Shown piece after piece: positions 1-64,000 of a stretch of DNA of 64,000 nucleotides (within the stretch, counting starts at the first letter, position 1; each line of letters begins with the position of its first letter). The notes beneath the pieces are model-generated. The model worked only from the letters and a program-made list of their open reading frames with translations. It made no database searches and was not told the origin of the DNA. Made by a program: the position numbers and the translations under genes. Where the stretch lies: NCBI GenBank assembly GCA_049602735.1, contig JBMYRW010000007.1, positions 4,370 through 68,369 of the forward strand, read 5' to 3'. Source of the stretch: Thermoplasmatota archaeon. GTDB lineage: Archaea; Thermoplasmatota; E2; JACPAO01; JAHFTW01.

Positions 1-1580
1 GCTGCCTGGGTGGGGACGAAGGCTTCGACTTCAAGCCCGGCGAGGGCTTCAAGGAGACCGGCCGCGAGGTCAAGCTCCGCATGTGGGTCGAGGACCTCAT
101 CGAGATGGAGGTCTACCCTGGCTTCAAGGCCAACCTATGGGCGTTCTGCGCCGAGGCGAAGGACCCCAACGACCAGTACTCCGTGGACGCCATCGAGTAC
201 CGCCACCAGGAAGGGACGCTGATGACGACGGCCGGTGCTGCCCGCGATGCCCTTGGCGACAAGTGCAGCGTGCCCGGCCCGCAGCTGCGCGTCAAGCAGG
301 GCGACCGTGTCATCGTGGAGTTCCAGAACGAGCACTTCCACCCCCACACGATCCACTGGCACGGCCAGTACGTGCCCTGGGAGAGTGACGGCGTGCCCGG
401 CAACACCCAGGACTCCGTCACCCCCGGCACCAGCTTCACCTACGACTTCATCGCTCGCCGCGCCGGCACCCTGTGGTACCACTGCCACGTGGACACCCAG
501 TTCCACGTCATGCAGGGGCTCTTCGGCGTCATTATCGTGGAGCCGCAGGACGAGACCTACGAGCCCAAGGACATCGATCGGGAATACACGTTCGTCTACC
601 ACACGCTCGTGCGTGACCAGGTGGAGGCGATCCCCCTCAAGCCGGGCGAGGTCTTGGATCCTCACGCCAAGCACCGCCACGGTGCCACCTGCGGCGCCAG
701 CGGCATCCAAGGCTGCCAGAACCCACCCGTCGATGTCTCACCCGATACCTGGATGCTCAATGGCGTGAGCCTACCAAATACGCTCGAGGATCCGGATAGC
801 CTCATCAAGATCGATGTGGGCGAACGGGTCCGGGTCCGCTTCCTGAACGCTGGCGAGACGGTGGAGACGATCCACACCCACGGCCACGACATGCTCGTGA
901 CGCACCGCGACGGCAACCCCCTGCCGCCGGCGGCCCGCTTCTACGTCGACACCCTGCTCATCGGCCCCGCCGAGCGCTACGACGTGGTCATCGAAGGCCA
1001 CACGCCGGGCGCCTGGATGATGCACACGCACGTCGATGGCCATGTCACCAACGACCACATGGCCCCCGGCGGCGGCATGAGCATGATCGTCTACCCTGGG
1101 TTCGAAGACAAGCTAATGAGCAAGAAGGGCGAGCTTGCGGGCGGCCTACCGTACCAGGAGCCGCTCAACATCCCGGCCGACCTGTTCGACAGCGCCCTGT
1201 TCCGCTTCCTGGGCCCCGACAGCCCCAGCCCCACTTTGGAGGACTCCTGGACGTTCCCCGTCTCGTTCCCCTGTGCCTCCCGCAGCGCCACGTTCACGGC
1301 CGCACTTGACCCCAACCACCTCTTGGCAGGGCAGGCGCAGCCGGTGACGGTCACCTTGACGGCGCCGGATGGCACCCTGGTCAAGGAGTTCGCGCTCGAC
1401 TCAGGCAACCGCACCGCGTCCTGGAGCGAAGTGGCCGAGAACCTCCAGATGGGCGACTACACGGCCAGCGTCAGCGGCACGCTCGTCGACGGCAACCTGG
1501 AACTCTCTGTCCACGTGGACTACTACGAGACGGAAGACCAGCTCTCGGCGCTTGGTCGCAGTTGCGTCAACCCGGCGTAG
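1..1580 (+). CDS. Multicopper oxidase, 5'-truncated by window edge (probable lipoprotein)
   Basis: Copper-ligand motifs HWHG, HCHV, HTHGHD and MHTHVDGH in track ORF 81..1580. The same frame stays open back to nt 3 and reads CLGGDEG, which resembles the AGC-L/I-acidic lipobox of other secreted proteins in this window. The true start therefore lies upstream of the window. Confidence 0.85.
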   Translation, partial: CLGGDEGFDFKPGEGFKETGREVKLRMWVEDLIEMEVYPGFKANLWAFCAEAKDPNDQYSVDAIEYRHQEGTLMTTAGAARDALGDKCSVPGPQLRVKQGDRVIVEFQNEHFHPHTIHWHGQYVPWESDGVPGNTQDSVTPGTSFTYDFIARRAGTLWYHCHVDTQFHVMQGLFGVIIVEPQDETYEPKDIDREYTFVYHTLVRDQVEAIPLKPGEVLDPHAKHRHGATCGASGIQGCQNPPVDVSPDTWMLNGVSLPNTLEDPDSLIKIDVGERVRVRFLNAGETVETIHTHGHDMLVTHRDGNPLPPAARFYVDTLLIGPAERYDVVIEGHTPGAWMMHTHVDGHVTNDHMAPGGGMSMIVYPGFEDKLMSKKGELAGGLPYQEPLNIPADLFDSALFRFLGPDSPSPTLEDSWTFPVSFPCASRSATFTAALDPNHLLAGQAQPVTVTLTAPDGTLVKEFALDSGNRTASWSEVAENLQMGDYTASVSGTLVDGNLELSVHVDYYETEDQLSALGRSCVNPA

Positions 1581-1634
1581 GTCCGCAGCGGCCCGCGGCG
1601 CACACCCTGCGCCGGCCCTGGGGCCCCCTCAGCG

Positions 1635-1672
1635 CCTTCTCTCCCCCCTCTTCGCCCGCCCTTCTCCTCCTT
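1635..1672 (+). terminator. CT-rich tract downstream of the multicopper oxidase stop (putative archaeal terminator)
   Basis: ccttctctcccccctcttcgcccgcccttctcctcctt begins about 55 nt after the stop codon. The same kind of pyrimidine tract recurs after many terminal genes in this window. Confidence 0.35.
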
Positions 1673-1733
1673 GGGGTGACCAAAACCCTCAAAAGTCGGT
1701 CCGAGTGGCCACCGCCGTCAGGGAGCGCCCGCT

Positions 1734-2321
1734 ATGTATCGCGTCGTACAGATGGAGGACACGGTCCGGATTCCCCCGGAGATGATGGTGGAGGACCTGC
1801 AGTTCAGCCTGGAGATCCTGGTGCAGCAGGCCTTCGAGGGCCGCCTCACCAAGAACCACGGCGTGACGGTGCTCACGACCAACGTGCAGCCCGAGGGTGA
1901 CGGCAAGATCATCCACGGCGACGGCGCCATCTTCCAGAAGGTCGTCTTCGACGCCCTCACCTTCAAGCCGGACAACCAAGAGGTCGTCGACGGCATCGTG
2001 GCGGAGGTCGTCGAGTTCGGCGCCTTCGTGCACATCGGTCCTCTGGACGCCCTGGTCCACATGAGCCAGGTGATGAACGACTTCGTGTCCGCCGACGTGG
2101 GCAACGAGCGCATCACCGGCAAGGAGTCCGGCCGCTTCCTCGACGTGGGCGACAACGTGCGCGCCCGCATCGTGACCGCCAGCCTCAACGAACTGTCGCC
2201 CCGTGAATCGAAGATCGGTCTGACCATGCGCCAGCCCGGCCTCGGGCGCTTCGAGTGGATCGACGAGGACCGCCACAAGCAGCGCGAACAGGCTGCCGCC
2301 GGCGGCGCGGGGGCGGCGTAG
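1734..2321 (+). CDS. rpoE: DNA-directed RNA polymerase subunit E' (Rpo7)
   Basis: N-terminal MYRVVQMEDTVRIPP and an S1-like domain (VVEFGAFVHIGPLDALVHMSQV) typical of archaeal Rpo7. It is followed by spt4 in the conserved operon order. Confidence 0.9.
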   Translation: MYRVVQMEDTVRIPPEMMVEDLQFSLEILVQQAFEGRLTKNHGVTVLTTNVQPEGDGKIIHGDGAIFQKVVFDALTFKPDNQEVVDGIVAEVVEFGAFVHIGPLDALVHMSQVMNDFVSADVGNERITGKESGRFLDVGDNVRARIVTASLNELSPRESKIGLTMRQPGLGRFEWIDEDRHKQREQAAAGGAGAA

Positions 2322-2501
2322 ATGATCCGCGCCTGCAAGCAGGACCACTTCCTGTCCGAAGAGGCGATCTGCCCCCTGTGCGGCGGTCCCACGAGCAAGC
2401 AGTGGAGCGGGTTCCTGGCGGTGCTCGACCCGGCCAAGAGCGACCTGGCGGAGGCGATGAACATCTCCAAATCCGGCAACTACGCTCTGAAGGTCCGGTA
2501 G
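2322..2501 (+). CDS. spt4: Transcription elongation factor Spt4 / RpoE''
   Basis: 59-codon ORF below the track cutoff: MIRACKQDHFLSEEAICPLCGGPTSKQWSGFLAVLDPAKSDLAEAMNISKSGNYALKVR. It has a zinc-ribbon CPLCGG and the Spt4 C-terminal pattern ending in YALKVR. The ATG starts 1 nt after the rpoE stop. Confidence 0.8.
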   Translation: MIRACKQDHFLSEEAICPLCGGPTSKQWSGFLAVLDPAKSDLAEAMNISKSGNYALKVR

Positions 2502-2502
2502 C

Positions 2503-2694
2503 ATGATCGCCGACGTCACGGGACTCCCTAAGCCGGCCAAGGCGCTCCCCGAGGACGCCCAACAGCTCTTCGTGGACACGTACAACAAGGACTTCGGCTG
2601 GCGCCACAGTGAGGCCCACGCTGAGAAGGCCGCCTGGCGCATCGTCCTGCAGCGCTTCGAGGAGCGCGAGGACGGCACCTGGGCCAAGCTCTGA
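2503..2694 (+). CDS. ChaB-like small protein
   Basis: The pattern LPxxxxALPEDAQQLFVDTYNKDFG...AEKAAWRIVLQRFEEREDGTWAKL matches the ChaB family signature (LP..AQ.I....N.AW....A.KVAW..VK......W.K). Confidence 0.6.
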   Translation: MIADVTGLPKPAKALPEDAQQLFVDTYNKDFGWRHSEAHAEKAAWRIVLQRFEEREDGTWAKL

Positions 2695-2696
2695 AC

Positions 2697-3272
2697 ATGG
2701 CCGACTTGCGGCCGCCCGCCGACCGGCCTCACCTGCTGCCGGATGAGCTGCGGCCCCGCTTGGCCACCCCTTGGGCCATTGCGCTGTCCACGGACGAGTT
2801 GGCCGAACACCTGGCCGAGTGCCCAGCGGCGCCCCTGGTGGCCGTGGGCGACGTGGTGAGCCTGACGCTCAAGGAGCTGGGCCTCACCCCGCGGCTCTTC
2901 ATTTGTGACTACAAGACCCAGCGGGGCGAGGACGACGAGCGCTTCCGCCGCGAACTGGGCTCCTGGGGTGACCACGAGATCCGGGTGAGCAACCCGCCCG
3001 CCGTGGTGACCCGCGAGGGTTGGGACGCTGTGGCCGACGCCCTGGCGCGGCCGCCGCCGGCGTGCACCCGCGTCGTCGTCGAGGGGGAAGAGGACCTCCT
3101 GGCGCTCCCTTGTTTCCTCCTGGCTCCCCTGGGCGCCATCGTGCTCTACGGCGCGCCCGGACGCGGCGTGGTCCCGGTCGATGTTGACGCGGCTTTGAAG
3201 GAGCGCGTGACCGGCATCGTCGAGGCGATGGCGGAGGCAGCCGCACAAGGGGCGCCTGGCAAACCCCTATAA
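2697..3272 (+). CDS. DUF359 protein (archaeal GTP-dependent dephospho-CoA kinase family)
   Basis: Motifs VAVGDVVS, DYKTQR and VVEGEEDLLALP, plus the conserved position between spt4 and S24e in archaeal operons. Confidence 0.7.
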   Translation: MADLRPPADRPHLLPDELRPRLATPWAIALSTDELAEHLAECPAAPLVAVGDVVSLTLKELGLTPRLFICDYKTQRGEDDERFRRELGSWGDHEIRVSNPPAVVTREGWDAVADALARPPPACTRVVVEGEEDLLALPCFLLAPLGAIVLYGAPGRGVVPVDVDAALKERVTGIVEAMAEAAAQGAPGKPL

Positions 3273-3367
3273 GAGTCCACTCCTGGCGGCGCCTGCCCAG
3301 CTGACCGTTGGGCACCCTGTGACGCCCGGTCCTCCGCCTCGGCGGAGTGCCCGGCCAAGGAGACACC

Positions 3368-3673
3368 ATGACCGTTGAGATCAAGCAGACGGTGGACAAC
3401 GCCCTCTTCGCCCGCAAGGACGTCGAGTTCGTCATCCACCACGTCGGCAAGAACACGCCCAGCCGCGTCGAGGCGCGCCAGATGCTGTCCACCGAAGTGG
3501 GCACCAAGACCGAGAACGTCGTCATCGACCACATGGAGAGCGCCTACGGCATGCCCGCCACCAAGGGCACCGCCCGCGTCTACCAGTCCGCTGACGCCGC
3601 CCGCGCCACGGAGCGCAAGCACCTCCTGAAGCGCAACAATCTCTTCCAGGAGAAGAAGGAGGCCTCCGAATGA
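3368..3673 (+). CDS. rps24e: 30S ribosomal protein S24e
   Basis: [25 protein letters not shown]...[15 protein letters not shown] lies 7 nt upstream of the ATG at 3368, so the track start at 3347 (GTG) is less likely. Confidence 0.9.
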
Positions 3674-3813
3674 GCTCCCTGTACAAGGTCGATGGCGACA
3701 CCCTCACCCGCCTGAAGAAGGAGTGCCCCAAGTGCGGCCCTGGTACCTTCATGGGCGACCACAAGGACCGCCACGCCTGCGGTAAGTGCGGCTACATGGA
3801 AGCCAAGGAGTAA
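3670..3813 (+). CDS. rps27ae: 30S ribosomal protein S27ae
   Basis: 47-codon ORF below the track cutoff: [47 protein letters not shown]. It has a C4 zinc ribbon (CPKC...CGKC). The ATG overlaps the S24e stop (ATGA). Confidence 0.85.
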
Positions 3814-3822
3814 CCTCCTTGC

Positions 3823-4338
3823 CTAGGCGCTTGGCGCCTGTGCTTCCCTCTTCCCTTCCTTCTCCTCGATCGTTTTTGGACCCCCTTCCGCCAACGCCTT
3901 CTCCAGGAGCCGCAGCTGCTTCTTGAGCTGGTAGCGGACGAGCAGGGGTGCCAGCAGCTGGAGCCACTTGGGCATCGCCTTCCAGGATTCCCGGTTCGTC
4001 TGGACCACGCGTGTGGCGGCGCCGCCCTGCACGGGCTCGAACGCCATGGTCGCCTGGTAGTCCAGCAGCCGGTGCTCGATGCTCCAAGCCAAGCGGCTGG
4101 GGCGATCGTACACGGTCATCGTGCTCTCCAATTCCTTCGAGCGCTTGCCGATCGCCTGCTGGAACGCCCAACGGGCCCCTTCGCCAGGCCCGTCACCTTC
4201 AATCTGGGTCACGTCGCTCACCATGGGGGCCCAGTGCGGGTCGTTGGCCATGTCGGCCACGAAGTCGAACACCTGCTGCGGCGGGAACGGGAGGGTGCGG
4301 CGCACGGTCACGACGGTCATGGTCCGCCAGCCGGCCAT
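3823..4338 (-). CDS. SRPBCC/START-like (polyketide cyclase-type) protein
   Basis: 171 aa. The pattern VRRTLPFPPQQVFDFVADMANDPHWAP...W is typical of the SRPBCC ligand-binding fold. Confidence 0.55.
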   Translation of the reverse strand: MAGWRTMTVVTVRRTLPFPPQQVFDFVADMANDPHWAPMVSDVTQIEGDGPGEGARWAFQQAIGKRSKELESTMTVYDRPSRLAWSIEHRLLDYQATMAFEPVQGGAATRVVQTNRESWKAMPKWLQLLAPLLVRYQLKKQLRLLEKALAEGGPKTIEEKEGKREAQAPSA

Positions 4339-4471
4339 GGCGGCAAGAAGGTGCCGGCTGCTTCCCGCCTGCCAGGTTCAGATCCAACCGGCCAGCACTG
4401 CGGCCATCAGCAGGAGGGACAACAGGAGGCCGAGGCCCCACAGGCTGACGCTCCAGATCCAGGTGGGCAAA

Positions 4472-4545
4472 TGGGACCTGCCGGATTTGAACCGACGACC
4501 AGCGGGTTATGAGCCCGCCGCTCCACCAGGCTAAGCTAAGGTCCC
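4472..4545 (-). tRNA. tRNA-Met (anticodon CAT; Ile2/agmatidine type cannot be excluded)
   Basis: The reverse complement is GGGACCTTAGCTTAGCCTGGTGGAGCGGCGGGCTCATAACCCGCTGGTCGTCGGTTCAAATCCGGCAGGTCCCA. It has a 7-bp acceptor stem GGGACCT/AGGTCCC, anticodon stem GCGGG/CCCGC with loop CTCATAA, and T arm GTCGG-TTCAAAT-CCGGC. There is no encoded CCA. Confidence 0.85.
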
Positions 4546-4669
4546 GCAGGCCGCCGCGACGCCCGCGCCGTTTTTAGGCGGTTGCAGGCGCGCAGTCCTC
4601 TGGGGGACCGATCCACGCGGCGCGTCGGCCAGCGTTCCTGGTCGTTGTGGATGGAACGTTTGAACGTCC

Positions 4670-5269
4670 ATGCGGCCGCCTGGGGACTTCAAGAAGCGGG
4701 TCCGCAACATTATGAAGCGGACACCAATGGGCGCCTGTCCCATGTCGTCCGTGTGCCCCCAGTGTCAGGCGGTCAACGAATACGCCGAAGGCCAGGTGCA
4801 CGCCTGCCCTGAATGCGGCCACCTTGACTGGCGCGCCGGCACCGGCGGCCACGGCGAGCGCGGTCACGAAGGGCACGAACACCACGGCCATGCCCACGGC
4901 GCGCCCGAAGGCACGGTGCAGATGCACACGGACCTGGAACAGGCGCCTTGGGACGACGAGGAGGCCTGGGGCGACGCCGATGACGGCTGGAGCCCCGAAG
5001 AGACGGAACGTGGCGGCACCGACGGCCTCGCCGTCACCTCCATGATCCTGGGCATCCTCGGCTTCCTGAACCCCCTCAACATCCTGGCGATCATCCTCGG
5101 CTTCGTCGCCCTGGGTCGCCTGCGCCGCGACGAGCACAAGCGTGGCCGTGGCATGGCTGCTGCCGGCGTCATCCTGGGCGCTCTCTGGCTCCTGGCCGCC
5201 GCCCTGGCGCTCATCGCCTACGTCTCCTTCGACTGGGACCCGCCCTACTTCGACCCGTACAACGGATAG
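4670..5269 (+). CDS. Zinc-ribbon / His-rich / DUF4190-like membrane protein
   Basis: CPQC...CPEC ribbon, His-rich tract GHGERGHEGHEHHGHAHG, and two C-terminal TM helices with a DUF4190-like pattern (ILGILGF...AIILGFVALGRL...GRGMAAAGVILG). The start is uncertain (ATGs at 4670, 4712, 4727 and 4742). Confidence 0.6.
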   Translation: MRPPGDFKKRVRNIMKRTPMGACPMSSVCPQCQAVNEYAEGQVHACPECGHLDWRAGTGGHGERGHEGHEHHGHAHGAPEGTVQMHTDLEQAPWDDEEAWGDADDGWSPEETERGGTDGLAVTSMILGILGFLNPLNILAIILGFVALGRLRRDEHKRGRGMAAAGVILGALWLLAAALALIAYVSFDWDPPYFDPYNG

Positions 5270-5272
5270 TCC

Positions 5273-6190
5273 ATGCGCGTCGTCTTCGTCGGTCGCGACC
5301 GCAAGGTGCCGAAGCGCCTTGTCTTCTACCTACTCACGTTCGGTATCAGCCGCCGCATCTGGCTGCACCGCATCAACAAGGAAGTGGACGGCCACGAGTA
5401 CCTCAGCCTCAACACGCGGCTGATCGCCCTGTTGCTCGCGTTGCCGATCATCGGCCCCACCATCGTCACCAGGCAGTCGGCCAGGCGCGTCGGCGAGATG
5501 CTGGACGGCAGCCCCATCAAGTACGGCCCGCCGCTCCTGCTATGGCTGGCCACCTGGATCCCCCTCCTGGGCAATCTCTTCTTCATCGCATGGACGCAGA
5601 GCCGCCTCAACCGGTTCTGGGTCCACCAGCGCCAACACCCGGAGCACGGCGTCGAAGTGGACCTCAACTTCAACGAGGACCGCAAGTTCCTCATCGAGTT
5701 GGAGAACGCCCGCCGCCAGAGCTACTACGCCGGCAGCCAGTACGACCGTCGCCGGGAGCGCCGCCGGGAGATCTGGGCGGAGCGCCGGGAACGCTGGGAC
5801 GACGTACAGTCGGACCGCGTCGCCGTGCGCGAGGCGGGCGGCAGCACGCCGGTCCTGCCATGGAAGCGGCCGGAGCGTCCGGCCAAGCAGCGCCTGAAGG
5901 TGACCTGCGGCACCTGCGAGACGGCGTTCTCCTTGGTGCGGGACCCCTTGGCGGAGACCTCCATCGTCTGCCCCAAGTGTGCTACGACCGAGGTCCTTCC
6001 CTCCCTGCGCGGCGACACGCTGCGCAAGCCGGAGAAGGTCAACGTGCCCCGCGTCGCCGTCGACTGCCCCCGCTGCCAGCACCACTTCACCACGGGCCGC
6101 AAGCTGCGCGAGGCGACGCCGATCACGTGCCCCAACTGTGGCCTGGAGGACTCGATCCCGCCCTCCGCCGCCGCTGCGCCGCCAGCTTAG
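5273..6190 (+). CDS. DUF4234-like membrane protein with Arg/Glu-rich linker and two C-terminal zinc ribbons
   Basis: N-terminal LLTFGISRRIWLHRINKEV (DUF4234-like) with TM helices, then RRRERRREIWAERRERW, then CGTC...CPKC and CPRC...CPNC. Confidence 0.6.
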   Translation: MRVVFVGRDRKVPKRLVFYLLTFGISRRIWLHRINKEVDGHEYLSLNTRLIALLLALPIIGPTIVTRQSARRVGEMLDGSPIKYGPPLLLWLATWIPLLGNLFFIAWTQSRLNRFWVHQRQHPEHGVEVDLNFNEDRKFLIELENARRQSYYAGSQYDRRRERRREIWAERRERWDDVQSDRVAVREAGGSTPVLPWKRPERPAKQRLKVTCGTCETAFSLVRDPLAETSIVCPKCATTEVLPSLRGDTLRKPEKVNVPRVAVDCPRCQHHFTTGRKLREATPITCPNCGLEDSIPPSAAAAPPA

Positions 6191-7026
6191 GACGCGAACA
6201 GGGTGCGGCCGCGCCAGATGGACATGGTCGCGACCACCATGAGCGTCGCTGCGGCCACCAGGAAGAGTGTTGCGGCCATGGGGAGCGCGCCGAGGGTCGC
6301 CAGTGCCATCAGCACGGCCGGGATGGAGCCCATGAACGCGCCGGAGACGGCGAGGCGGCGTCCCTTGAGGCGCAGCGCGGCAATACCACCGCCCACCACG
6401 AAGAGGGTCATGGCGAGCAGGACCACCATGTAGATGCGGAGGCCGGTGACCAGCGCACCGTCGGAGATCCAAGCGTCATCGGGCGTGGCGGTCGCATCCA
6501 GGGTGACCGGCAGTGTCTGGCCGCCGAGGGCGAACGCCCGCTGCCAGGTGTCCAGGGCGGTCACGTTGACGCCCGCCTGGGGGGCCGTCGTGTTCCACCA
6601 GCCGCCTGCACCCGTGGTGCCGTTGGCCAGTGCCGAGCCCTCCATGTCCAGAAGGGTCACGTTGACGCCGACGGCGGGGTCGCCGGCTGGGCCCAGCACC
6701 TGGATCTCCAGGTCTCCGCCGGCTTGCGTGGCAAGCGCGTCGAGGCTGGCATCCAGCTGGGTCTCCACGAGGAAGAGGCTGGCGATGAGCATGGCAGCCG
6801 TGGCGGCCCCCATGGCGACCAGGATGATGCCGCCGCGCTGGACCCGCCGACGGGCCACGCTGCGCTGGATGTCCATCATGGTCGGGGCCGCCCCCACACC
6901 GCCGGCGGTCGTCGGCTTGGCGCCGGCGGGTCGGGCACCGGTGCCGCCACAACGGGGGCAGAACGTGAACTCGGCGGAGTCGTATCGCTCGCCACACTCG
7001 GCACAGTCCACCCGGTCTTCGCTCAC
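6187..7026 (-). CDS. Zinc-ribbon membrane protein
   Basis: N-terminal CAEC...CPRC ribbon, one TM helix, an extracytoplasmic Thr/Gly/Asn-rich segment with NxT sequons, and three C-terminal TM helices. Confidence 0.55.
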   Translation of the reverse strand: MSEDRVDCAECGERYDSAEFTFCPRCGGTGARPAGAKPTTAGGVGAAPTMMDIQRSVARRRVQRGGIILVAMGAATAAMLIASLFLVETQLDASLDALATQAGGDLEIQVLGPAGDPAVGVNVTLLDMEGSALANGTTGAGGWWNTTAPQAGVNVTALDTWQRAFALGGQTLPVTLDATATPDDAWISDGALVTGLRIYMVVLLAMTLFVVGGGIAALRLKGRRLAVSGAFMGSIPAVLMALATLGALPMAATLFLVAAATLMVVATMSIWRGRTLFAS

Positions 7027-7100
7027 GCGCCGCCGACCTGGGGGGCCGGCATAGCGCTTGCGCCGCCCGGCCGCCCGCCACCCAGGCCCCCGTCACGCTC

Positions 7101-8090
7101 ATGAGGGCCGCCCGGCTCGCGCGGCCCGTGCCTGGAGTGACCGCTGCCCTACTAGGGAACCTGGACGTGCGCCGCGAGTTCGGCAAGGTGGGGACGCAGA
7201 GCGACATCCACCTGCACGACTTCAAGACCGGCGACCTCGACGTGACCGTCATCGTGCCGGACCGCTACCCGGACAAGCTCCAGTCGCTCAGTTACGCGCT
7301 GACCGGCAGCGACGCAGCGATCCTCGTCGTGCCGGAACTGAACGCCCGGGTGGGCGAGCAGATCCTGGCCGCCGACGCCGCTGGCATCGCCCACGGTGCC
7401 ATCGTCCTCCAGAATTACCTGCAACCGGAGCAGATCCAACCGCTCCTGGCCGGCACGAGCCTGGAAGGCTGGAAGCTCTTCACGGAGGAGGACTGGCCCG
7501 CCGTCCGCGAACACATGGCGACCATCCCGTCGACGCCGAAGGAAGGTGCCGCCATGGTGCCGGTGGACCACCACTTCAACGTCAAGGGCGTCGGTGCCGT
7601 GGTGCTCGGCGTCGTGAAGCAGGGCGAGGTGAAGAAGAACGACAGCCTCGTCGCCCACCCCGCCGGCGTGCTGTGCCCGGTGCGCTCCATCCAGGTGCAT
7701 GACGTGGACGTGCCGACGGCCGTCACTGGCGACCGCGTCGGCCTGGCGCTTCGCAACACGGATGCCGACAAGCTCGACCGGGGCATGGTCCTGGCCCTCG
7801 CGGATGCGCCGTTGGAAAGCCTCGCCGTGGGCGCCCAAGTGACCTTCAAGCTGCGCCGCAGCCCCTTCAGCAAGCAACCCCTGGCCGCCGGCAGCGTCGT
7901 CCACCTCGGCCTCGGCATGCAGCTCGTGCCCTTGCGTCTGGAAGCGGACGCGCCCGGCGCTGGCCAGGAGGGCACCGTGACGGGCACCTTGGAGAAGGGC
8001 CTCGTCCACGCGCCTGGCGACCAAGGCATTCTGTGGCACATGGACAGTGCTCCGCAACGGGTCGTTGGACGCGTAGCTTTCAACGAGTAG
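7101..8090 (+). CDS. EF-Tu/SelB-like protein with degenerate G domain
   Basis: Clear EF-Tu domain-2 beta-barrel (PVDHHFNVKGVGAVVLGVVKQGEVKKND...VRSIQVHDVDVPTAVTGDRVGLALRN). The N-terminal region lacks a GxxxxGK[ST] P-loop and an NKxD motif. Confidence 0.6.
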   Translation: MRAARLARPVPGVTAALLGNLDVRREFGKVGTQSDIHLHDFKTGDLDVTVIVPDRYPDKLQSLSYALTGSDAAILVVPELNARVGEQILAADAAGIAHGAIVLQNYLQPEQIQPLLAGTSLEGWKLFTEEDWPAVREHMATIPSTPKEGAAMVPVDHHFNVKGVGAVVLGVVKQGEVKKNDSLVAHPAGVLCPVRSIQVHDVDVPTAVTGDRVGLALRNTDADKLDRGMVLALADAPLESLAVGAQVTFKLRRSPFSKQPLAAGSVVHLGLGMQLVPLRLEADAPGAGQEGTVTGTLEKGLVHAPGDQGILWHMDSAPQRVVGRVAFNE

Positions 8091-8113
8091 TTGTGGAGCG
8101 GATGCCAGCACAC

Positions 8114-8160
8114 AGTGCCGGCGGAGGCGCCGCAGCGCGTGGTCGGGCGCGCAGCGTTCG
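8114..8160. repeat. 47-nt direct repeat, copy 1
   Basis: agtgccggcggaggcgccgcagcgcgtggtcgggcgcgcagcgttcg. The core cagcgcgtggtcgg-N-cgcgc is shared with copy 2, which lies 78 nt downstream. Confidence 0.7.
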
Positions 8161-8191
8161 AGTAGCGCTATGGCGTTGATGCCGGGCACGA

Positions 8192-8238
8192 AGTGCCGGC
8201 TGATGCACCACAGCGCGTGGTCGGACGCGCGTCGTTCG
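8192..8238. repeat. 47-nt direct repeat, copy 2
   Basis: agtgccggctgatgcaccacagcgcgtggtcggacgcgcgtcgttcg. It aligns with copy 1 without gaps and most positions are identical. Confidence 0.7.
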
Positions 8239-8499
8239 CCTGAGAAGAAACGCCGCACCGGGCCGAAGGTGTAGCCAACCAGCCAGGTGTAGGAAGGCCC
8301 AGTGCGGCGGAGGAGAGGGTGCCCCCGCGGGTGGCGAGCAGGGGCGTCATCCAGAGGATGAGGACGCGCGATGCGTTCGGCTTCTGCCACCGTACGCGGC
8401 CCGACAATACCTTGGTCGTCCTCCACTCAGCTTTTGGCTTTGCAAAAAGGAATGCAGACGAAAGAAAAGGCCGAAGCGCCAGCCTAACAGTTAGGAATT

Positions 8500-8553
8500 C
8501 AAACAAAAAGGAGGCTCCGGGGCCATGCGGTCCCATTGAGGCGGCCCCGGAGC
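8500..8553 (-). terminator. GC-rich hairpin followed by a T-run on the minus strand (intrinsic-terminator-like, orphan)
   Basis: Perfect 11-bp inverted repeat gctccggggcc (8514-8524) / ggccccggagc (8543-8553) with an 18-nt loop. On the minus strand the stem is followed by ctcctttttgtttg. No annotated minus-strand gene lies upstream of it. Confidence 0.4.
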
Positions 8554-8731
8554 ACGGGTCGAAGGTGGTGGCATGACCCGGCCGCGGGCGGCTGGTCAAA
8601 GCGCCCGTCGGCAACCCCCATGACACGGCCAAAGGCAGAAGCGTTGGCTCTGCACAGAACCCGCACACCCGCACCCGCCACTCGGCCCCTGTTGCGGCGC
8701 CTTCTTGAGGGGCACCCGCCTGCGCGGCTTG

Positions 8732-9874
8732 ATGCAGTTCGAGCTGACCGACGACCAGCGCATGATCCGCGACATGGTGCGCGAGTTCGCCGAGAAGGAG
8801 ATCATGCCCGTGGCCTCCAAGCACGACCACGAGCACACCTTCCCTGAAGCGACCGCCAAGCGCATGGGCGAACTGGGCCTCCTGGGCATCACGGTGCCTG
8901 AACAGTACGGCGGCCCCGGAGCCGACTACATCAGTTTCGCCGTCGTCGCCGAAGAGATCGCACGCGCCTGTGCGAGCCATTCGGTCATCTTCGGCGCCTG
9001 CGCCAGTCTCACCGTGAGCCCCATCCTCAACTGGGGCAACGAGGAGCAGAAGCAGGAATGGCTGCCGAAGCTCGCCAGCGGCGGCGCCATGGGCTGCTAC
9101 GCCCTCACCGAGCCCACCGCGGGCAGCGACGCCGGCAGTCTCCTCACGAAGGCCACCCGCGACGGCGACGAATACGTCCTGAGCGGCCAGAAGGTCTACA
9201 TCTCCAACGGCGCCGTGGCCGATGTCTGCATCGCCTTCGCCCGCACCGACCCCGACTCCAAGGACGCCCGCGGCGTCTCGGCCTTCATCGTCCCCACGGA
9301 CACGGAAGGCTTCCGCGTCGGCAAGAACGAAGAGAAGATGGGCCTCAACGCCTCCTACACGAACCAGATCTTCTTCGAGGATGTCCGCATCCCTGCCGAG
9401 AACATCCTTGGCAAGGAAGGCGACGGCTTCAAGGTCGCCATGAGCACCCTTGACGTCGGCCGCATCATGGCCGCCAGCGGCTCCACCGGCATCGCCCGCG
9501 CCGCCATGGAGGACTCCATCGCCTACGCCAAGGAGCGCGTCCAGTTCGGCGTGCCCATCGCGTCCCATCAGGCGATCCAGTGGAAGCTGGCCAACATGGA
9601 CGTCAACATCGCCGCGGCGCGCCAGCTCTACCTGAAGGCCGCCTGGCTCAAGGACCAGGGCAAGCCGTTCACGGTGGAAGCCAGCCGCGCCAAGCTGTTC
9701 GCCAGTGAGATGGCCATGGATGCCACCCTGGATGGCGTGCAGATCCACGGCGGCAACGGCTACACCAAGGACTACAACGTGGAGCGCTACGTCCGCGACA
9801 TCAAGATCTTCGAGATCTTCGAAGGCACCAGCGAAGTACAGCGGATGGTCATCGCGCGTTCGCTGCTCTCCTGA
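8732..9874 (+). CDS. Acyl-CoA dehydrogenase (short/branched-chain type)
   Basis: MQFELTDDQRMIRDMVREFAEKE..., YALTEPTAGSD, and the C-terminal IFEGTSEVQRMVIAR signature. The start is placed at ATG 8732 rather than the track start at 8705. Confidence 0.9.
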   Translation: MQFELTDDQRMIRDMVREFAEKEIMPVASKHDHEHTFPEATAKRMGELGLLGITVPEQYGGPGADYISFAVVAEEIARACASHSVIFGACASLTVSPILNWGNEEQKQEWLPKLASGGAMGCYALTEPTAGSDAGSLLTKATRDGDEYVLSGQKVYISNGAVADVCIAFARTDPDSKDARGVSAFIVPTDTEGFRVGKNEEKMGLNASYTNQIFFEDVRIPAENILGKEGDGFKVAMSTLDVGRIMAASGSTGIARAAMEDSIAYAKERVQFGVPIASHQAIQWKLANMDVNIAAARQLYLKAAWLKDQGKPFTVEASRAKLFASEMAMDATLDGVQIHGGNGYTKDYNVERYVRDIKIFEIFEGTSEVQRMVIARSLLS

Positions 9875-9989
9875 GCGTGGCTGCCGCCAGCGGGACCAGG
9901 CCGCGCGTGGCCCTCTCGCCTTCCGTGGTGATGATGCGGTCTGGCATCACGCTGGTCACTCTGGCGTTGTTCTGGCCGGCATCTGGCTC

Positions 9990-10226
9990 TTGTTCTCGGA
10001 CCCTACGGCGATCGATCACCCTGCGGTGATCATCTTCTGGTTGACGCCGCTGGGTACCGGACTGGCGCTCATCGTGGCTCCGGCTGCTTGCCTGGTGGGG
10101 CTCGTCCTTCATGCCCTGGGCCGTGGGCGCGTCCGCCTCGTCACGGCGGGGCTGGCCGCGTGCACGGTCCTGCTGCCCGGGTCATGGTGGATCTGGGCGC
10201 TCAACAGTCCACCTCCGGGCATCTGA
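9990..10226 (+). CDS. Possible small membrane protein (start unresolved)
   Basis: Hydrophobic reading frame (AVIIFWLTPLGTGLALIVAPAACLVGLVL...AACTVLLPGSWWIWAL) downstream of the acyl-CoA dehydrogenase. There is only a TTG candidate start, and a competing 32-codon hydrophobic ORF lies at 9931..10029 in another frame. Confidence 0.25.
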   Translation: MFSDPTAIDHPAVIIFWLTPLGTGLALIVAPAACLVGLVLHALGRGRVRLVTAGLAACTVLLPGSWWIWALNSPPPGI

Positions 10227-10351
10227 TCGTGGCCTGGCGGCCCTCATCGCAGCCGCCATCGGGGGTGGTTGGCCCGGTGCCGGAGCCGGACCTCCAACAT
10301 GTTCATCTGGAATGGACAGGTCCATGGTCTGAGCTTCTGCTCGTGATGACC

Positions 10352-10609
10352 ATGAAACGCGTCACCCTCCTGGTTGCTGCCAGTCTTCTGACCGCCCTCC
10401 TTCTCGTTCCCGCCCCCGCGGCCGCCACCGCGCCCGTGACGGTCGAGCCCTGTCACGGCCCCAGTGGCTCCCAAAGCCATGGGGTCTACCTGAACGGGGT
10501 GCTCTTGGTTTGCGCGGCGCTCTTCACGTACGTCGGTGAATGTGAGGGCTTCCATGGCTCCGGCGTGGGGCTCTACGTCAACGGCCGCGAGGTCTTCTGC
10601 ATCCATTAG
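10352..10609 (+). CDS. Small secreted Cys-rich protein, family A paralog 1
   Basis: MKRVTLLVAASLLTALLLVPAPAAATA signal peptide. The mature part is about 58 aa with 4 Cys and a C-terminal GLYVNGREVFCIH. It shares the A-family pattern with the next two genes. Confidence 0.75.
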   Translation: MKRVTLLVAASLLTALLLVPAPAAATAPVTVEPCHGPSGSQSHGVYLNGVLLVCAALFTYVGECEGFHGSGVGLYVNGREVFCIH

Positions 10610-10618
10610 AGGTGGACC

Positions 10619-10870
10619 ATGAAGGCTCTCCTCTACGCGACGACGCTCGCCTGCGCCCTTCTGCTGCTACCTGCGGCCCCTACTTCGGCCGCTCCCCTGG
10701 AGGTCAAGGACTGTCCGGCGCCGCCGGGCATGTACGGGACCGGCGTCTATTGGCAAGGGTTCATGCTGGTCTGCGTGCCCTCGCCGGCCAAGGTCGACGA
10801 ATGCCGCGGCTTCCATGGTCCCGGCATCGGCCTGTACGCCAACGGCCGCGAGGTCTTCTGCATCCATTGA
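10619..10870 (+). CDS. Small secreted Cys-rich protein, family A paralog 2
   Basis: Signal peptide MKALLYATTLACALLLLPAAPTSAA and a mature part APLEVKDCPAPPG..GVYWQG..VC...ECRGFHGPGIGLYANGREVFCIH. GGTGG lies 3 nt upstream of the ATG, which is 9 nt after the previous stop. Confidence 0.8.
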   Translation: MKALLYATTLACALLLLPAAPTSAAPLEVKDCPAPPGMYGTGVYWQGFMLVCVPSPAKVDECRGFHGPGIGLYANGREVFCIH

Positions 10871-10877
10871 GGTGAAC

Positions 10878-11129
10878 ATGAAGGGACGAATCCTCGCCAC
10901 GTGCATGGCACTCTTCATCGTGGGTCTTGCCCCTGCAACCCATGCCTCTGCACCGGTGGAAGTCCGTGAATGTCCGGCCCCTCTGGGCTCGTATGGCATC
11001 GGCGTCTACTGGAACGGCAACCAGATGGCCTGCGTTCCGCTGGATGTCTATGTTCGCCAATGTGCCGGCCATCCCAGTGCTGGCTACGAACTGGTGGTGT
11101 TCGGTCGCGGCATGGGCTGCATCCACTGA
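10878..11129 (+). CDS. Small secreted Cys-rich protein, family A paralog 3
   Basis: MKGRILATCMALFIVGLAPATHASA signal peptide and a mature part APVEVRECPAPLG..GVYWNG..AC...QCAGH...GRGMGCIH. GGTGA lies 2 nt upstream of the ATG, which is 7 nt after the previous stop. Confidence 0.8.
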   Translation: MKGRILATCMALFIVGLAPATHASAPVEVRECPAPLGSYGIGVYWNGNQMACVPLDVYVRQCAGHPSAGYELVVFGRGMGCIH

Positions 11130-11135
11130 ACCGAG

Positions 11136-11168
11136 CCTCCTCGATGTCCCTCCTCCCCCTTCTGTTTT
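11136..11168 (+). terminator. CT-rich tract after the family A operon
   Basis: cctcctcgatgtccctcctcccccttctgtttt lies immediately downstream of the third paralog. Confidence 0.35.
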
Positions 11169-11192
11169 GAACGCCATCCGGCTCGCCGAGGC

Positions 11193-12182
11193 GTGCACGC
11201 CGGCGTACCCCTGGCCACCGAATCCCGCAGCGGTCGCATCGAGGCGGTCCATCAGGGTCACGCGGTCCTGTTGGCGCCGGATGGCACGGTGGCTGCATCG
11301 TGGGGCGACCCGGAGCTGGCGACGTACTGGCGTAGCAGCGCCAAGCCGATCCAGGTGCTCACGTTCCTCGCGGCCGGCGGCCCGGGCGCGATCGGGCTCC
11401 CGGACGATGAGGTGGTTGCCCTCGCCTGCGCCAGCCATTCGACGCAGCAGCGCCACCTGGACCTGAGCCGTCGTTTCCTTGCGGCGGCGGGGCTGGTGGA
11501 GGCCGACTACGGTTGCGGCGGCCACGAACCGATCGGGCCGGGCGGGGTCCCGGGCCCGTGGTCGGCGGTCCATAACAACTGCTCCGGCAAGCACGCGGCC
11601 ATGCTGGCGGCGTGTCGGTTGCGTGGATGGCCGACTGAAGGATACCTGGACCCGCACCACCCGATCCAGCAGGCCATCCTGGCCGACGTGGCACGTCTCA
11701 CCGGCCGCGACGCGGCGTCCATCGAGGTGGGCGTGGACGGTTGCCGGGCGCCGACGTTCTGGTTGTCGCCCTTGGACCTGGCGCGGGCGTTCCAGCGCCT
11801 CGACCAGGAGCCAGTCGGGCAGCGCGTCTTCGATGCCATGGCCCTGTGGCCGGTGCTGGTCGGCGGCGAGGGGCGTTTCTGCACGGCGTTGCCCCGCGCG
11901 ACCCGCGGTGATGTGGTGGGCAAGGTGGGGGCCATGGGGCTCTACGTCGCCCTCCACCGACCCACGGGAGCTGCGCTGGCGGTCAAGGTCACCTCCGGGC
12001 CCCGCATGCCGGTGCAGGAATCGGTGGCGTGCGCGCTGGCGGAGGCGGCGGGGTGGCTGGACGACGACGCACGCTCGGCGCTGGCACCGTTCCAGCGGCA
12101 GGTCCTGATGGATACGCGCGGCTGTCCAGTTGGGGAGCTGGAGCCATCGCTACCGGGCGGCAACCACGTTTCCGGGCCCTGA
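11193..12182 (+). CDS. Asparaginase II family (PF06089-like) protein
   Basis: SRSGRIEAVHQGHAVLLAPDG..., WRSSAKPIQ, CASHS, NNCSGKHAAML and GVDGC are motifs characteristic of the Rhizobium-type asparaginase II family. GTG start. Confidence 0.65.
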   Translation: MHAGVPLATESRSGRIEAVHQGHAVLLAPDGTVAASWGDPELATYWRSSAKPIQVLTFLAAGGPGAIGLPDDEVVALACASHSTQQRHLDLSRRFLAAAGLVEADYGCGGHEPIGPGGVPGPWSAVHNNCSGKHAAMLAACRLRGWPTEGYLDPHHPIQQAILADVARLTGRDAASIEVGVDGCRAPTFWLSPLDLARAFQRLDQEPVGQRVFDAMALWPVLVGGEGRFCTALPRATRGDVVGKVGAMGLYVALHRPTGAALAVKVTSGPRMPVQESVACALAEAAGWLDDDARSALAPFQRQVLMDTRGCPVGELEPSLPGGNHVSGP

Positions 12183-12220
12183 TCAAATGAATTCCGTGCA
12201 CGTGCGTCGATAACCAAACG

Positions 12221-12236
12221 GTTGCGAATCCAACCA
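12221..12236. promoter_or_regulatory. Inverted repeat GGTTG-N6-CAACC upstream of family B paralog 1
   Basis: aaacGGTTGcgaatcCAACC lies about 75-90 nt upstream of ATG 12309 and about 16 nt upstream of a TATA-like cctataac (12252-12259). Confidence 0.45.
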
Positions 12237-12308
12237 ACCCCCTGATGGCTCCCTATAACCGATCGGACCTCGTCAGAGGTCGCCGCACGAGCGGCATGAG
12301 GACCACCA

Positions 12309-12590
12309 ATGAAGACGAAGGCACTCCTGGCTATTGCACTACTTGCGACAACGGCGATCACCGTCGCTCCCCCGGCGGCTGCCCACCATCACTGCGACTC
12401 TCCGTTCAGTGACGTGCGCTACCTCTGCTACTACCTCGTCCACGACCCGTGGCGCGTCGTCTGCGACCAGATCAAGAAATACGTCGGGCCGGATCTTTGC
12501 TGGCTCGTCCCAAGCTTGACGGATGGAGCCCATCTCGCGGAATTGGAGCTGATCCAAAGCCCCATTGAAGGGTCGTCTCCTCAAGGGTAG
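12309..12590 (+). CDS. Small secreted Cys-rich protein, family B paralog 1
   Basis: Signal peptide MKTKALLAIALLATTAITVAPPAAA, then HHHCD...YLC...WRVVCDQIKKYVGPDLCW (4 Cys) and a variable tail. Confidence 0.8.
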   Translation: MKTKALLAIALLATTAITVAPPAAAHHHCDSPFSDVRYLCYYLVHDPWRVVCDQIKKYVGPDLCWLVPSLTDGAHLAELELIQSPIEGSSPQG

Positions 12591-12599
12591 CACGAACAT

Positions 12600-12627
12600 C
12601 ATCTCTTTTCCTTCCTTTCTTTTTTAT
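12600..12627 (+). terminator. T/C-rich tract after family B paralog 1
   Basis: catctcttttccttcctttcttttttat includes a T6 run, consistent with archaeal oligo-T termination. Confidence 0.45.
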
Positions 12628-12706
12628 CAATCGTGCAGGCAGCTAGATCTGCACCACGCCTCACGGCCTCTTCGACTCGACGCCAGGGCTCGCGGAATCG
12701 GAGCAA

Positions 12707-12719
12707 CGGTTCGGAACCG
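12707..12719. promoter_or_regulatory. Perfect palindrome CGGTTC-G-GAACCG upstream of family B paralog 2
   Basis: caaCGGTTCGGAACCGcc lies about 95 nt upstream of ATG 12813. A second inverted repeat GGTTT-N6-AAACC lies at 12723-12738. Confidence 0.5.
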
Positions 12720-12812
12720 CCTGGTTTTCGTACAAACCGAAGCTAGTATGGTATCTCAAATGTTGGATGGACTAGGTCGGATCGCTGCGGAAACGTAGCA
12801 GGATCGAACACC

Positions 12813-13079
12813 ATGAAATCCACCATGATTCTCGTATTGGGTCTGCTCTTGGCCACCCTAGGGCCCGCGAACCTAGGCTCCGCAGGCCACAACTGCGATC
12901 TGGAGAACCGGGACTTGGACTACGTCTGCGACAACTACCATTCTCCTGGAGGAATGACCTGCATCTGGATCAAGCACTACGTAGGGCCGGACCTGTGTTG
13001 GTTGCTCCATGAATGGTTCTTTGCCATTGGAGCCGATCTTGAGCCTACGCAACAGATTGCTGCCGGCCAACTTGACTGA
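12813..13079 (+). CDS. Small secreted Cys-rich protein, family B paralog 2
   Basis: Signal peptide MKSTMILVLGLLLATLGPANLGSA, then GHNCD...YVC...MTCIWIKHYVGPDLCW (4 Cys). Confidence 0.8.
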   Translation: MKSTMILVLGLLLATLGPANLGSAGHNCDLENRDLDYVCDNYHSPGGMTCIWIKHYVGPDLCWLLHEWFFAIGADLEPTQQIAAGQLD

Positions 13080-13103
13080 GTCGGCTGCACCCGGCCCCCA
13101 CGT

Positions 13104-13150
13104 CGCTTCTCGTTTTCCCCTCCATCGCCCTCGTTTCTTCGACCTCTTCT
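13104..13150 (+). terminator. CT-rich tract after family B paralog 2
   Basis: cgcttctcgttttcccctccatcgccctcgtttcttcgacctcttct. Confidence 0.4.
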
Positions 13151-13256
13151 GGAGGTTTCCGGCGATCGTCTGATCCGATGCTTATGAGCTGGTCCCGAAC
13201 CCACGGTTCTGCTGATGTTTCTCAGTAGAGCGATGGCTCCTACACTGATCAGAAAC

Positions 13257-13277
13257 GGTTCGGTTGTTCCACGAACC
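13257..13277. promoter_or_regulatory. Inverted repeat GGTTCG-N9-CGAACC upstream of family B paralog 3
   Basis: gaaacGGTTCGgttgttccaCGAACC lies about 75-90 nt upstream of ATG 13349. An additional GAACC-CAC-GGTTC lies at 13197-13209, and the direct repeat ccattggacag occurs at 13280-13290 and 13330-13340. Confidence 0.45.
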
Positions 13278-13348
13278 AGCCATTGGACAGTGGCTTAACC
13301 CTGGAACAGATTTCCGTCTCCTTGTCCCCCATTGGACAGGAACGAACC

Positions 13349-13648
13349 ATGAAGACGATGATGATCCTGATGACACTGATCGCGGCCTCCGCGATGATCC
13401 CGACCGCGCAGGCGGACCACGCGTGCCCCGACCCCGGCACCGACCGTGAATACATCTGTGAGAACATGCACACTCCTTGGAGGATCGTGTGCGATCAGAT
13501 CAAGAAGTACGTCGGTCCGAGCCTGTGCTGGATCTTCGGGGATCTCGAACATGAGGCCCAGACGGCGCTGTTCTCCGCGGCCGCTGGCGCCGAGTTCATC
13601 GATTTCCTGGGCGCCTCCGATTCGGATTCGTTCGAATCTCAAGCCTAG
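13349..13648 (+). CDS. Small secreted Cys-rich protein, family B paralog 3
   Basis: Signal peptide MKTMMILMTLIAASAMIPTAQA, then DHACP...YIC...WRIVCDQIKKYVGPSLCW (4 Cys) and an acidic tail. The start is taken at internal ATG 13349 of track ORF 13283..13648. Confidence 0.8.
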   Translation: MKTMMILMTLIAASAMIPTAQADHACPDPGTDREYICENMHTPWRIVCDQIKKYVGPSLCWIFGDLEHEAQTALFSAAAGAEFIDFLGASDSDSFESQA

Positions 13649-13741
13649 GCCTTGTAGGTAGGGGCTTCCCGATGCCGACGTAGCGCGGCTTCGGGGGCCT
13701 CTTCCCTTGCGGGTTAAGTGGCCTGCGGGTCTGGCCGCATC

Positions 13742-15979
13742 ATGGCCCTGGCAGACCTCGGCATGGACCCCCGCGTGGCGGCTGTGCTGGAAGACCAGGG
13801 CATCCAGGAGTTGTACCCGCCCCAGGTGGAGGCGTGGCAGGCGCTGCGTGGAGGCGGCAACGTCCTGGTGGCGGTGCCGACGGCGTCCGGCAAGAGCCTC
13901 GTGGCGTACCTGGCGATCCTGCACCGTTGGCTGGCGACGGGGAAGAAGGCGCTCTACATCGTGCCCTTGCGGGCGCTGGCGTCGGAGAAGCACGAAGAGC
14001 TGCAGGCGTTCAAGGAGCTCGGCCTCAAGGTGGGCCTCGCGACGGGCGACCTGGACGAGCGGGACCCGCGCCTCGGTCGCTTCGATGTCATCGTCTGCAC
14101 CTCCGAGAAGGCGGACAGCCTGCTGCGCCACCGCACGTCGTGGGTGGATGACATCGGCTGCGTGGTGGCGGACGAGCTCCACCTCATCCATGAGCCCAAG
14201 CGCGGCCCGACGCTGGAGGTGATCCTCAGCCGCTTCCGTGGCCTGCTGCCGGATGCCCAGATCGTCGGCCTTTCTGCCACGGTCACCAACGCGGCGCAGG
14301 TGGCCCGCTGGCTCGGCGCCGACCTCGTCCATTCCACGTGGCGCCCCGTCGACCTGCGCCTGGCGACGTACCACGGCAACGCCCTGGAGTTCTGGCAGCC
14401 CCACGGCGAGAAACGGGAGCTGGAAGCGGGCGGCGACCCCGTGGTGGGACTCGTGGAGGACGCCATCGACCAAGGCGGCCAGGCCCTGGTGTTCGTGAGC
14501 ACCCGGCGATCGGCCGAGGCCCAGGCGAAGCGCCTTGCCGGCCCGGTCGCCGCCAAGCTCAACGCCGAAGAACTGGCGGCGCTGGAAGAGGCCGTCGGGG
14601 AGCTGGCCAAGGGCAGCGGCGACGACGTGCCGTCCAACGTCAAGGCCCTCCAACTCCTGGTCAAGCGCGGCGCCAGCTACCACACGGCGGGACTCGACTC
14701 GGCGCAACGACGCTTCATCGAGGACGCCTTCCGCCGCGGCCTGATCAAGGTCCTGTGCGCCACGCCGACCCTGGCGGCCGGCGTCAACACCCCCGCCCGG
14801 CGGGTCATCATCCGCGACCTGCGGCGCTTCGAGGCCGGCTATGGCAACGTGCCGCTGCCGGTGATGGAGGTGCAGCAGATGATGGGGCGCGCCGGCCGGC
14901 CCCGTTACGACCCCTACGGCGAAGCGGTCCTCTTGGCCAAGAGCGCCGAAGAGCGCGACGCCATCGTCGAGACGTACCTCCTGGGGGAATCGGAGCCGGT
15001 CACGAGCAAGCTGGCCGGCGAAGGGCCCCTGCGCATCCACACGCTGGCCAGCATCGCCGGCGGCTACTGCGCCACCTTCGCCGAGCTGCGCGCCTGGCTG
15101 GAGTCCACCTTCTGGGCCGCCGAGACCGACACGTGGATCCTCGAAGAACGCCTGGAGGACGTGCTCTGGTTCCTGGAGGACAACGGCTTCGTGGAGCGGG
15201 ACGGCGGCCAGCTGCGCGCGACGCTGTTCGGCAAGCGCACCAGCGACCTCTACATCGACCCCGCCTCCGCGCTCCGTCTGCGGGAAGCCCTCGGCTCCGC
15301 CCGGCCCAAGGCGACGGACATGGGCCTGCTGACCGCTGTGGCCGGCTGCCCCGAAGTGTTCCCGCTCTACCTGCGCAAGGCGGACGACTGGGTGCAGGAA
15401 CGCTACTGGGAACTGGAAGGGGAATGGCTCGTGGACGACCGCGACATGGAGGCGGCCATGAGCTTCGCGAAGACCGCGCTGCTGCTGCGGGACTGGATGA
15501 ACGAGGTGCCGCAGCGGGACATGGAGGAACGGTACCAGATCGGCCCCGGCGACGTCCGGCTGCGCCTCGATACCGCGCGCTGGCTCGTCCACGCGTTCCG
15601 TGAACTGGCCCGCGCCTTCCGCGCCGACTGGCAGGCCCACCTGGCCGAGATCGGCGTCCGTCTCGAATCCGGCGTCAAGAAGGAGCTCCTCCCGCTCCTG
15701 AAGCTCCGCAACGTGGGCCGCGTCCGCGCCCGCACCCTCCACGCCGCCGGCTTCCACACGCCGGACGCCCTCAAGGGAGCCCCCGTCGCGCGGCTGGCTG
15801 CCCTCGCTGGGGTCGGCGACCGCATCGCCCGCGACCTCCTGCGCCAAGTGGGCGACGACCCGGATGTGGCGCCCAAGGAGCAGCCCCCCGCTCCGAAGGC
15901 GAACCCGGACGAGGACGACGGGGCCCCGCCCACGCCGGACAACGGTCAAGCCAGTCTGGCACAATGGGGGGGCGCGTGA
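13742..15979 (+). CDS. hel308: Ski2-like DNA helicase Hel308
   Basis: ELYPPQVEAW, Walker A PTASGKS, the DELH box (VVADELHLI), ATPTLAAGVNTPARRV and MMGRAGRP. The N-terminus MALADLG fits Hel308 better than the GTG at 13718. Confidence 0.9.
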   Translation: MALADLGMDPRVAAVLEDQGIQELYPPQVEAWQALRGGGNVLVAVPTASGKSLVAYLAILHRWLATGKKALYIVPLRALASEKHEELQAFKELGLKVGLATGDLDERDPRLGRFDVIVCTSEKADSLLRHRTSWVDDIGCVVADELHLIHEPKRGPTLEVILSRFRGLLPDAQIVGLSATVTNAAQVARWLGADLVHSTWRPVDLRLATYHGNALEFWQPHGEKRELEAGGDPVVGLVEDAIDQGGQALVFVSTRRSAEAQAKRLAGPVAAKLNAEELAALEEAVGELAKGSGDDVPSNVKALQLLVKRGASYHTAGLDSAQRRFIEDAFRRGLIKVLCATPTLAAGVNTPARRVIIRDLRRFEAGYGNVPLPVMEVQQMMGRAGRPRYDPYGEAVLLAKSAEERDAIVETYLLGESEPVTSKLAGEGPLRIHTLASIAGGYCATFAELRAWLESTFWAAETDTWILEERLEDVLWFLEDNGFVERDGGQLRATLFGKRTSDLYIDPASALRLREALGSARPKATDMGLLTAVAGCPEVFPLYLRKADDWVQERYWELEGEWLVDDRDMEAAMSFAKTALLLRDWMNEVPQRDMEERYQIGPGDVRLRLDTARWLVHAFRELARAFRADWQAHLAEIGVRLESGVKKELLPLLKLRNVGRVRARTLHAAGFHTPDALKGAPVARLAALAGVGDRIARDLLRQVGDDPDVAPKEQPPAPKANPDEDDGAPPTPDNGQASLAQWGGA

Positions 15980-16488
15980 ACGACGACCCCGACAACCAGG
16001 TCGCATGGGCGGCCGCCCGCGGCCCCGCCAAGCTGGCGGACGTGCTCTTCACCGCCAAGAAGGTCAACCGCCTGGCGCCAACGCAGGTGGTCCGCGCCGA
16101 TCGGGTGCTGGGGGATGCCCACGTCCGCAGCGCCGCGCTCCACGCCCACCGCGCCTTCGCCGAGGGCCGCAACCAGGCGGACCGGTTGGAGGTGGAGTTC
16201 ACCCGTTACCTGGCCGGGGAACGGCAGATCAAACGCGCCATCGCCAAGATGGGGCTCCCCGACGTCGCCGATGCCCTCGTGGTCGTGGCCCTCGGGGAGA
16301 AGCGGACCGATGCCGTGCAGTTGTTCCTCCATCAGCTGGGGCTCGTGGAGGACGACGCTTTGGCGGACGCGACGCCAGAGAAGCTGGCAGACTGGGGCTT
16401 CACGTCGGAGCAGTTCGCCGCCACGACGCCCAAGGTCCACGGCGATCTGGTGCTCGAGGCGGTGGCCGCCGTCGACCTCATGAAATGA
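15976..16488 (+). CDS. cgi121: KEOPS subunit Cgi121
   Basis: LEVEFTRYLAGERQIKRAIAKMG and C-terminal LVLEAVAAVDLMK match the archaeal Cgi121 pattern (ILVR.SGQRQI.EAI...G ... LEKIALIELKK). The GTG at 15976 overlaps the Hel308 stop (GTGA). The ATG at 15964 is an alternative start. Confidence 0.6.
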   Translation: MNDDPDNQVAWAAARGPAKLADVLFTAKKVNRLAPTQVVRADRVLGDAHVRSAALHAHRAFAEGRNQADRLEVEFTRYLAGERQIKRAIAKMGLPDVADALVVVALGEKRTDAVQLFLHQLGLVEDDALADATPEKLADWGFTSEQFAATTPKVHGDLVLEAVAAVDLMK

Positions 16489-16594
16489 GGGGGCGCGGGC
16501 GGCGGTCAGTCACGTTGATATAGGGCACCGGGGTCGGCGGCTCCTACCGGGCCCGCGGGGCCCGCAGTACGCCCACAGAAGGCGTGCGTGACCT

Positions 16595-16668
16595 GGTCCC
16601 ATGGGGTAGCTTGGATATCCTGAAAGCTTGCGGAGCTTTTGACCCGTGTTCGAATCGCGGTGGGACCG
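16595..16668 (+). tRNA. tRNA-Arg (anticodon GCG)
   Basis: GGTCCCATGGGGTAGCTTGGATATCCTGAAAGCTTGCGGAGCTTTTGACCCGTGTTCGAATCGCGGTGGGACCG. It has acceptor stem GGTCCCA/TGGGACC, anticodon stem AAAGC/GCTTT with loop TTGCGGA, and T arm CCGTG-TTCGAAT-CGCGG. Confidence 0.85.
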
Positions 16669-16801
16669 CTTCATCCGGAACGGTCCATCCGTTTCCGGTC
16701 CTTCGCCTGCGGCGCGAGCCGCCCTGGCTTCCACTCCAGGTATAGTGCTTTCTCCTAGCTCTGGCGAAAGGGTTTACCCCACCAGGCACCAAGTAGAGTG
16801 C

Positions 16802-16942
16802 ATGAGCGAGCGGGACATGGATTCCTACTGTGAGGTCTGCACCGAGGTCACCACGCATCACGTCAGCGCCGACGACCCCGGCTCCTGCGTCTGCACGGTC
16901 TGCGACCACAGGCAGTTGCTCATGGTCCCGATGGACGACTGA
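16802..16942 (+). CDS. Small zinc-ribbon protein (46 aa)
   Basis: MSERDMDSYCEVCTEVTTHHVSADDPGSCVCTVCDHRQLLMVPMDD. It has a CxxC...CxxC pattern and GC-rich third codon positions. A TATA-like gtatag lies about 60 nt upstream. Confidence 0.45.
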   Translation: MSERDMDSYCEVCTEVTTHHVSADDPGSCVCTVCDHRQLLMVPMDD

Positions 16943-16947
16943 CGGGG

Positions 16948-17109
16948 CTACCAGACCCTGTCCAGGTCCAGGTCGTCCCCTTCGTCGTCCGCCTCTTCGG
17001 CGGCCGGTTCGGGGGCCTCTTTGGCCTTCTTGCGGCGGCGTTCCAGCTCATCGAACTGGTCCAGCAGGCCTCGAGGACGCTTGTCGTCCTCGCCCCGGCG
17101 CCGCTTCAT
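16948..17109 (-). CDS. Possible small charged protein (53 aa)
   Basis: MKRRRGEDDKRPRGLLDQFDELERRRKKAKEAPEPAAEEADDEGDDLDLDRVW. GAAGGGG lies directly upstream of the ATG. It is convergent with the zinc-ribbon ORF. Confidence 0.3.
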   Translation of the reverse strand: MKRRRGEDDKRPRGLLDQFDELERRRKKAKEAPEPAAEEADDEGDDLDLDRVW

Positions 17110-17179
17110 ACCCCTTCGAGTCCGGCCGCGAGCATAACCATGCCGGAACGGCCAAGCCCACCAGGCCTTTGGCTGGTGC

Positions 17180-17833
17180 GTGAAGGCGGCGGTCCTCGAT
17201 TTTGACGGCGTGGTGGCCCAGAGCATGGAACAGCACGCCGAAGCGTACCGCCTGGCCCTTGCGCCCCTTGGCGTCGACGTGAGCCAGCAGGCGGTCTTCG
17301 AACGTGAAGGGGCGCGCAGCGAGACGATCATCGCGGACCTCCTTGCGGCGGCGGGTCGCCCAATCCCGGACGAACAAGAGATCGGGCGCCTGGCGGACAC
17401 GAAGCAACGGCACTTCCGTGAACTGGGCGAGGTGCGGCTCTATCCCGGGGCCCAGCAGATGGTCGAAGCCCTGGCCGCCAGCCCTCTGAAGCTGGCCCTG
17501 GTGACCGGCACGCGCCGCAGCAACCTGGAACGCCTCATCCCGGACCTCCTGCCCCTGTTCGATGCGGTGGCGGCGCAGGAGGACTACACGCACGACAAGC
17601 CCCACCCTGAGCCGTACGCCAACGCCGCGAGCGCGCTGGGCCTCGCTCGAGCGGACTGCATGGCCTTGGAGAACGCGGTGCGGGGCGTCGAGAGTGCCCG
17701 AGCTGCAGGCTACGGCCAGGTCTTCGGCATCGCGACCACCATGCCCGCCGAGCGCCTCCTTGATGCCGGGGCCGCGCGCGTCGTGGCCGACCAGGCTGAA
17801 GCGACCGCCCTCTTGCTGGATCAGGCCGCGTGA
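17180..17833 (+). CDS. HAD-superfamily hydrolase (beta-phosphoglucomutase-like subfamily IA)
   Basis: Motif I DFDGVV, motif II LVTGT and motif IV ENAVRGVESARAAG. GTG start. Confidence 0.8.
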   Translation: MKAAVLDFDGVVAQSMEQHAEAYRLALAPLGVDVSQQAVFEREGARSETIIADLLAAAGRPIPDEQEIGRLADTKQRHFRELGEVRLYPGAQQMVEALAASPLKLALVTGTRRSNLERLIPDLLPLFDAVAAQEDYTHDKPHPEPYANAASALGLARADCMALENAVRGVESARAAGYGQVFGIATTMPAERLLDAGAARVVADQAEATALLLDQAA

Positions 17834-18318
17834 CCCGCGCGCCGGTGGTGGGCGTCATGGGTGGCGGGAAGGCTGCACCGGCGGTCACGCAGCTCGCCGA
17901 AGCACTAGGCGCCGCCGTCGCCCGCCGGGGCTGGTGGCTGCTGACGGGTGGCCGCGATGCCGGCGTCATGGCGGCGGCGACCCGAGGGGCCAAGCACGAG
18001 GGCGGCCGCGTGGTCGGCGTCCTTCCTGGTCGCCGGGGCGACGGCGGCGAGGCTCCGGGCCTGGACCTGGCGATCTACACCGGTATGGGGGATGCGCGCA
18101 ACGTGGTCAACGTGCTCTCCAGCGACGTCGTCCTGGCCCTGCCGGGCGGCGCGGGGACGCTCTCGGAGGTGGCGTTGGCGGTGAAGTCCGGCATCCCCGT
18201 GGCCCTTGTCGTGCCCGATGGCGCACCCGCATGGGCGGCCGAGCTTGGCGTGCCGTGCCTTCCCGACGTGGCTGGCGCCGTCGCGTGGGTCGACGAGCGG
18301 CTTCAGGCGAAGAGCTGA
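17830..18318 (+). CDS. TIGR00725/LOG-like Rossmann protein
   Basis: VGVMGGG...LLTGGRDAGVMAAATRGAKHEGGRVVGVLP...PGGAGTLSE is typical of the LOG / lysine-decarboxylase-like family. It overlaps the HAD stop (GTGA). Confidence 0.6.
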   Translation: MTRAPVVGVMGGGKAAPAVTQLAEALGAAVARRGWWLLTGGRDAGVMAAATRGAKHEGGRVVGVLPGRRGDGGEAPGLDLAIYTGMGDARNVVNVLSSDVVLALPGGAGTLSEVALAVKSGIPVALVVPDGAPAWAAELGVPCLPDVAGAVAWVDERLQAKS

Positions 18319-19436
18319 CGCGCGGCGGCCACATCGGCGGGTCGCTCGTTGGGGTCGTCGCGGCATAGGGCGCTCACGATCTTCTGGTCCTCCTCCGGTA
18401 CACCCGCGTCCTTCAGGGCTGCCAGGAGTTCGTCGTGTTCCCAGCCCCGCTGCGGCCGTTGGCCCATGCAGAGGAACGCGTACAGCCGGCCGAAATTGCA
18501 CAGGTCGCTGCGCACGGTGCCACGGGCACCAAGACCGTCGTCCTCCTTGCGCCGCATCTCAGGGGCGATGTACCCCGGCGTGCCGAGTGCCGCCCGACTG
18601 CGCACACAGCCATCCACAAGGGGTCGCGCGACGCCGACATCGATGACCTCCAAGTGGCCGTCGTCGCGGGCGATGAAGTTGCCCGGCGCCTGATCGAGGA
18701 GCAGGAAGCCCTGCTCGTGGCAGTGGCCAAGGATGTCGAGGATCTGCGTGGCCCAAGCGAGCCGCTTCGACCGGTCATCGGTCACGGGCGGGGCCGCCTT
18801 GTTGAGCGGCTCGCCGACGGCGTAGCTGCGCACCATGTGCAGAAGGCCGCGATGGGTGAAGCCGTCCACCAGGCGCGGGATGAGGGGATGGTCGAGGCGG
18901 CCCAGGATCGCCATCTCGATCGCCGTCGCCTTCTGGCCGGTGCGGATGGAGTTGAGGACGCCCCAGGCATGCTTGACGATCACTTCCTGCCCGGTCTGTC
19001 GGTCCTTGCACAGGTGGGCGATGCCCATGGAGCCACGCCCAATCTCCCGGATGCGCTCGTAGCGGCCGGCGAAGACCTCGGGCGGCTCCTCCAGGGGAAG
19101 CTCGAGGTAGCCCAGGTTGCGCAGGCGCCAGATGTACTTCCGGGCGAGCTTGCGCTTGTCGCGGCTGCGCAGGATGCGCTCTGTGGGGTAGTCCGGCATC
19201 GCTTTGCCCATCTCTTCCAGCGTGGCGCCTTGGGCCAGGCCATCGATGACGTCGAGGCAACTGGCGTGGACGCGTTGCCAGGTGTCCGAGCCGTCCCAGT
19301 AGACCTCGCCCCAGGAAGGTTCGCCTTCGAGGCGGCGCGTCGGGGGGAGGCGGTCGATCACGGGCGGCGGGAAGAAGCGCTCCGGCTCCTCCACGTCGGG
19401 GACCTCCAGGCCGAGTTGCTCCGTCAGGCTGCGCAC
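18303..19436 (-). CDS. Ser/Thr protein kinase with N-terminal PqqD(RRE)-like winged-helix region
   Basis: Kinase motifs: Gly-loop IGRGSMG, VIVKH Lys, catalytic LLLDQAPGN (non-RD), DVG (DFG-like) and APE. Residues ~43-112 (EVYWDGSDTWQRVHASCLDVIDGLAQGATLEEMGKAM...KLARKYIWRLRNLGYLEL) follow the PqqD-like pattern. The GTG start overlaps the pmbA stop by 13 nt. Confidence 0.75.
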   Translation of the reverse strand: MRSLTEQLGLEVPDVEEPERFFPPPVIDRLPPTRRLEGEPSWGEVYWDGSDTWQRVHASCLDVIDGLAQGATLEEMGKAMPDYPTERILRSRDKRKLARKYIWRLRNLGYLELPLEEPPEVFAGRYERIREIGRGSMGIAHLCKDRQTGQEVIVKHAWGVLNSIRTGQKATAIEMAILGRLDHPLIPRLVDGFTHRGLLHMVRSYAVGEPLNKAAPPVTDDRSKRLAWATQILDILGHCHEQGFLLLDQAPGNFIARDDGHLEVIDVGVARPLVDGCVRSRAALGTPGYIAPEMRRKEDDGLGARGTVRSDLCNFGRLYAFLCMGQRPQRGWEHDELLAALKDAGVPEEDQKIVSALCRDDPNERPADVAAARQLFA

Positions 19437-20767
19437 GACACCCCTCCCCCCGAGAGCGCCGTGAAGGTTCCGCTTCGCGCCTCCACCTGTTCGCGCCCCA
19501 CGCCGTGCAGGTCCCGCATCAGGTCGTGGACGTTGCCGCCGATCGTCGTATGGGGCAGCGCGTGGACCACTTCGCCCTTCTCGATGAGGAAGCCGAACGG
19601 TGCCACGACGCTGAAGTCGCCCGTCGTCCGGTTGCTGCTGAAGAAGCCGGCCAGAGGATCGGTGACCAGGACGGCGCGGTCTTCGGCCGCGATGAGCTCC
19701 TCCAGGCTCTTGTCGCCACCACCCACCACGGGATGGACGGGTGCCACGCCGACGCCGCTGCTCCAGCCGCCGGCGCGCAGGCCCCGGCCGTTGCTGCCGG
19801 TCCCCGCTGCGGCCCCAGACCGGGTGTCATGGAGCACGTTCCGCAGGAGGCCATCCGTGACGAGGTCCAACGGATCGCACGGTGTCCCTTCATGGTCGAA
19901 CCGCCGGACGCGGTGGCCAGCGGGGGCGTCGCGGATGTCCAGAAGCGGCGAAGCCACCTGTTCGCCCAAGCGCCCCGCGAAGGGGCCCTTGCCCGTCTCG
20001 ACGAGCCGCCCGGAAAGGGGGTGGAGGAACATGGAGACGAACTGGCCGGCCGCTTGAGGTGCCAGCACCACGTCCGTGACGGGGCGACCAAGGGGTTTGT
20101 GCTGGAGGGCATCTGCGGTGCGACGGGCCAGGGCGCCACCCACGCGTTCGATCTCCGACATCTGGAGTCCTTCGCGGGCGGCCAGCAGGTCCATGCCGGT
20201 CCGCTGGGCCTGCGTGCCCACCTCGCCGGCGCGCGTGTCCAGCAGCATCCATTCCAAGGACGTCTCGTCCCACGCCTGGTGCCCCGTGTCGTTGGCGACC
20301 GCGAAGCGACTGCGGCTGGAGGCGACCGTGACCGCCCGGTAGGTGCAGGCCTCCTGGTCAAGCGCCGCCATCGCCGCCGCGCCAAGCGCCTCCAAGCGCG
20401 CTGGGTCAGGGTCCCGGAACACTTCCGGCGTCGCCGAGGGCGTGTCACTCGACCTTGTGGCCGGTGCGGCGAAGCCGGCAAACGCCACATCCACCGGGGC
20501 CTGACGGGCGGCCAGGCACGCCTCATCCACCAGTTCCGCGATGCGGCCGGAGCCAGAACTGGACGCCTGGCCGGGCCGGCCGTCCACCACGACGCGCAGG
20601 GCCATCCCCAGGCTGTGGCTTGCCTTCGGCGCCGTGAAGCCCTCCCGGCACACCCAGTTGAGCGACCGCCCCTCCTGGATGAACGCCTCGGCGTGGTCGG
20701 CGCCCGCGGCCAGCGCCCCCTCGACGCTCCGTTCGGCGTGGTCCTGCAGCTCTTCGATGGGCCTCAT
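19424..20767 (-). CDS. pmbA: PmbA/TldE metalloprotease partner subunit
   Basis: TldD/PmbA family fold with no HExxxH motif. The start MRPIEELQDHAERSVE at 20767 gives an ATGA overlap with the tldD stop, so the track N-terminal extension to 20857 is rejected. Confidence 0.8.
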   Translation of the reverse strand: MRPIEELQDHAERSVEGALAAGADHAEAFIQEGRSLNWVCREGFTAPKASHSLGMALRVVVDGRPGQASSSGSGRIAELVDEACLAARQAPVDVAFAGFAAPATRSSDTPSATPEVFRDPDPARLEALGAAAMAALDQEACTYRAVTVASSRSRFAVANDTGHQAWDETSLEWMLLDTRAGEVGTQAQRTGMDLLAAREGLQMSEIERVGGALARRTADALQHKPLGRPVTDVVLAPQAAGQFVSMFLHPLSGRLVETGKGPFAGRLGEQVASPLLDIRDAPAGHRVRRFDHEGTPCDPLDLVTDGLLRNVLHDTRSGAAAGTGSNGRGLRAGGWSSGVGVAPVHPVVGGGDKSLEELIAAEDRAVLVTDPLAGFFSSNRTTGDFSVVAPFGFLIEKGEVVHALPHTTIGGNVHDLMRDLHGVGREQVEARSGTFTALSGGGVSCAA

Positions 20768-22185
20768 GCCACCTGCCCACCGACCAGGGCCTCCGAGACG
20801 AGGACCTGCGGGCCGCCCGTGCCCACGTGGATGAGCGACTGGTCCCATTTGCCACATCCACCGAAGAACGTGGTGCGCAACCGGAAGTCGTCGGTGATCG
20901 CTTCGATGTTGCCGAAGAAGTCGAGGATGTTGCCGTTGATGGTGGCCATCTTGATGGGGTGGGACAATTCGCCGTCCTCCACCCAGTAGCCGCCTTCGGA
21001 CGTGAACGTGAAGGAGCCGTCGGAGCGGGGCGCCCCGCCGCGTCCCCCTTGCAGGTAGACGCCGGTGCCCAGGGCCTCCAGTGCCTCCTCTTGGCTGTGG
21101 TCGCCGGGCTCCATGAACGTGTTGCGCATGCGGACGATGGGCGCGTGGCTGACGTTGAGCGCCCTGGCGCTCCCCGTGGCCGCCACGTCCTGGTCGGAAG
21201 CCGAGTCCCGGCCGTGCAGGTACGCCGTCAGGGCGCCTTGGTCCACCAGGGTCACGTCGCGGCCCGGCGTCCCCTCCTGGTCGAACGGCACCACCACGCC
21301 ATGCTTGACCGGCCCAGGCATCCGTGGCACATCCCGGATCGTCACGTCACGGGGGGCCAGTCGTTCACCCAGCCGGTCCTGGAGGACGCTCCAGCCGGGG
21401 GCGACCACGTCGTACTCCGTCAAATGGCCGAAGCTCTCGTGCACCATGATGCCGGTGAGCTTGTTGTCGCAGAGGGTCCGGTAGCGGCCGGCCGTGATAG
21501 GCTTCGCCTCCAGGTCGACCTTCGCGGCGCGCCCGGCCGCCCTGCCGAGCGCCTCGGGGCCCCCTTCGTCCTCGTAGTCGCCGAAGCCCAGCTCGCCGCC
21601 GCGCCATTCGTTGCCGCTGCCATGGCGCGCACCATCACGGGCGAGCGTCTGGACGAGCAATGTGGAGAGCAGGTTCTCGGAGACCACGTGGCCTCCCGTC
21701 GAGTTGGCCACGACGGTCAGACCGCGCCGGGCACCGAAGCCCACCTGGGCCACCTGCCCAGGGACCTCTTCAAGCGCCGCCTCCTCCGCGCGCCGAAGCA
21801 GCCCGTAGGCCGCTTCGTCGGGGACGTCGTGGGGGTGTTCGCGGACATCTGGTGTGTGACGCCCCTTGTGGTCATGGAGGTCAGGAGCAAAGCCGTCCCA
21901 TCCCTGCCTGGCGTTCGCCTGGGCCAAGCGGCCGGCCTGGTCGACCAGGTCCCGGAGCGCATGGTGGGTCAGTTCGTTCGTGTAAGCGTACGCCGACGCG
22001 GCGCCCTCGAAGGCGCGGATGCCGATGCCGCCCACGTGGCTACGCCCCGCCGATCGGAGTTGGCCGTTGCGCAGCACCCATCGCCGGTCCTCTTGGATGT
22101 CGAGCCGTACCTCGAAGGCGGAGAGTCGTTGCTGCGCCAGTTCGACGGCTCGCTCGGTCCAGGATTCAGCGTCAGTGGGCTCCAC
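20764..22185 (-). CDS. tldD: TldD metalloprotease
   Basis: HExxxH-type motif GIMVHESFGHLTE. The start is set at GTG 22185 (VEPTDAESWTERAVELAQ), which has AAGGAG upstream. The track extension to 22404 has no homology-like content. Confidence 0.8.
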   Translation of the reverse strand: MEPTDAESWTERAVELAQQRLSAFEVRLDIQEDRRWVLRNGQLRSAGRSHVGGIGIRAFEGAASAYAYTNELTHHALRDLVDQAGRLAQANARQGWDGFAPDLHDHKGRHTPDVREHPHDVPDEAAYGLLRRAEEAALEEVPGQVAQVGFGARRGLTVVANSTGGHVVSENLLSTLLVQTLARDGARHGSGNEWRGGELGFGDYEDEGGPEALGRAAGRAAKVDLEAKPITAGRYRTLCDNKLTGIMVHESFGHLTEYDVVAPGWSVLQDRLGERLAPRDVTIRDVPRMPGPVKHGVVVPFDQEGTPGRDVTLVDQGALTAYLHGRDSASDQDVAATGSARALNVSHAPIVRMRNTFMEPGDHSQEEALEALGTGVYLQGGRGGAPRSDGSFTFTSEGGYWVEDGELSHPIKMATINGNILDFFGNIEAITDDFRLRTTFFGGCGKWDQSLIHVGTGGPQVLVSEALVGGQVA

Positions 22186-22203
22186 GGCAGGCTCCTTGGA
22201 ACG

Positions 22204-22270
22204 GAAGGTTGTGGGTTCAAAAGTGGGGGGTAGAGAGAGGGTAGAGGGAAAGTTTGGGGTCAAAACGGCA
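22204..22270 (-). terminator. CT-rich tract with T-runs downstream of the 36-aa ORF
   Basis: On the minus strand it reads ccgttttgaccccaaactttccctctaccctctctctaccccccacttttgaaccc, lying between the small ORF stop and the tldD start. Confidence 0.4.
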
Positions 22271-22282
22271 ACGTGCCGAGGC

Positions 22283-22393
22283 TTAGATAGCCTCGTCAGC
22301 GGTGGTACCGTTCGTGTCGTCCGCGCCCGTGGAGGCACCGGACGTGTCCAGGTCACCCAGCTCGGGCAGTTCGGGGATGTCGACCAGCAGCAT
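22283..22393 (-). CDS. Unannotated 36-aa acidic Ser/Thr-rich peptide (candidate precursor peptide)
   Basis: MLLVDIPELPELGDLDTSGASTGADDTNGTTADEAI. AAGGAGGTGA ends 7 nt upstream of the ATG. About 30 of 36 codons end in G/C. It has its own AT-rich upstream region and a CT-rich tract downstream. The peptide has 9 acidic and 0 basic residues. Confidence 0.6.
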   Translation of the reverse strand: MLLVDIPELPELGDLDTSGASTGADDTNGTTADEAI

Positions 22394-22470
22394 TTGTTGT
22401 TCACCTCCTTGAGGAGTTCCGGGGGCAGCAGCCAGCTGCTCCCGCGGCAAACCGGACCATTGCCCTACAG

Positions 22471-22479
22471 TAGATAAAG
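22471..22479 (-). promoter_or_regulatory. TATA-like element upstream of the 36-aa ORF
   Basis: On the minus strand it reads ctttatcta, about 80 nt upstream of the ATG, in the only AT-rich stretch between the ABC stop and the peptide ORF. Confidence 0.35.
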
Positions 22480-22509
22480 AGTCTCAAGCGTTACCGGTTT
22501 ATCGAACTT

Positions 22510-22525
22510 TGAACAATCCTGTTCA
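22510..22525. promoter_or_regulatory. Inverted repeat TGAACA-N4-TGTTCA upstream of the TATA-like element
   Basis: tgaacaatcctgttca has perfect 6-nt arms and lies about 30 nt upstream (sense orientation) of the TATA-like element. Confidence 0.4.
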
Positions 22526-22565
22526 TTGGAAACAAGTCCGTGGGGAGAGGAGCCGGCGAGGGGGC

Positions 22566-24668
22566 TCATGCAGCGCCTGCCTGGACCGTCTCCTGACGGA
22601 ACGCCACCGGCGTCGCACCCTGTTCGTGCAGCCACCCATCGAGCCGCTCTAGGTTGTCCACGGGGTCCTCCAGCAGGATGTGCAGGGCCCGGCCCCTTCC
22701 GGTGGCCGCCTTGACGCCGGGCGCCGCGCGGAGAGCAGCCACCAGGCCGGCCAGGGGTTTGGCGAGGGTGACGTGGATCCAATCCGCTTCGGTGTCGACA
22801 TCCGCTGGTTCTGGTTCGGCCGCCGTCGCATCATGCCCGAGGTCCTGCAGGCGGACGTAGCGGGCGTAGGCGCCGCCCTTGGCCAACAGGGCAGCGTGGC
22901 GCCCCTGTTCCACGATGCGCCCCTTCTCCAGGACGACGATCATGTCGGCGTCGCGGACGGTGGAGAGCCGGTGGGCGACGGCGACCACGGTGCGGTCGCG
23001 GCTCACACGGTCGATCGCTTCCTGCACGAGCCGCTCGGTGGCCGTGTCGAGGGCGCTGGTCGCCTCGTCGAGGATGAGCAGGTCAGGGTCGGCCAGGATG
23101 GCGCGGGCGATGGCGAGGCGCTGGGCCTGCCCGCCGGACAAACGGACGCCGCGGTCGCCGATGACCGTGTCGTAGCCGTCAGGGAGCTCCTGGATGAAGG
23201 CGTGGGCGTTGGCCTGCTTGGCCGCCTCCATCACTTGGGCGTCCGTGGCCTCCGGGTTGCCGAAGCGCAGGTTGTCCGCCACGGAGGCGTGGAAGAGGAA
23301 GGTGTCCTGGGAGACCACGGCGACGCGGCGACGCCAGTCCTTGATGCGGAAGCGTCGCAGGTCGGTGCCGTCCACGGTGACGCGCCCTTCGGTGGGGTCG
23401 AAGAGGCGGGTGAGCAGGTCGATGATCGTGGACTTGCCGGCGCCGCTGCCGCCTACCAGGGCGACCTTCTGACCCTTGTTGATGGTGAGGTCGATGCCGT
23501 CGAGGACCGCCGGTTCGTCCGCCTCGTAGTGGAACCGGATGCCCTCCAGTCGCACGGCCTGCCGGAGCCCAGGGAACGCCTGGTCGCCGTCGGCGAGGTA
23601 GCTCTTGTCCTTCCGTTCCATGAAGTGGACGATCGCTTCCAGGTACGGCAGCTCCGATTCCAGCGTGGCCCGCAGGCGGGCATAGTCGCCGCTACGGCTG
23701 AGCAGGGGAAGCAGCAGCACGCTGAAGAGACCCAGGATGACGAGCCAGTCCCCGTCGGAGCGGTCCAGCAGCAACGTGGCACCCACCAGCACCGTGGCCA
23801 CGAGGGCGTTGCTGGCGATGAGGTACAAAGCAGGCACAAGGGCGCTGATGCGGGCGCGGCGGAACTGGTCCCGCTGCATCTGCGTCAGTTCACCCATGAA
23901 CCGCGTCCGGGCCTCCTCTTCGCGGCCGAACTGATGGATGAGCTTCATGCCCTGCAGGGACTCCAGGCTGACCTGGTGGAGGCGCAGGCGGCTTTCGCGG
24001 ATGCGGTGGCTGAGCGCCCGGATGAACACCTGCAATTTGCCGAGGCTCAGGTTGACGATGATCGCCAGTCCCACGGCCAACAGGGTGAGCTGCCAGCTCG
24101 TGAGCGCCATGGTGACAAAGACCGCCAGGAAGCTCGTGGAGGTGCGTACGGCGTTGAGCAGCTCGTTGACGATGCGGGTGGAATGGCTGGGGAACGAGTG
24201 CATCAACGTGAACAGGTTCGCCTGCTTCTCCTTGTTGATGAAGCGCTGCTCCACGCCCACCACGTCATCGAAGACCATGGCGCGCAGGTCGCGGCCCACC
24301 TGGATGCGGATGAGGTGGGCGACGCGGCCGTACCCGTAGCTGACGGCGGCCTTCAGGAGCGCGATCGCGAAGAACAGGAGCGCCACCAATTGCACCCGCT
24401 CCACCACGGTGAGGCCTTCGAAGAGGGGCAGCAACGCGGCGATGGGGGTGTCCTGCGCGAGGCTGCCGTCGCTGCCGCGCAACGTGGCCAAGAGCGGCAC
24501 GAACACCATGAAGTTGGCCACCTCGAGGGCGGTCAACAGGAGGATCAACGCGAAGGCGGCCGCCAAGAGTAGAGGGTGGCGCAGCACCACCCGCATCAGG
24601 AAACCAAGGCTCTGGCGACGGGGCAGCGGCTGATCGGTTCCCATGTGTTCTTCGCGGACCTTCTTCAT
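22566..24668 (-). CDS. ABC exporter (fused TMD-NBD, MsbA-like) with ~90-aa C-terminal extra domain
   Basis: Six-TM ABC membrane domain, Walker A GGSGAGKST, signature LSGGQAQR and Walker B LLILDEATSALD. An extra C-terminal WIHVTLAKPLAGLVAALRAAPGVKAATGRGRALHILLEDPVDNLERLDGWLHEQGATPVAFRQ follows. The start is uncertain (ATG 24668 or 24644; the track start at 24722 overlaps the gcvT upstream region). Confidence 0.85.
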   Translation of the reverse strand: MKKVREEHMGTDQPLPRRQSLGFLMRVVLRHPLLLAAAFALILLLTALEVANFMVFVPLLATLRGSDGSLAQDTPIAALLPLFEGLTVVERVQLVALLFFAIALLKAAVSYGYGRVAHLIRIQVGRDLRAMVFDDVVGVEQRFINKEKQANLFTLMHSFPSHSTRIVNELLNAVRTSTSFLAVFVTMALTSWQLTLLAVGLAIIVNLSLGKLQVFIRALSHRIRESRLRLHQVSLESLQGMKLIHQFGREEEARTRFMGELTQMQRDQFRRARISALVPALYLIASNALVATVLVGATLLLDRSDGDWLVILGLFSVLLLPLLSRSGDYARLRATLESELPYLEAIVHFMERKDKSYLADGDQAFPGLRQAVRLEGIRFHYEADEPAVLDGIDLTINKGQKVALVGGSGAGKSTIIDLLTRLFDPTEGRVTVDGTDLRRFRIKDWRRRVAVVSQDTFLFHASVADNLRFGNPEATDAQVMEAAKQANAHAFIQELPDGYDTVIGDRGVRLSGGQAQRLAIARAILADPDLLILDEATSALDTATERLVQEAIDRVSRDRTVVAVAHRLSTVRDADMIVVLEKGRIVEQGRHAALLAKGGAYARYVRLQDLGHDATAAEPEPADVDTEADWIHVTLAKPLAGLVAALRAAPGVKAATGRGRALHILLEDPVDNLERLDGWLHEQGATPVAFRQETVQAGAA

Positions 24669-24798
24669 GTCGCCGACGGGCGTACGGGGTGCCGTTGATA
24701 GGTGTTGGCGGGGCGGTACCATCGAGGACGGTACACCGCGCCCGACCGGCCTCGCCGGTCGCCCTAGCCTTGAAAGCCGCCGCCGCGTCCGCCGCCGC

Positions 24799-25875
24799 GT
24801 GACCCTCCGGACCGCCCTCTACGAAGCCCACCAGGAGCTCGGCGCCACCTTCACGCCGTTCGCCGGCTACGACATGCCGGTCCATTACGGCTCCATCAAG
24901 GAGGAGCACCACGCGGTCCGACAGCACGCCGGCCTCTTCGACGTGAGCCACATGAGCAACCTCCTCCTGTCCGGGCCCGGCGCTGCGGCGGCCCTGTCGG
25001 CCGTCTGCCCGTTCGACGCGGCGGCCCTCGAGGTCGGACGTGGCAAGTACACGGTCGTCCTGCGTGACGACGGCACCATCCTCGACGATGCCTTCTGCTT
25101 CCGCACGGGGGAGGAGAGCTTCGAGTTCATCCCCAACGCCGGCATGAACGAAGCCGTCGCAGACCACCTGACACGCCACGCGCCTCGGGGCGCCGGCATG
25201 TTCCTGCTCGACGATGCCAGCGAGCACCGTGCCATCCTGGCGTTCCAAGGCCCGGCCGCCCGCGACCTGCTGGCCACCGTGATCAAGGAGGGCGAGCTGC
25301 CAAGGTTCCACCGGGCCACCACGTGCACGGTCGCCGGCCAGGAGTGCCTGGTCACCGGCACCGGCTACACGGGCGAGAAGGGCGTGGAACTCTACCTGCC
25401 CGCCACGGGCGCCCGGGCCGTCTGGGACGCGCTTGCGGGACTCGAGGGGGTACGACCGATCGGCCTAGGCGCCCGCGACACGCTGCGCCTGGAGAAGGGG
25501 TACTGCCTCGCCGGGCACGAGTTCGAAGGCGGCCGCACCCCGTTGGAGGCCGGCCTCGGGTTCGTTGTCGACTGGGACCAGGAGTTCCTGGGCAAGGCAG
25601 CCCTTCAGGCCCAACGCGCCAGCCGGGACCACGACCGCCTCGTGGCGCTCACGGTGGCCAGGGGTGTCCCCCGCCAAGGCATGGATGTCGTCCCCACAGG
25701 TGGCGGCGACCCCGTCGGCACCGTCACCAGTGGCACCATGAGCCCCAGTCTCGGCCACGGCATCGCCCTCGCCTACGTCGCCGCCGACGCCCCCGACGAG
25801 TTGGCGCTCCAGGTGCGCCAGAAGGTGGTCCCGGCCCAGCGCGCGAAGCTCCCGTTCGTCCCGTCCTCCTCCTGA
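24799..25875 (+). CDS. gcvT: Glycine cleavage system aminomethyltransferase T
   Basis: LRTALYEAHQELGATFTPFAGYDMPVHYGSIKEEHHAVRQHAGLFDVSHM. GTG start at 24799; the track extension from 24643 is not homologous-looking. Confidence 0.85.
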   Translation: MTLRTALYEAHQELGATFTPFAGYDMPVHYGSIKEEHHAVRQHAGLFDVSHMSNLLLSGPGAAAALSAVCPFDAAALEVGRGKYTVVLRDDGTILDDAFCFRTGEESFEFIPNAGMNEAVADHLTRHAPRGAGMFLLDDASEHRAILAFQGPAARDLLATVIKEGELPRFHRATTCTVAGQECLVTGTGYTGEKGVELYLPATGARAVWDALAGLEGVRPIGLGARDTLRLEKGYCLAGHEFEGGRTPLEAGLGFVVDWDQEFLGKAALQAQRASRDHDRLVALTVARGVPRQGMDVVPTGGGDPVGTVTSGTMSPSLGHGIALAYVAADAPDELALQVRQKVVPAQRAKLPFVPSSS

Positions 25876-25962
25876 TGCGGGGACTTCCCGCCCCCGTGTG
25901 AGGGGCTTGGGTCACGTGACCGAACGCCTCTAAAGCGGACGCCGGACTGGCCGACGCTACCC

Positions 25963-27300
25963 ATGCGCATCGTCGTGGGAGGTGCCGGGGAGGTGGGCTA
26001 CAACGTGGCCCGCGCCCTCTACGAAGAAGGCCACGATCTGGCCGTCATCGAGTCCGATCAGGACCGCATCGAGCGGTTGCAGGACCTCGACGTCATCGTC
26101 ATCGAAGGCAACGCCGCAAGCCGCAGCTGTCTACGCGACGCCGGCATCGAGGACGCCGAGCTCTACATCGGCTGCACCGGCGACGACGAGGTCAACATGG
26201 TAGGCTGCGCGCTCGCCAAGACCTACGGCTGCCGCACCTTGGCCCGCATCAACAGCATCGACTACCTCGACCAGCCCTACAGCGACCAGTATGCGTCCAT
26301 GGGCATCGACATGGCGGTCTGCCCCGAGCTCGTGGCCGCCATCCGCATCGGGCGCCTCTTGGCCCAGCCGAACCTGGTGGCCGCCGAGGTCTTCAGCCAC
26401 GGCAAGGTGTTCGTGGCGGAGGGCCGCGTCGCCGACGACGCCTTCGTCGTGGGCAAGAAAGTGGCCGACGTGGAACCCCCGGCCGGCTTCAACCTGGTCG
26501 CCATCTACCGTGGCGACGACATCCTTATCCCAGGCGGGAGCACCAAGTTCGAGGCGAAGGACCGCCTGCTGATGGTCCTCACCTCCATGGACGTGCTGAA
26601 GGAAGTGGAACCCTACATCGGCCAGGCGAAGGAGCTGGAGCCGGAGAAGGAGATCCGCCGCATCATGATCGGCGGCGCCACACGCGTCGGGCTCCACCTG
26701 GCCCGGTTACTGCAAGGGCGCCGCGACGTGGTCCTCGTGGAGAAGGACCCGGCCCTTTGTGAACTGGCGGGCGAGCAGCTGCACAAGGCGCTCGTCGTCC
26801 ACGGCGACGTGACGGACCGCAACCTGCTCATCCAGGAGAACGTCGACACGTTCGATGCCTTCATCGGCACGGAGAAGGCGGAGGAGTACAACGTCATGAG
26901 CTGTCTGATCGCCAAGCAGCTCGGCGTGCGCAAGACGGTGGCGCTGATCACCCAGCCGGAGCTCAAGCCCCTCGTGGAGACCCTCGGCATCGACCTCGCC
27001 GTCGCTCCCCGGCTGTCGACCGTCGGCGCGCTCCTGAAGGCGAGCCACAGCGACGCCGAGAACCTGAGCCTCCTCCACCAGGGCGAAGCGCAGGTGCTGG
27101 AGGTCCGCGTCGGCATCAACTCCCCCGTGGCGGGCAAGAAGATCAAGCGCGCCCACTTCCCTGCCAACAGCCTTGTCGGCGCCATCGTGCGCCAGGATAC
27201 GGTGCTGATCCCCCGCGGCGACGACCGCATCGAAGAGGGCGACACCCTCATCGTCTTCGCGCTCACGGAAGAGGTGAGCCGGTTGGAGCGTCTGTTCTGA
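25963..27300 (+). CDS. trkA: Trk potassium uptake protein TrkA (tandem RCK/NAD-binding)
   Basis: Two Rossmann motifs (VVGGAGEVG and MIGGATRVG), each followed by a TrkA-C domain. Confidence 0.9.
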   Translation: MRIVVGGAGEVGYNVARALYEEGHDLAVIESDQDRIERLQDLDVIVIEGNAASRSCLRDAGIEDAELYIGCTGDDEVNMVGCALAKTYGCRTLARINSIDYLDQPYSDQYASMGIDMAVCPELVAAIRIGRLLAQPNLVAAEVFSHGKVFVAEGRVADDAFVVGKKVADVEPPAGFNLVAIYRGDDILIPGGSTKFEAKDRLLMVLTSMDVLKEVEPYIGQAKELEPEKEIRRIMIGGATRVGLHLARLLQGRRDVVLVEKDPALCELAGEQLHKALVVHGDVTDRNLLIQENVDTFDAFIGTEKAEEYNVMSCLIAKQLGVRKTVALITQPELKPLVETLGIDLAVAPRLSTVGALLKASHSDAENLSLLHQGEAQVLEVRVGINSPVAGKKIKRAHFPANSLVGAIVRQDTVLIPRGDDRIEEGDTLIVFALTEEVSRLERLF

Positions 27301-28847
27301 TGCGCATCCCGGAGGTGCTTGGCCGACTGCTGCGATGGCAGGGCCTGGCCCTCCTGGCCCTGGCGGTGCTCTCCCTCTGGATCGACCGGGGCCACGCAGG
27401 CTACAGCGTCGGCGCCCTGGACGTGCCGCGCACGGTGCTCGTGCACGCCACCAGCGGCGCCTTGGCCATGGGGCTGGGTCAGTCCCTGGTGATCCTCGCG
27501 GCGGTCCGTCCTCGCCCTGGGGACCTGGACGACCGTGAAGCGGTGCTGGCCGCATCCCTGGGTTGGCTTGTGGCCGCCGCTGCCGCCACGCTGCCGTTCC
27601 TCCTCTCGGGTAGCTTCCCGAGCCTCGCCGCGGCGTGGTTCGAGGCCACCAGTGGCGTCACGGCGACAGGTGCCACCGCCTTGACCGGGCCGTTCGCTGA
27701 CCATCCGCCGTCACTACTCGTCTGGCGGGGCGTCCTCCAGATGGGGGGTGCGGTCCTCTTCATCCTGGTCACGATCACGTTCCTTGCTCGCGTGACGCAG
27801 GGGCCGCAGACCCTGCTGCCGCCGTCCGCGCGGGCCCATAGCCACCGGTTGGCGCATCGTGGCCGTGACACCGCCCGGATGGTCCTGCCCTTGATGGCGG
27901 GCCTGTTCGCCGTGCTCGCGGCGCTCGCCACGGTCGTACTGGGTCTGGGCGGCATGGGGTGGGGCGATGCGGCGCTGCACGGCGCCCTGCTGTCGGCCGG
28001 GACCGTCTCCACGGGCGGCTTCGTCGGCCTGGAAGGCAGCCTGGCCGCCTACGGTTCGCCGTGGCTGGACGCACTCCTGGTGCCGTTCATGTTGCTGGCA
28101 GGCGCCAGCGTGCTCCTGCTGCGCCCAGGGCCCGGGCGGGGCGGTGGTGGCGGTCGCGGTCGAGGCCTGGCCCGTTTTGCCGGGTTGTACAAGGACGTCG
28201 AGGCCAGACTGTACGCGGCCATCTTCGTGGCGGCCTCCCTCGTGTTGGCGGGGACCTTGTGGCGTCACGGGGAGGGTGTCGGCCTGGCGGTCGGGCACGC
28301 CGCCTTCATGGTCGCCTCCCTGCTTTCCACGACGGGTCACGCCAACGCCGAGGTCGCCTCCTGGACCGCCGGCGCACGCTTCCTCCTGTTGGGCCTGCTG
28401 TTCACCGGCGGCATGGCGGGCTCCGCTGCGGGCGGCCTGAAGCTGGTGCGCGTCGTCGTGCTGGCCCGTGTGGTGCGGCGGGAGTTGGTGCGCCTGCGCC
28501 ATCCCCGCGCCGTGGTGCCCGTGCGGCTGCGTGGTAAGCCCCTGAAGGAGCCGACGCTCATGGCCGCCGTGGCGGTGCTCTTCGCGTATCTGACTACGTG
28601 GCTCGTGGGCACCCAGGCGCTCCTGGTGGCACAGCCGGGCCTCGGCGTGGTCAATGGCGGCATCCTGGCCGCCAGCAGCCTCGGCAACGTGGGCTTCAGC
28701 TTCGGCATTCTGGACGCAGACGGAGGCTACGACCGGCTCGGCGCGGCGGGCAAGACGGTGCTGTCGCTTCTCATGTGGGCAGGGCGACTGGAGATCTTCG
28801 GCGCCCTGGCGCTCTTCACCCGGTCGGCGTGGCGGCGCGGCACGTAG
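27300..28847 (+). CDS. trkH: Trk potassium transporter membrane subunit TrkH
   Basis: Polytopic membrane protein with TrkH motifs (FEATSGVTATGAT, TGGF, NVGFS). The ATG overlaps the trkA stop. Confidence 0.85.
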   Translation: MRIPEVLGRLLRWQGLALLALAVLSLWIDRGHAGYSVGALDVPRTVLVHATSGALAMGLGQSLVILAAVRPRPGDLDDREAVLAASLGWLVAAAAATLPFLLSGSFPSLAAAWFEATSGVTATGATALTGPFADHPPSLLVWRGVLQMGGAVLFILVTITFLARVTQGPQTLLPPSARAHSHRLAHRGRDTARMVLPLMAGLFAVLAALATVVLGLGGMGWGDAALHGALLSAGTVSTGGFVGLEGSLAAYGSPWLDALLVPFMLLAGASVLLLRPGPGRGGGGGRGRGLARFAGLYKDVEARLYAAIFVAASLVLAGTLWRHGEGVGLAVGHAAFMVASLLSTTGHANAEVASWTAGARFLLLGLLFTGGMAGSAAGGLKLVRVVVLARVVRRELVRLRHPRAVVPVRLRGKPLKEPTLMAAVAVLFAYLTTWLVGTQALLVAQPGLGVVNGGILAASSLGNVGFSFGILDADGGYDRLGAAGKTVLSLLMWAGRLEIFGALALFTRSAWRRGT

Positions 28848-28900
28848 TCCAGCTTGCCGCCTGAGCGTCCTTTCAAGAGGGGCGCGGGGCTCGCGGCGCC

Positions 28901-30703
28901 GTGGCCGGCCAACAGGTGACGGACGAGCAAGCGGAAGCGGCCCGAGTCGCCCTGGCCGCCATCGCCGCAGACGTCGCCGTCGCGCTGGAAGCCGGCAAGG
29001 TCCACCACAAGGACGGCCTGCACAAGGTCAAGCAGCAGGCGGCCCGGCGCCACCGTGCGCCCCGCATGCCCAGCGACCCCGACCTGGTGCCCTTCCTGCC
29101 CGAGGCCCTGGTGGAGCGGTTCGCGCACCTGCTGCGCAAGAAGCCGACGCGCAGCCTGGCCGGCGTCGCCGTGGTCGCCGTCATGAGCAGCCCCGCCCGT
29201 TGCCCCCACGGCACCTGCATCTACTGCCCCGGTGGCCCCGACGTGGACGCGCCGCAGAGCTACACCGGCTTCGAGCCGTCCACCATGCGGGCCAAGCGGT
29301 TCGACTACGACCCGTACCGCATCGTCCAGCATCGCCTGGCGACCCTGGAGCACAACGGCCACGCCATCGACAAGGTCGACCTGGTCGTCCAGGGGGGCAC
29401 GTTCCCCAGCCGCGACGCTGCCTACCGGGACTGGTTCATCGCAGGGCTCTACGCCGCCCTCAACGATGGCCCCGCCGAGGCGCCGGACGCCGACGTGGCC
29501 ACCCCGCTGCCGCTCACGGAGGCCGCTTGGCGACTCCTGGATGACGACGCCCGCGCTGCACGGCTGCGGGCCCTCCAACAGGAGAACGAGGGTGCCCGGT
29601 GCCGCGCCATCGGACTCACCATCGAGACGAAACCGGACTGGTGCCTGGAAGCACACGTGGACGAGATGCTGCGCTACGGCGCCACCCGCGTCGAACTCGG
29701 GCTGCAATGCCTCGACGACGACACGCTGCGCTTCGTCCACCGCGGCCACACCCTGGAAGAGAGCAGGCGGGCCATGCAGATCGCTCGCGACGCCGGCCTC
29801 AAGCTCTGCGTCCACATGATGCCGGGCCTGCCCCGCGGCCGGCGGGACGCGCCCGACGGCGGCAAATGGGCCACCGACGAGGCGGAGGACATCCGGGACA
29901 TGGAGCGCCTCTTCGCCGAGGAGGACTGGCGCCCGGACCTGCTCAAGATCTACCCGACGCTGGTCGTCCAGGAGGGCGAGACGGGCCTCAAGGCGGCCTG
30001 GGCCCGCGGCGACTACGTCCCCTACGATACCGCTGCCGCCACCCGCGTCGTGGCAGCCTCGAAGCCCCTCGTGCCGGAATGGTGCCGCATCCAACGCATC
30101 GACCGGGACATCCCGACCACCCACGTGGAGGCCGGTGTGCTCAACAGCAACCTGCGCCAACTGGCCCAACTGGAGCTGCAACGCAAGGGCAAGGCGTGCC
30201 GCTGCCTGCGCTGCCGGGAAGTGGGCCACCGCCAACTCGCCGGCGGCCCCGCCGCCGACCCGGACCGGTTGGTGCTCGTCCGGCGCGACTTCGATGCCTC
30301 CGGTGGCAAGGAGGCCTTCCTCTCCTTCGAGGACCCGGAAGCCGACGCCGTCGCCGGTTACCTGCGCCTGCGGCTCGTGGGGCCCGACGCGCACCGCTCA
30401 GAGGCCCGTGCCGACGCGGGTCCCGTTGCCATCGTGCGCGAGGTGAAGGTCCCCGGCGTGGCGCAGGCCCTCGGTGCGGACGCGGAGGGCGGCGGCGAAG
30501 GGGGCTGGCAACACCGAGGCCTTGGCGCCAAACTGCTGGCGGCCGCCGAAGAGGTGGCGTTCACCGAATGGGGCGCGGCGCGCGTGCTGGTCATCGCCGG
30601 CGTAGGCGTGCGGGCGTACTACCGCAAGCACGGCTACCAGGACCTGGGTCCCTACGTCGCCAAGGACGCCCACGAGGCCGACTCGACGGGCGCACAAGCA
30701 TAG
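28901..30703 (+). CDS. elp3: Elp3-family radical SAM / GNAT tRNA modification enzyme
   Basis: Radical SAM cluster CPHGTCIYCPGG, the Elp3 central domain, and a C-terminal GNAT (WQHRGLGAKLL). Confidence 0.85.
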   Translation: MAGQQVTDEQAEAARVALAAIAADVAVALEAGKVHHKDGLHKVKQQAARRHRAPRMPSDPDLVPFLPEALVERFAHLLRKKPTRSLAGVAVVAVMSSPARCPHGTCIYCPGGPDVDAPQSYTGFEPSTMRAKRFDYDPYRIVQHRLATLEHNGHAIDKVDLVVQGGTFPSRDAAYRDWFIAGLYAALNDGPAEAPDADVATPLPLTEAAWRLLDDDARAARLRALQQENEGARCRAIGLTIETKPDWCLEAHVDEMLRYGATRVELGLQCLDDDTLRFVHRGHTLEESRRAMQIARDAGLKLCVHMMPGLPRGRRDAPDGGKWATDEAEDIRDMERLFAEEDWRPDLLKIYPTLVVQEGETGLKAAWARGDYVPYDTAAATRVVAASKPLVPEWCRIQRIDRDIPTTHVEAGVLNSNLRQLAQLELQRKGKACRCLRCREVGHRQLAGGPAADPDRLVLVRRDFDASGGKEAFLSFEDPEADAVAGYLRLRLVGPDAHRSEARADAGPVAIVREVKVPGVAQALGADAEGGGEGGWQHRGLGAKLLAAAEEVAFTEWGAARVLVIAGVGVRAYYRKHGYQDLGPYVAKDAHEADSTGAQA

Positions 30704-30737
30704 CGTCTTAGGCACCCCGTCGCTTGTCCACGGGCGC

Positions 30738-31247
30738 ATGAGCTCCAAGAGCATCTTCCACCTGGAGAAGTACCCGTTCTTCCTGTCCCGCGTCGTCGAG
30801 CTCAACAAGCTCTACAGCCCTGACAGCGACCTCCACGACCTGCTCGCCATGGACCCCGAGGCGTGGCAGGAAGCGGCCCAGGGCGTCGACCCCGACCCCA
30901 AGACCAAGATGGGTCGGGCGCTCATCGTGCGCCGCTGCCTGCACGCCCTGCATGCCAACTTCCCTTCCGGCGCCCCGGTGCATGAACAGGTCGCCTACTT
31001 GGTGCGTGGCTTTGCCGGCATGCGGCTCTTCGATGAGGCCAACTTCCGCACCGGCTGGGACTACGCCGGCGAACTCCTACAGCACAACGACCTCGCCCTG
31101 ACGGAAGCGGACCACGGCGTGCTGGGCAACGACCTCTTCGAGCGCGTCGAAGCGGCCTACGGACCCTTCATGGACAAGAAGGCGCTCCTCGACCGCGACG
31201 ACGTCTTCGACTTCCTGGCCGCCTGGTTCCAGGACCGCATCGCCTGA
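30738..31247 (+). CDS. Hypothetical protein with degenerate Fic-like motif
   Basis: RLFDEANFRTGW aligns position for position with the Fic motif HPFxEGNGRxxR, but has Arg in place of the catalytic His and Trp in place of the last Arg. Confidence 0.5.
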   Translation: MSSKSIFHLEKYPFFLSRVVELNKLYSPDSDLHDLLAMDPEAWQEAAQGVDPDPKTKMGRALIVRRCLHALHANFPSGAPVHEQVAYLVRGFAGMRLFDEANFRTGWDYAGELLQHNDLALTEADHGVLGNDLFERVEAAYGPFMDKKALLDRDDVFDFLAAWFQDRIA

Positions 31248-31325
31248 GCGCCCGGGCCTCCGTGCGCTGGGGCGCCCGCGGGCCCCTGACGCCAAACCTA
31301 TACCACCGGAGAACTCCGGACCGTC

Positions 31326-31766
31326 GTGCCCCCGACCGTGTTCGACGCCATCGTCGCCGGTGACATCCCGTGCGACAAGCTGTACGAGGACGACCGTGTC
31401 CTGGCTTTCCTGGACATCAACCCCCTGCGTGAGGGCCACGCCCTGGTCATCCCCAAGAAGGGCGCCCCCAAGATCGAGGAGCTGGACCCGGCCGACGCAG
31501 CGGCGATCATGACCGCCGCCCAGCAGATCGTCCCCCGCCTGGTGGCCGCCACGGGTGCCCAGGATGCCACCCTCGCCATCCACGACGGCCCGGCCGCCGG
31601 CCAGGAGGTCCCCCATGTCCACCTGCACATCATCCCCCGCAAGCCCGGTGACGGCGGTGGCCCCATCCACGCTCTCTTCCTGGAGGACCGGCCCGTGGTG
31701 AGCGGCGAGGAGCGCGCGGCCCTGGCGGCCAAGGTGCGAAGCGAACTGGTGGCGGAGGCGGCCTGA
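31326..31766 (+). CDS. HIT-family nucleotide hydrolase/transferase
   Basis: Histidine triad HVHLHIIPR and N-terminal VFDAIVAGDIP. GTG start. Confidence 0.85.
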   Translation: MPPTVFDAIVAGDIPCDKLYEDDRVLAFLDINPLREGHALVIPKKGAPKIEELDPADAAAIMTAAQQIVPRLVAATGAQDATLAIHDGPAAGQEVPHVHLHIIPRKPGDGGGPIHALFLEDRPVVSGEERAALAAKVRSELVAEAA

Positions 31767-32167
31767 TGGCGGTCTTCACGGTCCCCGTCGAGGTGCGCTT
31801 CAACGACATCGACGGCATGGGCCACGTCAACAACGCCCTCTACCTCACCTTCCTCGAACAGGCCCGCATGAAGTTCTTCACCGAACAGGCCGGCGCCACC
31901 AGCGAGAAGGACTTCCCGTTCATCCTCGCCCACGCGGCGCTGGACTACAAGTTCCCCATGACCATGGATGCCCAGCCGGAGGTCCGCATGTGGACCAGTC
32001 GCATCGGCGGCAAGTCCTGGGACTTCGACTACGAGATCCGCGGCGGCCGCACGGGGCGCATCTATGCCACCGGCAAGACGGTCCAGGTCGCCTACGACTA
32101 CCAGTTGGACAAGAGCGACCGGCTGGAAGGGGACCTGCGCAAGCTGGTCAAGGCCCTGGAGCCGTGA
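31766..32167 (+). CDS. 4HBT-fold acyl-CoA thioesterase (YbgC-like)
   Basis: VRFNDIDGMGHVNNALYLTFLEQAR hot-dog thioesterase signature. Confidence 0.8.
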   Translation: MAVFTVPVEVRFNDIDGMGHVNNALYLTFLEQARMKFFTEQAGATSEKDFPFILAHAALDYKFPMTMDAQPEVRMWTSRIGGKSWDFDYEIRGGRTGRIYATGKTVQVAYDYQLDKSDRLEGDLRKLVKALEP

Positions 32168-32688
32168 TGGGGCCCGACGACACGGACGAGGCACCCCGCA
32201 AAGGCATCCCTGCTTCCTGGTTCGTGGCCCCGGTGGGCGTGCTGTTCGTCGTGCTCGTCGTGGTAGGGGCCGTCGACCTCTATCAGAACGTCACCAACGA
32301 CCACGGCGCCTGGGAGGTCTGGACCGAGGATCCGCTACGCGACGACGAGCGGGACATCCTGCACCACCACGCGGAACGCACGTTCTCCTTCGAGGCGATC
32401 ATGAGCAGCCGGGACATCCTGGTGGGCGGCGGGTATGCCGGGACTTTGCCGCCAGGGCAGTACACGCTGGAGGTCCAGGGGGATCCTGGTGGCAACGTGA
32501 CGTACGAGACCGTCACCGGCAACACCGGCCGCTGCGAGATGGACGGCGGCGCCTGCACGTTCACGTTCAACGTCACTGAGCCCTGGAAGCCGGCCAAGGA
32601 GCAGTACGCCATCCGGTGGCTGCATGAGGCCCCCACGGACACCGAAGGCTACCGTCTGGTGGCCCGCGTCACCGTCGCCACGGACTAG
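32167..32688 (+). CDS. Membrane-anchored hypothetical protein
   Basis: The ATG overlaps the thioesterase stop. It has one TM helix (WFVAPVGVLFVVLVVVGAV) followed by a soluble domain with NxT sequons. No family was recognised. Confidence 0.5.
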   Translation: MGPDDTDEAPRKGIPASWFVAPVGVLFVVLVVVGAVDLYQNVTNDHGAWEVWTEDPLRDDERDILHHHAERTFSFEAIMSSRDILVGGGYAGTLPPGQYTLEVQGDPGGNVTYETVTGNTGRCEMDGGACTFTFNVTEPWKPAKEQYAIRWLHEAPTDTEGYRLVARVTVATD

Positions 32689-34040
32689 GGCCAGGGCGCC
32701 AGCGGATAACGGTCGAGTACCTCACTGTTGTAGAGGCGCCCCTGACCATCGCGTACCACGGGGCCGTAGGGCGAATCGGCGAAGCCGTCGCTGTCGCGGT
32801 CCGTGTGGTCGTGGCGGCTCCAGAAGTTGCCACCGATCTGCGGGCCGCCCAGGACGTTGGGGCCCGGCTGCGGCTCCACGTACCAGTCGTGGGGCAACGG
32901 ATGCGCGCCCCCCGTCGGTTGGAACGGCAGACGCTCCAGGGACGGGAAGGTCTCGCGCAGCATGTCCAACACGGCGCCCAGGTCGCATTCCCGCTCCGAG
33001 AACGCATCGCGGAGGTGGTTGTCGAACACGTTGTCGTAGATGATGCCCTGGGCGCTGCACCCGAGGCGCATGCCGTCGATGTTGCCCAGGAAATGGTTCC
33101 GGGTCACCACGTGGTCGCCGGCCGCGTAGGTGAGGTACCCCACGTCGTTGTCAAGGATCTGGTTGTCGGCGATCAGGAACTGCACGAAGATGCCGCTGAT
33201 GCCGGCGATGAACACGCCCACCTCGTGGTCACGCACCGTGTTGTGCTGGACGAGCACCGCACGTTCAGGGGCACTGTCGATCCAGATCCCATACTGGAAA
33301 GGCTCCACGCGGGCCGAGCGGTTGGAGTCGATCGTGTTGTGTTCGATGAGCAGGACATCCGGCTGGGAGGCGCGCACCGCGCCGCGGATCGTGTTGTTGG
33401 AGATCTCGGCGTCGCCACAGCCCCGCATGCCGACCTCCGCGCGTAGGATGTTGTGCTCGAAGACGCCCTCGAGGCACCGGTCCATGAGGAACGCTCCGTT
33501 GAGGATCGTATTGTGGTGGACGTGCCAGCCGTCCAGGTCGATGATCTGGGCACTGAAGACCGTCCGTCGGATGAAGTTGTGGCGTACTTCCAGATCGACC
33601 AGATCGTCCCCGACGATGCCGAAGGCGCACGAGGCGAAGTCGTTGCGGATGATGTGCAGGTCGATGCTCGTCTCCGCCTCGATGCACTGGTGCAGGAGGG
33701 CGAACCGGTTGTGTTGGATCGTCACGTTATGGGTGCTGGCCAGGTGGATACCGGTCTGGCCGTCGTGGATGTGGTTGAGCCGGATCAGCAGACTCGACAC
33801 GGTCCCGGTCACGGAGATGCCGGTGCCGCCGCTTCCGGCCGTGATGTCGTACCCTTCGATGATGTAGGGATCGGCCGGCACCCCGCTGCCCGGCCAGCCT
33901 TCCAAGGCCGCCTGGGCTGCCAGGTCGGCGTCGCTGGTGATCACAATGGGGGCGTGGGGTGTCGCTGCCGGGGCGCTGGGCAGGCCCACCAGGACCAGGA
34001 GCACCAGCGCGGCCCAGGCGCCGGAGCGTGGGGCGAGCAT
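32685..34040 (-). CDS. Secreted right-handed beta-helix (NosD/CASH-like) protein
   Basis: Signal peptide MLAPRSGAWAALVLLVLVGLPSAPA and many repeats of the N-x-[IF]-x-x-N / H-N-T-[IV] type that are characteristic of parallel beta-helix repeats. Confidence 0.65.
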   Translation of the reverse strand: MLAPRSGAWAALVLLVLVGLPSAPAATPHAPIVITSDADLAAQAALEGWPGSGVPADPYIIEGYDITAGSGGTGISVTGTVSSLLIRLNHIHDGQTGIHLASTHNVTIQHNRFALLHQCIEAETSIDLHIIRNDFASCAFGIVGDDLVDLEVRHNFIRRTVFSAQIIDLDGWHVHHNTILNGAFLMDRCLEGVFEHNILRAEVGMRGCGDAEISNNTIRGAVRASQPDVLLIEHNTIDSNRSARVEPFQYGIWIDSAPERAVLVQHNTVRDHEVGVFIAGISGIFVQFLIADNQILDNDVGYLTYAAGDHVVTRNHFLGNIDGMRLGCSAQGIIYDNVFDNHLRDAFSERECDLGAVLDMLRETFPSLERLPFQPTGGAHPLPHDWYVEPQPGPNVLGGPQIGGNFWSRHDHTDRDSDGFADSPYGPVVRDGQGRLYNSEVLDRYPLAPWP

Positions 34041-34135
34041 GAGTTTGAGCCGGCATCCGCTATGTTAATGCTTGGCAGGCGAGGGGCTGCGGAGGCAGGC
34101 CCAACCCTGAAGAGCCCCCTCAGGGTCGCCGCCGC

Positions 34136-35428
34136 GTGAGCGAGCCCCGCGATGGCGACCGCGTCCGTGTGACCACCCAGGACGGCCGTGAGCATGAAGG
34201 GGTGCTGATGCCCCGCCATGCCTTCAGCAGCCCCGACACGTTGGTCCTGAAGCTGGACAACGGCTACAACCTGGGCCTCCCCGCCCAAGGGGCCACCGTA
34301 GAGCTCGTGGCGGCTGCCAAAGCGCGCCCGAAGATGGCCGGTCTGCCCGAGGAAGACCCGTCGAAGCCGACCGTGGCGATCCTGGGCACCGGTGGCACCA
34401 TCGCCAGCTTCGTCGACTACCGCACCGGCGGCGTCTACCCGGCCACGCGGCCGGAGGAGCTGGCCGCCGCGGCGCCGGAGATCTTCGATACCGCTAACGT
34501 GCGCGCCGAGGTGGTCTTCAACCAGTTCAGCGAGGACCTGCAACCGGACGACTGGACCAAGATCGCCGAGCGGGCCGCCTGGCACCTCAACAACGGCGCC
34601 CGCGGCGTCGTCATCCCCCACGGTACGGACACGCTCGCCTACACGGCCGCCGCCCTGGCGTTCTGTCTCAAGGACCTGACCGGGCCCGTGGTGCTGGTCG
34701 GCGCCCAACGCAGCAGCGACCGTCCCTCCAGTGACGCCGGGCTCAACCTGACCGCCGCGGTGCAGGCCGCAGCGCAGGCCGAAGCCGGCGAGGTCTTGGT
34801 CGCCATGCACGGCTCCAGCGACGACGACGCCGTTGCCCTTCACCGGGCCACGCGGGTGCGCAAGATGCACACGAGTCGCCGCGACGCCTTCCAGTCCGTC
34901 AATGTCCCCCCGATGGGTGAGGTCCGCGACGGCAAGGTCCACCTCATCGGCGCCCGCCCCACCGCTTCCGGCCCCGTCCAGGTGGATGCTGTCTGGGACG
35001 AGGACGTCTCCATGATCACCTCGTACCCTGGCCTGTGGCCGGACCACATCGAGGACGTGGTGCGCAAGGCAACGGTGATCGTCGGCACTGGCCTGGGCCA
35101 CATCGCCCGCCGCTGCTTGCCGGGCATCGAGGCGGTCATCGGCCGTGGCGCCCACGTGGTGATGGCGAGCCAATGCATCCATGGCCGCACGAACCTCAAC
35201 GTCTACGCCACGGGGCGCGACCTGCTCCAGCTTGGCGTCCTTCCCGCCGAGGACATGTTGCCCGAAGTGGCGTACATCAAGATGATGTGGATCCTCGGGC
35301 ACACCCAGGACCCGGACGAGGTCCGCCGTCTCTTCCTGACACCGCTGGCCGGCGAGATCGCCGCCCCCACGGCCCCGGAATCCTACGGGCATCTCGCCGA
35401 TGCGGTGGTCCCGGAGGCCAAGGCATGA
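34136..35428 (+). CDS. gatD: Glutamyl-tRNA(Gln) amidotransferase subunit D
   Basis: Asparaginase-like core ILGTGGTIAS, HGTDT and the archaeal GatD N-terminal domain. It is followed by gatE. Confidence 0.9.
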   Translation: MSEPRDGDRVRVTTQDGREHEGVLMPRHAFSSPDTLVLKLDNGYNLGLPAQGATVELVAAAKARPKMAGLPEEDPSKPTVAILGTGGTIASFVDYRTGGVYPATRPEELAAAAPEIFDTANVRAEVVFNQFSEDLQPDDWTKIAERAAWHLNNGARGVVIPHGTDTLAYTAAALAFCLKDLTGPVVLVGAQRSSDRPSSDAGLNLTAAVQAAAQAEAGEVLVAMHGSSDDDAVALHRATRVRKMHTSRRDAFQSVNVPPMGEVRDGKVHLIGARPTASGPVQVDAVWDEDVSMITSYPGLWPDHIEDVVRKATVIVGTGLGHIARRCLPGIEAVIGRGAHVVMASQCIHGRTNLNVYATGRDLLQLGVLPAEDMLPEVAYIKMMWILGHTQDPDEVRRLFLTPLAGEIAAPTAPESYGHLADAVVPEAKA

Positions 35429-37395
35429 GCGGCGCGAGCGGCATGAGTGGCGACGAGGCGCGCCGTCTCGCCGTCGAGGCCGACGCGGGTGAGCTGGACT
35501 ACGAAGCGCTCGGCTTCAAGTGCGGCCTGGAGATCCACCAGCAGCTCGACACCACCAAGCTCCACTGCCCTTGCCCCAGCCAGGTCGTGGACCCGGACGA
35601 AGTGGCCCGCCGTGCGACCGTGCAGGTGGACCGCCGCCTGCGCGCCACGCAGTCCGAGCTGGGTGACACGGACGCCGCCGCCCTCGCCGAGGCACGCCGT
35701 CGCCGCAGCTTCCGTTACCTGGCCCTCCAGGACGCCACGTGCCTGGTGGAGCTGGACGAAGAGCCGCCCCATCCGCTCAACCCCGACGCACTCGACGTGA
35801 CGCTCCAGCTCGCCGGCCTGGTGGGCGCCACGCCCGCTGCCGAGGTGCACGTCATGCGCAAGACCGTCATCGACGGCAGCAACACGAGCGGCTTCCAACG
35901 CACCGCCCTCGTGGCCACCGGAGGCAGCATCGACGCCTCCGTGGAGGACCCGGCCTACCCGGACGTGCCCGTCTGGACGATCGCCGTCGAGGAGGACTCG
36001 GCCCGCAAGCTCGCCGAAGGGCCGGGTGGCCTGGTCACCTACACGCTCGACCGCCTCGGCATCCCCCTCATCGAACTGGCGACCGGCCCCGGCATCGTCG
36101 ATCCGTTCCACGCCCAGGCGACGGCCCGCCGCATCGGAGGCCTCCTGCGCGCCACCGGCCGCGTCAAGCGTGGCCTGGGCACCATCCGTCAGGACCTCAA
36201 CGTCAGCATCGGCGTGGGTGACCGCGTGGAGATCAAGGGATGCCAGGACCTGCGCGCCGTGCCCAAGGTGATCGAGAACGAAGTGCGCCGCCAGCTCTGG
36301 CTGCACCACATCCGTGAGAGCCTCGCCGAGCGCGGCTTCGACCCCGACGTGGTGCCGGAGCCCGTGGACGTCACCGAGGCGTTCGCGGCGTCCCAGTCCA
36401 AGGTCGTCAAGGGCGCCCTGAAGCGTAAGGGCAAGGTCCTCGCGCTGGGACTCCCCAAGTGGAACGGCCTCATCCAGGGCGGCGCCAAGGACGGCCCCCG
36501 CATGGGCCGCGAATTCGCCGACCACGCCAAGGTCGCCGCCGGCGTCCGGGGGGTCTTCCACAGCGACGAACTGCCCGCGTACGGCATCGAACTACCGGAG
36601 GTCGAGGGGGTCCACAAGAGCCTCGGACTCGGCCCCGACGATGCCTTCGTGCTGTGCGTCGAACAGGAACCGGTCGCCCGTCGGGCCCTCGAAGCGGTCG
36701 CCGAGCGTGCCCGCGCCGCCACCGGGCCCAGCCCCAAAGAGGTGCGCGCCGCTCAGCCGGACGACTCCACCCGTTACCTGCGCCCGCTGCCCGGCGCCGC
36801 CCGTATGTACCCTGAGACCGACATCCCGCCCAGCCCCGTCGGAGCCGACGTCTGGAACGATGTCCTCGCCCGGCTGCCGGCACGGCCCGAAGAGGTGGTC
36901 GCCAGGCTCACCACAGGTGGCCTCTCGGAGGACCTGGCCGGCCAGATGGTCCGCGATGGACGCGTGGCCGCCTACGACGACCTGCTTGCCGCCGGCGGCG
37001 AACCGGCCCTCGTGGCCCGCATCCTGCTCCAGTTGCTCCCCGAACGCACGAACCAGGAGGCCCTTCTGGCCCGCGTACCGGAGCTCCTGTCCGCTCTGGC
37101 CGACGGCGCCTTCGCCAAGGAGGCCCTTCCCGAACTGTTGGTGGCCCTCGACGACGAGCCCACCATGGGCATCGAAGCGGCCATCCAAGCCGCAGGGGTC
37201 GCCGCCGCTGATGCATCGCTTGTGGACGACATCGTCGCCAAGGTGATCGCCGACCGCATGGACTTCGTCAAGGAGCGCGGCATGGGCGCCATGGGTCCCC
37301 TGATGGGACCGGTCATGGCCGAACTGCGCGGCAAGGCGGACGGCAAGGCGGTCTCAGATGCCCTCAAGAAGCACCTGGGGGCCGCGCTCGCCTAG
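35425..37395 (+). CDS. gatE: Glutamyl-tRNA(Gln) amidotransferase subunit E
   Basis: GFKCGLEIHQQL, NTSGFQRTA and a C-terminal YqeY-like tail. The start ATG at 35425 overlaps the gatD stop, so the track extension to 35035 is rejected. Confidence 0.9.
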   Translation: MSGASGMSGDEARRLAVEADAGELDYEALGFKCGLEIHQQLDTTKLHCPCPSQVVDPDEVARRATVQVDRRLRATQSELGDTDAAALAEARRRRSFRYLALQDATCLVELDEEPPHPLNPDALDVTLQLAGLVGATPAAEVHVMRKTVIDGSNTSGFQRTALVATGGSIDASVEDPAYPDVPVWTIAVEEDSARKLAEGPGGLVTYTLDRLGIPLIELATGPGIVDPFHAQATARRIGGLLRATGRVKRGLGTIRQDLNVSIGVGDRVEIKGCQDLRAVPKVIENEVRRQLWLHHIRESLAERGFDPDVVPEPVDVTEAFAASQSKVVKGALKRKGKVLALGLPKWNGLIQGGAKDGPRMGREFADHAKVAAGVRGVFHSDELPAYGIELPEVEGVHKSLGLGPDDAFVLCVEQEPVARRALEAVAERARAATGPSPKEVRAAQPDDSTRYLRPLPGAARMYPETDIPPSPVGADVWNDVLARLPARPEEVVARLTTGGLSEDLAGQMVRDGRVAAYDDLLAAGGEPALVARILLQLLPERTNQEALLARVPELLSALADGAFAKEALPELLVALDDEPTMGIEAAIQAAGVAAADASLVDDIVAKVIADRMDFVKERGMGAMGPLMGPVMAELRGKADGKAVSDALKKHLGAALA

Positions 37396-37512
37396 GTCGC
37401 CGCCGCCCACAGCAGGCAGGCAGACTCCTGCGGGCCGACAGCCACGGCACCGAATCAGCTAAGTGTAGCGCCATCTCTGTTCGAGAGACCATACGTGGTC
37501 GGAGTCACGATC

Positions 37513-37809
37513 ATGAAGCACGTTCTTCTCGTGGCTGCGCTGACGGCCCTTGCCTTCGCGCTGCCCCTCGACGCCCAGGCGACCTGCGACGCCAACGACG
37601 AATACACGACCGCTGGTCTGCTGTACATCGACGACCACCTGACCAACCCGTCGGACCACCCGACGGCCACGCCGCTTCCGGTCCCCTACGTGTACCTGGA
37701 GACCAACGGCCAGGCGGGCCTGCAGCGCGAAGTCCCTGACGACGACGGCTTCAGCATGGACGCCTCGGGTCACTGCGGCTCCAACAACCCCGACCAGTGG
37801 CTCTTCTGA
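37513..37809 (+). CDS. Small secreted protein, family C paralog 1
   Basis: Signal peptide MKHVLLVAALTALAFALPLDAQA. The mature part has 2 Cys and the motif YLETNGQAGLQ...CGSNNPD, shared with 38506..38799. Confidence 0.7.
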   Translation: MKHVLLVAALTALAFALPLDAQATCDANDEYTTAGLLYIDDHLTNPSDHPTATPLPVPYVYLETNGQAGLQREVPDDDGFSMDASGHCGSNNPDQWLF

Positions 37810-37818
37810 AGCCCTGAT

Positions 37819-37848
37819 CCTTCCTCTTCCTTCCCTTCCTCGCTTTTC
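37819..37848 (+). terminator. CT-rich tract after family C paralog 1
   Basis: ccttcctcttccttcccttcctcgcttttc lies between the stop codon and the maf ATG. Confidence 0.35.
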
Positions 37849-38418
37849 ATGATGATCCTTGCCTCAGCGTCGCCCCGACGCCAGAGCTTGTTGGCCGACC
37901 TTGTACCATCGTTTGCGGTCGAGCCCGCCGGCATCGATGAGTCGCTTCCTCCCGGCATCAAGGCAGAGGCGGCGGTCGTCCGGCTTGCTCGTGCCAAGGC
38001 GGAGGCGGTGGCCCAGCGGCATCCCGGACGGCCGGTCCTGGCGGCCGACACGCTGGTGGAGGCCAACGATGGCGCGATCCTCGGGCAACCGACCGACGAG
38101 AGCGAGGCGATCGCCTCCATGCGCCGCCTGAGCAGCGGGGAGCACCGCGTCTGGACCGGATGGTGCCTCATCGACGCGGATGGCCGCGTGCAGCACGGAC
38201 GTGAAGCGACGGTGATCCGGCTGGACCCGCCGCCTGGGCTGCTGGAGGCCTACGTGGCCCAAGGCACGTGGCAGGGCCGGGCAGGCGGCTATGACATCGA
38301 GGATGCACTGCTGGCGCCCCATCTTCTCCTCGTAGAGGGCACGCGGGAGAACGCCATGGGTCTCCCGATCGGCACCTTGGCACCGCTGCTCGCCAGTCTT
38401 GGGCCTGTCAGACCGTGA
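37849..38418 (+). CDS. maf: Maf-like nucleoside triphosphate pyrophosphatase
   Basis: MMILASASPRRQSLL N-terminus and GAYGIQ-like GGYDIED. Confidence 0.85.
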   Translation: MMILASASPRRQSLLADLVPSFAVEPAGIDESLPPGIKAEAAVVRLARAKAEAVAQRHPGRPVLAADTLVEANDGAILGQPTDESEAIASMRRLSSGEHRVWTGWCLIDADGRVQHGREATVIRLDPPPGLLEAYVAQGTWQGRAGGYDIEDALLAPHLLLVEGTRENAMGLPIGTLAPLLASLGPVRP

Positions 38419-38505
38419 CACGAAATGGGGGAAACGGTTAAGGGCGATCCAGGCGCCTCACGGAAAACCGTCCGAAAGGGCGGTGCTGGTCTAAGGAGAG
38501 TAACC

Positions 38506-38799
38506 ATGATTCGACATACCCTGGTCCTGGCAGCCTTGACGGTCCCGCTGCTGGCCACCATCCCCGCCACGTCCGCCGCTTGCACCACCGACGACGGTGC
38601 CACCGGCTTCGGCCTCAACGCCGCCGTGGTGCCCGATGCTGTCTTCGATGCCATGCCGTTCTACGGCGAGTCCCCGCAGCGCTACCTCGGTGGCGACCTG
38701 TACTACTACTACGGCTCTGACGGCATCTTCTACAAGGAGAGCAACGGCGAGCCTGGTCTGCAGACCGGCTGCGCCAACTCGGACACCTACGTCCTGTAG
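38506..38799 (+). CDS. Small secreted protein, family C paralog 2
   Basis: TAAGGAG lies upstream of ATG 38506. It has signal peptide MIRHTLVLAALTVPLLATIPATSAA, 2 Cys, and the motif YKESNGEPGLQTGCANSD. Confidence 0.7.
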   Translation: MIRHTLVLAALTVPLLATIPATSAACTTDDGATGFGLNAAVVPDAVFDAMPFYGESPQRYLGGDLYYYYGSDGIFYKESNGEPGLQTGCANSDTYVL

Positions 38800-38821
38800 G
38801 TCCCCCGACGTCCCTTGGACG

Positions 38822-38862
38822 CCCTTTCTCTCCCCCTTCGGCCCCTTATTTTTCCCTGATTC
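38822..38862 (+). terminator. CT-rich tract with a T5 run after family C paralog 2
   Basis: ccctttctctcccccttcggccccttatttttccctgattc. Confidence 0.4.
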
Positions 38863-38933
38863 TGATGTGAGTCCATGCGCCAGCGTGCGCGCCGCGTCGT
38901 TCCCCTTTTGACGGGGCTCCTCGTCGCCGCTGT

Positions 38934-40823
38934 GTGGAGGAGACCATCGCCGTCATCGGCGCCGGGACCATGGGTGCACAGATCGCTCTGGCGTTCGCTC
39001 AGGCTGGCCATACGGTGAACCTGGCGGACCGTGACGAAGCGACCGCCGAGGCGGGCAAGCAACGCATCGCGGAGGGCCTGGAGCGCCGGGTCGCCAAGGG
39101 ACGCCTCGCGGCAGACGGCATCCTGGCCAGGATGCGCCCCGTGGGCAGCGTGGAGGCCGCCGTCGAAGGGGTCGCCATGGTCGTCGAAGCGGTCTTCGAG
39201 GACCTGGCGATCAAGCAGGACCTGTTCCGCCGTCTTGGCCAGATGTGCGGCCCGGAGGTCCTGCTGGGCACGAACACTTCGAGCTTCCGCGTCCGGGACC
39301 TGGCGGCCGCAAGCGCCCATCCGGAGCGCGTCGTCGGCCTCCACTTCTTCCTGCCTGCCTCCGTGAACCTCCTCGTGGAGGTGGTCCAGGCGCCCGACAC
39401 CTCCGACGAGGCTTTCGCCCGCACCTGGGACCTCGTGGAGGGCATCGGCAAGACGGTGATCCGCACCGGCGATGCTCCCGGCTTCGCGGTCAACCGATTC
39501 CTGCTGCCGTGGATGAACGAAGCGTGCCGCGTGCTGGCGGCCGGCGAGGTCCCCATGGGCACGTTGGAGGTCGCGGCGCGACAGGTCTTCGGCATCGGGA
39601 TGGGCCCTTTCGCCCTCATGAACGCCACGGGGCTCCCCGTGGACCATCACGCCGTGCGCACGCTCTTCGATCACCTGGGTGACTACTACGAACCTGATGC
39701 TGAACTGGCCCGCCGGGGCGACGCGAATGAGCCCTGGGTGCTGCCCACCAGCGACGAAGAGCCAGCGGACCTGACGGCCGAGGAAGCCCTGGAGGCGGTG
39801 TGGCCTCTGACCGCGGCGGCGCTCGGCGTCGCGTGCCACCTCGTGGAGGAAGGCGTGGCGACACCCCGCGACGTCGACCTGGGTGCCACAGTGGGCCTCC
39901 GTTGGCGCCGTGGCCCGTTCGCGCTCATCCGTCACCTGGGCCCGGAGCGTGTGCTCGGCTGGGTCAAGCGCCTGAACGACCGGTGGGGCGACGCCTTCCC
40001 GGTCCCCGCCCTGCTGGCGGATTGGGCCAGCGGCGTGGCCGAAGTCGAGGTGCCTGCGGTGGCCGTCGAGCGCTTCCGCGACGTGGCCCGGTTGACCCTC
40101 GATACCCCTCACCGACTCAACGCCTTGTCCCCGCGTCTGCTGGCCGACCTGGAGGCGGGGCTCACCTCCATTGAAGGGGACCCTTCGGTGCGCGCGGTGA
40201 TCCTCACGGGCCAAGGCAAGGCGTTCGCCGCCGGCGCGGACGTGCCGGGCATGATGGCCATGAGCCAGGAGGAGATGACCGAGTACGCGGCGTACGGCAA
40301 CAGGCTCTTCGACCGCCTGGCGCGGCTGCGTTGCCCGGTCGTCGTGGCCCTCAACGGCCTCGCCCTGGGCGGCGGGTTGGAGCTGGCGCTCTGCGGGGAC
40401 ATCCTGGTCGCCTCCGACAAGGCACAAGTGGGCCTCCCGGAGGTCAAGCTGGGTCTGCATCCGGGCTGGGGTGGCACCCAGCGGTTGCCCCGCCGCATCG
40501 GCGTCGGGCGGGCCAAGGACCTGATCCTCACGGGGCGCAACGTCCCGGCCGCCGAAGCCCATGCGATGGGGCTCGTCGACCGCGTGGTGCCCCACGTCCG
40601 TCTGCAACGGGAGGCCCTCGAACTAGCCCGCAACCTCACGACCAACGGCCCGCTGGCCATGGCGGCCGCCAAGTGCGCCATCGATGACGGCTTCGGCCTA
40701 CCCTTCGAGGACGCCATGGCCGTGGAGGCAGCATCGCTTGCGACGCTGAATGCCAGCAAGGACCGTGCCGAAGGGCTCGCGGCCTTCGTGGAACGCCGAC
40801 CGGCACGGTTCGAGGGTGCCTGA
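38934..40823 (+). CDS. Fused 3-hydroxyacyl-CoA dehydrogenase / enoyl-CoA hydratase
   Basis: N-terminal NAD-binding VIGAGTMGAQIA with an HCDH C-terminal domain, then a crotonase fold (GKAFAAGADV, LNGLALGGGLELAL). GTG start. Confidence 0.85.
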   Translation: MEETIAVIGAGTMGAQIALAFAQAGHTVNLADRDEATAEAGKQRIAEGLERRVAKGRLAADGILARMRPVGSVEAAVEGVAMVVEAVFEDLAIKQDLFRRLGQMCGPEVLLGTNTSSFRVRDLAAASAHPERVVGLHFFLPASVNLLVEVVQAPDTSDEAFARTWDLVEGIGKTVIRTGDAPGFAVNRFLLPWMNEACRVLAAGEVPMGTLEVAARQVFGIGMGPFALMNATGLPVDHHAVRTLFDHLGDYYEPDAELARRGDANEPWVLPTSDEEPADLTAEEALEAVWPLTAAALGVACHLVEEGVATPRDVDLGATVGLRWRRGPFALIRHLGPERVLGWVKRLNDRWGDAFPVPALLADWASGVAEVEVPAVAVERFRDVARLTLDTPHRLNALSPRLLADLEAGLTSIEGDPSVRAVILTGQGKAFAAGADVPGMMAMSQEEMTEYAAYGNRLFDRLARLRCPVVVALNGLALGGGLELALCGDILVASDKAQVGLPEVKLGLHPGWGGTQRLPRRIGVGRAKDLILTGRNVPAAEAHAMGLVDRVVPHVRLQREALELARNLTTNGPLAMAAAKCAIDDGFGLPFEDAMAVEAASLATLNASKDRAEGLAAFVERRPARFEGA

Positions 40824-41443
40824 TGGACCGACAAGGGCTCCTGTGGGTCATCGTGGCCGACCTGGCACTCGTGGCGGCCGGCGCGCTCGCGTACGTCACC
40901 ACATGGCGCCTCCTGTTGGCCGCTTTCGTGGCCGGCGTCGTGGCCCTACCGGGCGTGCTGGACCTCCGCAAGGCGGCCCGGGAAGCCCACGGCACGGATG
41001 CCGAAGCCGCAGCGCTATGGCTGGACAAGGCGCTCAGCTACCTCATCGGGCTTCTGACGACGGCCGTGGTGCTCATCGTTCTGCCGTACCTGACCACGGG
41101 CGAGGACGGCAGCCTCTGGCAGTACCGCAGCTACGCCGGGCTCGGCCTGGCTGTCGTGGGCGGCGGCTGGCTCCTCTGGCACGCCGCCCTGCTGCAGGCC
41201 CTGCGTCCCACAGAGCGCCCCTTCGCCACGCCCCCGGCGCTCCTCACCCTCGTGCTCACCGGCGTCGCCCTCGTACTGCTGGTCCAGGGCTACGACGACG
41301 TGGTGCTCATGGACCGCGTGGACGGCGTCGACGTGCCCACGGTGGACCTGACCCTCACGGCGCTGGTCGTCGGTGCCGCCGGACTCCCGTGGGCCCTGGC
41401 CGCCCTGCGTGAACGGGCTCCTGCCGGAGGCGCCCCGACGTGA
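40823..41443 (+). CDS. Polytopic membrane protein, unknown function
   Basis: About six hydrophobic helices. It has ATGA and GTGA overlaps with its neighbours, which suggests co-transcription with the FadB-like and E1 alpha genes. Confidence 0.5.
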   Translation: MDRQGLLWVIVADLALVAAGALAYVTTWRLLLAAFVAGVVALPGVLDLRKAAREAHGTDAEAAALWLDKALSYLIGLLTTAVVLIVLPYLTTGEDGSLWQYRSYAGLGLAVVGGGWLLWHAALLQALRPTERPFATPPALLTLVLTGVALVLLVQGYDDVVLMDRVDGVDVPTVDLTLTALVVGAAGLPWALAALRERAPAGGAPT

Positions 41444-42510
41444 GCAGGAAGCCCACTGCCCCAAGGCTACCCGTTGCGCGCCTGCGTGAGGCGTTCGCCA
41501 CGATGCTGCTTGTCCGGACGCTCGACGACAAGCTCAGCCTCTTGCAACGCCAGGGACGCATCGGCTTCTACGGCGCCTGCACCGGCCAGGAGGCGACACC
41601 CATCGCGACCGCCATGGCGTTGCGGCCCGAGGACTGGATCTTCCCGGCCCTGCGCGAAGGGGCCGCCGCGCTCCACCGGGGCCTCAGCCTCGAGCATTAC
41701 GTGGCACAGTGCTTCGGCAACGCAGCGGACCTCCAGAAGGGCCGCCAGATGCCCTGCCATTACATGTCCCGCGCCGTCAACCACGTCAGCTGGAGCAGCT
41801 GCATCGCCACCCAGCTCACCCACGCCGCCGGCGCGGCCTACGCGGCCAAGGTGCGCGGCGACGACGTGGTCACCGTCGGGTTCATGGGCGACGGCGCCAC
41901 CAGTGAAGGAGAGTTCCACAGCGCCCTCAACTTTGCTAGCGTGCAGCAGGTGCCGTGCGTCTTTGTCTGCCAGAACAACCAGTTCGCCATCAGTGTCCGC
42001 CATGACCGTCAGACGGCCACCAAGACCTACGCCGAGAAGGCGGCGGCCTACGGGATGCCGGGCGTGCGCGTCGATGGCAACGACGTGGAGGCGGTCCACG
42101 CCGCCGTCACCGAAGCCGTGGAGCGCGCGCGCAGCGGAGACGGCCCCACCCTCATCGAGGCGGTCACGTACCGCATGACGCCCCATTCCAGCAGCGACGA
42201 CCCCAGCCGCTACCGCGATGACGCGGAAGTGGAGGAATGGGCCAAGCGCGACCCGTTGCTGCTCCTGCGCAAGCGGCTGCAACAGGAGAAGGACGGCTGG
42301 AGCCAAGCATGGGAAGACGAGCTTGCGGCGCGCTTCTCGGCGGAGGTAGCCGAAGCGATCGCCGCCGCTGAAGCGGCTGCGCCCGTGGCACCGGAGAGTC
42401 TCATGGACGACGTCTACGCCGAACCACCCGAGCTGCTGTCCACCCAGCGCCAACGGCTCCTGCAAGCCGTCGCCGACGGTGAAGTGACCTGGCCGCCGCA
42501 GGCCGACTAG
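41440..42510 (+). CDS. 2-oxoacid dehydrogenase E1 component, alpha subunit (TPP-dependent)
   Basis: TPP motif GFMGDGATSEGEF...NN, QGRIGFY and YRMTPHSSSDD. No E1 beta, E2 or E3 gene is adjacent. Confidence 0.85.
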   Translation: MSRKPTAPRLPVARLREAFATMLLVRTLDDKLSLLQRQGRIGFYGACTGQEATPIATAMALRPEDWIFPALREGAAALHRGLSLEHYVAQCFGNAADLQKGRQMPCHYMSRAVNHVSWSSCIATQLTHAAGAAYAAKVRGDDVVTVGFMGDGATSEGEFHSALNFASVQQVPCVFVCQNNQFAISVRHDRQTATKTYAEKAAAYGMPGVRVDGNDVEAVHAAVTEAVERARSGDGPTLIEAVTYRMTPHSSSDDPSRYRDDAEVEEWAKRDPLLLLRKRLQQEKDGWSQAWEDELAARFSAEVAEAIAAAEAAAPVAPESLMDDVYAEPPELLSTQRQRLLQAVADGEVTWPPQAD

Positions 42511-42613
42511 GGCGACCGCACCCTGAACGGTGCAACGCGACCCACTTGGCTGCGCAACCTACTTGGGCGGCGGGGCGGCTCGAAGGGCAGGTCCGCTTGG
42601 ACCCGAGGTCACC

Positions 42614-43207
42614 ATGGACATCCGTACCCTCTTCGTCGCCTTGTTCAGCATCCTGCTGCTCTCGTCGCCCCCGGTCGTCGCCGGCCCGGGCAACACCTGC
42701 ATCCTCACCGTCGATGGGGCACCCCCGACGGCCGTCTCGTCGGGTGGCAACACGGCCAGCCAGATCGTCACCCTGAACTGCCCCGATGGCACCGAACGCA
42801 TCGGCGAGCCGCGCGTGACGTACGCCGTCAACGCCAACGGCCAGGGCGGCACCGGTGTCGGCGGGCTCGGGAACGCCCCGCCCACCGTGGATTATCTGGG
42901 ACGCAACCAAGCGCCTGATACGAGCGCCCTACCGGCGAGCATCCGCACCCTCCTGGACGTGCTGGAATCCGCCAGTCCTGAGATCGACAGCCCCGGCTTC
43001 CCCAACATCGCTCGGGGCCTGGGCATCGAGAACCTGGAGGACCTCGCCGACCTCGTGCTGGTGGGGGAAGGACGCTGGCAGGACCAATGGCTCGTCATGG
43101 TGCCCAACCTGAGCACCTACGGCATCACGTTCTGCGTCGACCTGGACGTGGACGGCGATGGCGTGATCGACTGCGACCTGTGCGTCTCCTGGGGCCAGTG
43201 GCACTAG
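42614..43207 (+). CDS. Secreted hypothetical protein with C-terminal DxDxDG-type motif
   Basis: GAGGT lies upstream of ATG 42614. It has signal peptide MDIRTLFVALFSILLLSSPPVVAG and a C-terminal DLDVDGDGVIDCDLC (calcium-binding / dockerin-like pattern). Confidence 0.55.
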   Translation: MDIRTLFVALFSILLLSSPPVVAGPGNTCILTVDGAPPTAVSSGGNTASQIVTLNCPDGTERIGEPRVTYAVNANGQGGTGVGGLGNAPPTVDYLGRNQAPDTSALPASIRTLLDVLESASPEIDSPGFPNIARGLGIENLEDLADLVLVGEGRWQDQWLVMVPNLSTYGITFCVDLDVDGDGVIDCDLCVSWGQWH

Positions 43208-44304
43208 GCTTCGGCGCGTAGGGCAGCGACCACGGCGTCCGCGGCGGCGGTCGTCGTGGCCGAGCCACCCAGGTCCGGCGTGAGCGCGCCGCCTTGGATG
43301 GCCGAGCGCAGCGCCGCTTCGACGTCTGCGGCGGCATCCGCGTAACGGGCCCCATGGGTGGGGGCCAGGTGATTGAGCATCATCTGGATGCACTGCACCA
43401 TGGCGTACGGGTTGGCGGCGTTCTGGCCGGCGATGTCGGGGGCGCTGCCGTGGACCGGCTCGAAGACCGCGTGGTGGTCACCGATGTTGCCGCTGGCCGC
43501 CATGCCCATGCCACCCTGGAGGACGGCGGCCAGGTCGGTGACGATGTCGCCCAGCATGTTGGGTGCCACGCCGACGTCGAAGGCGGCCGGGTCCCGCATG
43601 AGCGCCTGGGTGAAGGCGTCCACGTACTGGGTCCCGGTGGGGATGTCCGGGTGGTTGGCTGCGACCTCGTTGAAGCAGGCGCGGAACAGCCGGCAGCCGG
43701 CGCGGACGTTCGCCTTGTCGATGCAGGTGACGCTGCTGTCGGGTCGGCCGGCGGCGATCTCGAACGCCTTCTCGTGGATGCGGAGGCTGCCCTTGCGGGT
43801 GATCACACGGGTGTCGATCGCCATCTCGTCCACGTCGGCCCGGCTGAGGGTCCCCCGTGTCGGCGTGTAGCTACCCTCTGTGTTCTCCCGCAGCAGCACC
43901 AGGTCGACCTCGTCGGGGCGCCAGATCTGCGTGAACCGGTCGCCGATGCGGTGGGGCACGCCTTCGTAGAGCTTGCAGGGGCGCACGTTGGCGTAGAGGT
44001 CGAGGCCGAAGCGCAGGCCGAAGACCACGCCGGCCCCCGCGATGTCGCCGTTGGGCAGGCTGACGCCGGGCCAACCGACGGCGCCGAGCAGGCTCGCATC
44101 GGCCTCCCGGCACGCCTCCAGGCCGCCCTCCTCCCATTCGGCGCCATGTCGCTGGTAGTGCTGGGCGCCGCAACCGACCGTCTGGACATCTACGCCCAGC
44201 CCGTAGGCTTCGGCGGCGGCATCGAGGACCTTCAGGCCTGCGGCGAGCACGTCGGGGCCGACGCCGTCACCTGGCAGGGCGACGATCTTGGCGGTCTGGG
44301 GCAT
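43204..44304 (-). CDS. Isocitrate/isopropylmalate dehydrogenase family enzyme (LeuB- or tartrate/D-malate dehydrogenase-like)
   Basis: IVALPGDGVGPDV, LLRENTEGSYT and GSAPDIAG motifs. The substrate cannot be decided from sequence alone. Confidence 0.8.
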   Translation of the reverse strand: MPQTAKIVALPGDGVGPDVLAAGLKVLDAAAEAYGLGVDVQTVGCGAQHYQRHGAEWEEGGLEACREADASLLGAVGWPGVSLPNGDIAGAGVVFGLRFGLDLYANVRPCKLYEGVPHRIGDRFTQIWRPDEVDLVLLRENTEGSYTPTRGTLSRADVDEMAIDTRVITRKGSLRIHEKAFEIAAGRPDSSVTCIDKANVRAGCRLFRACFNEVAANHPDIPTGTQYVDAFTQALMRDPAAFDVGVAPNMLGDIVTDLAAVLQGGMGMAASGNIGDHHAVFEPVHGSAPDIAGQNAANPYAMVQCIQMMLNHLAPTHGARYADAAADVEAALRSAIQGGALTPDLGGSATTTAAADAVVAALRAEA

Positions 44305-44326
44305 GCGGCGGCGACCGAAGGGCCGC

Positions 44327-46105
44327 TTAAGAGGTCAGGTGACCGGCGCCCGGCAGTTCGTCATGGGGCAGGGGAACGCCGCCCGGGTCCAGGGGCAGGT
44401 GCAGCACGGCGCCGCCGTCGCCCAGGTGGACGAGGCTGCGGGCGAACGTGGGGTCCTGCGTGATGTCAGGCGTGTTGTTGCTGAGGGTCAGACGCAGTGT
44501 GGCGCCGGCGGGGATGACGTCGTACTGAGGGTAGAAGTCGATGCGCAGCGGGTACCGTTCGTCCGGGGTCAGGTCGCTGGGGCTGCCTTCGCCGTCGCGG
44601 TGGCGGGTGTCCTGGTAGCCGGCGTTGGTGCAGACCGCCTGGCCGCCGCCGTTCAGTTGGCACGCGTGGCCATCGACGGAGAGTACCGCTGCCCAGTGGG
44701 TGCTCGTGGTGTCCGTGGTCAGGTTCAACTCCAGGTACGGGCGGCCAAGGAGGCGCAGCTCCTGGTCGGTCTTCCAGGTGAACGTGAGGCTGTCGGGGGC
44801 GTCGAGGACGACGCCGTCGCCTTCCACGTTGGTGAGGCCCAGGTTGCTCAGGACCTCCTCGGGGTAGTCCACGATCTCCAGGTCGCCGGCCGCCGCTGCG
44901 GCGTCGCCGGGCGCGGAGAGGACGCCGTCAGCACCCAGTTCCAGGGGTAGCCAGGGCTGGTCGAGGGGCGGGAACGCTTCGTGGCCCCACCACTGTTCCG
45001 TGTCGTCCTCCACCAGCACCGGGGGCAGGATGTCCAGGATGCCGTTGTCGCGGCCGAGCAGGAAGTGGTCGTACCACGCATTGAGAAGGCCGTCCCAGTC
45101 CTCCCGGTCGGGGTAGGCGTGGCGCCATTGTCCGAACAGGCCCCGCTTCTCGCTCTGGATGTCGTTGAAGAGGGGGTCGATGTGGATGGGGCGGACGTTC
45201 CAGTCGGCAAAGCCGTGCACGTGCAGGACGCTGGCGGTGATGTTGGCCGCCATGGGGCGGTAGTCCCGTTCGGCCCAGAAGTCCGTGCGGTCGCCGCTGT
45301 GATCGAGCCCCGCCGCCATCGCCTCCTGTTGGCACTCCAGTTTCTCGGGGTAAAGGAGCGCGTTCTCCGGGTCCGTCGAGGGGACCACGCTGCCGGCCAG
45401 GTAGCTCACCATGCCGAGGGTGGGCTGCAGTTCGTAAGGGACGCCACGGTAGAAGCTCCAGTCGTATTGGTTGCTCACCGAAGCGACCGGGACGATCGTC
45501 TTGAGGCCCGGCGGGTCCATCATGGCGGTGGTGAACTGGGTCTCGCCGTCGTAGCTGGCGCCGTGCATGCCGACGTTGCCGTTGCTCCAGTCCTGGGCCG
45601 CCAGCCATTCCACGTAGTCGTAGCCGTCCTGCCACTGTTCGGGGCCGGTCTGGTCGATGCAGCCGCCGGCGTTGTGGTTGCCGCGCACGTCCGCGAACGC
45701 CACCGCGTAGCCGCGGGGCACGAAGTACTCCACGAGCGAGGCGCTGTAAGGGGGGTCCTCCAAGGGAAGGGGCCCTTCACCCTCGCCGCCGTCGCCCTCG
45801 GGCAGATCCGGGTCCTGGTACGGGGTGAACTTGAGGATGGTCGGCACGCCGTCTTCGTGGACGCCGGTGGGCAGGTAGTAGTCGACGTAGAGCTGGGTGC
45901 CCAGGGTGCCGTCGAAGGTCGCTTCAAAGTGGCCGAGGACCTCGTAGATCGGTTGGGTGAGCCCCTCGCGGAGCCCGGCCGCGAGGTCGCTGGCGGCACC
46001 GTCGCCTCCGTCATCGTCGCTCAGGCAACCGGCCAGGCCGACCGCGAGGAGCAGCAACGGCAACGCGAGCGGTGCGACCGGGAAGGTGCGCGGCGCCTTC
46101 AGCAT
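44327..46105 (-). CDS. CocE/NonD (X-Pro dipeptidyl-peptidase S15) family hydrolase, lipoprotein, paralog 1
   Basis: Lipobox LAGCLSDDDGG, nucleophile motif GMHGASYDG and a C-terminal beta-sandwich. The start is ATG 46105 or GTG 46114. Confidence 0.8.
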   Translation of the reverse strand: MLKAPRTFPVAPLALPLLLLAVGLAGCLSDDDGGDGAASDLAAGLREGLTQPIYEVLGHFEATFDGTLGTQLYVDYYLPTGVHEDGVPTILKFTPYQDPDLPEGDGGEGEGPLPLEDPPYSASLVEYFVPRGYAVAFADVRGNHNAGGCIDQTGPEQWQDGYDYVEWLAAQDWSNGNVGMHGASYDGETQFTTAMMDPPGLKTIVPVASVSNQYDWSFYRGVPYELQPTLGMVSYLAGSVVPSTDPENALLYPEKLECQQEAMAAGLDHSGDRTDFWAERDYRPMAANITASVLHVHGFADWNVRPIHIDPLFNDIQSEKRGLFGQWRHAYPDREDWDGLLNAWYDHFLLGRDNGILDILPPVLVEDDTEQWWGHEAFPPLDQPWLPLELGADGVLSAPGDAAAAAGDLEIVDYPEEVLSNLGLTNVEGDGVVLDAPDSLTFTWKTDQELRLLGRPYLELNLTTDTTSTHWAAVLSVDGHACQLNGGGQAVCTNAGYQDTRHRDGEGSPSDLTPDERYPLRIDFYPQYDVIPAGATLRLTLSNNTPDITQDPTFARSLVHLGDGGAVLHLPLDPGGVPLPHDELPGAGHLTS

Positions 46106-47736
46106 GCGAAGCACCTCATGGGGGTGGGCTGGACCGGCATCAGATCCTCGTCGCCCATGACGAGCGGCAGGTGGATGGTGGCGCTCTCCAGGTCGTACGT
46201 GACGCCGGTGGGGGCCAGGGGCGCGAAGGTCCTGGTCGGCGCGTCGCCGACGCTCACGATCCAGATGTGCCCCGGCGGCAACACGTCCTCCTGGGGGTAG
46301 AAGGTCAGGCTGTACTCCACGGGCACGCCGGGCAGCACCGGAGAAGGAGGGCCTTCGAGGCCGTCGCGCAAGGTGGCGCGCAGCACCGCCTCATTCATCC
46401 AGACCAGCTCGCCGGTGCCGGGGTTGATGCTCCACAGGGTGGCGGAGATCACCGGGTCGGGGTTGAGGCTCGTGGCCGTGATGTTGAGGATGGGGGAGCC
46501 GCTGTAGCGCAGCGTCTCGTTGAAGGAGAACAAGGGGATCGCGAAGCCGCCCCGGTCGTTGTCCGTGTCAGGGTCGAGGGTGACCCATTGGTCGGCGGGC
46601 AGGGGCCAGGTCTCCGTGGCGCGCCAGAGGCCGTCGGTGCCCTGGACCTCGTAACGCGGCTCGCCCAGGAGGCCGGTGTCGATGCCCTTGAGCCAGTGGT
46701 CCAGCCAGCGCAGCATGGTGAGGTTCCAGTCGGTGCGCATGGGGTAGACGTGGCCGGTGCCGGACTCCTGCCACTGATGCAGCCAACCGGTCACCTCGAT
46801 GCCGTCCGGCAGCCGCTCCACCCAGTCGGTGATGTGGTCGGGCTTGACGTTCCAGTCCTGCAGGCCGTGGACGAAGAACAGGCCGCCCTCCCAGTCGGAG
46901 TCGGCGATGGAGCGCTTCCAGTCCCGTTCGATCCAGTAGGCGTCCTTCATGCCGTGCAGCGCCGAGCCGGTGCCGCTGGCCACGTGGCCCACCGCTTCAG
47001 GGCAGGCGACGTCCTCGACCAGCCGCAGGAGGCTGGCGGCGTCCTCGTCCTGGGGCTCCATGTATTCGTCGAGGGTGAAGCTGGCGTAGTAGCGCGGCGT
47101 GAAGGCGAGGCCGTTGACAGACGGCACACCGTGGTAGTAATTGTAGGCGTACATGTCCGTGATGCCACTGACATGGAAGACCGCCTTCAGGGCCGGGTGG
47201 GGGTTCTTGGCGATGAGGCCGTTCTGGGTGGTGGAGTCGTAGGACTTGCCACCGACACCGATGTTGCCGTTCGACCAGTCCACGTTGGCGTAGTGGTCGA
47301 TCACCTCGTACAGGTCCTGCACCTCGCGGTCGCCGGCGATCTCGAAGCAGCCGCCCGAATGGCCGGTGCCGCGGATGGCCGCCAGCACCACCGCGTAGCC
47401 GCGGGGGACGTACTCGCTCACCATGTAGCGGGCGAAGGGGTCGCCGCCTTCTTCCGCCGTGTCACCCCAGTAGGGGCTGAAGTTGATGAACACAGGCACC
47501 GGCTCGTCCGTGTCCGGGCGGTACACGGCGTGGTGCAGCTGGACGCCATCGCTGGCAGGCAGCAGCTCTTCGACGACGGGAAGGATGTCGAACCGGACCG
47601 CCGACAGGGCATCGAGGCCGAACGGCGCTGCAAGGTCCTGGCCGTCGCCGGTGCCCTCGTCGCCACCGTCAAGGCAGCCAGCAAGGGGGATCATCAACAG
47701 GAGGGCCGCGAGGCTCCGCCACTTCATACGGGCCAC
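46099..47736 (-). CDS. CocE/NonD (S15) family hydrolase, lipoprotein, paralog 2
   Basis: Lipobox LAGCLDGGDEG and nucleophile motif GVGGKSYDS. It is collinear with the downstream paralog. Confidence 0.8.
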   Translation of the reverse strand: MARMKWRSLAALLLMIPLAGCLDGGDEGTGDGQDLAAPFGLDALSAVRFDILPVVEELLPASDGVQLHHAVYRPDTDEPVPVFINFSPYWGDTAEEGGDPFARYMVSEYVPRGYAVVLAAIRGTGHSGGCFEIAGDREVQDLYEVIDHYANVDWSNGNIGVGGKSYDSTTQNGLIAKNPHPALKAVFHVSGITDMYAYNYYHGVPSVNGLAFTPRYYASFTLDEYMEPQDEDAASLLRLVEDVACPEAVGHVASGTGSALHGMKDAYWIERDWKRSIADSDWEGGLFFVHGLQDWNVKPDHITDWVERLPDGIEVTGWLHQWQESGTGHVYPMRTDWNLTMLRWLDHWLKGIDTGLLGEPRYEVQGTDGLWRATETWPLPADQWVTLDPDTDNDRGGFAIPLFSFNETLRYSGSPILNITATSLNPDPVISATLWSINPGTGELVWMNEAVLRATLRDGLEGPPSPVLPGVPVEYSLTFYPQEDVLPPGHIWIVSVGDAPTRTFAPLAPTGVTYDLESATIHLPLVMGDEDLMPVQPTPMRCFAC

Positions 47737-47799
47737 GACCCGCCGCGCGTCTTGACCGTTGCCGTGGCAGGGTGCCCGCTCGAGGCCCCGGTGGCCTTC

Positions 47800-48726
47800 T
47801 CAGGCCTGTCCGCGCAGCCGCTTGACGCGCTCCTGGATCGGCGGGTGGGTGGCCCAGACGCTCTCCTTACGCACCCGCTTGAACGGATTGGCGAAGTAGA
47901 GGCTCGCCACCGTGCGGTCGCTGCGGTGCGACTCCTTGGGCTCCTCGCCGCCGATCTTCTCCAACGCCCGCGCCAAGGCCTCCGGGTTCCGGGTCATGTG
48001 GGCGCCGCTGGCGTCCGCTAGGTACTCCCGTTTGCGGCTGATGGCCATCGAGGCCATGCGGGCAAAGAGCGGCGCCAGCATGATGAACACGATGGCGACT
48101 ATGAACAGGACGATCATGATGCGGGGGTCCATGCGGTCGTTGCCGCCGCCGCGCCCACGGCCTCCGAAGATGAAGCCCCACCAGAGCATCTCGCCGATCA
48201 TCGCGATGATGCCGATGAGCGCGATCGTGTAGGTCTGGATCTTGATGTCCTGGTTGAGGATGTGGCTCATCTCATGCGCCAGCACCCCTTCCAGCTCCTC
48301 CGCGTCGAGGCGTTTCATGGCCCCCTTGGTCACCGCGATGACGCCCTCTTCCGGCTTGCGACCGGTGGCGAAGGCGTTGATGTCCTGCGAGGGGGTCACG
48401 TAGACCTTCGGCATGGGCAGCCCGGCGGCCAGGCTCAGCTCTTCCACCTTGTACAGCAGGAGCTTCTCCGCGCGAATCTTGGGGTCCGCCGGCTTGGCGC
48501 GGGCCGCGCGCAGGATGGCGTCTACGCTGAAGCTGCTGGCCGATGCGAGGTAGACGAGGCCGAAGACCAGGGCGAAGCCGGCGGTCAGGATGGGCGGGTA
48601 GCCCAGGATGATGCCGATGGAGAGGGCCATGCCCCAGAGGATCAGGAACATCACCACGAACAGGCGCACCGTGGCGCGCTTGTTGCGACGGATCTGCTCG
48701 TCGAGCAGGAGGGGGCCGCGTGCCAT
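47800..48726 (-). CDS. htpX: HtpX-like M48 zinc metalloprotease
   Basis: HEMSH zinc motif (LAHEMSHILNQD), four TM helices and a C-terminal THPPIQERV. Confidence 0.9.
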   Translation of the reverse strand: MARGPLLLDEQIRRNKRATVRLFVVMFLILWGMALSIGIILGYPPILTAGFALVFGLVYLASASSFSVDAILRAARAKPADPKIRAEKLLLYKVEELSLAAGLPMPKVYVTPSQDINAFATGRKPEEGVIAVTKGAMKRLDAEELEGVLAHEMSHILNQDIKIQTYTIALIGIIAMIGEMLWWGFIFGGRGRGGGNDRMDPRIMIVLFIVAIVFIMLAPLFARMASMAISRKREYLADASGAHMTRNPEALARALEKIGGEEPKESHRSDRTVASLYFANPFKRVRKESVWATHPPIQERVKRLRGQA

Positions 48727-48817
48727 CTTCTGGTCGCCGAGGCTGGCCTGATGGAAAACCCCGCGCTCCTAACCTGCCGATGCACCGGTTTTTTTAGCGT
48801 CGGAAGAATGGGCCCTG

Positions 48818-49906
48818 GTGGCGCCTGCTGGCCCTGCTCTGCTGACCTTCGTTCTCCTGGCGGCTGCAACGGCTGGGTGCCTGGGCGCAGGGACGGTCGA
48901 TTCCTGTGGCCAAGAGATGGAGTGGCTGCTATGGCACCAGCCCGGCCTCTACGGCTCCCTGGAGCCGACGCAAAGGGATGACTGGCAGAACTTCACAGCC
49001 GACGGGCGCGACGCCGTGACCTTGGACACCCAGTATCGGATCACGGACCATGCAGTCTTCTTCAGCCAATCCGTCGACAGGGACGAGAGCTGGCCCTTCT
49101 GGGTGCAACACCCGACCCTGGCCGCCTTCGGGACGCTCTGGTACGAAGACCTTCGTTGGAACCCCGTCGACGATGTCGAGTTGCGGTTCAATCTGGATGC
49201 TCCCGCGTACCGTCAGGAACCGGTGGGTGACGATGACTTCACCCTCTCTCTTGACGCCGTTGTCCATCGATCCGGCTTGGATGAGGTGGCCTATGGCGAC
49301 CTGAGGTCCATGTTCTTGGACCAGATGCTGGAACACGATGCCCCTCGGCCGCCGATGCCTGAAAGGCATTGGTCATTCTTGCAGTTCCAAGCCCAGCGGG
49401 AACCTCCCTTGGAGGGACCCTTCAGGGTCCAGGCGATCGTGGACGACGTGGAGGGTCACCTAGCAAAGGCCCGCCTGGAACCGTCGATCCACCCGTTCTC
49501 ACCTGATTGGCTCGATGGCATCGGCCAGGTCGGGTTCGCCGTCGAAGGTTGGCTTGACGAGCCCGGCTCGGCGTGGTTCCAGTTGGGTCACGCATTCCGG
49601 GGCGCCGCGGCGCTTGGAGAGGGGCCCGTGCTGATGCTCCAGGTCCTCCCCGGTGATGTGGCCCTTCTCATGCATCGGCTGGCGAGGGAATCCTGGTCGG
49701 GGCCGCAGTCCCATGATCCCCCTGTGGAAGGCCCGATCCCGAAGCCTTCGTCGGTGGGCAACGAACCCTGCCTGCTGGGTCCGCGTGCCCTTCAAAAGGT
49801 CGCCCTGGCGCGCTTCGGGCAAGCCGGACTCGACCTCGCCCCAACGGACGTCCACGGCGGCCGAGGGAGCGAAGTGAAGGTCGATGACGTACTCAAGGTG
49901 CTCTGA
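48818..49906 (+). CDS. Hypothetical lipoprotein
   Basis: The GTG start gives VAPAGPALLTFVLLAAATAGCLGAG (lipobox). No family was recognised. Confidence 0.5.
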   Translation: MAPAGPALLTFVLLAAATAGCLGAGTVDSCGQEMEWLLWHQPGLYGSLEPTQRDDWQNFTADGRDAVTLDTQYRITDHAVFFSQSVDRDESWPFWVQHPTLAAFGTLWYEDLRWNPVDDVELRFNLDAPAYRQEPVGDDDFTLSLDAVVHRSGLDEVAYGDLRSMFLDQMLEHDAPRPPMPERHWSFLQFQAQREPPLEGPFRVQAIVDDVEGHLAKARLEPSIHPFSPDWLDGIGQVGFAVEGWLDEPGSAWFQLGHAFRGAAALGEGPVLMLQVLPGDVALLMHRLARESWSGPQSHDPPVEGPIPKPSSVGNEPCLLGPRALQKVALARFGQAGLDLAPTDVHGGRGSEVKVDDVLKVL

Positions 49907-49933
49907 GCCGTCGATGCGAAGGCAGCTGGAACC

Positions 49934-50497
49934 CTAGAAGCTCACTTGGGGGACCGCCTTGGTCGCCTCGGGGACCTCCAGCATGGGCTTCTCTTCGCCT
50001 TTGCCGACCATGTTGGCGATGAGGTTGGCGGGGAACACCTCGATGGCGTTGTTGAAGGCCAGCACGGCGTCGTTGTAGAACTGGCGCGCGGCGGCGACCT
50101 TGTTCTCCGTGTGCGCCAGTTCGTCCTGGAGCTGCAGGAAGTTGGTGTTCGCCTTCAGGTCCGGGTAGGCTTCGGCGACGGCGAAGAGCTTGCCCAGCGC
50201 CTGCTCCAGGAACCCTTCGGCGGCCATCGCTTCTTGCCGGTTGCCGGCGGAGAGGAGGGCGGCGCGGGCCTGGGTGACGCTGTCGAGGGTCTCCCGTTCG
50301 TGGCTGGCGTACCCCTTGACGGTCTCCACCAGATTGGGGATCAGCTCGCCGCGCCGTTGCAGCTGCACGTCGATCTGCGCCCAGGCGTTGTCGATGCGGT
50401 TCTCGGCGCGCACGAACGAGTTGTAGAGGCTGATGATCCAGGCGACCAGGATGACCGCCACGACCACGAGGCCGATGGTGATCCAAAGGGAGACCAT
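49934..50497 (-). CDS. lemA: LemA family protein
   Basis: MVSLWITIGLVVVAVILVAWIISLYNSFV...AWAQIDVQLQRRGELIPNLVETVKGYASHE. The start is at internal Met 50497. Confidence 0.85.
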   Translation of the reverse strand: MVSLWITIGLVVVAVILVAWIISLYNSFVRAENRIDNAWAQIDVQLQRRGELIPNLVETVKGYASHERETLDSVTQARAALLSAGNRQEAMAAEGFLEQALGKLFAVAEAYPDLKANTNFLQLQDELAHTENKVAAARQFYNDAVLAFNNAIEVFPANLIANMVGKGEEKPMLEVPEATKAVPQVSF

Positions 50498-50612
50498 GGC
50501 TTCGCACCCGGCGGCGCGCGTATAAGGGCCCGGTCTGGCACTTCTTGCCAGACGCCGCTGTCTCCAGAAGAGAAGAAGGAGGGGATCGGGCCAGGCACGG
50601 CCCGCGGGGGGT

Positions 50613-50987
50613 CTATCCGGCGCGGCAGTCGAGACCGGCACGGATGGACGTCCGCCAGCAGTCGTCCTCGACGTATACCTCACCCTTCCAGGGGCCGATG
50701 GTGAGGCTCACGCCCGCTGCTTCGAGTTCCACTTCCCCGGCGAAGCCATAGCAGTGGCCGGGTCCGAAGAGTGCGCAGAGCGCGGCCTGGATGGCGTGCT
50801 GGGGGCAGTCCAGGGCTGCCAGGGCGTCCTGGACCTGCTCAGGCGTCAGCCCCACCAGGTGGTTCAGGGCGATGGTGACGGCGTCGCTGCTGGTGATGCA
50901 CTTCTGTACGGCCGCGGCCTGTGGCGTCGCCACCAGGGCCGTGCTGGCGATCAAGAGCAGGGCCGCGAGGGTCGTCGTGGTCTTCAT
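50613..50987 (-). CDS. Small secreted Cys-rich protein (6 Cys)
   Basis: Signal peptide MKTTTTLAALLLIASTALVATPQAAA and a mature part of about 98 aa with 6 Cys. It lies directly downstream of LVIVD paralog 1. Confidence 0.6.
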   Translation of the reverse strand: MKTTTTLAALLLIASTALVATPQAAAVQKCITSSDAVTIALNHLVGLTPEQVQDALAALDCPQHAIQAALCALFGPGHCYGFAGEVELEAAGVSLTIGPWKGEVYVEDDCWRTSIRAGLDCRAG

Positions 50988-51151
50988 GTCGTTCTTCCTG
51001 CCCACGAAGGGCGGAGCGTCATCCACCACGCATGCTACTTAAGCCGAGCAAGGCAAAGGCCTGCGACCTGCGCCAAGGCCGGATGTCGAAGAAGGCGGCC
51101 ACCTGCCGCTGCACCGGGGAAGGTGCAAGCGGGGTCGGATGGGGCCTGATC

Positions 51152-52504
51152 CTAGGCGACCGGTAGCAGGGGTGCCTCGATGGTCAGGACGTCCATGCCG
51201 CGTTGGATGTCGCCGGTGAACAGGTAACCCTGGTAGTACCAGACGTCCCAGGTGATGCCGGGCCCGGCGGCGTCGAGGCCGATGGGGCGCCATTGGTCCA
51301 CGATGCGGGGGTTGGCCACGTCGTTGAAGTCCACGAGGATGACGCCCGCGCCGTAGAAGCTCATGGCGAGGTGGTTCGTCTGTTCGATGATGCGGCCGAA
51401 GTGGCTCGTGCAGGTGGCGTGGCTGTGGTAGGCGGCGACGCTCAGGCGGCTGACGTACTGGGGCGCGGTCTCGTCGGCGAGGTCGTAGAACCACAGGTTG
51501 CCGCTGGGCCCGCTCTGGGTCTCGCCGGTGACCGGGTTCTCTAGGTAGTAGTCGCAGGCGGGGGCACCGCCGCCTCCCGTCTCGTCGCCCACCACGAGCA
51601 CGGTGGCATCATGGTTGACCATGGCCAGGTGACTGATGGAGAGGGGCGTGGAGTCGGGCAGTCCGATCTCCGAGATCACCTTGGGGTCCAGGGCGTCGGT
51701 GATGTCCCAGACCTGGGTGACGCCGATGCCGGCGCAGTAGCCCCGGAACTTGCCTTCGGTGGCGTTCAGGTACCACATGATGTCGTGGCAGCCCGCACCG
51801 TTCTCCCAGTCGAGGGCCAGGATGGGCTGCTCGGGGTCGCTCAGGTCCCAGATGTCGGTCGCAACACCGCTGGAGGGGCTGTTGTAGAGGATCGGCGTGC
51901 CGGGCAAAACGGCGAGGTTGTGGCTCGTGTAGGCCATCTCGATCTCCACCAGGAGGGCCGGGGCGGTCGGGTCGGTGACGTCGGTGACGTAGACCGTGCC
52001 GCCGCCCGCCGTGGAGACCAGGATGAGGCGGCCGTCGGGGTAGGCGATCGTCTCAGCGTCGCGCATGGGGACATCCAGGCTGCCGACGACCTCCGGGTCG
52101 GCCGGGTCGCTGATGTCGACGACGTTGAGGGGGCCGCCCGTAGCACCCACGTAGGCATGGTGGCCGAAGACGGCGATGCCGGCACCGCCACCGCCGCCGC
52201 CACTGTCGGACTGGCCCACGAGGCCGGCCGCCAGACCGAGGCCGGGGACGTGGGTCAAGTGGGCGAGGGCACCCAGTTCATCGGGTAGGCCGCGGTGGGC
52301 GGGGGGCAGCCAGGCGTCCGGCAGCCCTTCGCCGTCGGCGCCGTAGGTGGCGTAGCCGAACTCGGGGTGACTGTCCCAGTACGGGAGGTCGAGGTCGTCC
52401 GCCGCGCGGGGCGCAGGGAGTTCATCGGCGTCGGCATCATCGTCGCCGATGCAGCCGGCCAGGCCGACCACGGTGAGGAGGCCGACGGCAAGAAGGAAGC
52501 GCAT
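51152..52504 (-). CDS. LVIVD-repeat beta-propeller lipoprotein, paralog 1
   Basis: MRFLLAVGLLTVVGLAGCIGDDDADADE lipobox and repeated [VI]-x-D-[IV]-[ST]-D-P-x-x-P motifs (VVDISDPADPEV, VTDVTDPTAPAL, IWDLSDPEQPIL, VWDITDALDPKV). Confidence 0.75.
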   Translation of the reverse strand: MRFLLAVGLLTVVGLAGCIGDDDADADELPAPRAADDLDLPYWDSHPEFGYATYGADGEGLPDAWLPPAHRGLPDELGALAHLTHVPGLGLAAGLVGQSDSGGGGGGAGIAVFGHHAYVGATGGPLNVVDISDPADPEVVGSLDVPMRDAETIAYPDGRLILVSTAGGGTVYVTDVTDPTAPALLVEIEMAYTSHNLAVLPGTPILYNSPSSGVATDIWDLSDPEQPILALDWENGAGCHDIMWYLNATEGKFRGYCAGIGVTQVWDITDALDPKVISEIGLPDSTPLSISHLAMVNHDATVLVVGDETGGGGAPACDYYLENPVTGETQSGPSGNLWFYDLADETAPQYVSRLSVAAYHSHATCTSHFGRIIEQTNHLAMSFYGAGVILVDFNDVANPRIVDQWRPIGLDAAGPGITWDVWYYQGYLFTGDIQRGMDVLTIEAPLLPVA

Positions 52505-52526
52505 GGGCGCCCAGGGGCGGCGTGGC

Positions 52527-52979
52527 TTAAGGAGCATCTGGCGCCGAGTGCAGCACCAGGGGCGCCGACGTGGCGGGGACGACCAGCACGGGCAGCGGGC
52601 TCTGGCGGACCACCGACTCGGCCACCGAGCCCAGCATGGCCCGCTTGAGCCCCGTGCGACCGTGCGTCCCGATGACGATGGCGCTGCAGCCGTTCTCTTC
52701 GGCCACCGTGATGAGGGCCTTGGCGGGGGGATCGGCGACCCGTTGGACCGTCGCCACCAGCACGCCGTGGGCTCGCGCCTCTTCGGCCCAGACGGTCAGC
52801 AGGCGAAGCCCTTCCTCGGCGGCCAGGTTGTCGCCGGCCTGGGGAGACGGCGCACCGCCGGGCACGATGTGGCAGAGGACCAGTTCGCGGCGTCGGCCGC
52901 CCGACCAGACGATCGCCTGGTCCAGGGCCTTGCGGGACGCGTCGCCGAAGTCGACCGCGACGAGGAGGGCGCCCCTCAT
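52527..52979 (-). CDS. Universal stress protein (UspA family)
   Basis: LVAVDFGDAS...IVIGTHGRTGLKRAMLGSVAESVVRQSPLPVLVV. Confidence 0.85.
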   Translation of the reverse strand: MRGALLVAVDFGDASRKALDQAIVWSGGRRRELVLCHIVPGGAPSPQAGDNLAAEEGLRLLTVWAEEARAHGVLVATVQRVADPPAKALITVAEENGCSAIVIGTHGRTGLKRAMLGSVAESVVRQSPLPVLVVPATSAPLVLHSAPDAP

Positions 52980-53446
52980 GCCTTCCGACCAGGGTCTGGT
53001 CGGGGCACGACAAGCACCGGCCGGTCGCTGCGGCGGACAACCTCTTCAGCGGTGGAGCCCAGGATCATGCGCTTGAAGCCCTTGTGGCCATGCGTACCGA
53101 CCACGATGACTGGGGCATCAAGGCGCCTCGCCGTATCAAGGAGCAGCCGGGCAGCCGGGGCATCCTCTACGATGGTCTCCACGTCGATACCTTCGGCGCG
53201 GGCCATGTCGGCCGCCTTGGTCAATACAACAAGTTCCTCCTGTTGTTGTATTCGTGCGACGCGGGAGTCGTCGCTCGCCGTCGGTGAACTGGCCAGCCCC
53301 TCGAAAGGAGGCGGCGGCGAGAAAGCATGGACCAAGGCCAGATCGGCGTCAAGGTCCTTGGCCAGGCGGACGGCCGCCGCGAACGCGATATCCCCCTGTG
53401 GACTTTCATCATGACCGACAACGATTCGAGGGCGGGCAGGTGTCAT
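52976..53446 (-). CDS. Universal stress protein (UspA family)
   Basis: IVVGHDESPQG...IVVGTHGHKGFKRMILGSTAEEVVRRSDRPVLVV. The start is at ATG 53446, so the track extension to 53818 is rejected. Confidence 0.85.
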   Translation of the reverse strand: MTPARPRIVVGHDESPQGDIAFAAAVRLAKDLDADLALVHAFSPPPPFEGLASSPTASDDSRVARIQQQEELVVLTKAADMARAEGIDVETIVEDAPAARLLLDTARRLDAPVIVVGTHGHKGFKRMILGSTAEEVVRRSDRPVLVVPRPDPGRKA

Positions 53447-53510
53447 GGGATTCCCTGCTAAGATGCCCCGTCCTGCTAGAAGGCATCTGCGCTGGTTCCC
53501 AGCTACGGTT

Positions 53511-54035
53511 CTACGTTTCCCGGGCGGCGAGGCGGCGCCGGACCAACGGCACCAGTCCACCCGCGTCGAGGATCTCGAACGCCTTGTCGGACAGGGGGAT
53601 GCCCTGCTGTTCGATGCCGGTCGACGCGTTCCGGATGAAGCCTTGCTGAAGGTCCACGGTGACGTAGTCGCCGTCCTGGGCGAAGTCGGCTTCCAGGCTC
53701 GGCACCTCCAGGACCGGTAGGCCGACGTTGAGGGCGTTGCGGTAGAAGATGCGGGCGAAGCTGCGGGCGACGACGACGGGGACGCCAGCACCCAGCATGG
53801 CCAGGGGGGCGTGTTCACGGCTGCTGCCGCATCCGAAGTTGTCGCCGGCCACGAGCACGTCGCCTCGGCGCACCTTCTTGGGGAACTCCTCGTCGTAGCC
53901 CTCCAGCACGTGCTTGCCCAGCCCTTCGGGATCGAGGATCGTGAGGTACTTGCCCGGCGTGATCATGTCCGTGTCGATGGAGTCGGGCAGGCTCCAGCAA
54001 CGCCCGCTGAAGCGGGTCTTGGCCATAGGGGTCAT
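53511..54035 (-). CDS. leuD: 3-isopropylmalate (or homoaconitate) dehydratase small subunit
   Basis: Aconitase swivel domain with [12 protein letters not shown]. It has a 4-nt overlap with the large subunit gene. Confidence 0.8.
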
Positions 54036-55342
54036 GCGGCCACCCTCCCGGCATCGAGGTGCTCGCGGGGGTCCGTCAGCCGGCCTTCCAGTGCCGTCAC
54101 GGCCGCCGTGGCGGGGCTCACGAGGTAACTCTTGGACTCCGCGTGGCCCATGCGGCCGCGGTAGTTGCGGTTCGACGTGGAGACGCAGACCTCGTCCTTG
54201 GCCAGGACACCGCCCATGCCGCCGAAGCAGGCGCCGCAGCTGGCTGGGTTGAAGACGCCGCCCGCCTCTGTGATCGTGCTGATGATGCCGTCCTCGAGGC
54301 AGCGCTTGTAGATGCTCGTGGAGGCCGGGTAGACGATGAGCCGGGTGCCGCGCTTGACCTCGCCGCCCCGCAGGATGTCTGCCACTTCCTTCAGGTCCTC
54401 GTAGCGGGCGTTGGTGCAGCTGCCCACGAACACCTGGTCGACGTGGCCCACGTCCGGCGCCGCCTCGCGCACGGGCACCACGTTCTCCGGCGACGGCGGC
54501 AAGGCAACCATGGGCTCCAGGCCGTCGCAGTCCACGTCGTAGCGGGCCGCATAATGGGCCTCCGTGTCGGGGGCCAGGTCTGCGTGGCGTTCTACTTCGT
54601 CACCGCGGCCGTTGGCCAACGGGGAGGCGCGCAGGTAGTCGATGGTCGCCTGGTCGGGGGCCATCATGCCGGCTTTGGCGCCCATCTCCGTGCTCATGTT
54701 GGTGAGGGTGAACCGTTGGTACATGGGCATGGCGTCCAGGGCGTCGCCGCCGAACTCCACGGCCTGGTAGCGGGCGCCGTCGTCCCCCATGCGGCCGATG
54801 AGGCTGAGCACCACGTCCTTGCTGCTGACGGGGGCGGCGAGGCTGCCGTGCAGGTCGATACGGATGGAGGGCGGCACCCGCATCCAGAGGCTCCCCAGGG
54901 CGAAGACGGCGGCCATCTCCGTCGGGCCGATGCCGCACGCGAAGGCACCCAGGGCGCCGGCCATGTTGGTGTGGCTGTCGGTGCCCACCACCAGGTCGCC
55001 AGGAAGGCAGAACCCTTCCTCCGCGAGGATCTGGTGGCAGATCCCCTGACGCCCCACATCGTAGATATGGTGCAGGCCGAACCGCTCGCAGTACTCCCGG
55101 ATCGTCTTGTGCATGGCGGCGCTGGAGGCGCTGGAGGCCGGCACCCAATGGTCGATGGGGACCACGATGCGGTTGGGGTCCCAGACCTTGGTTGCACCCA
55201 TCTCCTCGAACGGTTTGACCAGTTGCGCCAAGGCCTCATGGGCCATGGCCGTGTCCACCTGGCAGTCCACGACCTCGCCGACGCTGACCTTCTCTTGGCC
55301 GCCCTTGAGGGCGAGCACCTTCTCCGCCAGGGTGGCCGACAC
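54032..55342 (-). CDS. leuC: 3-isopropylmalate (or homoaconitate) dehydratase large subunit
   Basis: Aconitase family motifs VGTDSHT, GSCTNARYEDL and SNRNYRGRMG. Confidence 0.8.
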   Translation of the reverse strand: MSATLAEKVLALKGGQEKVSVGEVVDCQVDTAMAHEALAQLVKPFEEMGATKVWDPNRIVVPIDHWVPASSASSAAMHKTIREYCERFGLHHIYDVGRQGICHQILAEEGFCLPGDLVVGTDSHTNMAGALGAFACGIGPTEMAAVFALGSLWMRVPPSIRIDLHGSLAAPVSSKDVVLSLIGRMGDDGARYQAVEFGGDALDAMPMYQRFTLTNMSTEMGAKAGMMAPDQATIDYLRASPLANGRGDEVERHADLAPDTEAHYAARYDVDCDGLEPMVALPPSPENVVPVREAAPDVGHVDQVFVGSCTNARYEDLKEVADILRGGEVKRGTRLIVYPASTSIYKRCLEDGIISTITEAGGVFNPASCGACFGGMGGVLAKDEVCVSTSNRNYRGRMGHAESKSYLVSPATAAVTALEGRLTDPREHLDAGRVAA

Positions 55343-55496
55343 GCGGGCCGCACAGTCGGGCGGCTATAGCGGATTTGGTTCCACGCCTTGTGCGCGATGT
55401 TCGCAGCTGTGCAGGCTCTCGCCTGCGTCGCCGTGGTCTCGGCGGGAAACCAGTTAAGTAGCCAACACGGGGCTCCACCGCCTTGAAGGTGGTATC

Positions 55497-56090
55497 ATGC
55501 AACGAACCATGCTCTTGTTCGCAACGCTTGCCCTCGTGACGGCAGCCCTGCCGGCCGCGGCCGACGACATCGACTCCGACCAGATCGCGGCCGACTGCCG
55601 CGACGTGACCGTCCACCTCGGCGGCGAAGACCACAGCCCGGAACTACCTGATCCCCTCGGCAGTACCGCTGCGACGGACGAAGCCCACGCGGCCGCCAAG
55701 GCGACCGCCTGCCCCCACGCGGGTGCCTCCTGTCATCAGGACTTCGGCCCCTTGGATGCGGGCGAGGACTTCACGTTCATCAACTGCTCCGTCGGCGGCG
55801 GCCACGAAGGCGAGACCGACTCCCGGTTCTGCGTGCCGTTCCGCCACGTCGACCTCCGCGACGCCTGCAACGACAACATGACGCCCATCGAGGAGGCCCA
55901 AGCGACCGGCCCCTGCGGTGAAGGCTACCCCCGCACCGACGCCGGTCAGGGCGTGCGCGTCCGCGTCTTCGCCGATGGCGCCGCCGTGCTGGTCACCAAC
56001 ACGGACTGTGGCCTGGACCACGTGCGTTGCCAGGTGGACACGGTCCCGGCCGGCTCCCTGCCCAGTGGGCCGTACTGCACTGGCATCTGA
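55497..56090 (+). CDS. Secreted acidic Cys-rich protein (10 Cys)
   Basis: Signal peptide MQRTMLLFATLALVTAALPAAA and an acidic mature part of about 175 aa with 10 Cys. It is convergent with LVIVD paralog 2. Confidence 0.6.
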   Translation: MQRTMLLFATLALVTAALPAAADDIDSDQIAADCRDVTVHLGGEDHSPELPDPLGSTAATDEAHAAAKATACPHAGASCHQDFGPLDAGEDFTFINCSVGGGHEGETDSRFCVPFRHVDLRDACNDNMTPIEEAQATGPCGEGYPRTDAGQGVRVRVFADGAAVLVTNTDCGLDHVRCQVDTVPAGSLPSGPYCTGI

Positions 56091-56106
56091 GCCAGCGCGT
56101 ACCGCG

Positions 56107-56143
56107 CCTCTTCTCCCTCATTCCCCCGCCCATCCTGTTCTCG
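56107..56143 (+). terminator. CT-rich tract after the 10-Cys protein gene
   Basis: cctcttctccctcattcccccgcccatcctgttctcg. Confidence 0.35.
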
Positions 56144-56213
56144 TCGCCCGCGCGCCTGTCGTTGACCCCGTCTTCGAGTGGCTACGCTGGCGGTCCTTCA
56201 CATCGACACCAGA

Positions 56214-56285
56214 ACAGAGGGAGGCATAAGGCAAGGGAAGGTGGAAAGAGGGAGGGGGGAGAGGAAAAGGGAAGTGGACGGAGAG
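56214..56285 (-). terminator. CT-rich tract (minus strand) after LVIVD paralog 2
   Basis: The plus strand is a long purine run agagggaggcataaggcaagggaaggtggaaagagggaggggggagaggaaaagggaagtggacggagag. It is therefore pyrimidine-rich in the sense of the converging minus-strand gene. Confidence 0.35.
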
Positions 56286-56290
56286 CCGCC

Positions 56291-57643
56291 CTAGGTCAGC
56301 TTGAACACGTCGAGGCCACGGGACAGGTCACCGGTGAAGATGTACCCTTGCCAGTACCAGGCGTCCCAGGTGTCCGTGCCTTCCTCGAAGCTGGCCGCGA
56401 AGAACGGCGCCGCGGGGTCGCTGAAGTCGACGATCTGGACGCCGCGGCCGTAGAAGGCCACAGCGACCTGGTCGCGGTCCTCGATGAGACGACCGAAGTG
56501 GGCGGTGCAGGTGGCCAGCACCTCTCCTTCGGTCAGGAGGGAGGAGGGGCTGATCCAGCCCACGAGCAGGGGGCTGGTCTCGTCGCTGATGTCGTAGAAC
56601 CAGAGGTTGCCCAGGGGGCCGCTGAGCCCCGCCGCGTTGACGTCGCAGCCCGGGGGCACAGCGCCGCCACCGGTCTCGTCACCGACGATCAGCACGGTGC
56701 CGTCGTGGTTGGTCATGGCCAGGTGGCTGAACAGCACCAGGGGGACGGAGCCGCTGGGAAGAGCGGGGACGCCGTGGTGGGCCGGCACGGTGGTGATGAC
56801 CGTGGGGTTGGCCGGGTCGGCGATGTCCCAGATCTGGCTGGCCTCGATGCCGGCGCAGTAGGCGCGGTAGCGCTCCGTCTCGGCGTCGATGAAGGTGGTG
56901 ATGTCGTGGCAGCCGTAGCCGTTGGCGAAGTCGTCCAGGCGGACCGGGTTCTCGGGGTCGGTCAGATCGAAGATCTCCGTGACGCCGGTGGCCAAGGCGG
57001 GGATGTGGCCTTCGCCGCCGAGGCCGCTGGTGCTACCGCCGCTGCTGCCGGCGTTGTACACGATGGGCGTACCGGGCACGACGACCGCGTTGTGGCTGCT
57101 GACTTCCAGGGAAGGCAGCTGGATCGGGTTGCGGGGGTCCGTGATGTCGAACGTGTGGATGGGGCCATTGGAGGCCATCACAGCGACCAGGCGACCATCG
57201 GGGTAGGCGATGACGTCGGCGTCGCGCACGCTGATGTCGAGGTCGGCGACCTTGACGGGGTTGAGCGGGTCGGCGATGTCGACGATGCTGCCAGGGCCGT
57301 TGCCACTCACGATGGCGTAGTGGCCAAAGACGGCGATGCCGGCACCGGCAGCGACACCTTCAGCGGAGCCGAGCAGCTCCAGGCCGGTGATGGTCTCAGG
57401 GACCTCGACCGGCTGCGGGGGCAGCCAGGTGGCCGGCAGGCGGTCGCCGGTGAAGCCCGTGTAGTCGGTCGCCGTGGGGAAACCGAAGGCGGGGTGACTG
57501 GCGGTCTGCCGGTCGATGTAGTCGATGGGCTGGAACAGGTCCACGGCCGGCAAAGCGTCGCCGTCCGTGGCGTCGGAGTCGCCGTCGAGGCAGCCCGCGA
57601 GGGCCATCATGGCGAGCGTCCCAGTGATGAGCAAGGTGCGCAT
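56291..57643 (-). CDS. LVIVD-repeat beta-propeller lipoprotein, paralog 2
   Basis: MRTLLITGTLAMMALAGCLDGDSDATDGD lipobox, LVIVD-type repeats (IVDIADPLNPV, TFDITDPRNPI, IFDLTDPENPV, IWDIADPANPT), and collinearity with 51152..52504. Confidence 0.75.
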   Translation of the reverse strand: MRTLLITGTLAMMALAGCLDGDSDATDGDALPAVDLFQPIDYIDRQTASHPAFGFPTATDYTGFTGDRLPATWLPPQPVEVPETITGLELLGSAEGVAAGAGIAVFGHYAIVSGNGPGSIVDIADPLNPVKVADLDISVRDADVIAYPDGRLVAVMASNGPIHTFDITDPRNPIQLPSLEVSSHNAVVVPGTPIVYNAGSSGGSTSGLGGEGHIPALATGVTEIFDLTDPENPVRLDDFANGYGCHDITTFIDAETERYRAYCAGIEASQIWDIADPANPTVITTVPAHHGVPALPSGSVPLVLFSHLAMTNHDGTVLIVGDETGGGAVPPGCDVNAAGLSGPLGNLWFYDISDETSPLLVGWISPSSLLTEGEVLATCTAHFGRLIEDRDQVAVAFYGRGVQIVDFSDPAAPFFAASFEEGTDTWDAWYWQGYIFTGDLSRGLDVFKLT

Positions 57644-57721
57644 GGGTCGCTCTCGACCTGAAGCCCTATTTGAGGTTTATCGTGCCTTCCAGTAGAGCGG
57701 CCGTTGCCGGTTCAAGGCTCC

Positions 57722-57771
57722 AAAAGGGTAGGGAAAGGACAGAGAAAGGAAGAGAGGGAAGGAAAAGGGGG
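57722..57771 (-). terminator. CT-rich tract (minus strand) after rpoN
   Basis: The plus strand reads aaaagggtagggaaaggacagagaaaggaagagagggaaggaaaaggggg, which is pyrimidine/T-rich on the sense strand of the ribosomal operon. Confidence 0.4.
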
Positions 57772-57799
57772 AGCCGCGCAGGCTACGCGGTCGCCTCGA

Positions 57800-57991
57800 T
57801 CACTCGTACGGCGCGGCGGTCTTGAGGACGTCCGCGTGGGCGATGATCATGCGGCGGCAGCAGAACCGGGACAGGCCAGTGGCGTCGAGCGCCTCCTTGC
57901 CGTCCTTGCCGGCAGCCAGTTCCGCCTGGAACACCTCGTAGGCCGAGCCCACGACGGTGCCACAGGTGAAGCAGCGCACAGGGATGATCAA
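57800..57991 (-). CDS. rpoN: DNA-directed RNA polymerase subunit N (Rpo10)
   Basis: (M)IIPVRCFTCGTVVGSAYEVF...LSRFCCRRMIIAHADV. The start is TTG 57991, with GGTGAT just upstream and 4 nt after the S9 stop. The longer track ORF is rejected. Confidence 0.85.
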   Translation of the reverse strand: MIIPVRCFTCGTVVGSAYEVFQAELAAGKDGKEALDATGLSRFCCRRMIIAHADVLKTAAPYE

Positions 57992-57995
57992 ACGA

Positions 57996-58400
57996 TCACC
58001 TGTACGACTTCTGGCGCTTGGCGCGAGCACCACGACCCAAGGGCTTCTTCGTCTCCTTGGTACGGGTGTCGTTGACCAGCAGGGTGCGGTCGTAGGCCAG
58101 GTACTGCGTCTTGAGCTCGTCGTCGCCGGTGTACTCGATGATACCACGGGCGATGGCGGTGCGCACAGCGTCCGCCTGACCCATGACACCGCCGCCTTCG
58201 ACGCTGACCTTGATGTCCAGCTTGTCGGCCTTCTTGCCGGCGATGAAGAGGGGTTCCTCCATCTTCAGGCGGGCCAGCTCGGGCTCGATGATGGCGAGGG
58301 GGACCTTGTTGACGCGGACCTTGCCGCTTCCCTTCATGACGGCGGCGCGGGCCACGGCCGTCTTGCGCTTGCCGCTCGTGTTGATGACTTTCTTGGGCAT
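57996..58400 (-). CDS. rps9: 30S ribosomal protein S9 (uS9)
   Basis: [11 protein letters not shown]...[18 protein letters not shown]...[24 protein letters not shown]. Confidence 0.95.
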
Positions 58401-58403
58401 GTC

Positions 58404-58835
58404 TTAGGCCTCCTTCATGCGCTCGGGGGCGCCGAGGTACGTTGCCAGCTGCCCGACGGTCAGGAACGCGCGGGCGTCGCGCTGGGCGGCTTCCAGGGTG
58501 ACGGCGGTCTCGCCGGCCAGCTCCTTGGGGACGCCGATGTGGGCCTTGACACGCTTGTAGGCGGCACGGCCACTGGACTTCTGGTAGGGGATCATGCCGC
58601 GCACGGTGCGCTTCACGATCAGGTGAGGTTCACGGGGGAAGTAGGGACCCTTACGCATGGTGCCCACTTCGCGCTTGAACTTGTAGCGCTCCTGGATGGC
58701 GGTCTTGGAAGCACCCACGATGATCGCCTTCTCGGCGTTCACGATGTGCACCTCTTCGCCCTCCAGGGCCTTCTTGGCGACGTGCGTGGCCATGCGGCCC
58801 AGCACCAATCCGCTTGCATCGATGACGGTCACCAT
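58404..58835 (-). CDS. rpl13: 50S ribosomal protein L13 (uL13)
   Basis: MVTVIDASGLVLGRMATHVAKKAL...VRGMIPYQ. ATG 58835 has GGTGAT upstream. Confidence 0.95.
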   Translation of the reverse strand: MVTVIDASGLVLGRMATHVAKKALEGEEVHIVNAEKAIIVGASKTAIQERYKFKREVGTMRKGPYFPREPHLIVKRTVRGMIPYQKSSGRAAYKRVKAHIGVPKELAGETAVTLEAAQRDARAFLTVGQLATYLGAPERMKEA

Positions 58836-58840
58836 CTCAA

Positions 58841-59209
58841 TCACCCGAGGATCCTGCACTTCTCACCCTTGGGGAAGGCGGCGACACCCTCCTGCATGGT
58901 GAGGACCTTGCCACCCGCCGCGGCGATCTTGGCCTTGGCGGAGGAGCTGGCGTTGTACGCGATGACCGTCACGGGCTTCGTGAGGTCGCCGGCGCCCAGC
59001 AACTTGCCGGGCACCACGGCGTTCTCGCCGTCGCGCAGGTAGGCTTCCAGCTTGCTGACGTTGACCTGTGCCCAGTTGCGAGACGGCTTCTCCAAGCGAA
59101 GCGCGATGTCTCGCCAGATGGGGGCTTCATTCTCGCGACCAGCGTTCTTGAGGTCGCCGATGAGGCCCACGAGCACAGGATTCGACTTCCGGTCGATTCC
59201 TTTTGCCAT
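58841..59209 (-). CDS. rpl18e: 50S ribosomal protein L18e (eL18)
   Basis: MAKGIDRKSNPVLVGLIGDLKNA...VVPGKLLGAGDLTKPVTV. AAGGAG lies upstream of ATG 59209. A TATA-like ttcatatacc (minus strand, 59273-59283) lies about 68 nt upstream. Confidence 0.9.
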   Translation of the reverse strand: MAKGIDRKSNPVLVGLIGDLKNAGRENEAPIWRDIALRLEKPSRNWAQVNVSKLEAYLRDGENAVVPGKLLGAGDLTKPVTVIAYNASSSAKAKIAAAGGKVLTMQEGVAAFPKGEKCRILG

Positions 59210-59289
59210 GGTTCTGACTCCTTCGACACCGGACAGCCAGTACGGCTGCCGATGCGGCGGCGAGAAGGGGGTGGTATATGAAGTGTGCC

Positions 59290-62200
59290 TCACCCTTCAG
59301 AGGGGACGGGCGGCTCCAACGGCACCCAAAACCAGAACGTGGCGCCTTGGTCGGGGCCGTCGCTGTCGACGCCGAGGCTGCCGCCGTGTTGCTCGATGAT
59401 GCCTTTGCAGATGTAAAGCCCGAGGCCGGTGCCGCTGGGGGCGTCGGGTTGGTGGGCGTGGGCCTGGCTGAACGGCTGGAACAGCTTCGCCTTCTGTTCG
59501 GGGCTCAGTCCGCGTCCTTCGTCGGTGAAGGTGACGCGAAGGCCGTCCTCCTCCTGGTGGCGTTCAGGCGCTGCTTCGATGGTGATGGTGCCACCGGGGG
59601 GGCTGAACTTGATGGCGTTGCTCAGGAGGTTGTCGAGCACTTGGCTCAGCCGCTCGGGGTCGGCCGTGAGTCCCAGGTCCTCGGGGGCGGTGAGGGTGAC
59701 GGTCACGTCCTGGCGTTCGGCCTGCACTTCGAAGCTCTGGATCGACGTCCGCGCCAGGCTGCCCAGGTCGGTGGGGCCGGGGCGCAATAGGAGGCGGTGG
59801 CTCTCCAGGCGGGCGACGTCGAGGAAGTCCCGGACGAGGTGGGCGAGGCGGTCGACGTTGCGGCCGACGATGGCCAGCGCGTGCTCTTGGCGGTCGTCCA
59901 GGTCGCCGAGGCGGCCGGAGCGCAGCAGGTGCAACTGCAGTTGCAAGGGCGTGAGGGGCGTGTTGAGTTCGTGGCTGGCCGTGTTGAGCAGGGCCGTCTT
60001 GAACCGGTCCATCTCCTGGAGCTTCTGGATCTCCAGGAGGCGCTCGAAGGCGATGCGGTCGGCCTCGGCGGCGGCGGCCCGTTCCGTGATGTCGCGGACG
60101 GCCGCCATCACTTGGGTGCCGCCGTCGGTCTTGATGGGGCTGAGGCTGATCTCCACGGGGAACTCGCTGCCGTCCTTGCGGCGGGCGCGCAGGTCGCTGC
60201 CGGCGCCCATGGGGCGCTTGCGGGGCTGGTCGCCGTAGCGCTTGCGGTGGCCCTTGTGGGCCGCGTGGTAGCGTTGCGGGATGATCGCCTCCACCTTCTG
60301 GCCCAGGAGCTCCTGGCGGTCGTAGCCAAAGAGCTGTTCCGCCTGTTCGTTGACGAGAACGATGGTCCCTTCTGGGTCGGCGAGCAGGAAGGCGTCGGGG
60401 GCGGACTCCAGGAGCGCCTCGAAGCGGAGTTCGGCGGTCTTCTGGTCGGTGACGTCCTGGGCGGTGCCCAGGAGGCGCGTGGGTCGTCCTTGGTCGTCCA
60501 CTTCGACGCGGCCGACGCTGTGCACCCAGCGCACCTCGCCGTCGGGGCGACGGATGCGGTGGTCAAGGGTGTAGGGGAGGTGGTCCTGCATCGCTTGCCC
60601 CACGGTCGCTTCCACGCGCTCCCGGTCGTCCGGGTGCAGCCGCTCCACGTAGGCTTCGTAGGTGGCGGCGAAGGCGTCGGGGGCCAGGCCGAAGAGGCGG
60701 TACAGTTCGTCGCTCCAACGGATGCTGTTGGCGCCAACGTCCCATTCCCAGCTGCCCACGCGGGCCACGGCCTGGGCTTCGGCGAGGCGTGTCTTGCTCT
60801 GCCGGAGTTCCTGGGTCATACGGTCGGCCATGTGGCGGGCCCGTTGCCCGGTGGTGGACGCCGTGGCGACGACGACGGTGAGCAGGATGGAGACGGCGCC
60901 GCCGGCGGCCAGGATGCCCCAGTGGACCAGGGATTCGGTGTCGCTGAGCAGGCCTGGCGGACGTTGCAGGGTGATGAGCCACGTGGTGCCGAACACGTCG
61001 GCCTGGAACGTGCGTGACGCGGCGGCGTCCGTGGTGGCTCCTGGGCCTTCGCTGCCGTACAGGAGGGCGCCGTCGTGGTGCACCTCGAGTTCCGGGCGAA
61101 GCGTCGTGCCTTCGAGGCGGTCCAGCATCGCCGCCATGAGGTCCGGGACCCGCAGGACGACCACGGCGTACCCCATCACGTCGAGCTGGCTGGTGCTGTG
61201 GGTGTGCACGGGCTGGACCAGGAGAAGGCCGGCGGCATCCTCCTGTTCCTGCACCAGGATGATGGGCCGGGTGGCGGCGATCTCGCCGGTCGCTGCGGCG
61301 CGTGTGAGGGCCTGGGCGCGGCGCTCCTCGAAGTAGAGGTCCAGCCCAAGGGCCGCCTCATTGCCTTCGAGAGGGGAGATGTAGGTGACCACGGCGTGCC
61401 GCGCAGCGCCGGGGCGCTCTGGGTGGACGGGGTGCCCCGTGCTGGCCACGTGATCGGCCAGTCCGTCGGGTCCAAGGTCGGTGGAATAGGAGATCGCCTG
61501 GATGCCGCTGTGCCGCTCGAGGATATGGGCATCCCGGACGTAGGCTTCGAAGGTGGCCGCATCGGCGCCGTCCGTGGCTGCCAGGAAACCAGCGGTCTGG
61601 GCTAGAAGGTCCTCGTAGGCCGCTAGTTCGCCGGCCAGACCCTCCTGTACGGCGGCGATATGCTGGTCGAAGCGCTCCTGGGCCAGCTCTTCCTCCAGGT
61701 CCTGGGCAAGGCCGCTGCCCAGCACCGTGGCGCCCGCCAGCGGCAGCAAGGTCACCAGGGCAATGGCGGAGGTGGTCCAGCCGTGGCGCCCTTGGACGCG
61801 GTCTTGGGCGGCGTGGCCGGACGTGGCCAACAGGGTGATCGCCGCCGTGGCCAGGAAGCCTTGCAACAGGAGAAGGCTCTCGTTAGGATCCAGGCGGACG
61901 AAGAGCCCGCGCCCTATGACGGTCCCGGCGATCGCGATGCCGGCCGTCGCCAACAACGAGGCCGAGCTGCCGGCCGGACCCAACCGCAGGGCAGGCCAGA
62001 TGAGGCCCGGCAACAGGACGAGGAGCCACGCCGGGTCCCGCTCGCCGGGCGGCAGGAAGAGTGCCGCTGCGACCAGGCCGTTGACCAGCATGGCGAAGGC
62101 GCCCCAGCCCCGTTGTTGGCAGCGGCTGTAGGACAACAGGAGCGGCGTCAACAGGAGGGCGCCGGCCGTGTCGCCCAGGGCCCACGTGAACCAGATGGAC

Positions 62201-62667
62201 GAGGCGGCCGACGCGGGTGCCAGGCCCCAGAACAGGAGGCTTGCGGTGCCGATGGACGCGCTGGCCACCGGTCCCAGGATGCCGGCTGCCGCCACGAACC
62301 GCAGGGCCTTGCCACCCGTCTCGAACGGCGTGGGCCCCGACCACCGACGCGCCAGGAGGCCACCCAGGAGCGCTTCCAGGGTGTTGCCGGCGGCGATCGC
62401 GAGACTGGACGGGATGTGGCCGGACGTGGTGAAGTTGACCAGGAACGCGCCCGCAAGGACGGCCGGCGCGACCCGGCGGCCCCACAGGAAGACCGCCGCG
62501 ATGGCAAAACCGGTGGGCGCCCACACGGGGGAGGCCTGGACGTGGCTGGTGGCCAACAGGAGGCTGGCCCTACCGAGGCCCCAGTAACCCAGGGCCAGGA
62601 GAAGGAGCCCCAAAGGCCGCACGGGCCAAGGGGTCCTGCTGCGGGCATCGCGCCCGTCCCCGTCCAT
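59290..62667 (-). CDS. Sensor histidine kinase: MASE1 - CHASE - 2x PAS - HisKA - HATPase
   Basis: MASE1 membrane domain (WAPTGFAIAAVFLWG...FLVNF), CHASE (ISYSTDL...VVTYISPLEGNEAALGLDLY), PAS (GSWEWDV...IRWSDELYRLFG and FEALLESAPDAFLLADPEG), H-box ASHELNTPL, and G-boxes GTGLGLYICKGIIEQHGG. The start is provisionally Met 62667. Confidence 0.85.
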   Translation of the reverse strand: MDGDGRDARSRTPWPVRPLGLLLLALGYWGLGRASLLLATSHVQASPVWAPTGFAIAAVFLWGRRVAPAVLAGAFLVNFTTSGHIPSSLAIAAGNTLEALLGGLLARRWSGPTPFETGGKALRFVAAAGILGPVASASIGTASLLFWGLAPASAASSIWFTWALGDTAGALLLTPLLLSYSRCQQRGWGAFAMLVNGLVAAALFLPPGERDPAWLLVLLPGLIWPALRLGPAGSSASLLATAGIAIAGTVIGRGLFVRLDPNESLLLLQGFLATAAITLLATSGHAAQDRVQGRHGWTTSAIALVTLLPLAGATVLGSGLAQDLEEELAQERFDQHIAAVQEGLAGELAAYEDLLAQTAGFLAATDGADAATFEAYVRDAHILERHSGIQAISYSTDLGPDGLADHVASTGHPVHPERPGAARHAVVTYISPLEGNEAALGLDLYFEERRAQALTRAAATGEIAATRPIILVQEQEDAAGLLLVQPVHTHSTSQLDVMGYAVVVLRVPDLMAAMLDRLEGTTLRPELEVHHDGALLYGSEGPGATTDAAASRTFQADVFGTTWLITLQRPPGLLSDTESLVHWGILAAGGAVSILLTVVVATASTTGQRARHMADRMTQELRQSKTRLAEAQAVARVGSWEWDVGANSIRWSDELYRLFGLAPDAFAATYEAYVERLHPDDRERVEATVGQAMQDHLPYTLDHRIRRPDGEVRWVHSVGRVEVDDQGRPTRLLGTAQDVTDQKTAELRFEALLESAPDAFLLADPEGTIVLVNEQAEQLFGYDRQELLGQKVEAIIPQRYHAAHKGHRKRYGDQPRKRPMGAGSDLRARRKDGSEFPVEISLSPIKTDGGTQVMAAVRDITERAAAAEADRIAFERLLEIQKLQEMDRFKTALLNTASHELNTPLTPLQLQLHLLRSGRLGDLDDRQEHALAIVGRNVDRLAHLVRDFLDVARLESHRLLLRPGPTDLGSLARTSIQSFEVQAERQDVTVTLTAPEDLGLTADPERLSQVLDNLLSNAIKFSPPGGTITIEAAPERHQEEDGLRVTFTDEGRGLSPEQKAKLFQPFSQAHAHQPDAPSGTGLGLYICKGIIEQHGGSLGVDSDGPDQGATFWFWVPLEPPVPSEG

Positions 62668-62794
62668 GCCTGTTGCTGCACGTACCACCTGAAGAGGCCC
62701 AGCAGGAAGGCCGGGGTCCGCTGGGGACAAAGGGGACAAGGGGGCATGCCCCCCGCCACGGTGGTTGAAGACCCGGAGGACTCCAGCAAGGTGC

Positions 62795-63310
62795 ATGTCC
62801 CTCACCCAAGCCGGCCAGCCAACGCGCCGCCTTCTGGTGGTGGATGATGAGCCGGACATCCTGGAATCCCTGCGCGACCTGTTGCAGGCGGGCCTCGACC
62901 ACGTCACCGTGGAGACGGCCGCCTCTGGCGCCCAGGCTCTGGAACTCCTGGAGCATCAACACTTCGCACTCCTGGTGAGCGACTTCAAGATGCCCGGCAT
63001 GGACGGGTTGGAGCTGCTGCGCCGGGCCAAGGACATGGCGCCCAAGGTGCCGCGGGTCCTCATGACGGCGTTCCCTGACCTCCAGATCGCCATCCGGGCG
63101 ATCAACGAGGCGGCCATCGAGAACTTCTTCACGAAGCCCTTGGACGCCGAGGAGGTCCTCAACAAGACCGCGGCGATCCTGGACCGCCGGCAGGCCGAGA
63201 TGCACCGTGACCGGGCGTTCGCCCGTGCCATGGAGCTCGCCAGCCACGGCGTCCACCATGACGACGACGGAGCCGACGAGAACGCCTCCAGCAAGGGAGG
63301 TGCCGCTTGA
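62795..63310 (+). CDS. CheY-like response regulator (receiver only, acidic tail)
   Basis: LLVVDDEPD, phospho-acceptor LLVSDFKMPGMDG, LMTAFPD and FTKP. Confidence 0.85.
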   Translation: MSLTQAGQPTRRLLVVDDEPDILESLRDLLQAGLDHVTVETAASGAQALELLEHQHFALLVSDFKMPGMDGLELLRRAKDMAPKVPRVLMTAFPDLQIAIRAINEAAIENFFTKPLDAEEVLNKTAAILDRRQAEMHRDRAFARAMELASHGVHHDDDGADENASSKGGAA

Positions 63311-63666
63311 CCACGACCGTGGAACTGCGGCGCGCCTGCCAGGACGTCCTGGACGACCTCGTGGCGGGCCGCGACGGCCTGCCTGCGTTGGAGGCCTGGC
63401 CCAGCAGCGCTGACGTGGACACCGTGGCCGCCATGTCGGCCGCCCTCTTTGGTGCCGCAGCCGCTTCCCTGGCCGAGTTCTCCGAGAACGGCGTCGAAGC
63501 GATCCTGGTGACGGCCGCCGGCCGGCGCCTCTCCGTGCTCGGCGTGGACGAAGAGCACGTGCTCTCCGTCGTGCTGCAACGGGAGGCGGAACTGGACCAC
63601 CTGGACCATTTGCTCGCCGATGGCCTGGACCGTCTGCGCCGCGAACTCGGAGCCGCCGAGGACTAA
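63307..63666 (+). CDS. Roadblock/LC7 (MglB-like) domain protein
   Basis: About 119 aa with the alpha-beta-alpha pattern typical of Roadblock/LC7 (...VLDDLVAG..G..A.......G.......D...VAAMSAALFGAA...). The TTG start overlaps the receiver stop. Confidence 0.45.
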   Translation: MTTTVELRRACQDVLDDLVAGRDGLPALEAWPSSADVDTVAAMSAALFGAAAASLAEFSENGVEAILVTAAGRRLSVLGVDEEHVLSVVLQREAELDHLDHLLADGLDRLRRELGAAED

Positions 63667-63667
63667 G

Positions 63668-64000
63668 ATGTTCGACGTGCCGGTGCTCGACCGCGACCTC
63701 GGGTCCCAGAAGGGCCCTGTCCTGCTGCGCCATGAACTGGGTGTGCGCGCCACGCCCTTCCTGGTCTCAGCGGCCGCGCGGCACCTGCAACGTGGCGGCC
63801 AGGTGGCCTGGTTGGCCACCGACCGACCCCCCACCCGGTTCCGCGACGAGGTGGCCGAAGCCGGCGCCGACGTGGAGCACCTTCTCCTGTTGGACGGCCA
63901 TGGCCCCCGCCACCATTGGCCGGACCCTGAGGCGACCCCGGTGCCCCTGGATGACGGAGCGCGCATGCTGCGGACCCTCGACGAGGTCCCCGGCGACGCC
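63668..64000 (+). CDS. KaiC/RecA-superfamily ATPase-like protein with degenerate Walker A (3'-truncated by window edge)
   Basis: MFDVPVLDRDLGSQKGPVLLRHELGVRATPFLVSAAARHLQRGGQVAWLATDRPPTRFRDEVAEAGADVEHL follows the KaiC-like pattern (GLD.LLGGG...G...L..G..G.GKT......F......GE...Y...EE). HELGVRAT sits where GxxGxGKT would be. The frame is open to the end of the window. Confidence 0.4.
   Translation, partial: MFDVPVLDRDLGSQKGPVLLRHELGVRATPFLVSAAARHLQRGGQVAWLATDRPPTRFRDEVAEAGADVEHLLLLDGHGPRHHWPDPEATPVPLDDGARMLRTLDEVPGDA

Follow-up and report, generated by a model that had tools for sequence, protein, structure and literature searches.

Predicted secreted mini-proteins built from a cysteine-bracketed repeat in one family of uncultured Thermoplasmatota

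Three adjacent genes (A1, A2 and A3) of a Thermoplasmatota archaeon, located in the 64,000-nucleotide stretch of DNA that was analyzed as a whole (the window), encode small proteins whose mature 59-aa domain is an internal tandem duplication of a ~27-aa unit bracketed by two cysteines. Judged from profile searches, these proteins represent a new, very rare and undescribed orphan repeat family among secreted disulfide-rich repeat mini-proteins, and the repeat seems to be an invention of a single uncultured Thermoplasmatota family. The family would offer a natural example of the birth and spread of a tiny disulfide-stapled module, in which within-gene duplication (from 2 to ~12 units), between-gene duplication (the three-gene operon) and reshuffling at one hot spot are all visible. 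For archaeal cell biology, it supplies candidate surface or secreted components in a lineage of unknown envelope and, for protein design, a minimal (~27-aa) Cys-closed beta module; for now, the family is an orphan that is worth more as a lead than as a discovery.

Genes, export signals and the repeat unit

Three open reading frames of 85, 83 and 83 aa (stop included) follow one another on the + strand, namely A1 (10352..10609, from the ORF listing and the raw sequence, with an alternative ATG at 10346), A2 (10619..10870) and A3 (10878..11129), and are separated by gaps of 9 nt (10610-10618) and 7 nt (10871-10877), exactly as a first, sequence-only reading of this DNA had described. The Shine-Dalgarno sites that it assigned to the two downstream frames can also be read from the sequence: AGGTGG (10610..10615, + strand) lies 3 nt 5' of the A2 ATG, and GGTGA (10871..10875, + strand) lies 2 nt 5' of the A3 ATG, directly after the A2 stop codon, which its leading A overlaps. 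Because no such site is found in the sequence upstream of A1, translation of this gene may begin on an mRNA with a short leader or none at all. Downstream of A3, a CT-rich tract ending in TTCTGTTTTG (11140..11170, + strand) might serve the operon as an archaeal terminator of the oligo-T type; a scan for bacterial-type terminators made no call at this tract.

A1-A3 can be taken as real genes under purifying selection because of their codon bias (GC3 of 0.80, 0.83 and 0.67, respectively, in the order GC3 > GC1 > GC2, like the flanking genes) and their pairwise dN/dS of 0.23-0.53; moreover, chance cannot plausibly explain three adjacent same-strand ORFs with predicted signal peptides at 37-54% identity. 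A2 and A3 are 54% and 37% identical to A1 over the full-length alignment and 56% and 46% identical to it over the mature domains, which makes A3 the most divergent paralogue. The alignment of the three contains 21 invariant columns, among them the four cysteines (C34, C54, C64 and C83 in A1 numbering) and the terminal C-I-H that had been pointed out previously. The last 27 nt of A1 are the same as the last 27 nt of A2, in genes that are elsewhere ~65% identical, which suggests either gene conversion or strong constraint on the C-terminus. No further family copies accompany A1-A3 in the 2.26-Mb, 79-contig, 89%-complete genome.

All three proteins begin with what is, by eye, a Sec-type signal peptide (residues 1-26 in A1, leaving a mature protein of 59 aa), in which a positive MK(R) start leads into a hydrophobic stretch and then a small-x-small site just before A-P. 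The signal peptides ending in A-x-A that the sequence-only reading had ascribed to the whole trio are thus present throughout, but the A-x-A motif itself holds strictly only for A1 (A-T-A) and A3 (A-S-A), the corresponding residues of A2 being S-A-A or T-S-A. Sec-type export is accordingly predicted for A1-A3, and cleavage is inferred to occur at A-x-A before AP. A lipobox or pilin-type signal was considered and dropped on reading the sequences. The mature parts have an even Cys count. None of the three proteins carries a membrane anchor, PGF-CTERM or other attachment signal, which counts against retention at the surface.

The repeat unit follows the consensus xVEVxxC-x(3-8)-G-x-x-VYV-x-G-x(4-6)-C, which can be broken down into a [PIV]-V-E-V-[RK]-x-C segment, a Gly/Pro-rich loop of 3-8 residues, a G-x-G-[VI]-Y-V-x-G segment, 4-6 further residues and the closing Cys. 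The family was defined by at least two tandem units of the form xVEVxxC-x(3-8)-G-x-x-[VI]-[YV]-V-x-G-x(4-6)-C, each containing two Cys and an invariant Gly; scored with the unit profile, the six units of A1-A3 reach 42-49 bits. Its further criteria, which A1-A3 also satisfy with the signal peptide judged by eye, are an N-terminal Sec-type signal peptide, the absence of a membrane anchor, an even Cys count in the mature part and a position between the acyl-CoA dehydrogenase and Hel308 genes described below. In A1, unit 1 (PVTVEPC...VCAA; 10433..10519, + strand; 42 bits) spans C34-C54 with a spacing of 20, and unit 2 (FTYVGEC...FCIH; 10523..10606, + strand; 46 bits) spans C64-C83 with a spacing of 19. 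The units of A2 (PLEVKDC...VCVP, 10694..10780, and PAKVDEC...FCIH, 10784..10867, the latter containing the 27 nt shared with A1; both + strand) score 47 bits each, and those of A3 (PVEVREC...ACVP, 10953..11039, and DVYVRQC...GCIH, 11043..11126; both + strand) score 49 and 44 bits. When the halves of each protein were compared with one another, Smith-Waterman z values of 4.4-5.4 against shuffles (p about 0.001) were obtained, and A3 unit 1 against A2 unit 2 reached z = 9.3.

The suggestion of two disulfides is plausible, given that the Cys count is even in each of the 23 family members tabulated. Across these proteins, Cys-Cys spacing is 13-20 residues inside a unit (mostly 16-20) and 4-24 between units, from which we infer one disulfide per unit (C1-C2 and C3-C4). 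An AlphaFold2 model of mature A1, built on an alignment of only the three paralogues, contains six beta strands, three per unit, at a mean pLDDT of 77; the model topology and the within-unit pairing may not both be right, since strands 1 and 3 are not neighbors in a plain three-stranded meander. A corresponding model of a 369-aa relative from genome G005 (four-row alignment) was unusable, with a pLDDT of 35. A search of the 89%-complete genome for a VKOR-type disulfide oxidase found none, which weighs against the reading proposed below.

Relatives and chromosomal setting

The profile search called for by the sequence-only reading did yield relatives, which in the genomes scanned are restricted to a single family of Thermoplasmatota. 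When an HMM of the mature domain was run against 1.84 billion representative proteins, the only credible matches besides A1-A3 were P0006 (142 aa, E 2.3e-8) and P0007 (135 aa, E 2.7e-6), both predicted to be secreted, both with three units and both matched in two stretches; P0003-P0005, which the same search returned, were set aside as repeat-inflated false positives among eukaryote-like or low-complexity repeat proteins. Iterated searches of a collection of 5.8 billion protein clusters added P0009, P0010, P0013-P0015 and P0017-P0024, all of them unnamed or annotated as hypothetical protein and all from Thermoplasmatota or Thermoplasmata MAGs. The relationship is not circular, because an HMM built exclusively from units outside the window still ranks A3 (E 8e-5), A1 (1.7e-4) and A2 (6e-3) as the top three of the 34,601 six-frame ORFs of the genome, the next ORF having an E value of 0.52.

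Other search designs were less productive. A word-seeded search with A2 alone found only A2 itself, back-translated pattern scans of metagenome and genome contigs gave nothing new, and a full-length profile of the three sequences, applied to 60 relatives, returned only signal-peptide and low-complexity noise (E of at least 4e-4), a problem that was removed by replacing it with the unit-level profile. In a strict single-unit scan of 197 genomes of the class (77 genera), 5 of the 32 genomes of the window's own family were positive, whereas no hit came from the 6 remaining genomes of the order or from any of the 165 in the class that lie outside the family; two further carriers, G019 and G010, were added by reading the DNA downstream of the acyl-CoA dehydrogenase (ACAD) orthologues. 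Within the reach of these scans, the repeat is confined to one family-level lineage of uncultured Thermoplasmatota.

The collections searched ran to 5.8 billion protein clusters and 15 billion sequences, and the 23 members tabulated from them fall by size into proteins with 2 units (81-105 aa), 3 units (125-142 aa), ~7 units and ~12 units. The ~7-unit form is a 215-aa protein of G019, and the ~12-unit form is a 394-aa protein of G005, whose gene is followed by a 102-aa, 2-unit gene and has an orthologue in G014 that is split over two contigs. The relatives end in CIY, CIQP, CRFGPPPP, CLG, CV or CWH, so that C-I-H is peculiar to the A subfamily.

The earlier impression that these proteins match no described family has held up. 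A1-A3 have no Pfam match at E<=1, and seven relatives searched at E<=10 gave one noise match and nothing else. The sole NCBIfam match, of A1 to the enediyne antibiotic chromoprotein model NF040680 (13.1 bits, E 0.067), was rejected, as it falls far below the cut-off of 86 bits and covers mostly the signal peptide region (residues 8-66). Likewise, a sequence profile search of the PDB gave a best E value of 1.1, and the predicted 2-unit domain has no significant structural match to any solved fold. Such proteins were not found described in a literature search, and a paper on an archaeal sheath mentions neither Thermoplasmatota nor cysteine.

In the window, the gene order is ACAD (8705..9874, + strand), A1-A3, an asparaginase-II-family gene (11193..12182, + strand; PF06089, E 2.6e-88), three genes of a second mini-protein family (family B) and a Hel308-type helicase gene (13718..15979, + strand). 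The two outer genes serve as anchors: ACAD orthologues, which are present in all 32 genomes of the family at 72-81% identity, lie 5' of repeat genes in G005, G010, G016, G019, G028, L024 and L152, and Hel308 orthologues lie 3' of them in G028, L024, L025, L152 and L153. The window order recurs in G019 (ACAD, 7-unit gene, asparaginase II), and ACAD is followed by the ~12-unit and 2-unit genes in G005 and G014 and by a gene for a 212-aa secreted protein and a 2-unit gene in G016 and G010. Further along from ACAD, G028 has an opposite-strand cupredoxin gene, a 2-unit gene and Hel308, and L152 has a cupredoxin gene, P0020 and Hel308; L024 has ACAD, then P0009 and, further on, DUF2238, P0006 and Hel308; L025 reads P0007, cupredoxin, P0010 and Hel308; and L153 carries three members 5' of Hel308. 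The neighbors are thus ACAD, asparaginase II, Hel308, cupredoxin and small membrane or otherwise unassigned proteins. In several genera, the syntenic site is taken by homologues that also have signal peptides, which supports the ORFs as real genes.

The conserved association with the asparaginase-II gene that had been proposed for checking proves to be positional only, and a functional link was discarded, as G003, G017 and G025 have ACAD, asparaginase II, a small membrane protein and Hel308 in this order and no repeat gene; in G002, the interval holds two small membrane proteins. Nearly all placed members fall between ACAD and Hel308, one extra copy in G028 (L051) lying elsewhere. From these arrangements, the ACAD-Hel308 interval can be regarded as a conserved hot spot in which small secreted-protein genes are gained, lost, duplicated and remodeled. 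Its repeat proteins evidently evolve much faster than the flanking genes: between G016 and G010, they are 67% identical where ACAD is 89% identical, and between the window and other genera the values are 32-39% and 76-78%. Amino-acid identity relative to ACAD was used for this comparison in place of dN/dS, which is saturated between species orthologues (pS 0.74). The internal unit duplication, the 3-, ~7- and ~12-unit relatives and the single syntenic, fast-evolving interval had all gone unnoticed in the sequence-only reading.

Proposed function and alternative explanations

It is proposed that the three genes form one operon, which arose when a single gene encoding a small Sec-exported protein was triplicated in tandem, and that removal of the signal peptide at A-x-A|AP would leave a 59-residue protein of two homologous ~27-residue units. 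Each unit would comprise a short beta-strand and a beta-hairpin whose ends are stapled by the within-unit disulfide (C1-C2 or C3-C4), and two units together would form a compact six-stranded, all-beta mini-domain. The three paralogues, perhaps co-expressed so as to co-assemble as subunits, would serve as rigid, non-enzymatic binding or structural modules outside the cell, for instance as coat or adhesive components. Surface or structural modules typically vary in repeat number, bear signal peptides and have no catalytic motif. We give somewhat better than even chances to the whole of this reading, in which non-enzymatic beta modules, stapled by disulfides, are exported and work at the cell surface. 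Most of that confidence comes from its architectural part, and the surface role in particular is what the architecture suggests by default. Surface binding or structural modules are nevertheless favored, and are more likely than a diffusible toxin or a metal carrier, because the number of units varies from 2 to ~12 and because the loci read contain no conserved partner of an enzyme, immunity, receptor or transporter kind beside the repeat genes. Nor does any conserved partner gene there indicate a surface-assembly pathway.

The sequence-only reading had pointed to signalling peptides, antimicrobial peptides or archaeocins, and metal-binding chaperones. Neither signalling peptides nor classical archaeocins agree well with the existence of 215-394-aa multi-unit relatives. 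Of the alternatives, secreted archaeocin- or bacteriocin-like toxins, in which a cocktail of three would be directed against competitors and diversify in an arms race, survive best, and yet we consider them unlikely. Small mature proteins of 59 aa that are hydrophobic (GRAVY +0.11 to +0.44), contain 15-17% Gly and are stabilized by Cys would suit such a role, as would tandem paralogues, a lineage-restricted family that diverges much faster than its neighbors and a location in a variable island where further small secreted Cys proteins are encoded. However, no adjacent immunity, processing or dedicated export gene is conserved in any locus read, the mature proteins are mildly acidic (pI 5.6-6.0) and not cationic, dN/dS lies below 1, relatives with 7-12 units do not resemble bacteriocins, and the halocin and bacteriocin models in Pfam and NCBIfam gave no match at E<=1 beyond noise.

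Extracytoplasmic handling of copper or another metal, bound by His and the C-I-H terminus and, for example, supplied to or buffered for a secreted cupredoxin, is improbable to a greater degree. This idea draws on a His near the second Cys pair of the A subfamily (C-x-G-F-H / C-x-G-H), since His42 (His41 in A3) and the terminal His59 of the mature protein are conserved in A1-A3 and would adjoin the C38-C57 pair, and also on the C-W-H end of P0024 and on an opposite-strand cupredoxin gene that adjoins repeat genes in four loci (L025, G028/L058, L152 and L153). On the other hand, the His is not conserved family-wide, as relatives ending in CIY, CIQP, CRFGPPPP, CLG or CV attest, and multi-unit forms do not repeat the His pattern; because C-I-H is specific to the A subfamily, a Cys/His metal site cannot be the general function of the family. 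The even number and unit-bracketing positions of the cysteines, moreover, favor structural disulfides over thiolate ligands, and the window's interval contains no cupredoxin, the only homologue in the genome (38% identity) being found on contig C11 in an unrelated context.

Secreted signalling peptides or pheromones, released through Sec and sensed by neighboring cells, have very little in their favor beyond being small, exported, lineage-specific and present in paralogous copies: no sensor kinase or receptor is conserved beside the repeat genes, and known prokaryotic signals are much smaller and less modular than 59-aa proteins with two predicted disulfides and 7-12-unit relatives. Finally, that the genes are spurious ORFs has a negligible chance of being correct, for high-GC DNA does yield many long false ORFs, and overlapping ORFs are present here, but the invariant Cys and Gly, the coding-type GC3 bias, the dN/dS of 0.23-0.53, the correctly placed ribosome-binding sites and the homologues with signal peptides at the syntenic site in several genera all oppose it.

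An extension of the surface-module reading holds that the unit acts as a rung or bead of a self-assembling extracellular archaeal polymer, its hairpin modules stacking into fibers or a coat. A1-A3 would then co-polymerize as major, minor and nucleator components, as in curli or chaplins, and in sister genera the 7-12-unit proteins would represent such an assembly linked covalently from the outset. The Cys spacing of ~19-20 residues corresponds to about one turn of a two-stranded beta-solenoid and would be compatible with, in the sense of not excluding, in-register stacking of the cysteines. We regard this polymer as a long shot; if true, it would constitute a previously unseen surface-structure system in Thermoplasmatota.

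Comparison with known systems

The nearest analogy, a functional one and not one of homology, is with the chaplins of Streptomyces and the CsgA-CsgB curli. These are likewise small, Sec-exported, Gly/Val/Asn-rich, beta-prone proteins with several, often adjacent, paralogues, built from imperfect strand-turn-strand repeats of ~20-50 residues whose number differs from one paralogue or species to the next. A conserved Cys pair is also present in chaplins, and short and long chaplins, as well as CsgA and CsgB, are functional-amyloid coat proteins. In contrast, the Pfam profiles of the chaplin domain and the curlin repeat matched neither A1-A3 nor the seven relatives, each unit here is bracketed by its own Cys pair, and accessory genes for secretion or nucleation, like csgEFG, are absent. 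Halocins and sulfolobicins (e.g., the Cys-rich halocin C8) resemble the present proteins in being small, hydrophobic, disulfide-stabilized, exported archaeal products of narrow taxonomic range, the disulfides and export being predictions in our case; they differ from them in lacking any sequence or profile similarity, and the A proteins have no fused or adjacent immunity protein, a Sec-type rather than Tat-type signal, an acidic rather than basic or neutral character and relatives of up to 394 aa.

Closer at hand, the family B mini-proteins of the window (12309-13648) share the ACAD-Hel308 island, the set of three paralogues, the signal peptide, the four cysteines and the orphan status of A1-A3, whereas they have no internal repeat and their genes each stand alone, outside any SD-coupled operon; homology between the two families was rejected (hhalign probability 7.8%). 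At the level of the single unit, the closest parallel is with arenicin, tachyplesin and protegrin, in which a single disulfide closes a beta-hairpin, turning on a central Gly, into a ring of ~16-20 residues, much as is predicted here. Those peptides are single, strongly cationic animal hairpins to which profile searches did not link the present family, whereas the archaeal unit is neutral to acidic, would carry an extra N-terminal strand and is concatenated 2 to ~12 times.

The ACAD-Hel308 interval across the archaeal family

Comparison of the window between its acyl-CoA dehydrogenase (ACAD) and Hel308 helicase genes (8705-15979) with seven loci from related genomes (L024, L048, L050, L056, L058, L152, and L153) identifies this interval as a family-wide hot spot, wherein the repertoire of small proteins (secreted or membrane) varies from genome to genome. 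Among its contents in various genomes are the Cys-repeat family, family B (secreted 4-Cys mini-proteins), a cupredoxin, DUF7501, DUF2238, a 212-aa secreted protein, and a 78-aa Cys-rich ORF. The cupredoxin gene, which is small (PF13473/PF00127), directly adjoins Cys-repeat genes on the opposite strand in four related loci (L025:509-862; L058, from genome G028; L152:4570-4920; and L153:6248-6601), and is flanked by them on both sides in L025 and L153; the sole cupredoxin homologue of the window's genome lies elsewhere (G000:C11:22062-22397).

Between ACAD and the first repeat gene, A1, an open frame that is a candidate gene (9876-10226, + strand) codes for a hydrophobic segment in which 2-3 membrane helices are predicted (...VVLAGIWLLFS...IIFWLTPLGTGLALIVAPAACLVGLVLHAL...). 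The sole in-frame start seen beyond the stop codon of ACAD is a TTG near 9990; in genomes G002 and G003, this interval holds small membrane proteins. In G010, a 78-aa ORF with 6 Cys (L056:1446-1679; ...CNMAYQTCVISTPKDWYQCNDPCGQGQC) immediately follows the 2-unit gene. Pfam gives no match for this ORF, and the orthologous G016 region as called lacks it. A partial ORF at a contig edge of the G016 MAG (L023:1-159, + strand), upstream of an RtcA-like gene and of the same MAG's asparaginase-II gene, encodes a Cys-rich, secreted-looking peptide (...HPHFCKVREVVCIEEGYQCQFSHCHCYYLLGDELFCEY) without a match to the repeat profile.

Codon composition and shared gene ends

GC3 is clearly lower in A3 (10878-11129; 0.67) than in its paralogues A1 (0.80) and A2 (0.83) or the flanking genes (0.86-0.92), and the family B genes (12309-13648) are similarly low (0.68-0.82); codon usage that is less well adapted, or an origin that is foreign or more recent, may account for these values. 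The final 27 coding nucleotides of A1 (10580-10606) and A2 (10841-10867) are identical. The remainder of the two genes is ~65% identical, and this pattern points to gene conversion between tandem paralogues, or to an unusual constraint on the ...NGREVFCIH end.

Linker motifs of the longest relatives

Extra C-P-P-C-C or C-R-P-C-C motifs, which are absent from the small repeat proteins, are found in the ~12-unit relatives (L048:4705-5886 in G005; L029 and L049 in G014). Placed in the linkers that follow some of the units, these motifs bring the mature G005 protein to 28 Cys.

What the first reader, a model, noticed from the sequence alone, without database searches (positions are those of the whole stretch)
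12183..13700. Lower-GC segment carrying three solo-promoter paralogs of a second small secreted 4-Cys family (family B)
Three genes of 93, 88 and 99 aa each have a signal peptide. The mature N-terminus begins with a His-containing tripeptide directly before the first Cys (HHHC, GHNC, DHAC). The conserved core is H-x-C-[DP]-(5-6)-Y-[LVI]-C-(7-8)-C-[DI]-[QW]-IK-[KH]-YVGP-[DS]-LCW, followed by unrelated C-terminal tails. Unlike family A, the copies are separated by 220-270 nt spacers. Both the genes and the spacers are visibly less GC-rich than the rest of the window, with many codons ending in A/T. That fits an accessory or recently acquired segment. An N-terminal His next to a Cys in the mature protein suggests possible Cu/Ni binding (ATCUN- or His-brace-like). 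The variable tails resemble diversifying effector or pheromone families.
Basis: seen in the sequence. Interest (0 to 1): 0.65.

Follow-up and report, generated by a model that had tools for sequence, protein, structure and literature searches.

The report
Orphan archaeal secreted His-Cys mini-proteins
Three neighbouring genes in an uncultured Thermoplasmatota archaeon encode small exported, disulfide-bonded proteins with no detectable relatives outside one sister lineage; their only invariant non-cysteine residues are histidines placed where they could hold a copper ion, but no function has been shown.

Summary
Three + strand genes (12309-12590, 12813-13079, 13349-13648; 93, 88 and 99 aa) have Sec-type signal peptides, predicted mature N-termini HHHC/GHNC/DHAC, four Cys and the core CDQIKKYVGPDLCW. 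They lie in the lowest-GC stretch of the window (57.5% against 68.7%).

They are real, old paralogues: core dN/dS is 0.15-0.5 and dS is saturated. No Pfam, NCBIfam, PHROGs or PDB match was found. Searches of 5.8 billion and 1.84 billion proteins returned only the three proteins themselves.

Synteny found what sequence searches missed. A sister lineage (three MAGs) carries three small secreted genes in the same slot directly upstream of Hel308, also in low-GC DNA. These begin D/G-H-x-C and have six Cys. Across all six proteins only His2, a His 3-6 residues after Cys2, and four Cys are invariant.

The segment is therefore a lineage-specific, fast-evolving slot in a conserved backbone, not a recent acquisition.

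His at mature position 2 fits the H2N-Xxx-His (GHK-type) Cu(II) motif. It does not fit ATCUN or a histidine brace. Extracellular metal binding is my best guess (about 0.4) and is untested; a signalling or antagonistic peptide is the main rival. AlphaFold models were of low confidence.

The parts
11193..12182 (+). Upstream flank: L-asparaginase II gene (conserved backbone)
   Evidence: Pfam PF06089, E 2.6e-88. Asparaginase lies upstream of Hel308 in relatives L009, L010, L015 and L016.
12183..12308 (+). Spacer 0, upstream region of B1. GC 0.571. Contains a TATA-like CTATAA at 12253-12258 and an SD-like GAGGA at 12298-12302. Promoter assignment is inferred only.
   Evidence: Sequence read; GC.
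12309..12590 (+). B1, 93 aa. Signal peptide 12309-12383; predicted mature protein from 12384 (HHHCDSPF...). Four Cys. The tail after LCWLVP is variable.
   Evidence: NCBI ACPGQL_03065.
12591..12812 (+). Spacer 1, GC 0.527. Contains a T/pyrimidine-rich tract at 12603-12628 just after the B1 stop (archaeal terminator-like), the motif CAACGGTTCGG at 12704-12714, and an SD-like AGGA before the ATG.
12813..13079 (+). B2, 88 aa. Signal peptide 12813-12884; predicted mature protein from 12885 (GHNCDLEN...). Four Cys.
   Evidence: NCBI ACPGQL_03070 is called 84 aa from a later Met; the Logan call is 88 aa.
13080..13348 (+). Spacer 2, GC 0.565. Contains a pyrimidine-rich tract at about 13104-13149 after the B2 stop, the motif AAACGGTTCGG at 13253-13263, and an SD-like AGGA before the ATG.
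13349..13648 (+). B3, 99 aa. Signal peptide 13349-13414; predicted mature protein from 13415 (DHACPDPG...). Four Cys and an acidic tail predicted with low confidence.
   Evidence: NCBI ACPGQL_03075.
13742..15979 (+). Downstream flank: Hel308/Ski2-type archaeal helicase. It anchors the slot in which family B and its L002 counterparts sit.
   Evidence: Pfam DEAD, Helicase_dom4_arc and HHH_5. 745-aa NCBI protein P0010. Synteny.

Best explanation
These are three real, anciently duplicated genes for small acidic proteins.

Proposed pathway:
1. The proteins are exported through the Sec pathway.
2. Signal peptidase I cuts after a small-x-Ala site.
3. The mature proteins are held together by two disulfides, or three in the sister lineage.

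They form a lineage-restricted, fast-evolving family in a variable slot directly upstream of the Hel308 helicase gene, within an otherwise conserved housekeeping backbone. The low GC is a long-standing property of this slot. It is best explained by weak constraint and AT-biased mutation, with gene birth and death, not by recent import.

Most likely function (inferred, not shown): extracellular binding of a metal ion, probably Cu(II). The free amino terminus, the residue 1-2 amide and the invariant His2 would form an H2N-Xxx-His 3N chelate. The conserved His just after Cys2 (and perhaps a third His in the C-terminal helix) would supply the fourth ligand. A Cys4-Cys15 disulfide would bring these groups together. 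Such a protein could buffer, scavenge or hand over copper outside the cell, in an organism whose relatives encode cupredoxins in the same slot (the window itself encodes a multicopper oxidase).

The descriptive part (real, secreted, orphan, syntenic, not recent HGT) I hold at about 0.85. The metal-binding function I hold at about 0.4.
For: Real genes:
- Core dN/dS is 0.15-0.52 with dS above 1.
- GC3 > GC1 > GC2 in frame.
- SD-like motifs precede each ATG.
- Independent gene calls exist.

Secretion: all six proteins have K/R, a hydrophobic run, Pro, then small-x-Ala.

Orphan status:
- Only self hits among 5.77e9 proteins and 1.84e9 representatives.
- Nothing in Pfam, NCBIfam, PHROGs or PDB.
- No loci in GTDB genomes, JGI metagenomes or IMG/VR.

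Synteny: L002, L011 and L017 carry three small + strand genes directly upstream of Hel308, starting A|DHIC, A|DHTC and A|GHSC, in 0.53-0.60 GC DNA against 0.65 flanks. A regex for this architecture hit only these genes in about 190 kb, six frames.

Conserved residues: in the six-protein mature alignment the only invariant residues are H2, C4, C15, H19, C26 and C38. A third His lies in the C-terminal helix in 5 of 6. Position 1 varies (D/G/H, and G to D within one population) while His2 never does.

Chemistry: H2N-Xxx-His peptides chelate Cu(II) through amine N, amide N and imidazole N. This leaves a fourth equatorial site that accepts an imidazole; log K is 12.6 for GHK at pH 7.4 (PMC8653159).

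Context:
- Cupredoxin genes fill the same slot in L001, L006 and L014.
- A multicopper oxidase lies at 81-1580.
- The mature proteins are acidic, pI 4.2-5.3.
Against: - No experiment, expression data or confident structure exists. AlphaFold pLDDT was 56 and 46, and Foldseek found nothing.
- The cleavage site is predicted by eye only. If cleavage is shifted by one residue, the motif changes.
- Homology of the window and L002 mature domains is not established by sequence statistics. hhalign gives E 6e-7 with signal peptides but E 0.052, probability 1%, without them. The link rests on position, architecture and a short CD.IK...C[WF]L match.
- The spacing from Cys2 to the second His varies from +3 to +6, so 'invariant H19' depends on the alignment.
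- No copper-handling gene is adjacent; the multicopper oxidase is 11 kb away.
- If any Cys is free, it could be the metal ligand, or could reduce Cu(II).
Confidence: 0.4

Rival explanations
1. Secreted signalling or antagonistic peptides (pheromone-like or archaeocin-like). The disulfide-stapled core would be a scaffold, and the fast-changing surface and tails would set specificity toward a receptor or target in the same or competing cells.
For: - Distribution is restricted to one lineage, with tandem paralogues and unrelated tails.
- Within the L002 population the small genes show 2 synonymous, 4 nonsynonymous and 1 nonsense difference, against 12 synonymous and 1 nonsynonymous in the adjacent Hel308. 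Fisher p is 0.007 pooled and 0.022 for L002 against L011 only.
- Copy c carries a premature stop in 2 of 3 MAGs.
Against: - No receptor kinase, immunity gene, dedicated exporter or processing enzyme is adjacent.
- The mature proteins are acidic, not cationic or amphipathic like most membrane-active peptides.
- This reading does not explain why two His next to Cys are the only invariant non-Cys residues.
Confidence: 0.2
2. A metal site built from side chains only: His2, Cys4, Cys15 and His19 as a Cys2His2-type Zn(II) or Cu(I) site. Only Cys26-Cys38 would then form a disulfide, and the N-terminal amine would play no part.
For: The pattern H-x-C ... C-x(2-5)-H is present in all six proteins. The number of remaining Cys is still even (2 in the window proteins, 4 in L002).
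Against: - Thiolate sites are unusual in exported proteins of aerobes and prone to oxidation.
- This reading gives no reason for the His to sit exactly one residue after the predicted signal-peptidase site in every copy while residue 1 varies.
Confidence: 0.1
3. The low-GC segment is a recent horizontal acquisition from a lower-GC donor.
For: - This is the strongest compositional outlier in 64 kb.
- The family is absent from this slot in relatives whose Hel308 is 64-70% identical.
- Lower-GC relatives exist: locus L013 has 0.588 GC.
Against: - The same slot, the same gene number and the same GC dip occur in a lineage whose Hel308 is only 72-76% identical.
- The paralogues are old, with dS above 1.
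- No integrase, transposase or flanking direct repeats were found, and the nearest tRNA is 3 kb away beyond two backbone genes.
- Core GC3 (0.77-0.84) is close to the genome value. Tails (0.45-0.71) and spacers are lowest, which is the pattern expected from relaxed constraint.
Confidence: 0.1
4. The ORFs are not functional genes: chance ORFs or decaying pseudogenes in a long non-coding gap.
For: They are short and lack homologues, their codon usage is atypical, and one counterpart in the sister lineage has a premature stop.
Against: - Three copies keep 18 identical core residues, including all Cys. Most nucleotide differences in the core are synonymous (pS 0.58-0.72 against pN 0.30-0.41).
- The signal peptides are intact and the start context is conserved.
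Confidence: 0.03

Closest known systems
H2N-Xxx-His (XH, His-2) Cu(II)-binding peptides such as Gly-His-Lys (GHK)
   Same: A free N-terminus is followed by His at position 2. B2 and L002-c literally begin Gly-His. The 3N chelate leaves a fourth site for an imidazole, and a conserved second His could fill it (PMC8653159).
   Different: Known XH examples are short peptides or fragments of animal proteins, not a genetically encoded, signal-peptide-processed, disulfide-rich prokaryotic protein family. Binding has not been tested here.
ATCUN motif proteins (H2N-X-X-His; serum albumin DAH, hepcidin-25 DTHFPIC)
   Same: These are N-terminal amine-plus-His Cu(II)/Ni(II) sites created by signal or propeptide removal. 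Hepcidin is also a small secreted Cys-rich peptide with Cys soon after the motif (PMC6121404 abstract; sequence from my own knowledge).
   Different: ATCUN needs His at position 3. Only B1 (HHH) has it; the other five proteins have His2 and no His3.
Histidine-brace and monohistidine-brace extracellular copper proteins (CopC, YcnJ-CopC, YcnI/DUF1775, LPMOs)
   Same: These are extracellular proteins in which signal-peptide cleavage exposes the metal ligand at the very N-terminus, and a distal His completes the site. They act in copper binding and hand-over outside the cell (PMC12154828).
   Different: These need His as residue 1 and have beta-sandwich or cupredoxin-like folds of over 100 aa. Here residue 1 is D/G/H, the proteins are 60-77 aa and tentatively helical, and no sequence or profile match was found.
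Small secreted cysteine-rich protein families (fungal SSCPs and effectors, plant NCR peptides; ciliate Euplotes pheromones from my own knowledge)
   Same: These have a signal peptide and a short mature domain with an even number of Cys. They occur as tandem paralogues, diverge fast outside the Cys framework, and are restricted to particular lineages (titles and abstracts).
   Different: Those families are eukaryotic, and none shares this Cys/His pattern. No comparable archaeal family turned up in my literature searches.

Membership tests
H2N-Xxx-His (XH / GHK-type) N-terminal Cu(II) motif | His at position 2 of the mature chain | tested here: met
   His2 is present in all six proteins and all population variants, given cleavage after small-x-Ala.
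H2N-Xxx-His (XH / GHK-type) N-terminal Cu(II) motif | A free alpha-amino group on residue 1 (actual cleavage site) and measurable Cu(II) binding | not testable with these tools
   The cleavage site was inferred by the -3/-1 rule only. There is no predictor, proteomics or biochemistry.
ATCUN motif | His at position 3 of the mature chain, with a free N-terminus and residue 2 not Pro | tested here: not met
   Only B1 (H-H-H) has His3. B2 GHN, B3 DHA and L002 DHI/DHT/GHS do not.
Histidine brace (CopC, LPMO) / monohistidine brace (YcnI) | His as residue 1 of the mature protein, giving both the amine and the imidazole ligand | tested here: not met
   Residue 1 is H only in B1; it is G or D in the other five. 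Definition from PMC12154828.
Histidine brace (CopC, LPMO) / monohistidine brace (YcnI) | Sequence or fold membership in the CopC, DUF1775 or AA9-type families | tested here: not met
   No Pfam or NCBIfam hit at E up to 0.1-1. No PDB sequence hit. The Foldseek search was empty, but the model was of low confidence.
Ni-hook of nickel superoxide dismutase (own knowledge: mature H1-C2-x-x-P-C6-G-x-Y) | His1-Cys2 and Cys6 at the mature N-terminus | tested here: not met
   His is at position 2 and Cys at position 4, and no second Cys occurs within 10 residues.
Sec/signal peptidase I substrates | A positively charged n-region, a hydrophobic h-region of about 10-16 residues, and a c-region with small residues at -3 and -1 | tested here: met
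   All six have K/R, a 13-16 residue hydrophobic run, Pro at -5 to -7, and A/G/V at -3 with A at -1. There is no twin-arginine motif, no lipobox and no class III (pilin) motif. Judged by inspection only.
Recently acquired genomic island | Compositional deviation from the host genome | tested here: met
   57.5% GC against 68.7%; GC3 z of -4.2 and -5.5 for B1 and B2.
Recently acquired genomic island | Mobility genes, a tRNA or direct-repeat boundary, and absence from related lineages at the same site | tested here: not met
   No integrase, transposase or flanking repeats. tRNA-Arg at 16595 is not adjacent. The same slot is occupied and low-GC in L002, L011 and L017.
Window 'family A' (10352-11129) | Detectable profile similarity of the mature domains | tested here: not met
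   hhalign of B (6 sequences) against A (5 sequences): probability 0.03%, E 0.94.

The most novel reading that the evidence does not exclude
Family B and its L002 counterparts would be the first genetically encoded prokaryotic protein family to use a signal-peptidase-generated H2N-Xxx-His terminus plus a disulfide-positioned distal His as a high-affinity extracellular Cu(II) site. In effect they would be protein 'chalkophores' or copper shuttles serving the blue-copper and multicopper enzymes of aerobic Thermoplasmatota.
Probability: 0.2. Interest if true: 0.6.

Novelty: new variant of a known kind. Interest (0 to 1): 0.38.

Why it matters
Secreted small proteins of uncultured archaea are almost uncharacterised. 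This case shows that they can be invisible to sequence search: nothing was found in 5.8 billion proteins, yet synteny recovered relatives.

If the N-terminal X-His plus distal His site binds Cu(II), it would add a new, minimal solution to extracellular copper handling, alongside CopC, YcnI and LPMO-type histidine braces. It would also give a simple motif (signal peptide, A|X-H-x-C) for mining others.

If instead these are signalling or antagonistic peptides, they would be a rare handle on cell-cell interactions in Thermoplasmatota. As it stands, this is a well-defined orphan family with a testable hypothesis, not a demonstrated new mechanism.

Tried and rejected
1. Sequence homology. The following found only self hits or nothing:
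   - profile search of 5.77e9 proteins;
   - exhaustive HMMER of the core against 1.84e9 representatives (five weak hits are long repetitive proteins matched in short pieces and were dismissed);
   - L002-a as query;
   - Pfam, NCBIfam and PHROGs;
   - PDB sequences;
   - pattern plus tblastn scans of GTDB genomes, JGI metagenomes and IMG/VR.
2. A Hel308 scan of JGI metagenomes found nothing.
3. Structure. AlphaFold2 on mature B3 with a 3-sequence alignment gave pLDDT 56 (helical). On L002-a alone it gave pLDDT 46. The Foldseek PDB search was empty. The helical call is only tentative.
4. Homology of the window and L002 families. The signal-peptide-inclusive hhalign (E 6e-7) overstates the case. 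Mature-only comparison gives E 0.052. I therefore rest the link on synteny and architecture and mark it as probable.
5. Relation to family A: rejected.
6. ncRNA or riboswitch in the spacers: no Rfam hit of note.
7. The sigma-70 promoter scan is not applicable to archaea, and its two hits lie inside B3.
8. The idea that low GC merely reflects a high non-coding fraction: rejected. Other intergenic DNA is mostly 0.60-0.75 GC, and the genes themselves have low GC3.
9. Lipoprotein, pilin-like, Tat and haem c (CxxCH) readings: rejected on sequence. There is no lipobox, class III motif or RR, and the L002 CxxC is followed by P or Q, not H.
Full report
**What is there**

The window is a high-GC (68.4%) stretch of an uncultured Thermoplasmatota archaeon. 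NCBI holds it as a MAG contig of 68,446 nt with locus tags ACPGQL_03065, 03070 and 03075.

Between the L-asparaginase II gene (11193-12182; Pfam PF06089, E 2.6e-88) and a Hel308-type helicase gene (13742-15979) lie three + strand ORFs:
- B1, 12309-12590, 93 aa
- B2, 12813-13079, 88 aa
- B3, 13349-13648, 99 aa

They share 38-46% identity over the full length and 49-58% in a 43-44 residue core. Eighteen core columns are invariant, including four Cys, two His and the block IK.YVGP.LCW.

Each protein starts with Met-Lys, a 13-16 residue hydrophobic run, a Pro, and a small-x-Ala site. Cleavage there gives HHHC..., GHNC... and DHAC.... The only errors are two gap counts in the motif: 7 residues, not 5-6, and 10-11 residues, not 7-8.

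**Composition**

- The segment 12183-13717 has 57.5% GC against 68.7% for the rest of the window. It is the minimum of all 1535-nt windows (mean 0.684, sd 0.023).
- GC3 is 0.72, 0.67 and 0.82, against 0.879 +/- 0.037 for 44 long genes. B1 and B2 lie below every one of them.
- The spacers (0.53-0.58) are also below nearly all other intergenic stretches, which are mostly 0.60-0.75. The dip is therefore not just a matter of non-coding fraction.
- Within the genes, core GC3 is closest to the genome value (0.77-0.84). The tails are lowest (0.45-0.71).

**Are they genes?**

Yes.
- The frame shows GC3 > GC1 > GC2.
- In the core, synonymous differences are saturated (pS 0.58-0.72, dS 1.1-2.4) while pN is 0.30-0.41. 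That gives dN/dS of 0.15-0.52. These are old duplicates under purifying selection.
- An SD-like GAGGA or AGGA sits 6-10 nt before each ATG.
- T/pyrimidine-rich tracts follow the B1 and B2 stops (12603-12628 and about 13104-13149), as expected for archaeal termination.
- Spacers 1 and 2 share AACGGTTCGG about 100 nt upstream of the next ATG. These are the only two matches in the window. This suggests the duplicated unit carried its own upstream region.

Separate transcription units are thus plausible but not shown.

The tails are unrelated in sequence and predicted with pLDDT below 50. In B1 the tail seems to contain a 22-nt tandem duplication that shifts the frame relative to B2.

**No detectable relatives by sequence**

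- A profile search of 5.77 billion proteins returned only the three proteins themselves.
- An exhaustive HMMER search of the core against 1.84 billion cluster representatives did the same. Its five marginal hits were long repetitive proteins.
- Pfam, NCBIfam, PHROGs and PDB sequences gave nothing.
- Scans of GTDB genomes, JGI metagenomes and IMG/VR gave nothing.
- AlphaFold2 gave low-confidence models: pLDDT 56, tentatively three helices, for mature B3, and 46 for the L002-a protein. Foldseek found no match.

**Relatives found by position**

I used Hel308 as an anchor. One sister lineage appeared, represented by three nearly identical MAG contigs (L002, L011, L017). Its Hel308 is 72-76% identical to the window's.

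This lineage has three small + strand genes directly upstream of Hel308, in DNA of 0.53-0.60 GC against about 0.65 flanks. Their products are 87, 90 and 83 aa. They have the same kind of signal peptide, and their predicted mature N-termini are DHIC, DHTC and GHSC. They have six Cys. The two extra ones (a CxxC and a C-terminal Cys) are missing together from the window proteins, as expected for a lost disulfide pair. L002-a also has CDPIKDFDRCFLCP where the window proteins have CDQIKKYVGPDLCWLVP.

A regex for 'hydrophobic N-terminus, [AGS]-x-H-x-C, at least 4 Cys' hit only these genes in about 190 kb of window plus loci, all six frames.

Profile-profile comparison is significant with signal peptides (E 6e-7) but not for the mature parts alone (E 0.052, probability 1%). 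I therefore treat homology as probable. It rests on slot, strand, copy number, architecture, shared composition and the short motif, not on alignment statistics. The failure of the large searches to recover the L002 proteins, although L002-a is in the database, shows that the family may be wider than can be seen.

**The slot**

Other relatives, with Hel308 64-70% identical, keep the backbone: acyl-CoA dehydrogenase, asparaginase, Hel308, CGI-121, HAD, and so on. They fill the space before Hel308 differently:
- a conserved small 2-TM protein in L004, L009, L015 and L016;
- cupredoxins in L001, L006 and L014;
- family-A-like modular Cys proteins in L014, L016 and perhaps L013

.

The window's neighbours are ordinary housekeeping genes. 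There are no mobility genes or flanking repeats, and the nearest tRNA is 3 kb away.

The segment is therefore a long-lived variable slot, not a fresh island. Three observations together point to weak constraint with AT-biased mutation and gene turnover as the cause of the low GC:
- the GC dip persists in two lineages this far apart;
- the lowest GC is in the tails and spacers;
- in the L002 population, non-synonymous and nonsense changes are in excess: 2 synonymous, 4 nonsynonymous and 1 nonsense, against 12 synonymous and 1 nonsynonymous in the adjacent Hel308. Fisher p is 0.007 pooled and 0.022 for one pair.

This last step is inference from general knowledge of mutation bias.

**What they may do**

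Across the six mature proteins the only invariant residues are His2, Cys4, Cys15, a His 3-6 residues after Cys15, Cys26 and Cys38 (B3 numbering). Five of six also have a His in the C-terminal segment.

Residue 1 varies (D, G, H). It even changes G to D within the L002 population, while His2 does not change.

A His fixed one residue after a signal-peptidase site is the signature of the H2N-Xxx-His class of Cu(II) chelators. In these, the amine, the first amide and the imidazole give a 3N plane, and the fourth position is open to another imidazole (PMC8653159). A Cys4-Cys15 disulfide would bring the second conserved His next to this site. The proteins are acidic (pI 4.2-5.3).

The family does not fit ATCUN, which needs His3, or a histidine brace, which needs His1 (PMC12154828). 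Only B1 (HHH) satisfies these.

Copper proteins are frequent in this neighbourhood in relatives, and a multicopper oxidase lies at 81-1580. That is only circumstantial.

I therefore propose extracellular Cu(II) binding (buffering or hand-over) as the most likely function, at about 0.4. The main rivals are:
- a signalling or antagonistic peptide family (0.2), which explains the turnover but not the His pattern;
- a side-chain-only Cys2His2 site (0.1).

**Verdict**

The 'recently acquired' reading is not supported. The metal-binding idea is plausible but should be restated as an X-His motif.

This is a new orphan family within the general class of small secreted Cys-rich proteins, with a concrete, cheap biochemical test. 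Interest is moderate.

Noticed in passing
window 10352-11129 (three tandem genes); L016 4256-4564; L014 3759-4205 and 4659-4949; L013 1475-2218: Family A is three small secreted 4-Cys proteins, each ending C-I-H. It is built from a repeated 2-Cys module ([VI]-E-[VP]-x-x-C ... G-[VI]-Y-x-x-G-x3-4-C). Proteins with 2-3 such modules sit near Hel308 in other Thermoplasmatota MAGs, so family A is more widespread than family B. It is unrelated to B (hhalign probability 0.03%). A3 also has low GC3 (0.67). The L016 member would begin H-D-H after cleavage.
   Followed up: partly
L009 7481-7894; L015 1665-1988; L016 4581-4931; L004 7245-7541: A conserved small 2-TM membrane protein (motif GYFGPLA.PAI.A.VGVL ... 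RLF..P.F) with no Pfam match lies directly upstream of Hel308 in several relatives. It is absent from the window and from L002, where family B occupies the slot.
   Followed up: partly
L001 6577-6960, 7015-7356, 9508-9921(-); L006 9582-9956(-); L014 4209-4562(-): Cupredoxin genes (PF13473/PF00127) occupy the same Hel308-upstream slot in other lineages.
   Followed up: partly
L011 937-1128 and L017 3425-3616, compared with L002 3264-3515: Copy c of the sister-lineage triplet carries a TGG-to-TGA premature stop in two of three MAGs. This removes the CxxC and the C-terminal Cys. L017 also changes mature residue 1 from G to D.
   Followed up: yes
window 12519-12561: The B1 tail appears to contain a tandem duplication of about 22 nt (TGGAGCCCATCTCGCGGAAT / TGGAGCTGATCCAAAGCCCCAT). 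The second copy is read in a different frame from the matching B2 sequence (13026-13045).
   Followed up: partly
window 12704-12714 and 13253-13263: The motif (C/A)AACGGTTCGG occurs only twice in the window. Both copies lie about 100 nt upstream of the B2 and B3 starts, and in spacer 1 the motif is part of the palindrome CGGTTCGGAACCG. It could be a regulatory site or a remnant of the duplicated unit.
   Followed up: partly
window 81-1580: A multicopper oxidase gene (Cu-oxidase_3/_2 domains) lies 11 kb upstream of the segment.
   Followed up: no
L008 144-3260: In one relative the Hel308 ORF is called as 1004-1038 aa, with an N-terminal extension that gives weak CoiA_N/CoiA_nuc hits. This is either a fusion or a mis-joined upstream nuclease gene.
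   Followed up: no
window 12813-12824: NCBI annotates B2 as 84 aa from the second Met (MILVLG...). The Logan call and the paralogue alignment favour the 88-aa MKST... start.
   Followed up: partly

Follow-up and report, generated by a model that had tools for sequence, protein, structure and literature searches.

The locus

The window analysed here is a 64,000-nucleotide stretch of DNA from the MAG of a soil Thermoplasmatota archaeon, in which a sequence-only reading had picked out five consecutive minus-strand genes as a candidate peptide maturation and export operon; every sequence detail was checked, and all five are present as claimed. The first encodes a fused TMD-NBD ABC exporter (22566..24644; 692 aa as called, with the ORF open to 24722). 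It is followed by a precursor-like peptide gene of 36 codons (22283..22393; MLLVDIPELPELGDLDTSGASTGADDTNGTTADEAI), by TldD (20764..22185; 473 aa, with a GTG start and AAGGAG upstream of it), by PmbA/TldE (19424..20767; 447 aa), its predicted non-catalytic partner, and by a kinase (18303..19436; 377 aa) that begins with a GTG at 19436. The last three are coupled as had been described: tldD and pmbA share an ATGA overlap, and a 13-nt overlap joins the pmbA stop to the kinase start, both being read directly from the sequence. The module comprises five to six genes and spans ~6.4 kb. Its neighbours are housekeeping genes, with no mobile elements seen around it, and our literature search found no paper on the combination of a peptide gene, TldD/PmbA, a kinase and an ABC exporter.

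Among the genes called within ~10 kb on each side of the module in the window and in two related loci (L098 and L107), there is neither a YcaO cyclodehydratase with its dehydrogenase, nor a lyase of the LanL or HopA1 type, nor a cyclase. The claim that YcaO, LanC, lyase and radical SAM genes are all missing from the vicinity holds for all but the last: an ELP3-type radical-SAM gene is found at the edge of the locus.

The peptide gene

The 36-codon ORF also appears in a Logan gene call, and its product falls into two parts: a conserved stretch resembling a leader occupies residues 1-16 (MLLVDIPELPELGDLD), and a variable, acidic, core-like segment rich in Ser, Thr and Gly occupies residues 17-36 (TSGASTGADDTNGTTADEAI). 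The window peptide contains neither cysteine nor any basic residue. The signals that had been noted around the ORF were all found, and each has counterparts in related loci. A Shine-Dalgarno-like AAGGAGGTGA (22401..22410, minus strand) ends 7 nt before the ATG, and at the same position there is GGAGGTGA in L106, L006 and L107, and GGAGGTAA in L098. Some 80 nt upstream of the ATG, a TATA-like box read from the sequence, TTTATCTA (22471..22478, minus strand), aligns with TATTATGTATATA or TTCATATAG in L106, L006 and L098, and is probably an archaeal promoter element. Between the peptide gene and tldD lies a pyrimidine-rich tract with T runs (22205..22265, minus strand); C/T-rich tracts with TTTT likewise occur 3' of the peptide ORF in L106, L006 and L098, and the tract could possibly act as a partial terminator or attenuator.

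Five loci of this plan include DNA upstream of tldD, namely the window, L006, L098, L106 and L107, and all five carry an ORF of 28-36 codons with a Shine-Dalgarno sequence ~100 nt upstream of tldD. Four of the five peptides share the leader MxLxxxPxLxxLxDLD, followed by a variable tail of Ser, Thr, Asp and Gly; the fifth, from L107, is more divergent and its leader departs from this motif. None of the five contains cysteine, and a thioether ring is therefore impossible. The expectation that the small ORF would be conserved between syntenic loci with a coding-type substitution pattern was borne out: codon differences in the leader are distributed 34/29/48 over positions 1/2/3, 22 of the differing codons are synonymous only, and the other two frames are interrupted by stops. 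A profile search with the peptide picked up nothing else, either in the window or in the related loci that it covered. Judged on its sequence, the peptide has the pattern of a RiPP precursor, conserved in its leader and variable in its core.

Recurrence in related genomes

The module is found in about a dozen Thermoplasmatota contigs, across three or more unrelated genomic contexts, with flanking genes of the HAD/Hel308, the Trp/Tyr-tRNA synthetase or the RNB type; the adjacency of tldD, pmbA, kinase and ABC genes is hence not peculiar to this genome. TldD, PmbA, the kinase and an ABC exporter occur together in L006, L097-L101, L103-L107 and L085, and two TldD homologues chosen solely for the length of their contigs both proved to stand in the complete module. 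The genes are usually arranged as peptide, TldD, PmbA, kinase 1 and kinase 2, and then a convergent ABC exporter gene; most loci encode two RRE-kinase paralogues, and the window represents a rearranged version with a single kinase. Almost every module locus preserves the 13-nt overlap of pmbA and kinase, and the ABC gene remains linked to the module despite changes of position and strand. With the same gene set recurring in so many related loci, the arrangement goes beyond what chance would give. Long spurious ORFs are frequent in DNA of 69% GC, and a fortuitous adjacency with a small ORF that is merely a spurious frame might be suspected on this account; it is refuted by the recurrence of the module, with gene order kept in about a dozen contigs, by an ORF conserved in position, length, Shine-Dalgarno sequence and amino-acid motif while the kinases of the peptide-bearing loci share only 29-42% identity, and by the excess of third-position differences with stops in the other frames. 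We give it next to no credence.

Partial versions of the module also exist. L008 has TldD, PmbA and a kinase with an ABC gene of a different type, and no peptide ORF was found upstream of its tldD. L002 retains a kinase beside a dead PmbA remnant and L102 has an orphan kinase, from which it follows that the kinase is able to survive in the absence of the protease.

The TldD/PmbA pair and the ABC exporter

TldD matches all three Pfam domains of its family (PmbA_TldD_1st, 2nd and 3rd), scores 203 bits against the archaeal TldD model of NCBIfam and carries the HExxxH motif as HESFGH at residue 249; PmbA matches PmbA_TldD_1st and 3rd, and no HExxxH is present in its sequence. The two are thus adjacent paralogous genes with the motif in TldD alone, as in an M103 heterodimer, and by sequence TldD is the catalytic subunit of an M103 metalloprotease and PmbA its non-catalytic partner. 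The E. coli TldD/E pair shows the same split (PMC10885120).

The exporter consists of ABC_membrane and ABC_tran domains (Pfam) with a C-terminal extension of ~90 aa; Pfam detects no N-terminal C39 peptidase domain, the mark of a PCAT, and the best NCBIfam matches, to the HepA family and MsbA, are both below cut-off. Orthologues with 47-67% identity adjoin the module in L006, L097, L098, L099, L101 and L103 (tblastn), and an ABC exporter flanks it in L107 by Pfam annotation. A predicted leader peptidase and a predicted exporter, each assigned its activity by homology, are therefore encoded with the module across loci.

TldD/E proteins occur widely and also act outside RiPP pathways (PMC10885120), and at identities of at least 41% the TldD clade contains only Thermoplasmatota among the members whose source name is given, so that it looks like the orthologous set of the lineage and the pair may be a housekeeping one. 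The locus could then combine a housekeeping protease, used by these archaea to degrade peptides in general, with a signalling kinase whose N-domain binds DNA or protein, an unrelated small acidic protein or regulatory upstream ORF, and an ABC exporter with unrelated cargo; the kinases of L002 and L102, which no intact protease accompanies, would fit such an arrangement. Against it, the genes for the peptide, for the kinases and for the same ABC orthologue follow TldD/PmbA through rearrangements and contexts, and the peptide shows the leader and core conservation of a precursor. The N-domain of the kinase, described below, bears on this alternative from both sides, and overall we regard it as rather unlikely.

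The kinase and its N-terminal domain

Residues 1-125 of the kinase (19062..19436, minus strand) are predicted by AlphaFold2, in a confident model, to form three strands followed by three helices. The best Foldseek match is the lasso-peptide protein TbiB1 in complex with its leader peptide (a weak E of 0.011; TM 0.62 normalised to the target), and the other top matches are LynD, TigE, TruD, CteB and TbtB. A profile of the domain aligns in register with TbiB1 at a weak E of 0.19, and the hhalign probability is 79%. The sequence-only reading had proposed a PqqD-type RRE here. The fold and the top structural matches agree with that proposal; PF05402 (PqqD) does not, being matched by none of 25 N-domains at E values up to 10, and Pfam as a whole gives no match to residues 1-125. 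Because PF05402 is unmatched, the assignment rests on the fold and the weak profile match, and on the model the segment is likely to be a winged-helix domain of the RRE-like, PqqD type. Winged helices may also be DNA-binding, and the want of a PqqD match is what a signalling kinase beside a housekeeping protease would lead one to expect; however, in structure the domain comes closest to RREs that bind leaders and not to winged helices that bind DNA. In a search of 1.84 billion proteins the N-domain was found only fused to this kinase family, and in the literature searched we found no paper describing an RRE fused to a eukaryotic-type (Hanks-type) protein kinase.

The Hanks-type Ser/Thr kinase domain follows as residues 126-377 (18303..19061, minus strand), with a Pfam Pkinase match over residues 126-366 (5e-22). 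By motif inspection it retains all catalytic residues and is of the non-RD type, and the second kinase of the two-kinase loci likewise has a complete kinase catalytic set. The best NCBIfam match, at 96 bits, is to the class IV lanthionine synthetase LanL (cut-off 650, with only the kinase part aligned); PknB scores 54 bits. LanL is a kinase that modifies peptides, and the score counts in favour of the phosphorylation pathway proposed below. This higher score for LanL, together with the two kinase paralogues of most loci and the non-peptidase members of the TldD/E family cited in PMC10885120 (ref 135), would also be in keeping with a pathway in which phosphate only activates the peptide, as in class III/IV lanthipeptide synthetases, and an unrecognised lyase (PmbA, TldD, kinase 2 or a protein encoded elsewhere) converts it to a dehydroalanine- or dehydrobutyrine-containing product. 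We consider this decidedly unlikely: the 377-aa protein consists of the N-domain and the kinase alone, with lyase and cyclase domains absent, no gene for either lies within the ~10 kb surveyed around the window module, L098 and L107, the cysteine-free peptides preclude thioether rings and kinase 2 has its full set of kinase catalytic residues.

PADLOC matches the kinase domain to the defence kinases mad6 and PD-T4-6 at ~80 bits, and the antitoxin CcdA is a substrate of E. coli TldD/E, according to references in PMC10885120, so an anti-phage or toxin-antitoxin-like module, with kinase and protease acting on cellular or viral proteins, was also considered. The defence matches involve the generic kinase domain only, with scores that do not exceed that of Pfam Pkinase, the other PADLOC matches are to generic kinase and ATPase domains, TldD and PmbA match no defence family, and the module sits among housekeeping genes rather than mobile elements; a role in defence is very improbable.

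Proposed pathway and comparison with known systems

The interpretation of the locus as a peptide maturation and export module is supported by these results, having withstood the three computational refutation tests that were run, and we think it reasonably probable that the module is a RiPP-like system specific to a lineage of Thermoplasmatota. Weighing against this reading are the small sample of five peptides, one of them with a divergent leader, the incomplete loci L008, L002 and L102, the missing PF05402 match and the weak structural E-values, and the chance that TldD/PmbA is a housekeeping pair. In the pathway that we infer, the precursor would be the 36-aa product of the small ORF; its 16 conserved N-terminal residues would act as a leader and be bound by the RRE-like N-domain, allowing the tethered kinase domain to phosphorylate Ser and Thr in the acidic C-terminal core. 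The co-translated TldD/PmbA heterodimer would then shorten the peptide from its N-terminus, removing the leader, until entry is blocked by the modified core, and the ABC exporter would secrete the product. Such 'pencil-sharpener' trimming is a known mode of E. coli TldD/E.

The closest parallel for the protease is the maturation of microcin B17 in E. coli, where TldD/TldE (PmbA) is the M103 leader peptidase; that system likewise has HExxxH only in TldD, a short precursor with an N-terminal leader and a dedicated ABC exporter. There, however, the protease genes lie outside the cluster, whereas here they are embedded and translationally coupled to the kinase, and the azoles of microcin B17 are made by McbBCD (YcaO-type), whereas the archaeal module lacks a cyclodehydratase. 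TldD/E-like genes inside peptide-modification clusters are also seen for pearlin (ammosamide) and biphenomycin (PMC10885120, PMC12257519 and PMC12707348), but those clusters are bacterial, employ PEARL or MNIO enzymes and contain no kinase.

For the kinase, the class III/IV lanthipeptide synthetases (LanKC and LanL) offer a Hanks-type kinase domain acting on a ribosomal peptide, as is predicted here; the module differs from them in the absence of lyase and cyclase domains and of cysteine in the peptides, and in that the leader would be recognised by an N-terminal RRE, which those synthetases, to our knowledge, lack. According to PMC9828337, CurKC uses a leader recognition domain of its own, separate from an RRE. 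The N-domain resembles TbiB1 (PDB 5v1u and 5v1v) in its three strands and three helices, yet differs from it and from other PqqD-type RREs in having no PF05402 match and in being fused to a protein kinase. The phosphorylated lasso peptides of the paeninodin type are ribosomal peptides that receive a phosphate last, from clusters in which an RRE and an ABC exporter are also encoded, with a kinase of the HPr-kinase family and with the lasso cyclase and B2 protease required; here the kinase is of the Hanks type, and lasso cyclase and B2 protease are absent. More tentatively, the module might represent a new, archaea-specific RiPP class, in which RRE-fused Hanks-type kinases make multiply phosphorylated acidic peptides, TldD/E is stopped by the phosphate-laden core and the product is exported. 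It tells against the phosphorylation pathway that multiply phosphorylated acidic peptides are not known as an established type of exported natural product. Few archaeal RiPP pathways have been characterised beyond genome mining.

Among proteases with poorly known natural substrates, TldD/PmbA is one of the most widespread. Its coupling here to a modifying enzyme and a putative cognate peptide offers a candidate, directly testable substrate, and the module, being small (five to six genes), is suited to heterologous expression. If the tentative new class is real, the peptide would be a native substrate for the widespread, poorly understood archaeal TldD/PmbA, the kinases would be the first of the Hanks type known to be fused to an RRE, and the exported phosphopeptide may serve, for example, in metal binding, interaction with minerals or signalling. 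Should the fusion work as proposed, it would extend leader-guided catalysis to protein kinases and provide a compact means of phosphorylating peptides at chosen sites. The predicted product, a phosphopeptide that is strongly acidic and exported, would be unusual among natural products.

Organization of the locus

The minus strand of the window (GC ~69%) carries, consecutively, a fused TMD-NBD ABC exporter (22566-24644; ABC_membrane and ABC_tran domains), a 36-codon ORF (22283-22393) read from the sequence as encoding MLLVDIPELPELGDLDTSGASTGADDTNGTTADEAI, TldD (20764-22185), PmbA/TldE (19424-20767) and a 377-residue kinase (18303-19436), in which the Pkinase domain spans residues 126-366. All three family domains are present in TldD, with HESFGH at residue 249, and PmbA is without HExxxH. 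Direct reading of the sequence shows an ATGA overlap between tldD and pmbA and a 13-nt overlap between pmbA and the kinase gene; the translational coupling of these three genes would fit either a complex or a fixed stoichiometry of their products. The small ORF, which is also predicted by an independent gene call (Logan SRR27204701), is preceded on the same strand by an SD-like AAGGAGGTGA 7 nt ahead of its ATG and by a TATA-like TTTATCTA ~80 nt upstream of the ATG, and a tract of pyrimidines containing T runs lies past its stop. Each detail of the five-gene description in the sequence-only reading was thus correct, the domains, the ORF and both overlaps having been checked on the sequence.

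No peptidase domain was found in the exporter by domain scan. Its C-terminal extension of ~90 residues past the nucleotide-binding domain (residues about 600-692; window 22566-22840) gave no family match; the tblastn match from a second contig, L098, extends to residue 656, and part of the extension is therefore common to both. A SLOG cluster-4 gene (LDcluster4, lysine-decarboxylase-like; 17830-18318, plus strand) is convergent with the kinase gene and shares 16 nt with the 3' end of the latter; no counterpart exists at that position in L106 or L006, two related loci, and so the SLOG gene probably lies outside the module. No Rfam RNA family was detected in the module region, a tRNA (4472-4545, minus strand) being the sole gathering-threshold match in the 64-kb window.

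Conservation of gene order

Genomic contexts were inspected locus by locus together with a tblastn summary, L106 and L107 being outside the tblastn set. Typically, the peptide gene is followed by those for TldD, PmbA, kinase 1 (again with the 13-nt overlap) and kinase 2, and then by a convergent ABC exporter, the last being 47-67% identical to that of the window at the loci covered by tblastn. Complete copies are found in L098 and L107; L006 is without kinase 2 only, and L106 is missing only most of the ABC gene, as only 116 codons of the convergent gene precede the contig end. Copies truncated by contig ends occur in L097, L099, L100, L101, L103-105 and L085, the last being the one further family member found in a JGI metagenome scan with the kinase. 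Two TldD homologues (59% and 45% identity) were picked solely for contig size, and the whole module was found with both. The flanking genes are HAD, CGI-121 and Hel308 in both the window and L106, of which the short L006 contig shows HAD only; in L098 they are a Trp/Tyr-tRNA synthetase and an aminotransferase, and in L107 HxlR and an RNB exoribonuclease. Compared with its counterpart in L106, the window module lies in the opposite orientation, no longer includes kinase 2 and is preceded by the ABC gene, which shares its strand; despite this rearrangement, all module parts remain together. The tldD-pmbA-kinase-ABC adjacency, a feature on which the initial proposal leaned, is consequently not peculiar to this genome, since it recurs across loci with differing flanks.

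Several loci depart from this plan. L008 (27-1412 and 4350-5195) is a variant in which TldD, PmbA and the kinase are accompanied by a DrrA-type ABC ATPase and an ABC-2 permease rather than a fused exporter; no peptide ORF was found upstream of its tldD, so that its precursor, if there is one, would be encoded elsewhere. In L002 (9753-10013; also in L003 and L005), an 86-residue C-terminal PmbA remnant retains the 13-nt overlap with the kinase start. L098 is otherwise syntenic, but several of its module components (peptide, TldD, kinase 2 and ABC exporter) have no counterpart here, and kinase 1 alone is intact; L002 is a decaying copy of an L098-type module. The short contigs L004 and L007 hold tandem kinases only; the upstream gene in L004 was considered as a PmbA C-terminus, and this was rejected, as the gene is a third tandem kinase. 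In L102, an orphan kinase adjoins a 66-residue ORF that reads like a putative ribbon-helix-helix regulator.

Amplification of the RRE-kinase is frequent, with up to three tandem paralogues per contig (L004 3-2598; L007 15-1918), an extra copy past the ABC gene in L006 (7553-8248) and, in the 676-residue protein P0096, two complete units fused. Additionally, in the lineage of L098 (1-3605) and L002 (1-6553), the module has a giant ORF (about 2,400-2,500 residues, without a recorded Pfam match) and a STAND-NTPase-like gene within a few kb. At one locus only, L107 (17607-21455), the ABC exporter is followed downstream by two proteins without a Pfam match (412 and 441 residues) and an Rce1-like/CPBP intramembrane protease, a family often associated with bacteriocin self-immunity.

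The small peptide ORF

A short ORF is present ~100 nt before tldD in all five loci of this plan that have tldD-upstream DNA, encoding MLLVDIPELPELGDLDTSGASTGADDTNGTTADEAI in the window, MMLGNLPSLPAIGDLDSDGASDTTGDEA in L106, MMLIDLPTLDGLGDLDGTDASDSTGDPTETG in L006, MKLANTPTIDAALDLDGTSTTSGGDGTTTGDTESEL in L098 and M(NM)RAILVVTSSLLEGEETTTDGVTESDSASDEIDL in L107. Four of the five peptides can be aligned over residues 1-16 without a gap; past this segment, both sequence and length differ between peptides, yet Ser, Thr, Asp/Glu and Gly are abundant in every case. None of the five peptides contains Cys, and each has at most one basic residue. Across the 16-codon leader, differences at codon positions 1, 2 and 3 number 34, 29 and 48, respectively, 22 codon differences are synonymous only, and stops are present in both other frames; the ORF is therefore conserved in syntenic loci with coding-type substitutions, as would be expected of the gene originally proposed. 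The SD, promoter-like box and CT-rich tract reported at the window ORF are likewise present, a DNA alignment giving a common order of TATA-like box, GGAGGTGA-type SD, ORF and C/T-rich tract at each locus. On this small sample of five sequences, the ORF shows the leader/core pattern of a putative ribosomal precursor peptide.

The ~100 nt before the peptide ORF are near-identical in L106 (6700-6830) and L006 (1340-1480), with a TATA-like ATTATGTATATACC ahead of a GC-rich segment; that they are far better conserved than their flanks suggests a regulated promoter or a 5' leader. A peptide profile revealed no further copy, either in the window or among the other loci available by then, and a padded profile searched against 5.8 billion predicted proteins returned nothing beyond three peptides already known; the peptides are singletons in exact-sequence clustering.

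The N-terminal domain of the kinase

The first ~110 residues of the kinase had been read as a PqqD-type RRE (RiPP recognition element). The Pfam PqqD family (PF05402) gave no match at E values up to 10, with four and then with all 25 N-domains, only scattered chance matches being returned; support for the assignment comes instead from the fold, from Foldseek and from a weak profile match. The AlphaFold2 model of the full-length kinase (mean pLDDT 90.7) has strands at residues 33-35, 42-47 and 52-57, then helices at 58-68, 73-79 and 94-107. Since this model retrieved only kinase structures with Foldseek, the N-domain was modelled alone, giving the same fold. Against the PDB, its first three matches were to TbiB1, a lasso-peptide RRE protein crystallized with a leader peptide (E 0.011-0.025, probability 1.0, TM 0.62 normalized to the target), and the top 17 also hold LynD, TigE, TruD, CteB and TbtB, all of them RRE-containing RiPP enzymes. 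Additionally, a 25-sequence N-domain profile matched TbiB1 among PDB sequences, the in-register alignment spanning its full length (E 0.19), and hhalign gave a probability of 79%. Although individually weak, these scores are mutually consistent and support a predicted RRE-type fold.

Searched against 1.84 billion representative proteins, the N-domain profile found ~25 clusters, all consisting of N-domain plus kinase (317-386 residues) bar one tandem fusion. Giant proteins that also matched were set aside as apparently spurious; the three scanned are repeat proteins (two cadherin-like/Big_9, one LRR/FG-GAP).

Catalytic domains and neighbouring enzymes

The kinase and all its paralogues retain the Gly-rich loop, Lys (VVKH), αC Glu, DxG and APE, together with the catalytic Asp and Asn (LLD..P.N, non-RD type). 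The top NCBIfam match of the kinase domain is the kinase part of LanL, a class IV lanthionine synthetase (96 bits; PknB, 54 bits). No lyase, cyclase or YcaO was found among the called genes within ~10 kb on each side of the module in the window, L098 and L107, in agreement with the earlier statement that none was nearby. Radical SAM genes in these regions are limited to an ELP3-type gene at the edge of the window locus and a wyosine-type gene in L107. A lanthipeptide reading was rejected, as no lyase or cyclase gene was found in these neighbourhoods and none of the five peptides contains Cys. Persistent phosphorylation is considered a more likely outcome than elimination by an unrecognized enzyme. 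A defence role was rejected, PADLOC having given generic matches only.

TldD homologues with at least 41% identity form ~60 clusters whose source names, where given, are all Thermoplasmatota; matches beyond that clade have at most 40% identity, and the named ones are from other archaeal phyla.

A possible pathway and its relation to known systems

The reading with the strongest support is a pathway built on a leader-guided peptide kinase, of which we infer all four catalytic steps. The conserved leader would be bound by the RRE-like domain, and Ser/Thr residues of the core would be phosphorylated by the kinase; TldD/PmbA would then remove the leader, and the ABC exporter would secrete the product. 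In Escherichia coli, the N-terminus of the substrate is threaded into TldD/E and trimmed up to the point where entry is blocked by the modified core, an unmodified peptide not being a proper substrate (PMC10885120). The T-rich tract past the peptide gene might allow surplus precursor transcript. Overall, the initial interpretation is supported by every computational test that could be run, the function being putative.

The individual parts, namely RRE, Hanks kinase, TldD/E leader peptidase and ABC exporter, are already known: LanL and LanKC likewise contain a Hanks kinase, and microcin B17 likewise employs TldD/E as leader peptidase. Class III synthetase structures, as outlined in the published accounts, combine the kinase domain with a distinct domain for leader recognition that is not an RRE, whereas the present kinase bears a predicted RRE-like N-domain. 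TldD/E genes embedded in clusters have been reported for pearlins and biphenomycins only, in bacteria (PMC10885120, PMC12257519, PMC12707348), whereas the present module is archaeal. The combination is undescribed in the literature searched (TldD with RiPP, kinase or archaea; RRE with protein kinase; RiPPs of Thermoplasmatota). We conclude that the module is a candidate new RiPP-like class, with a putative function.
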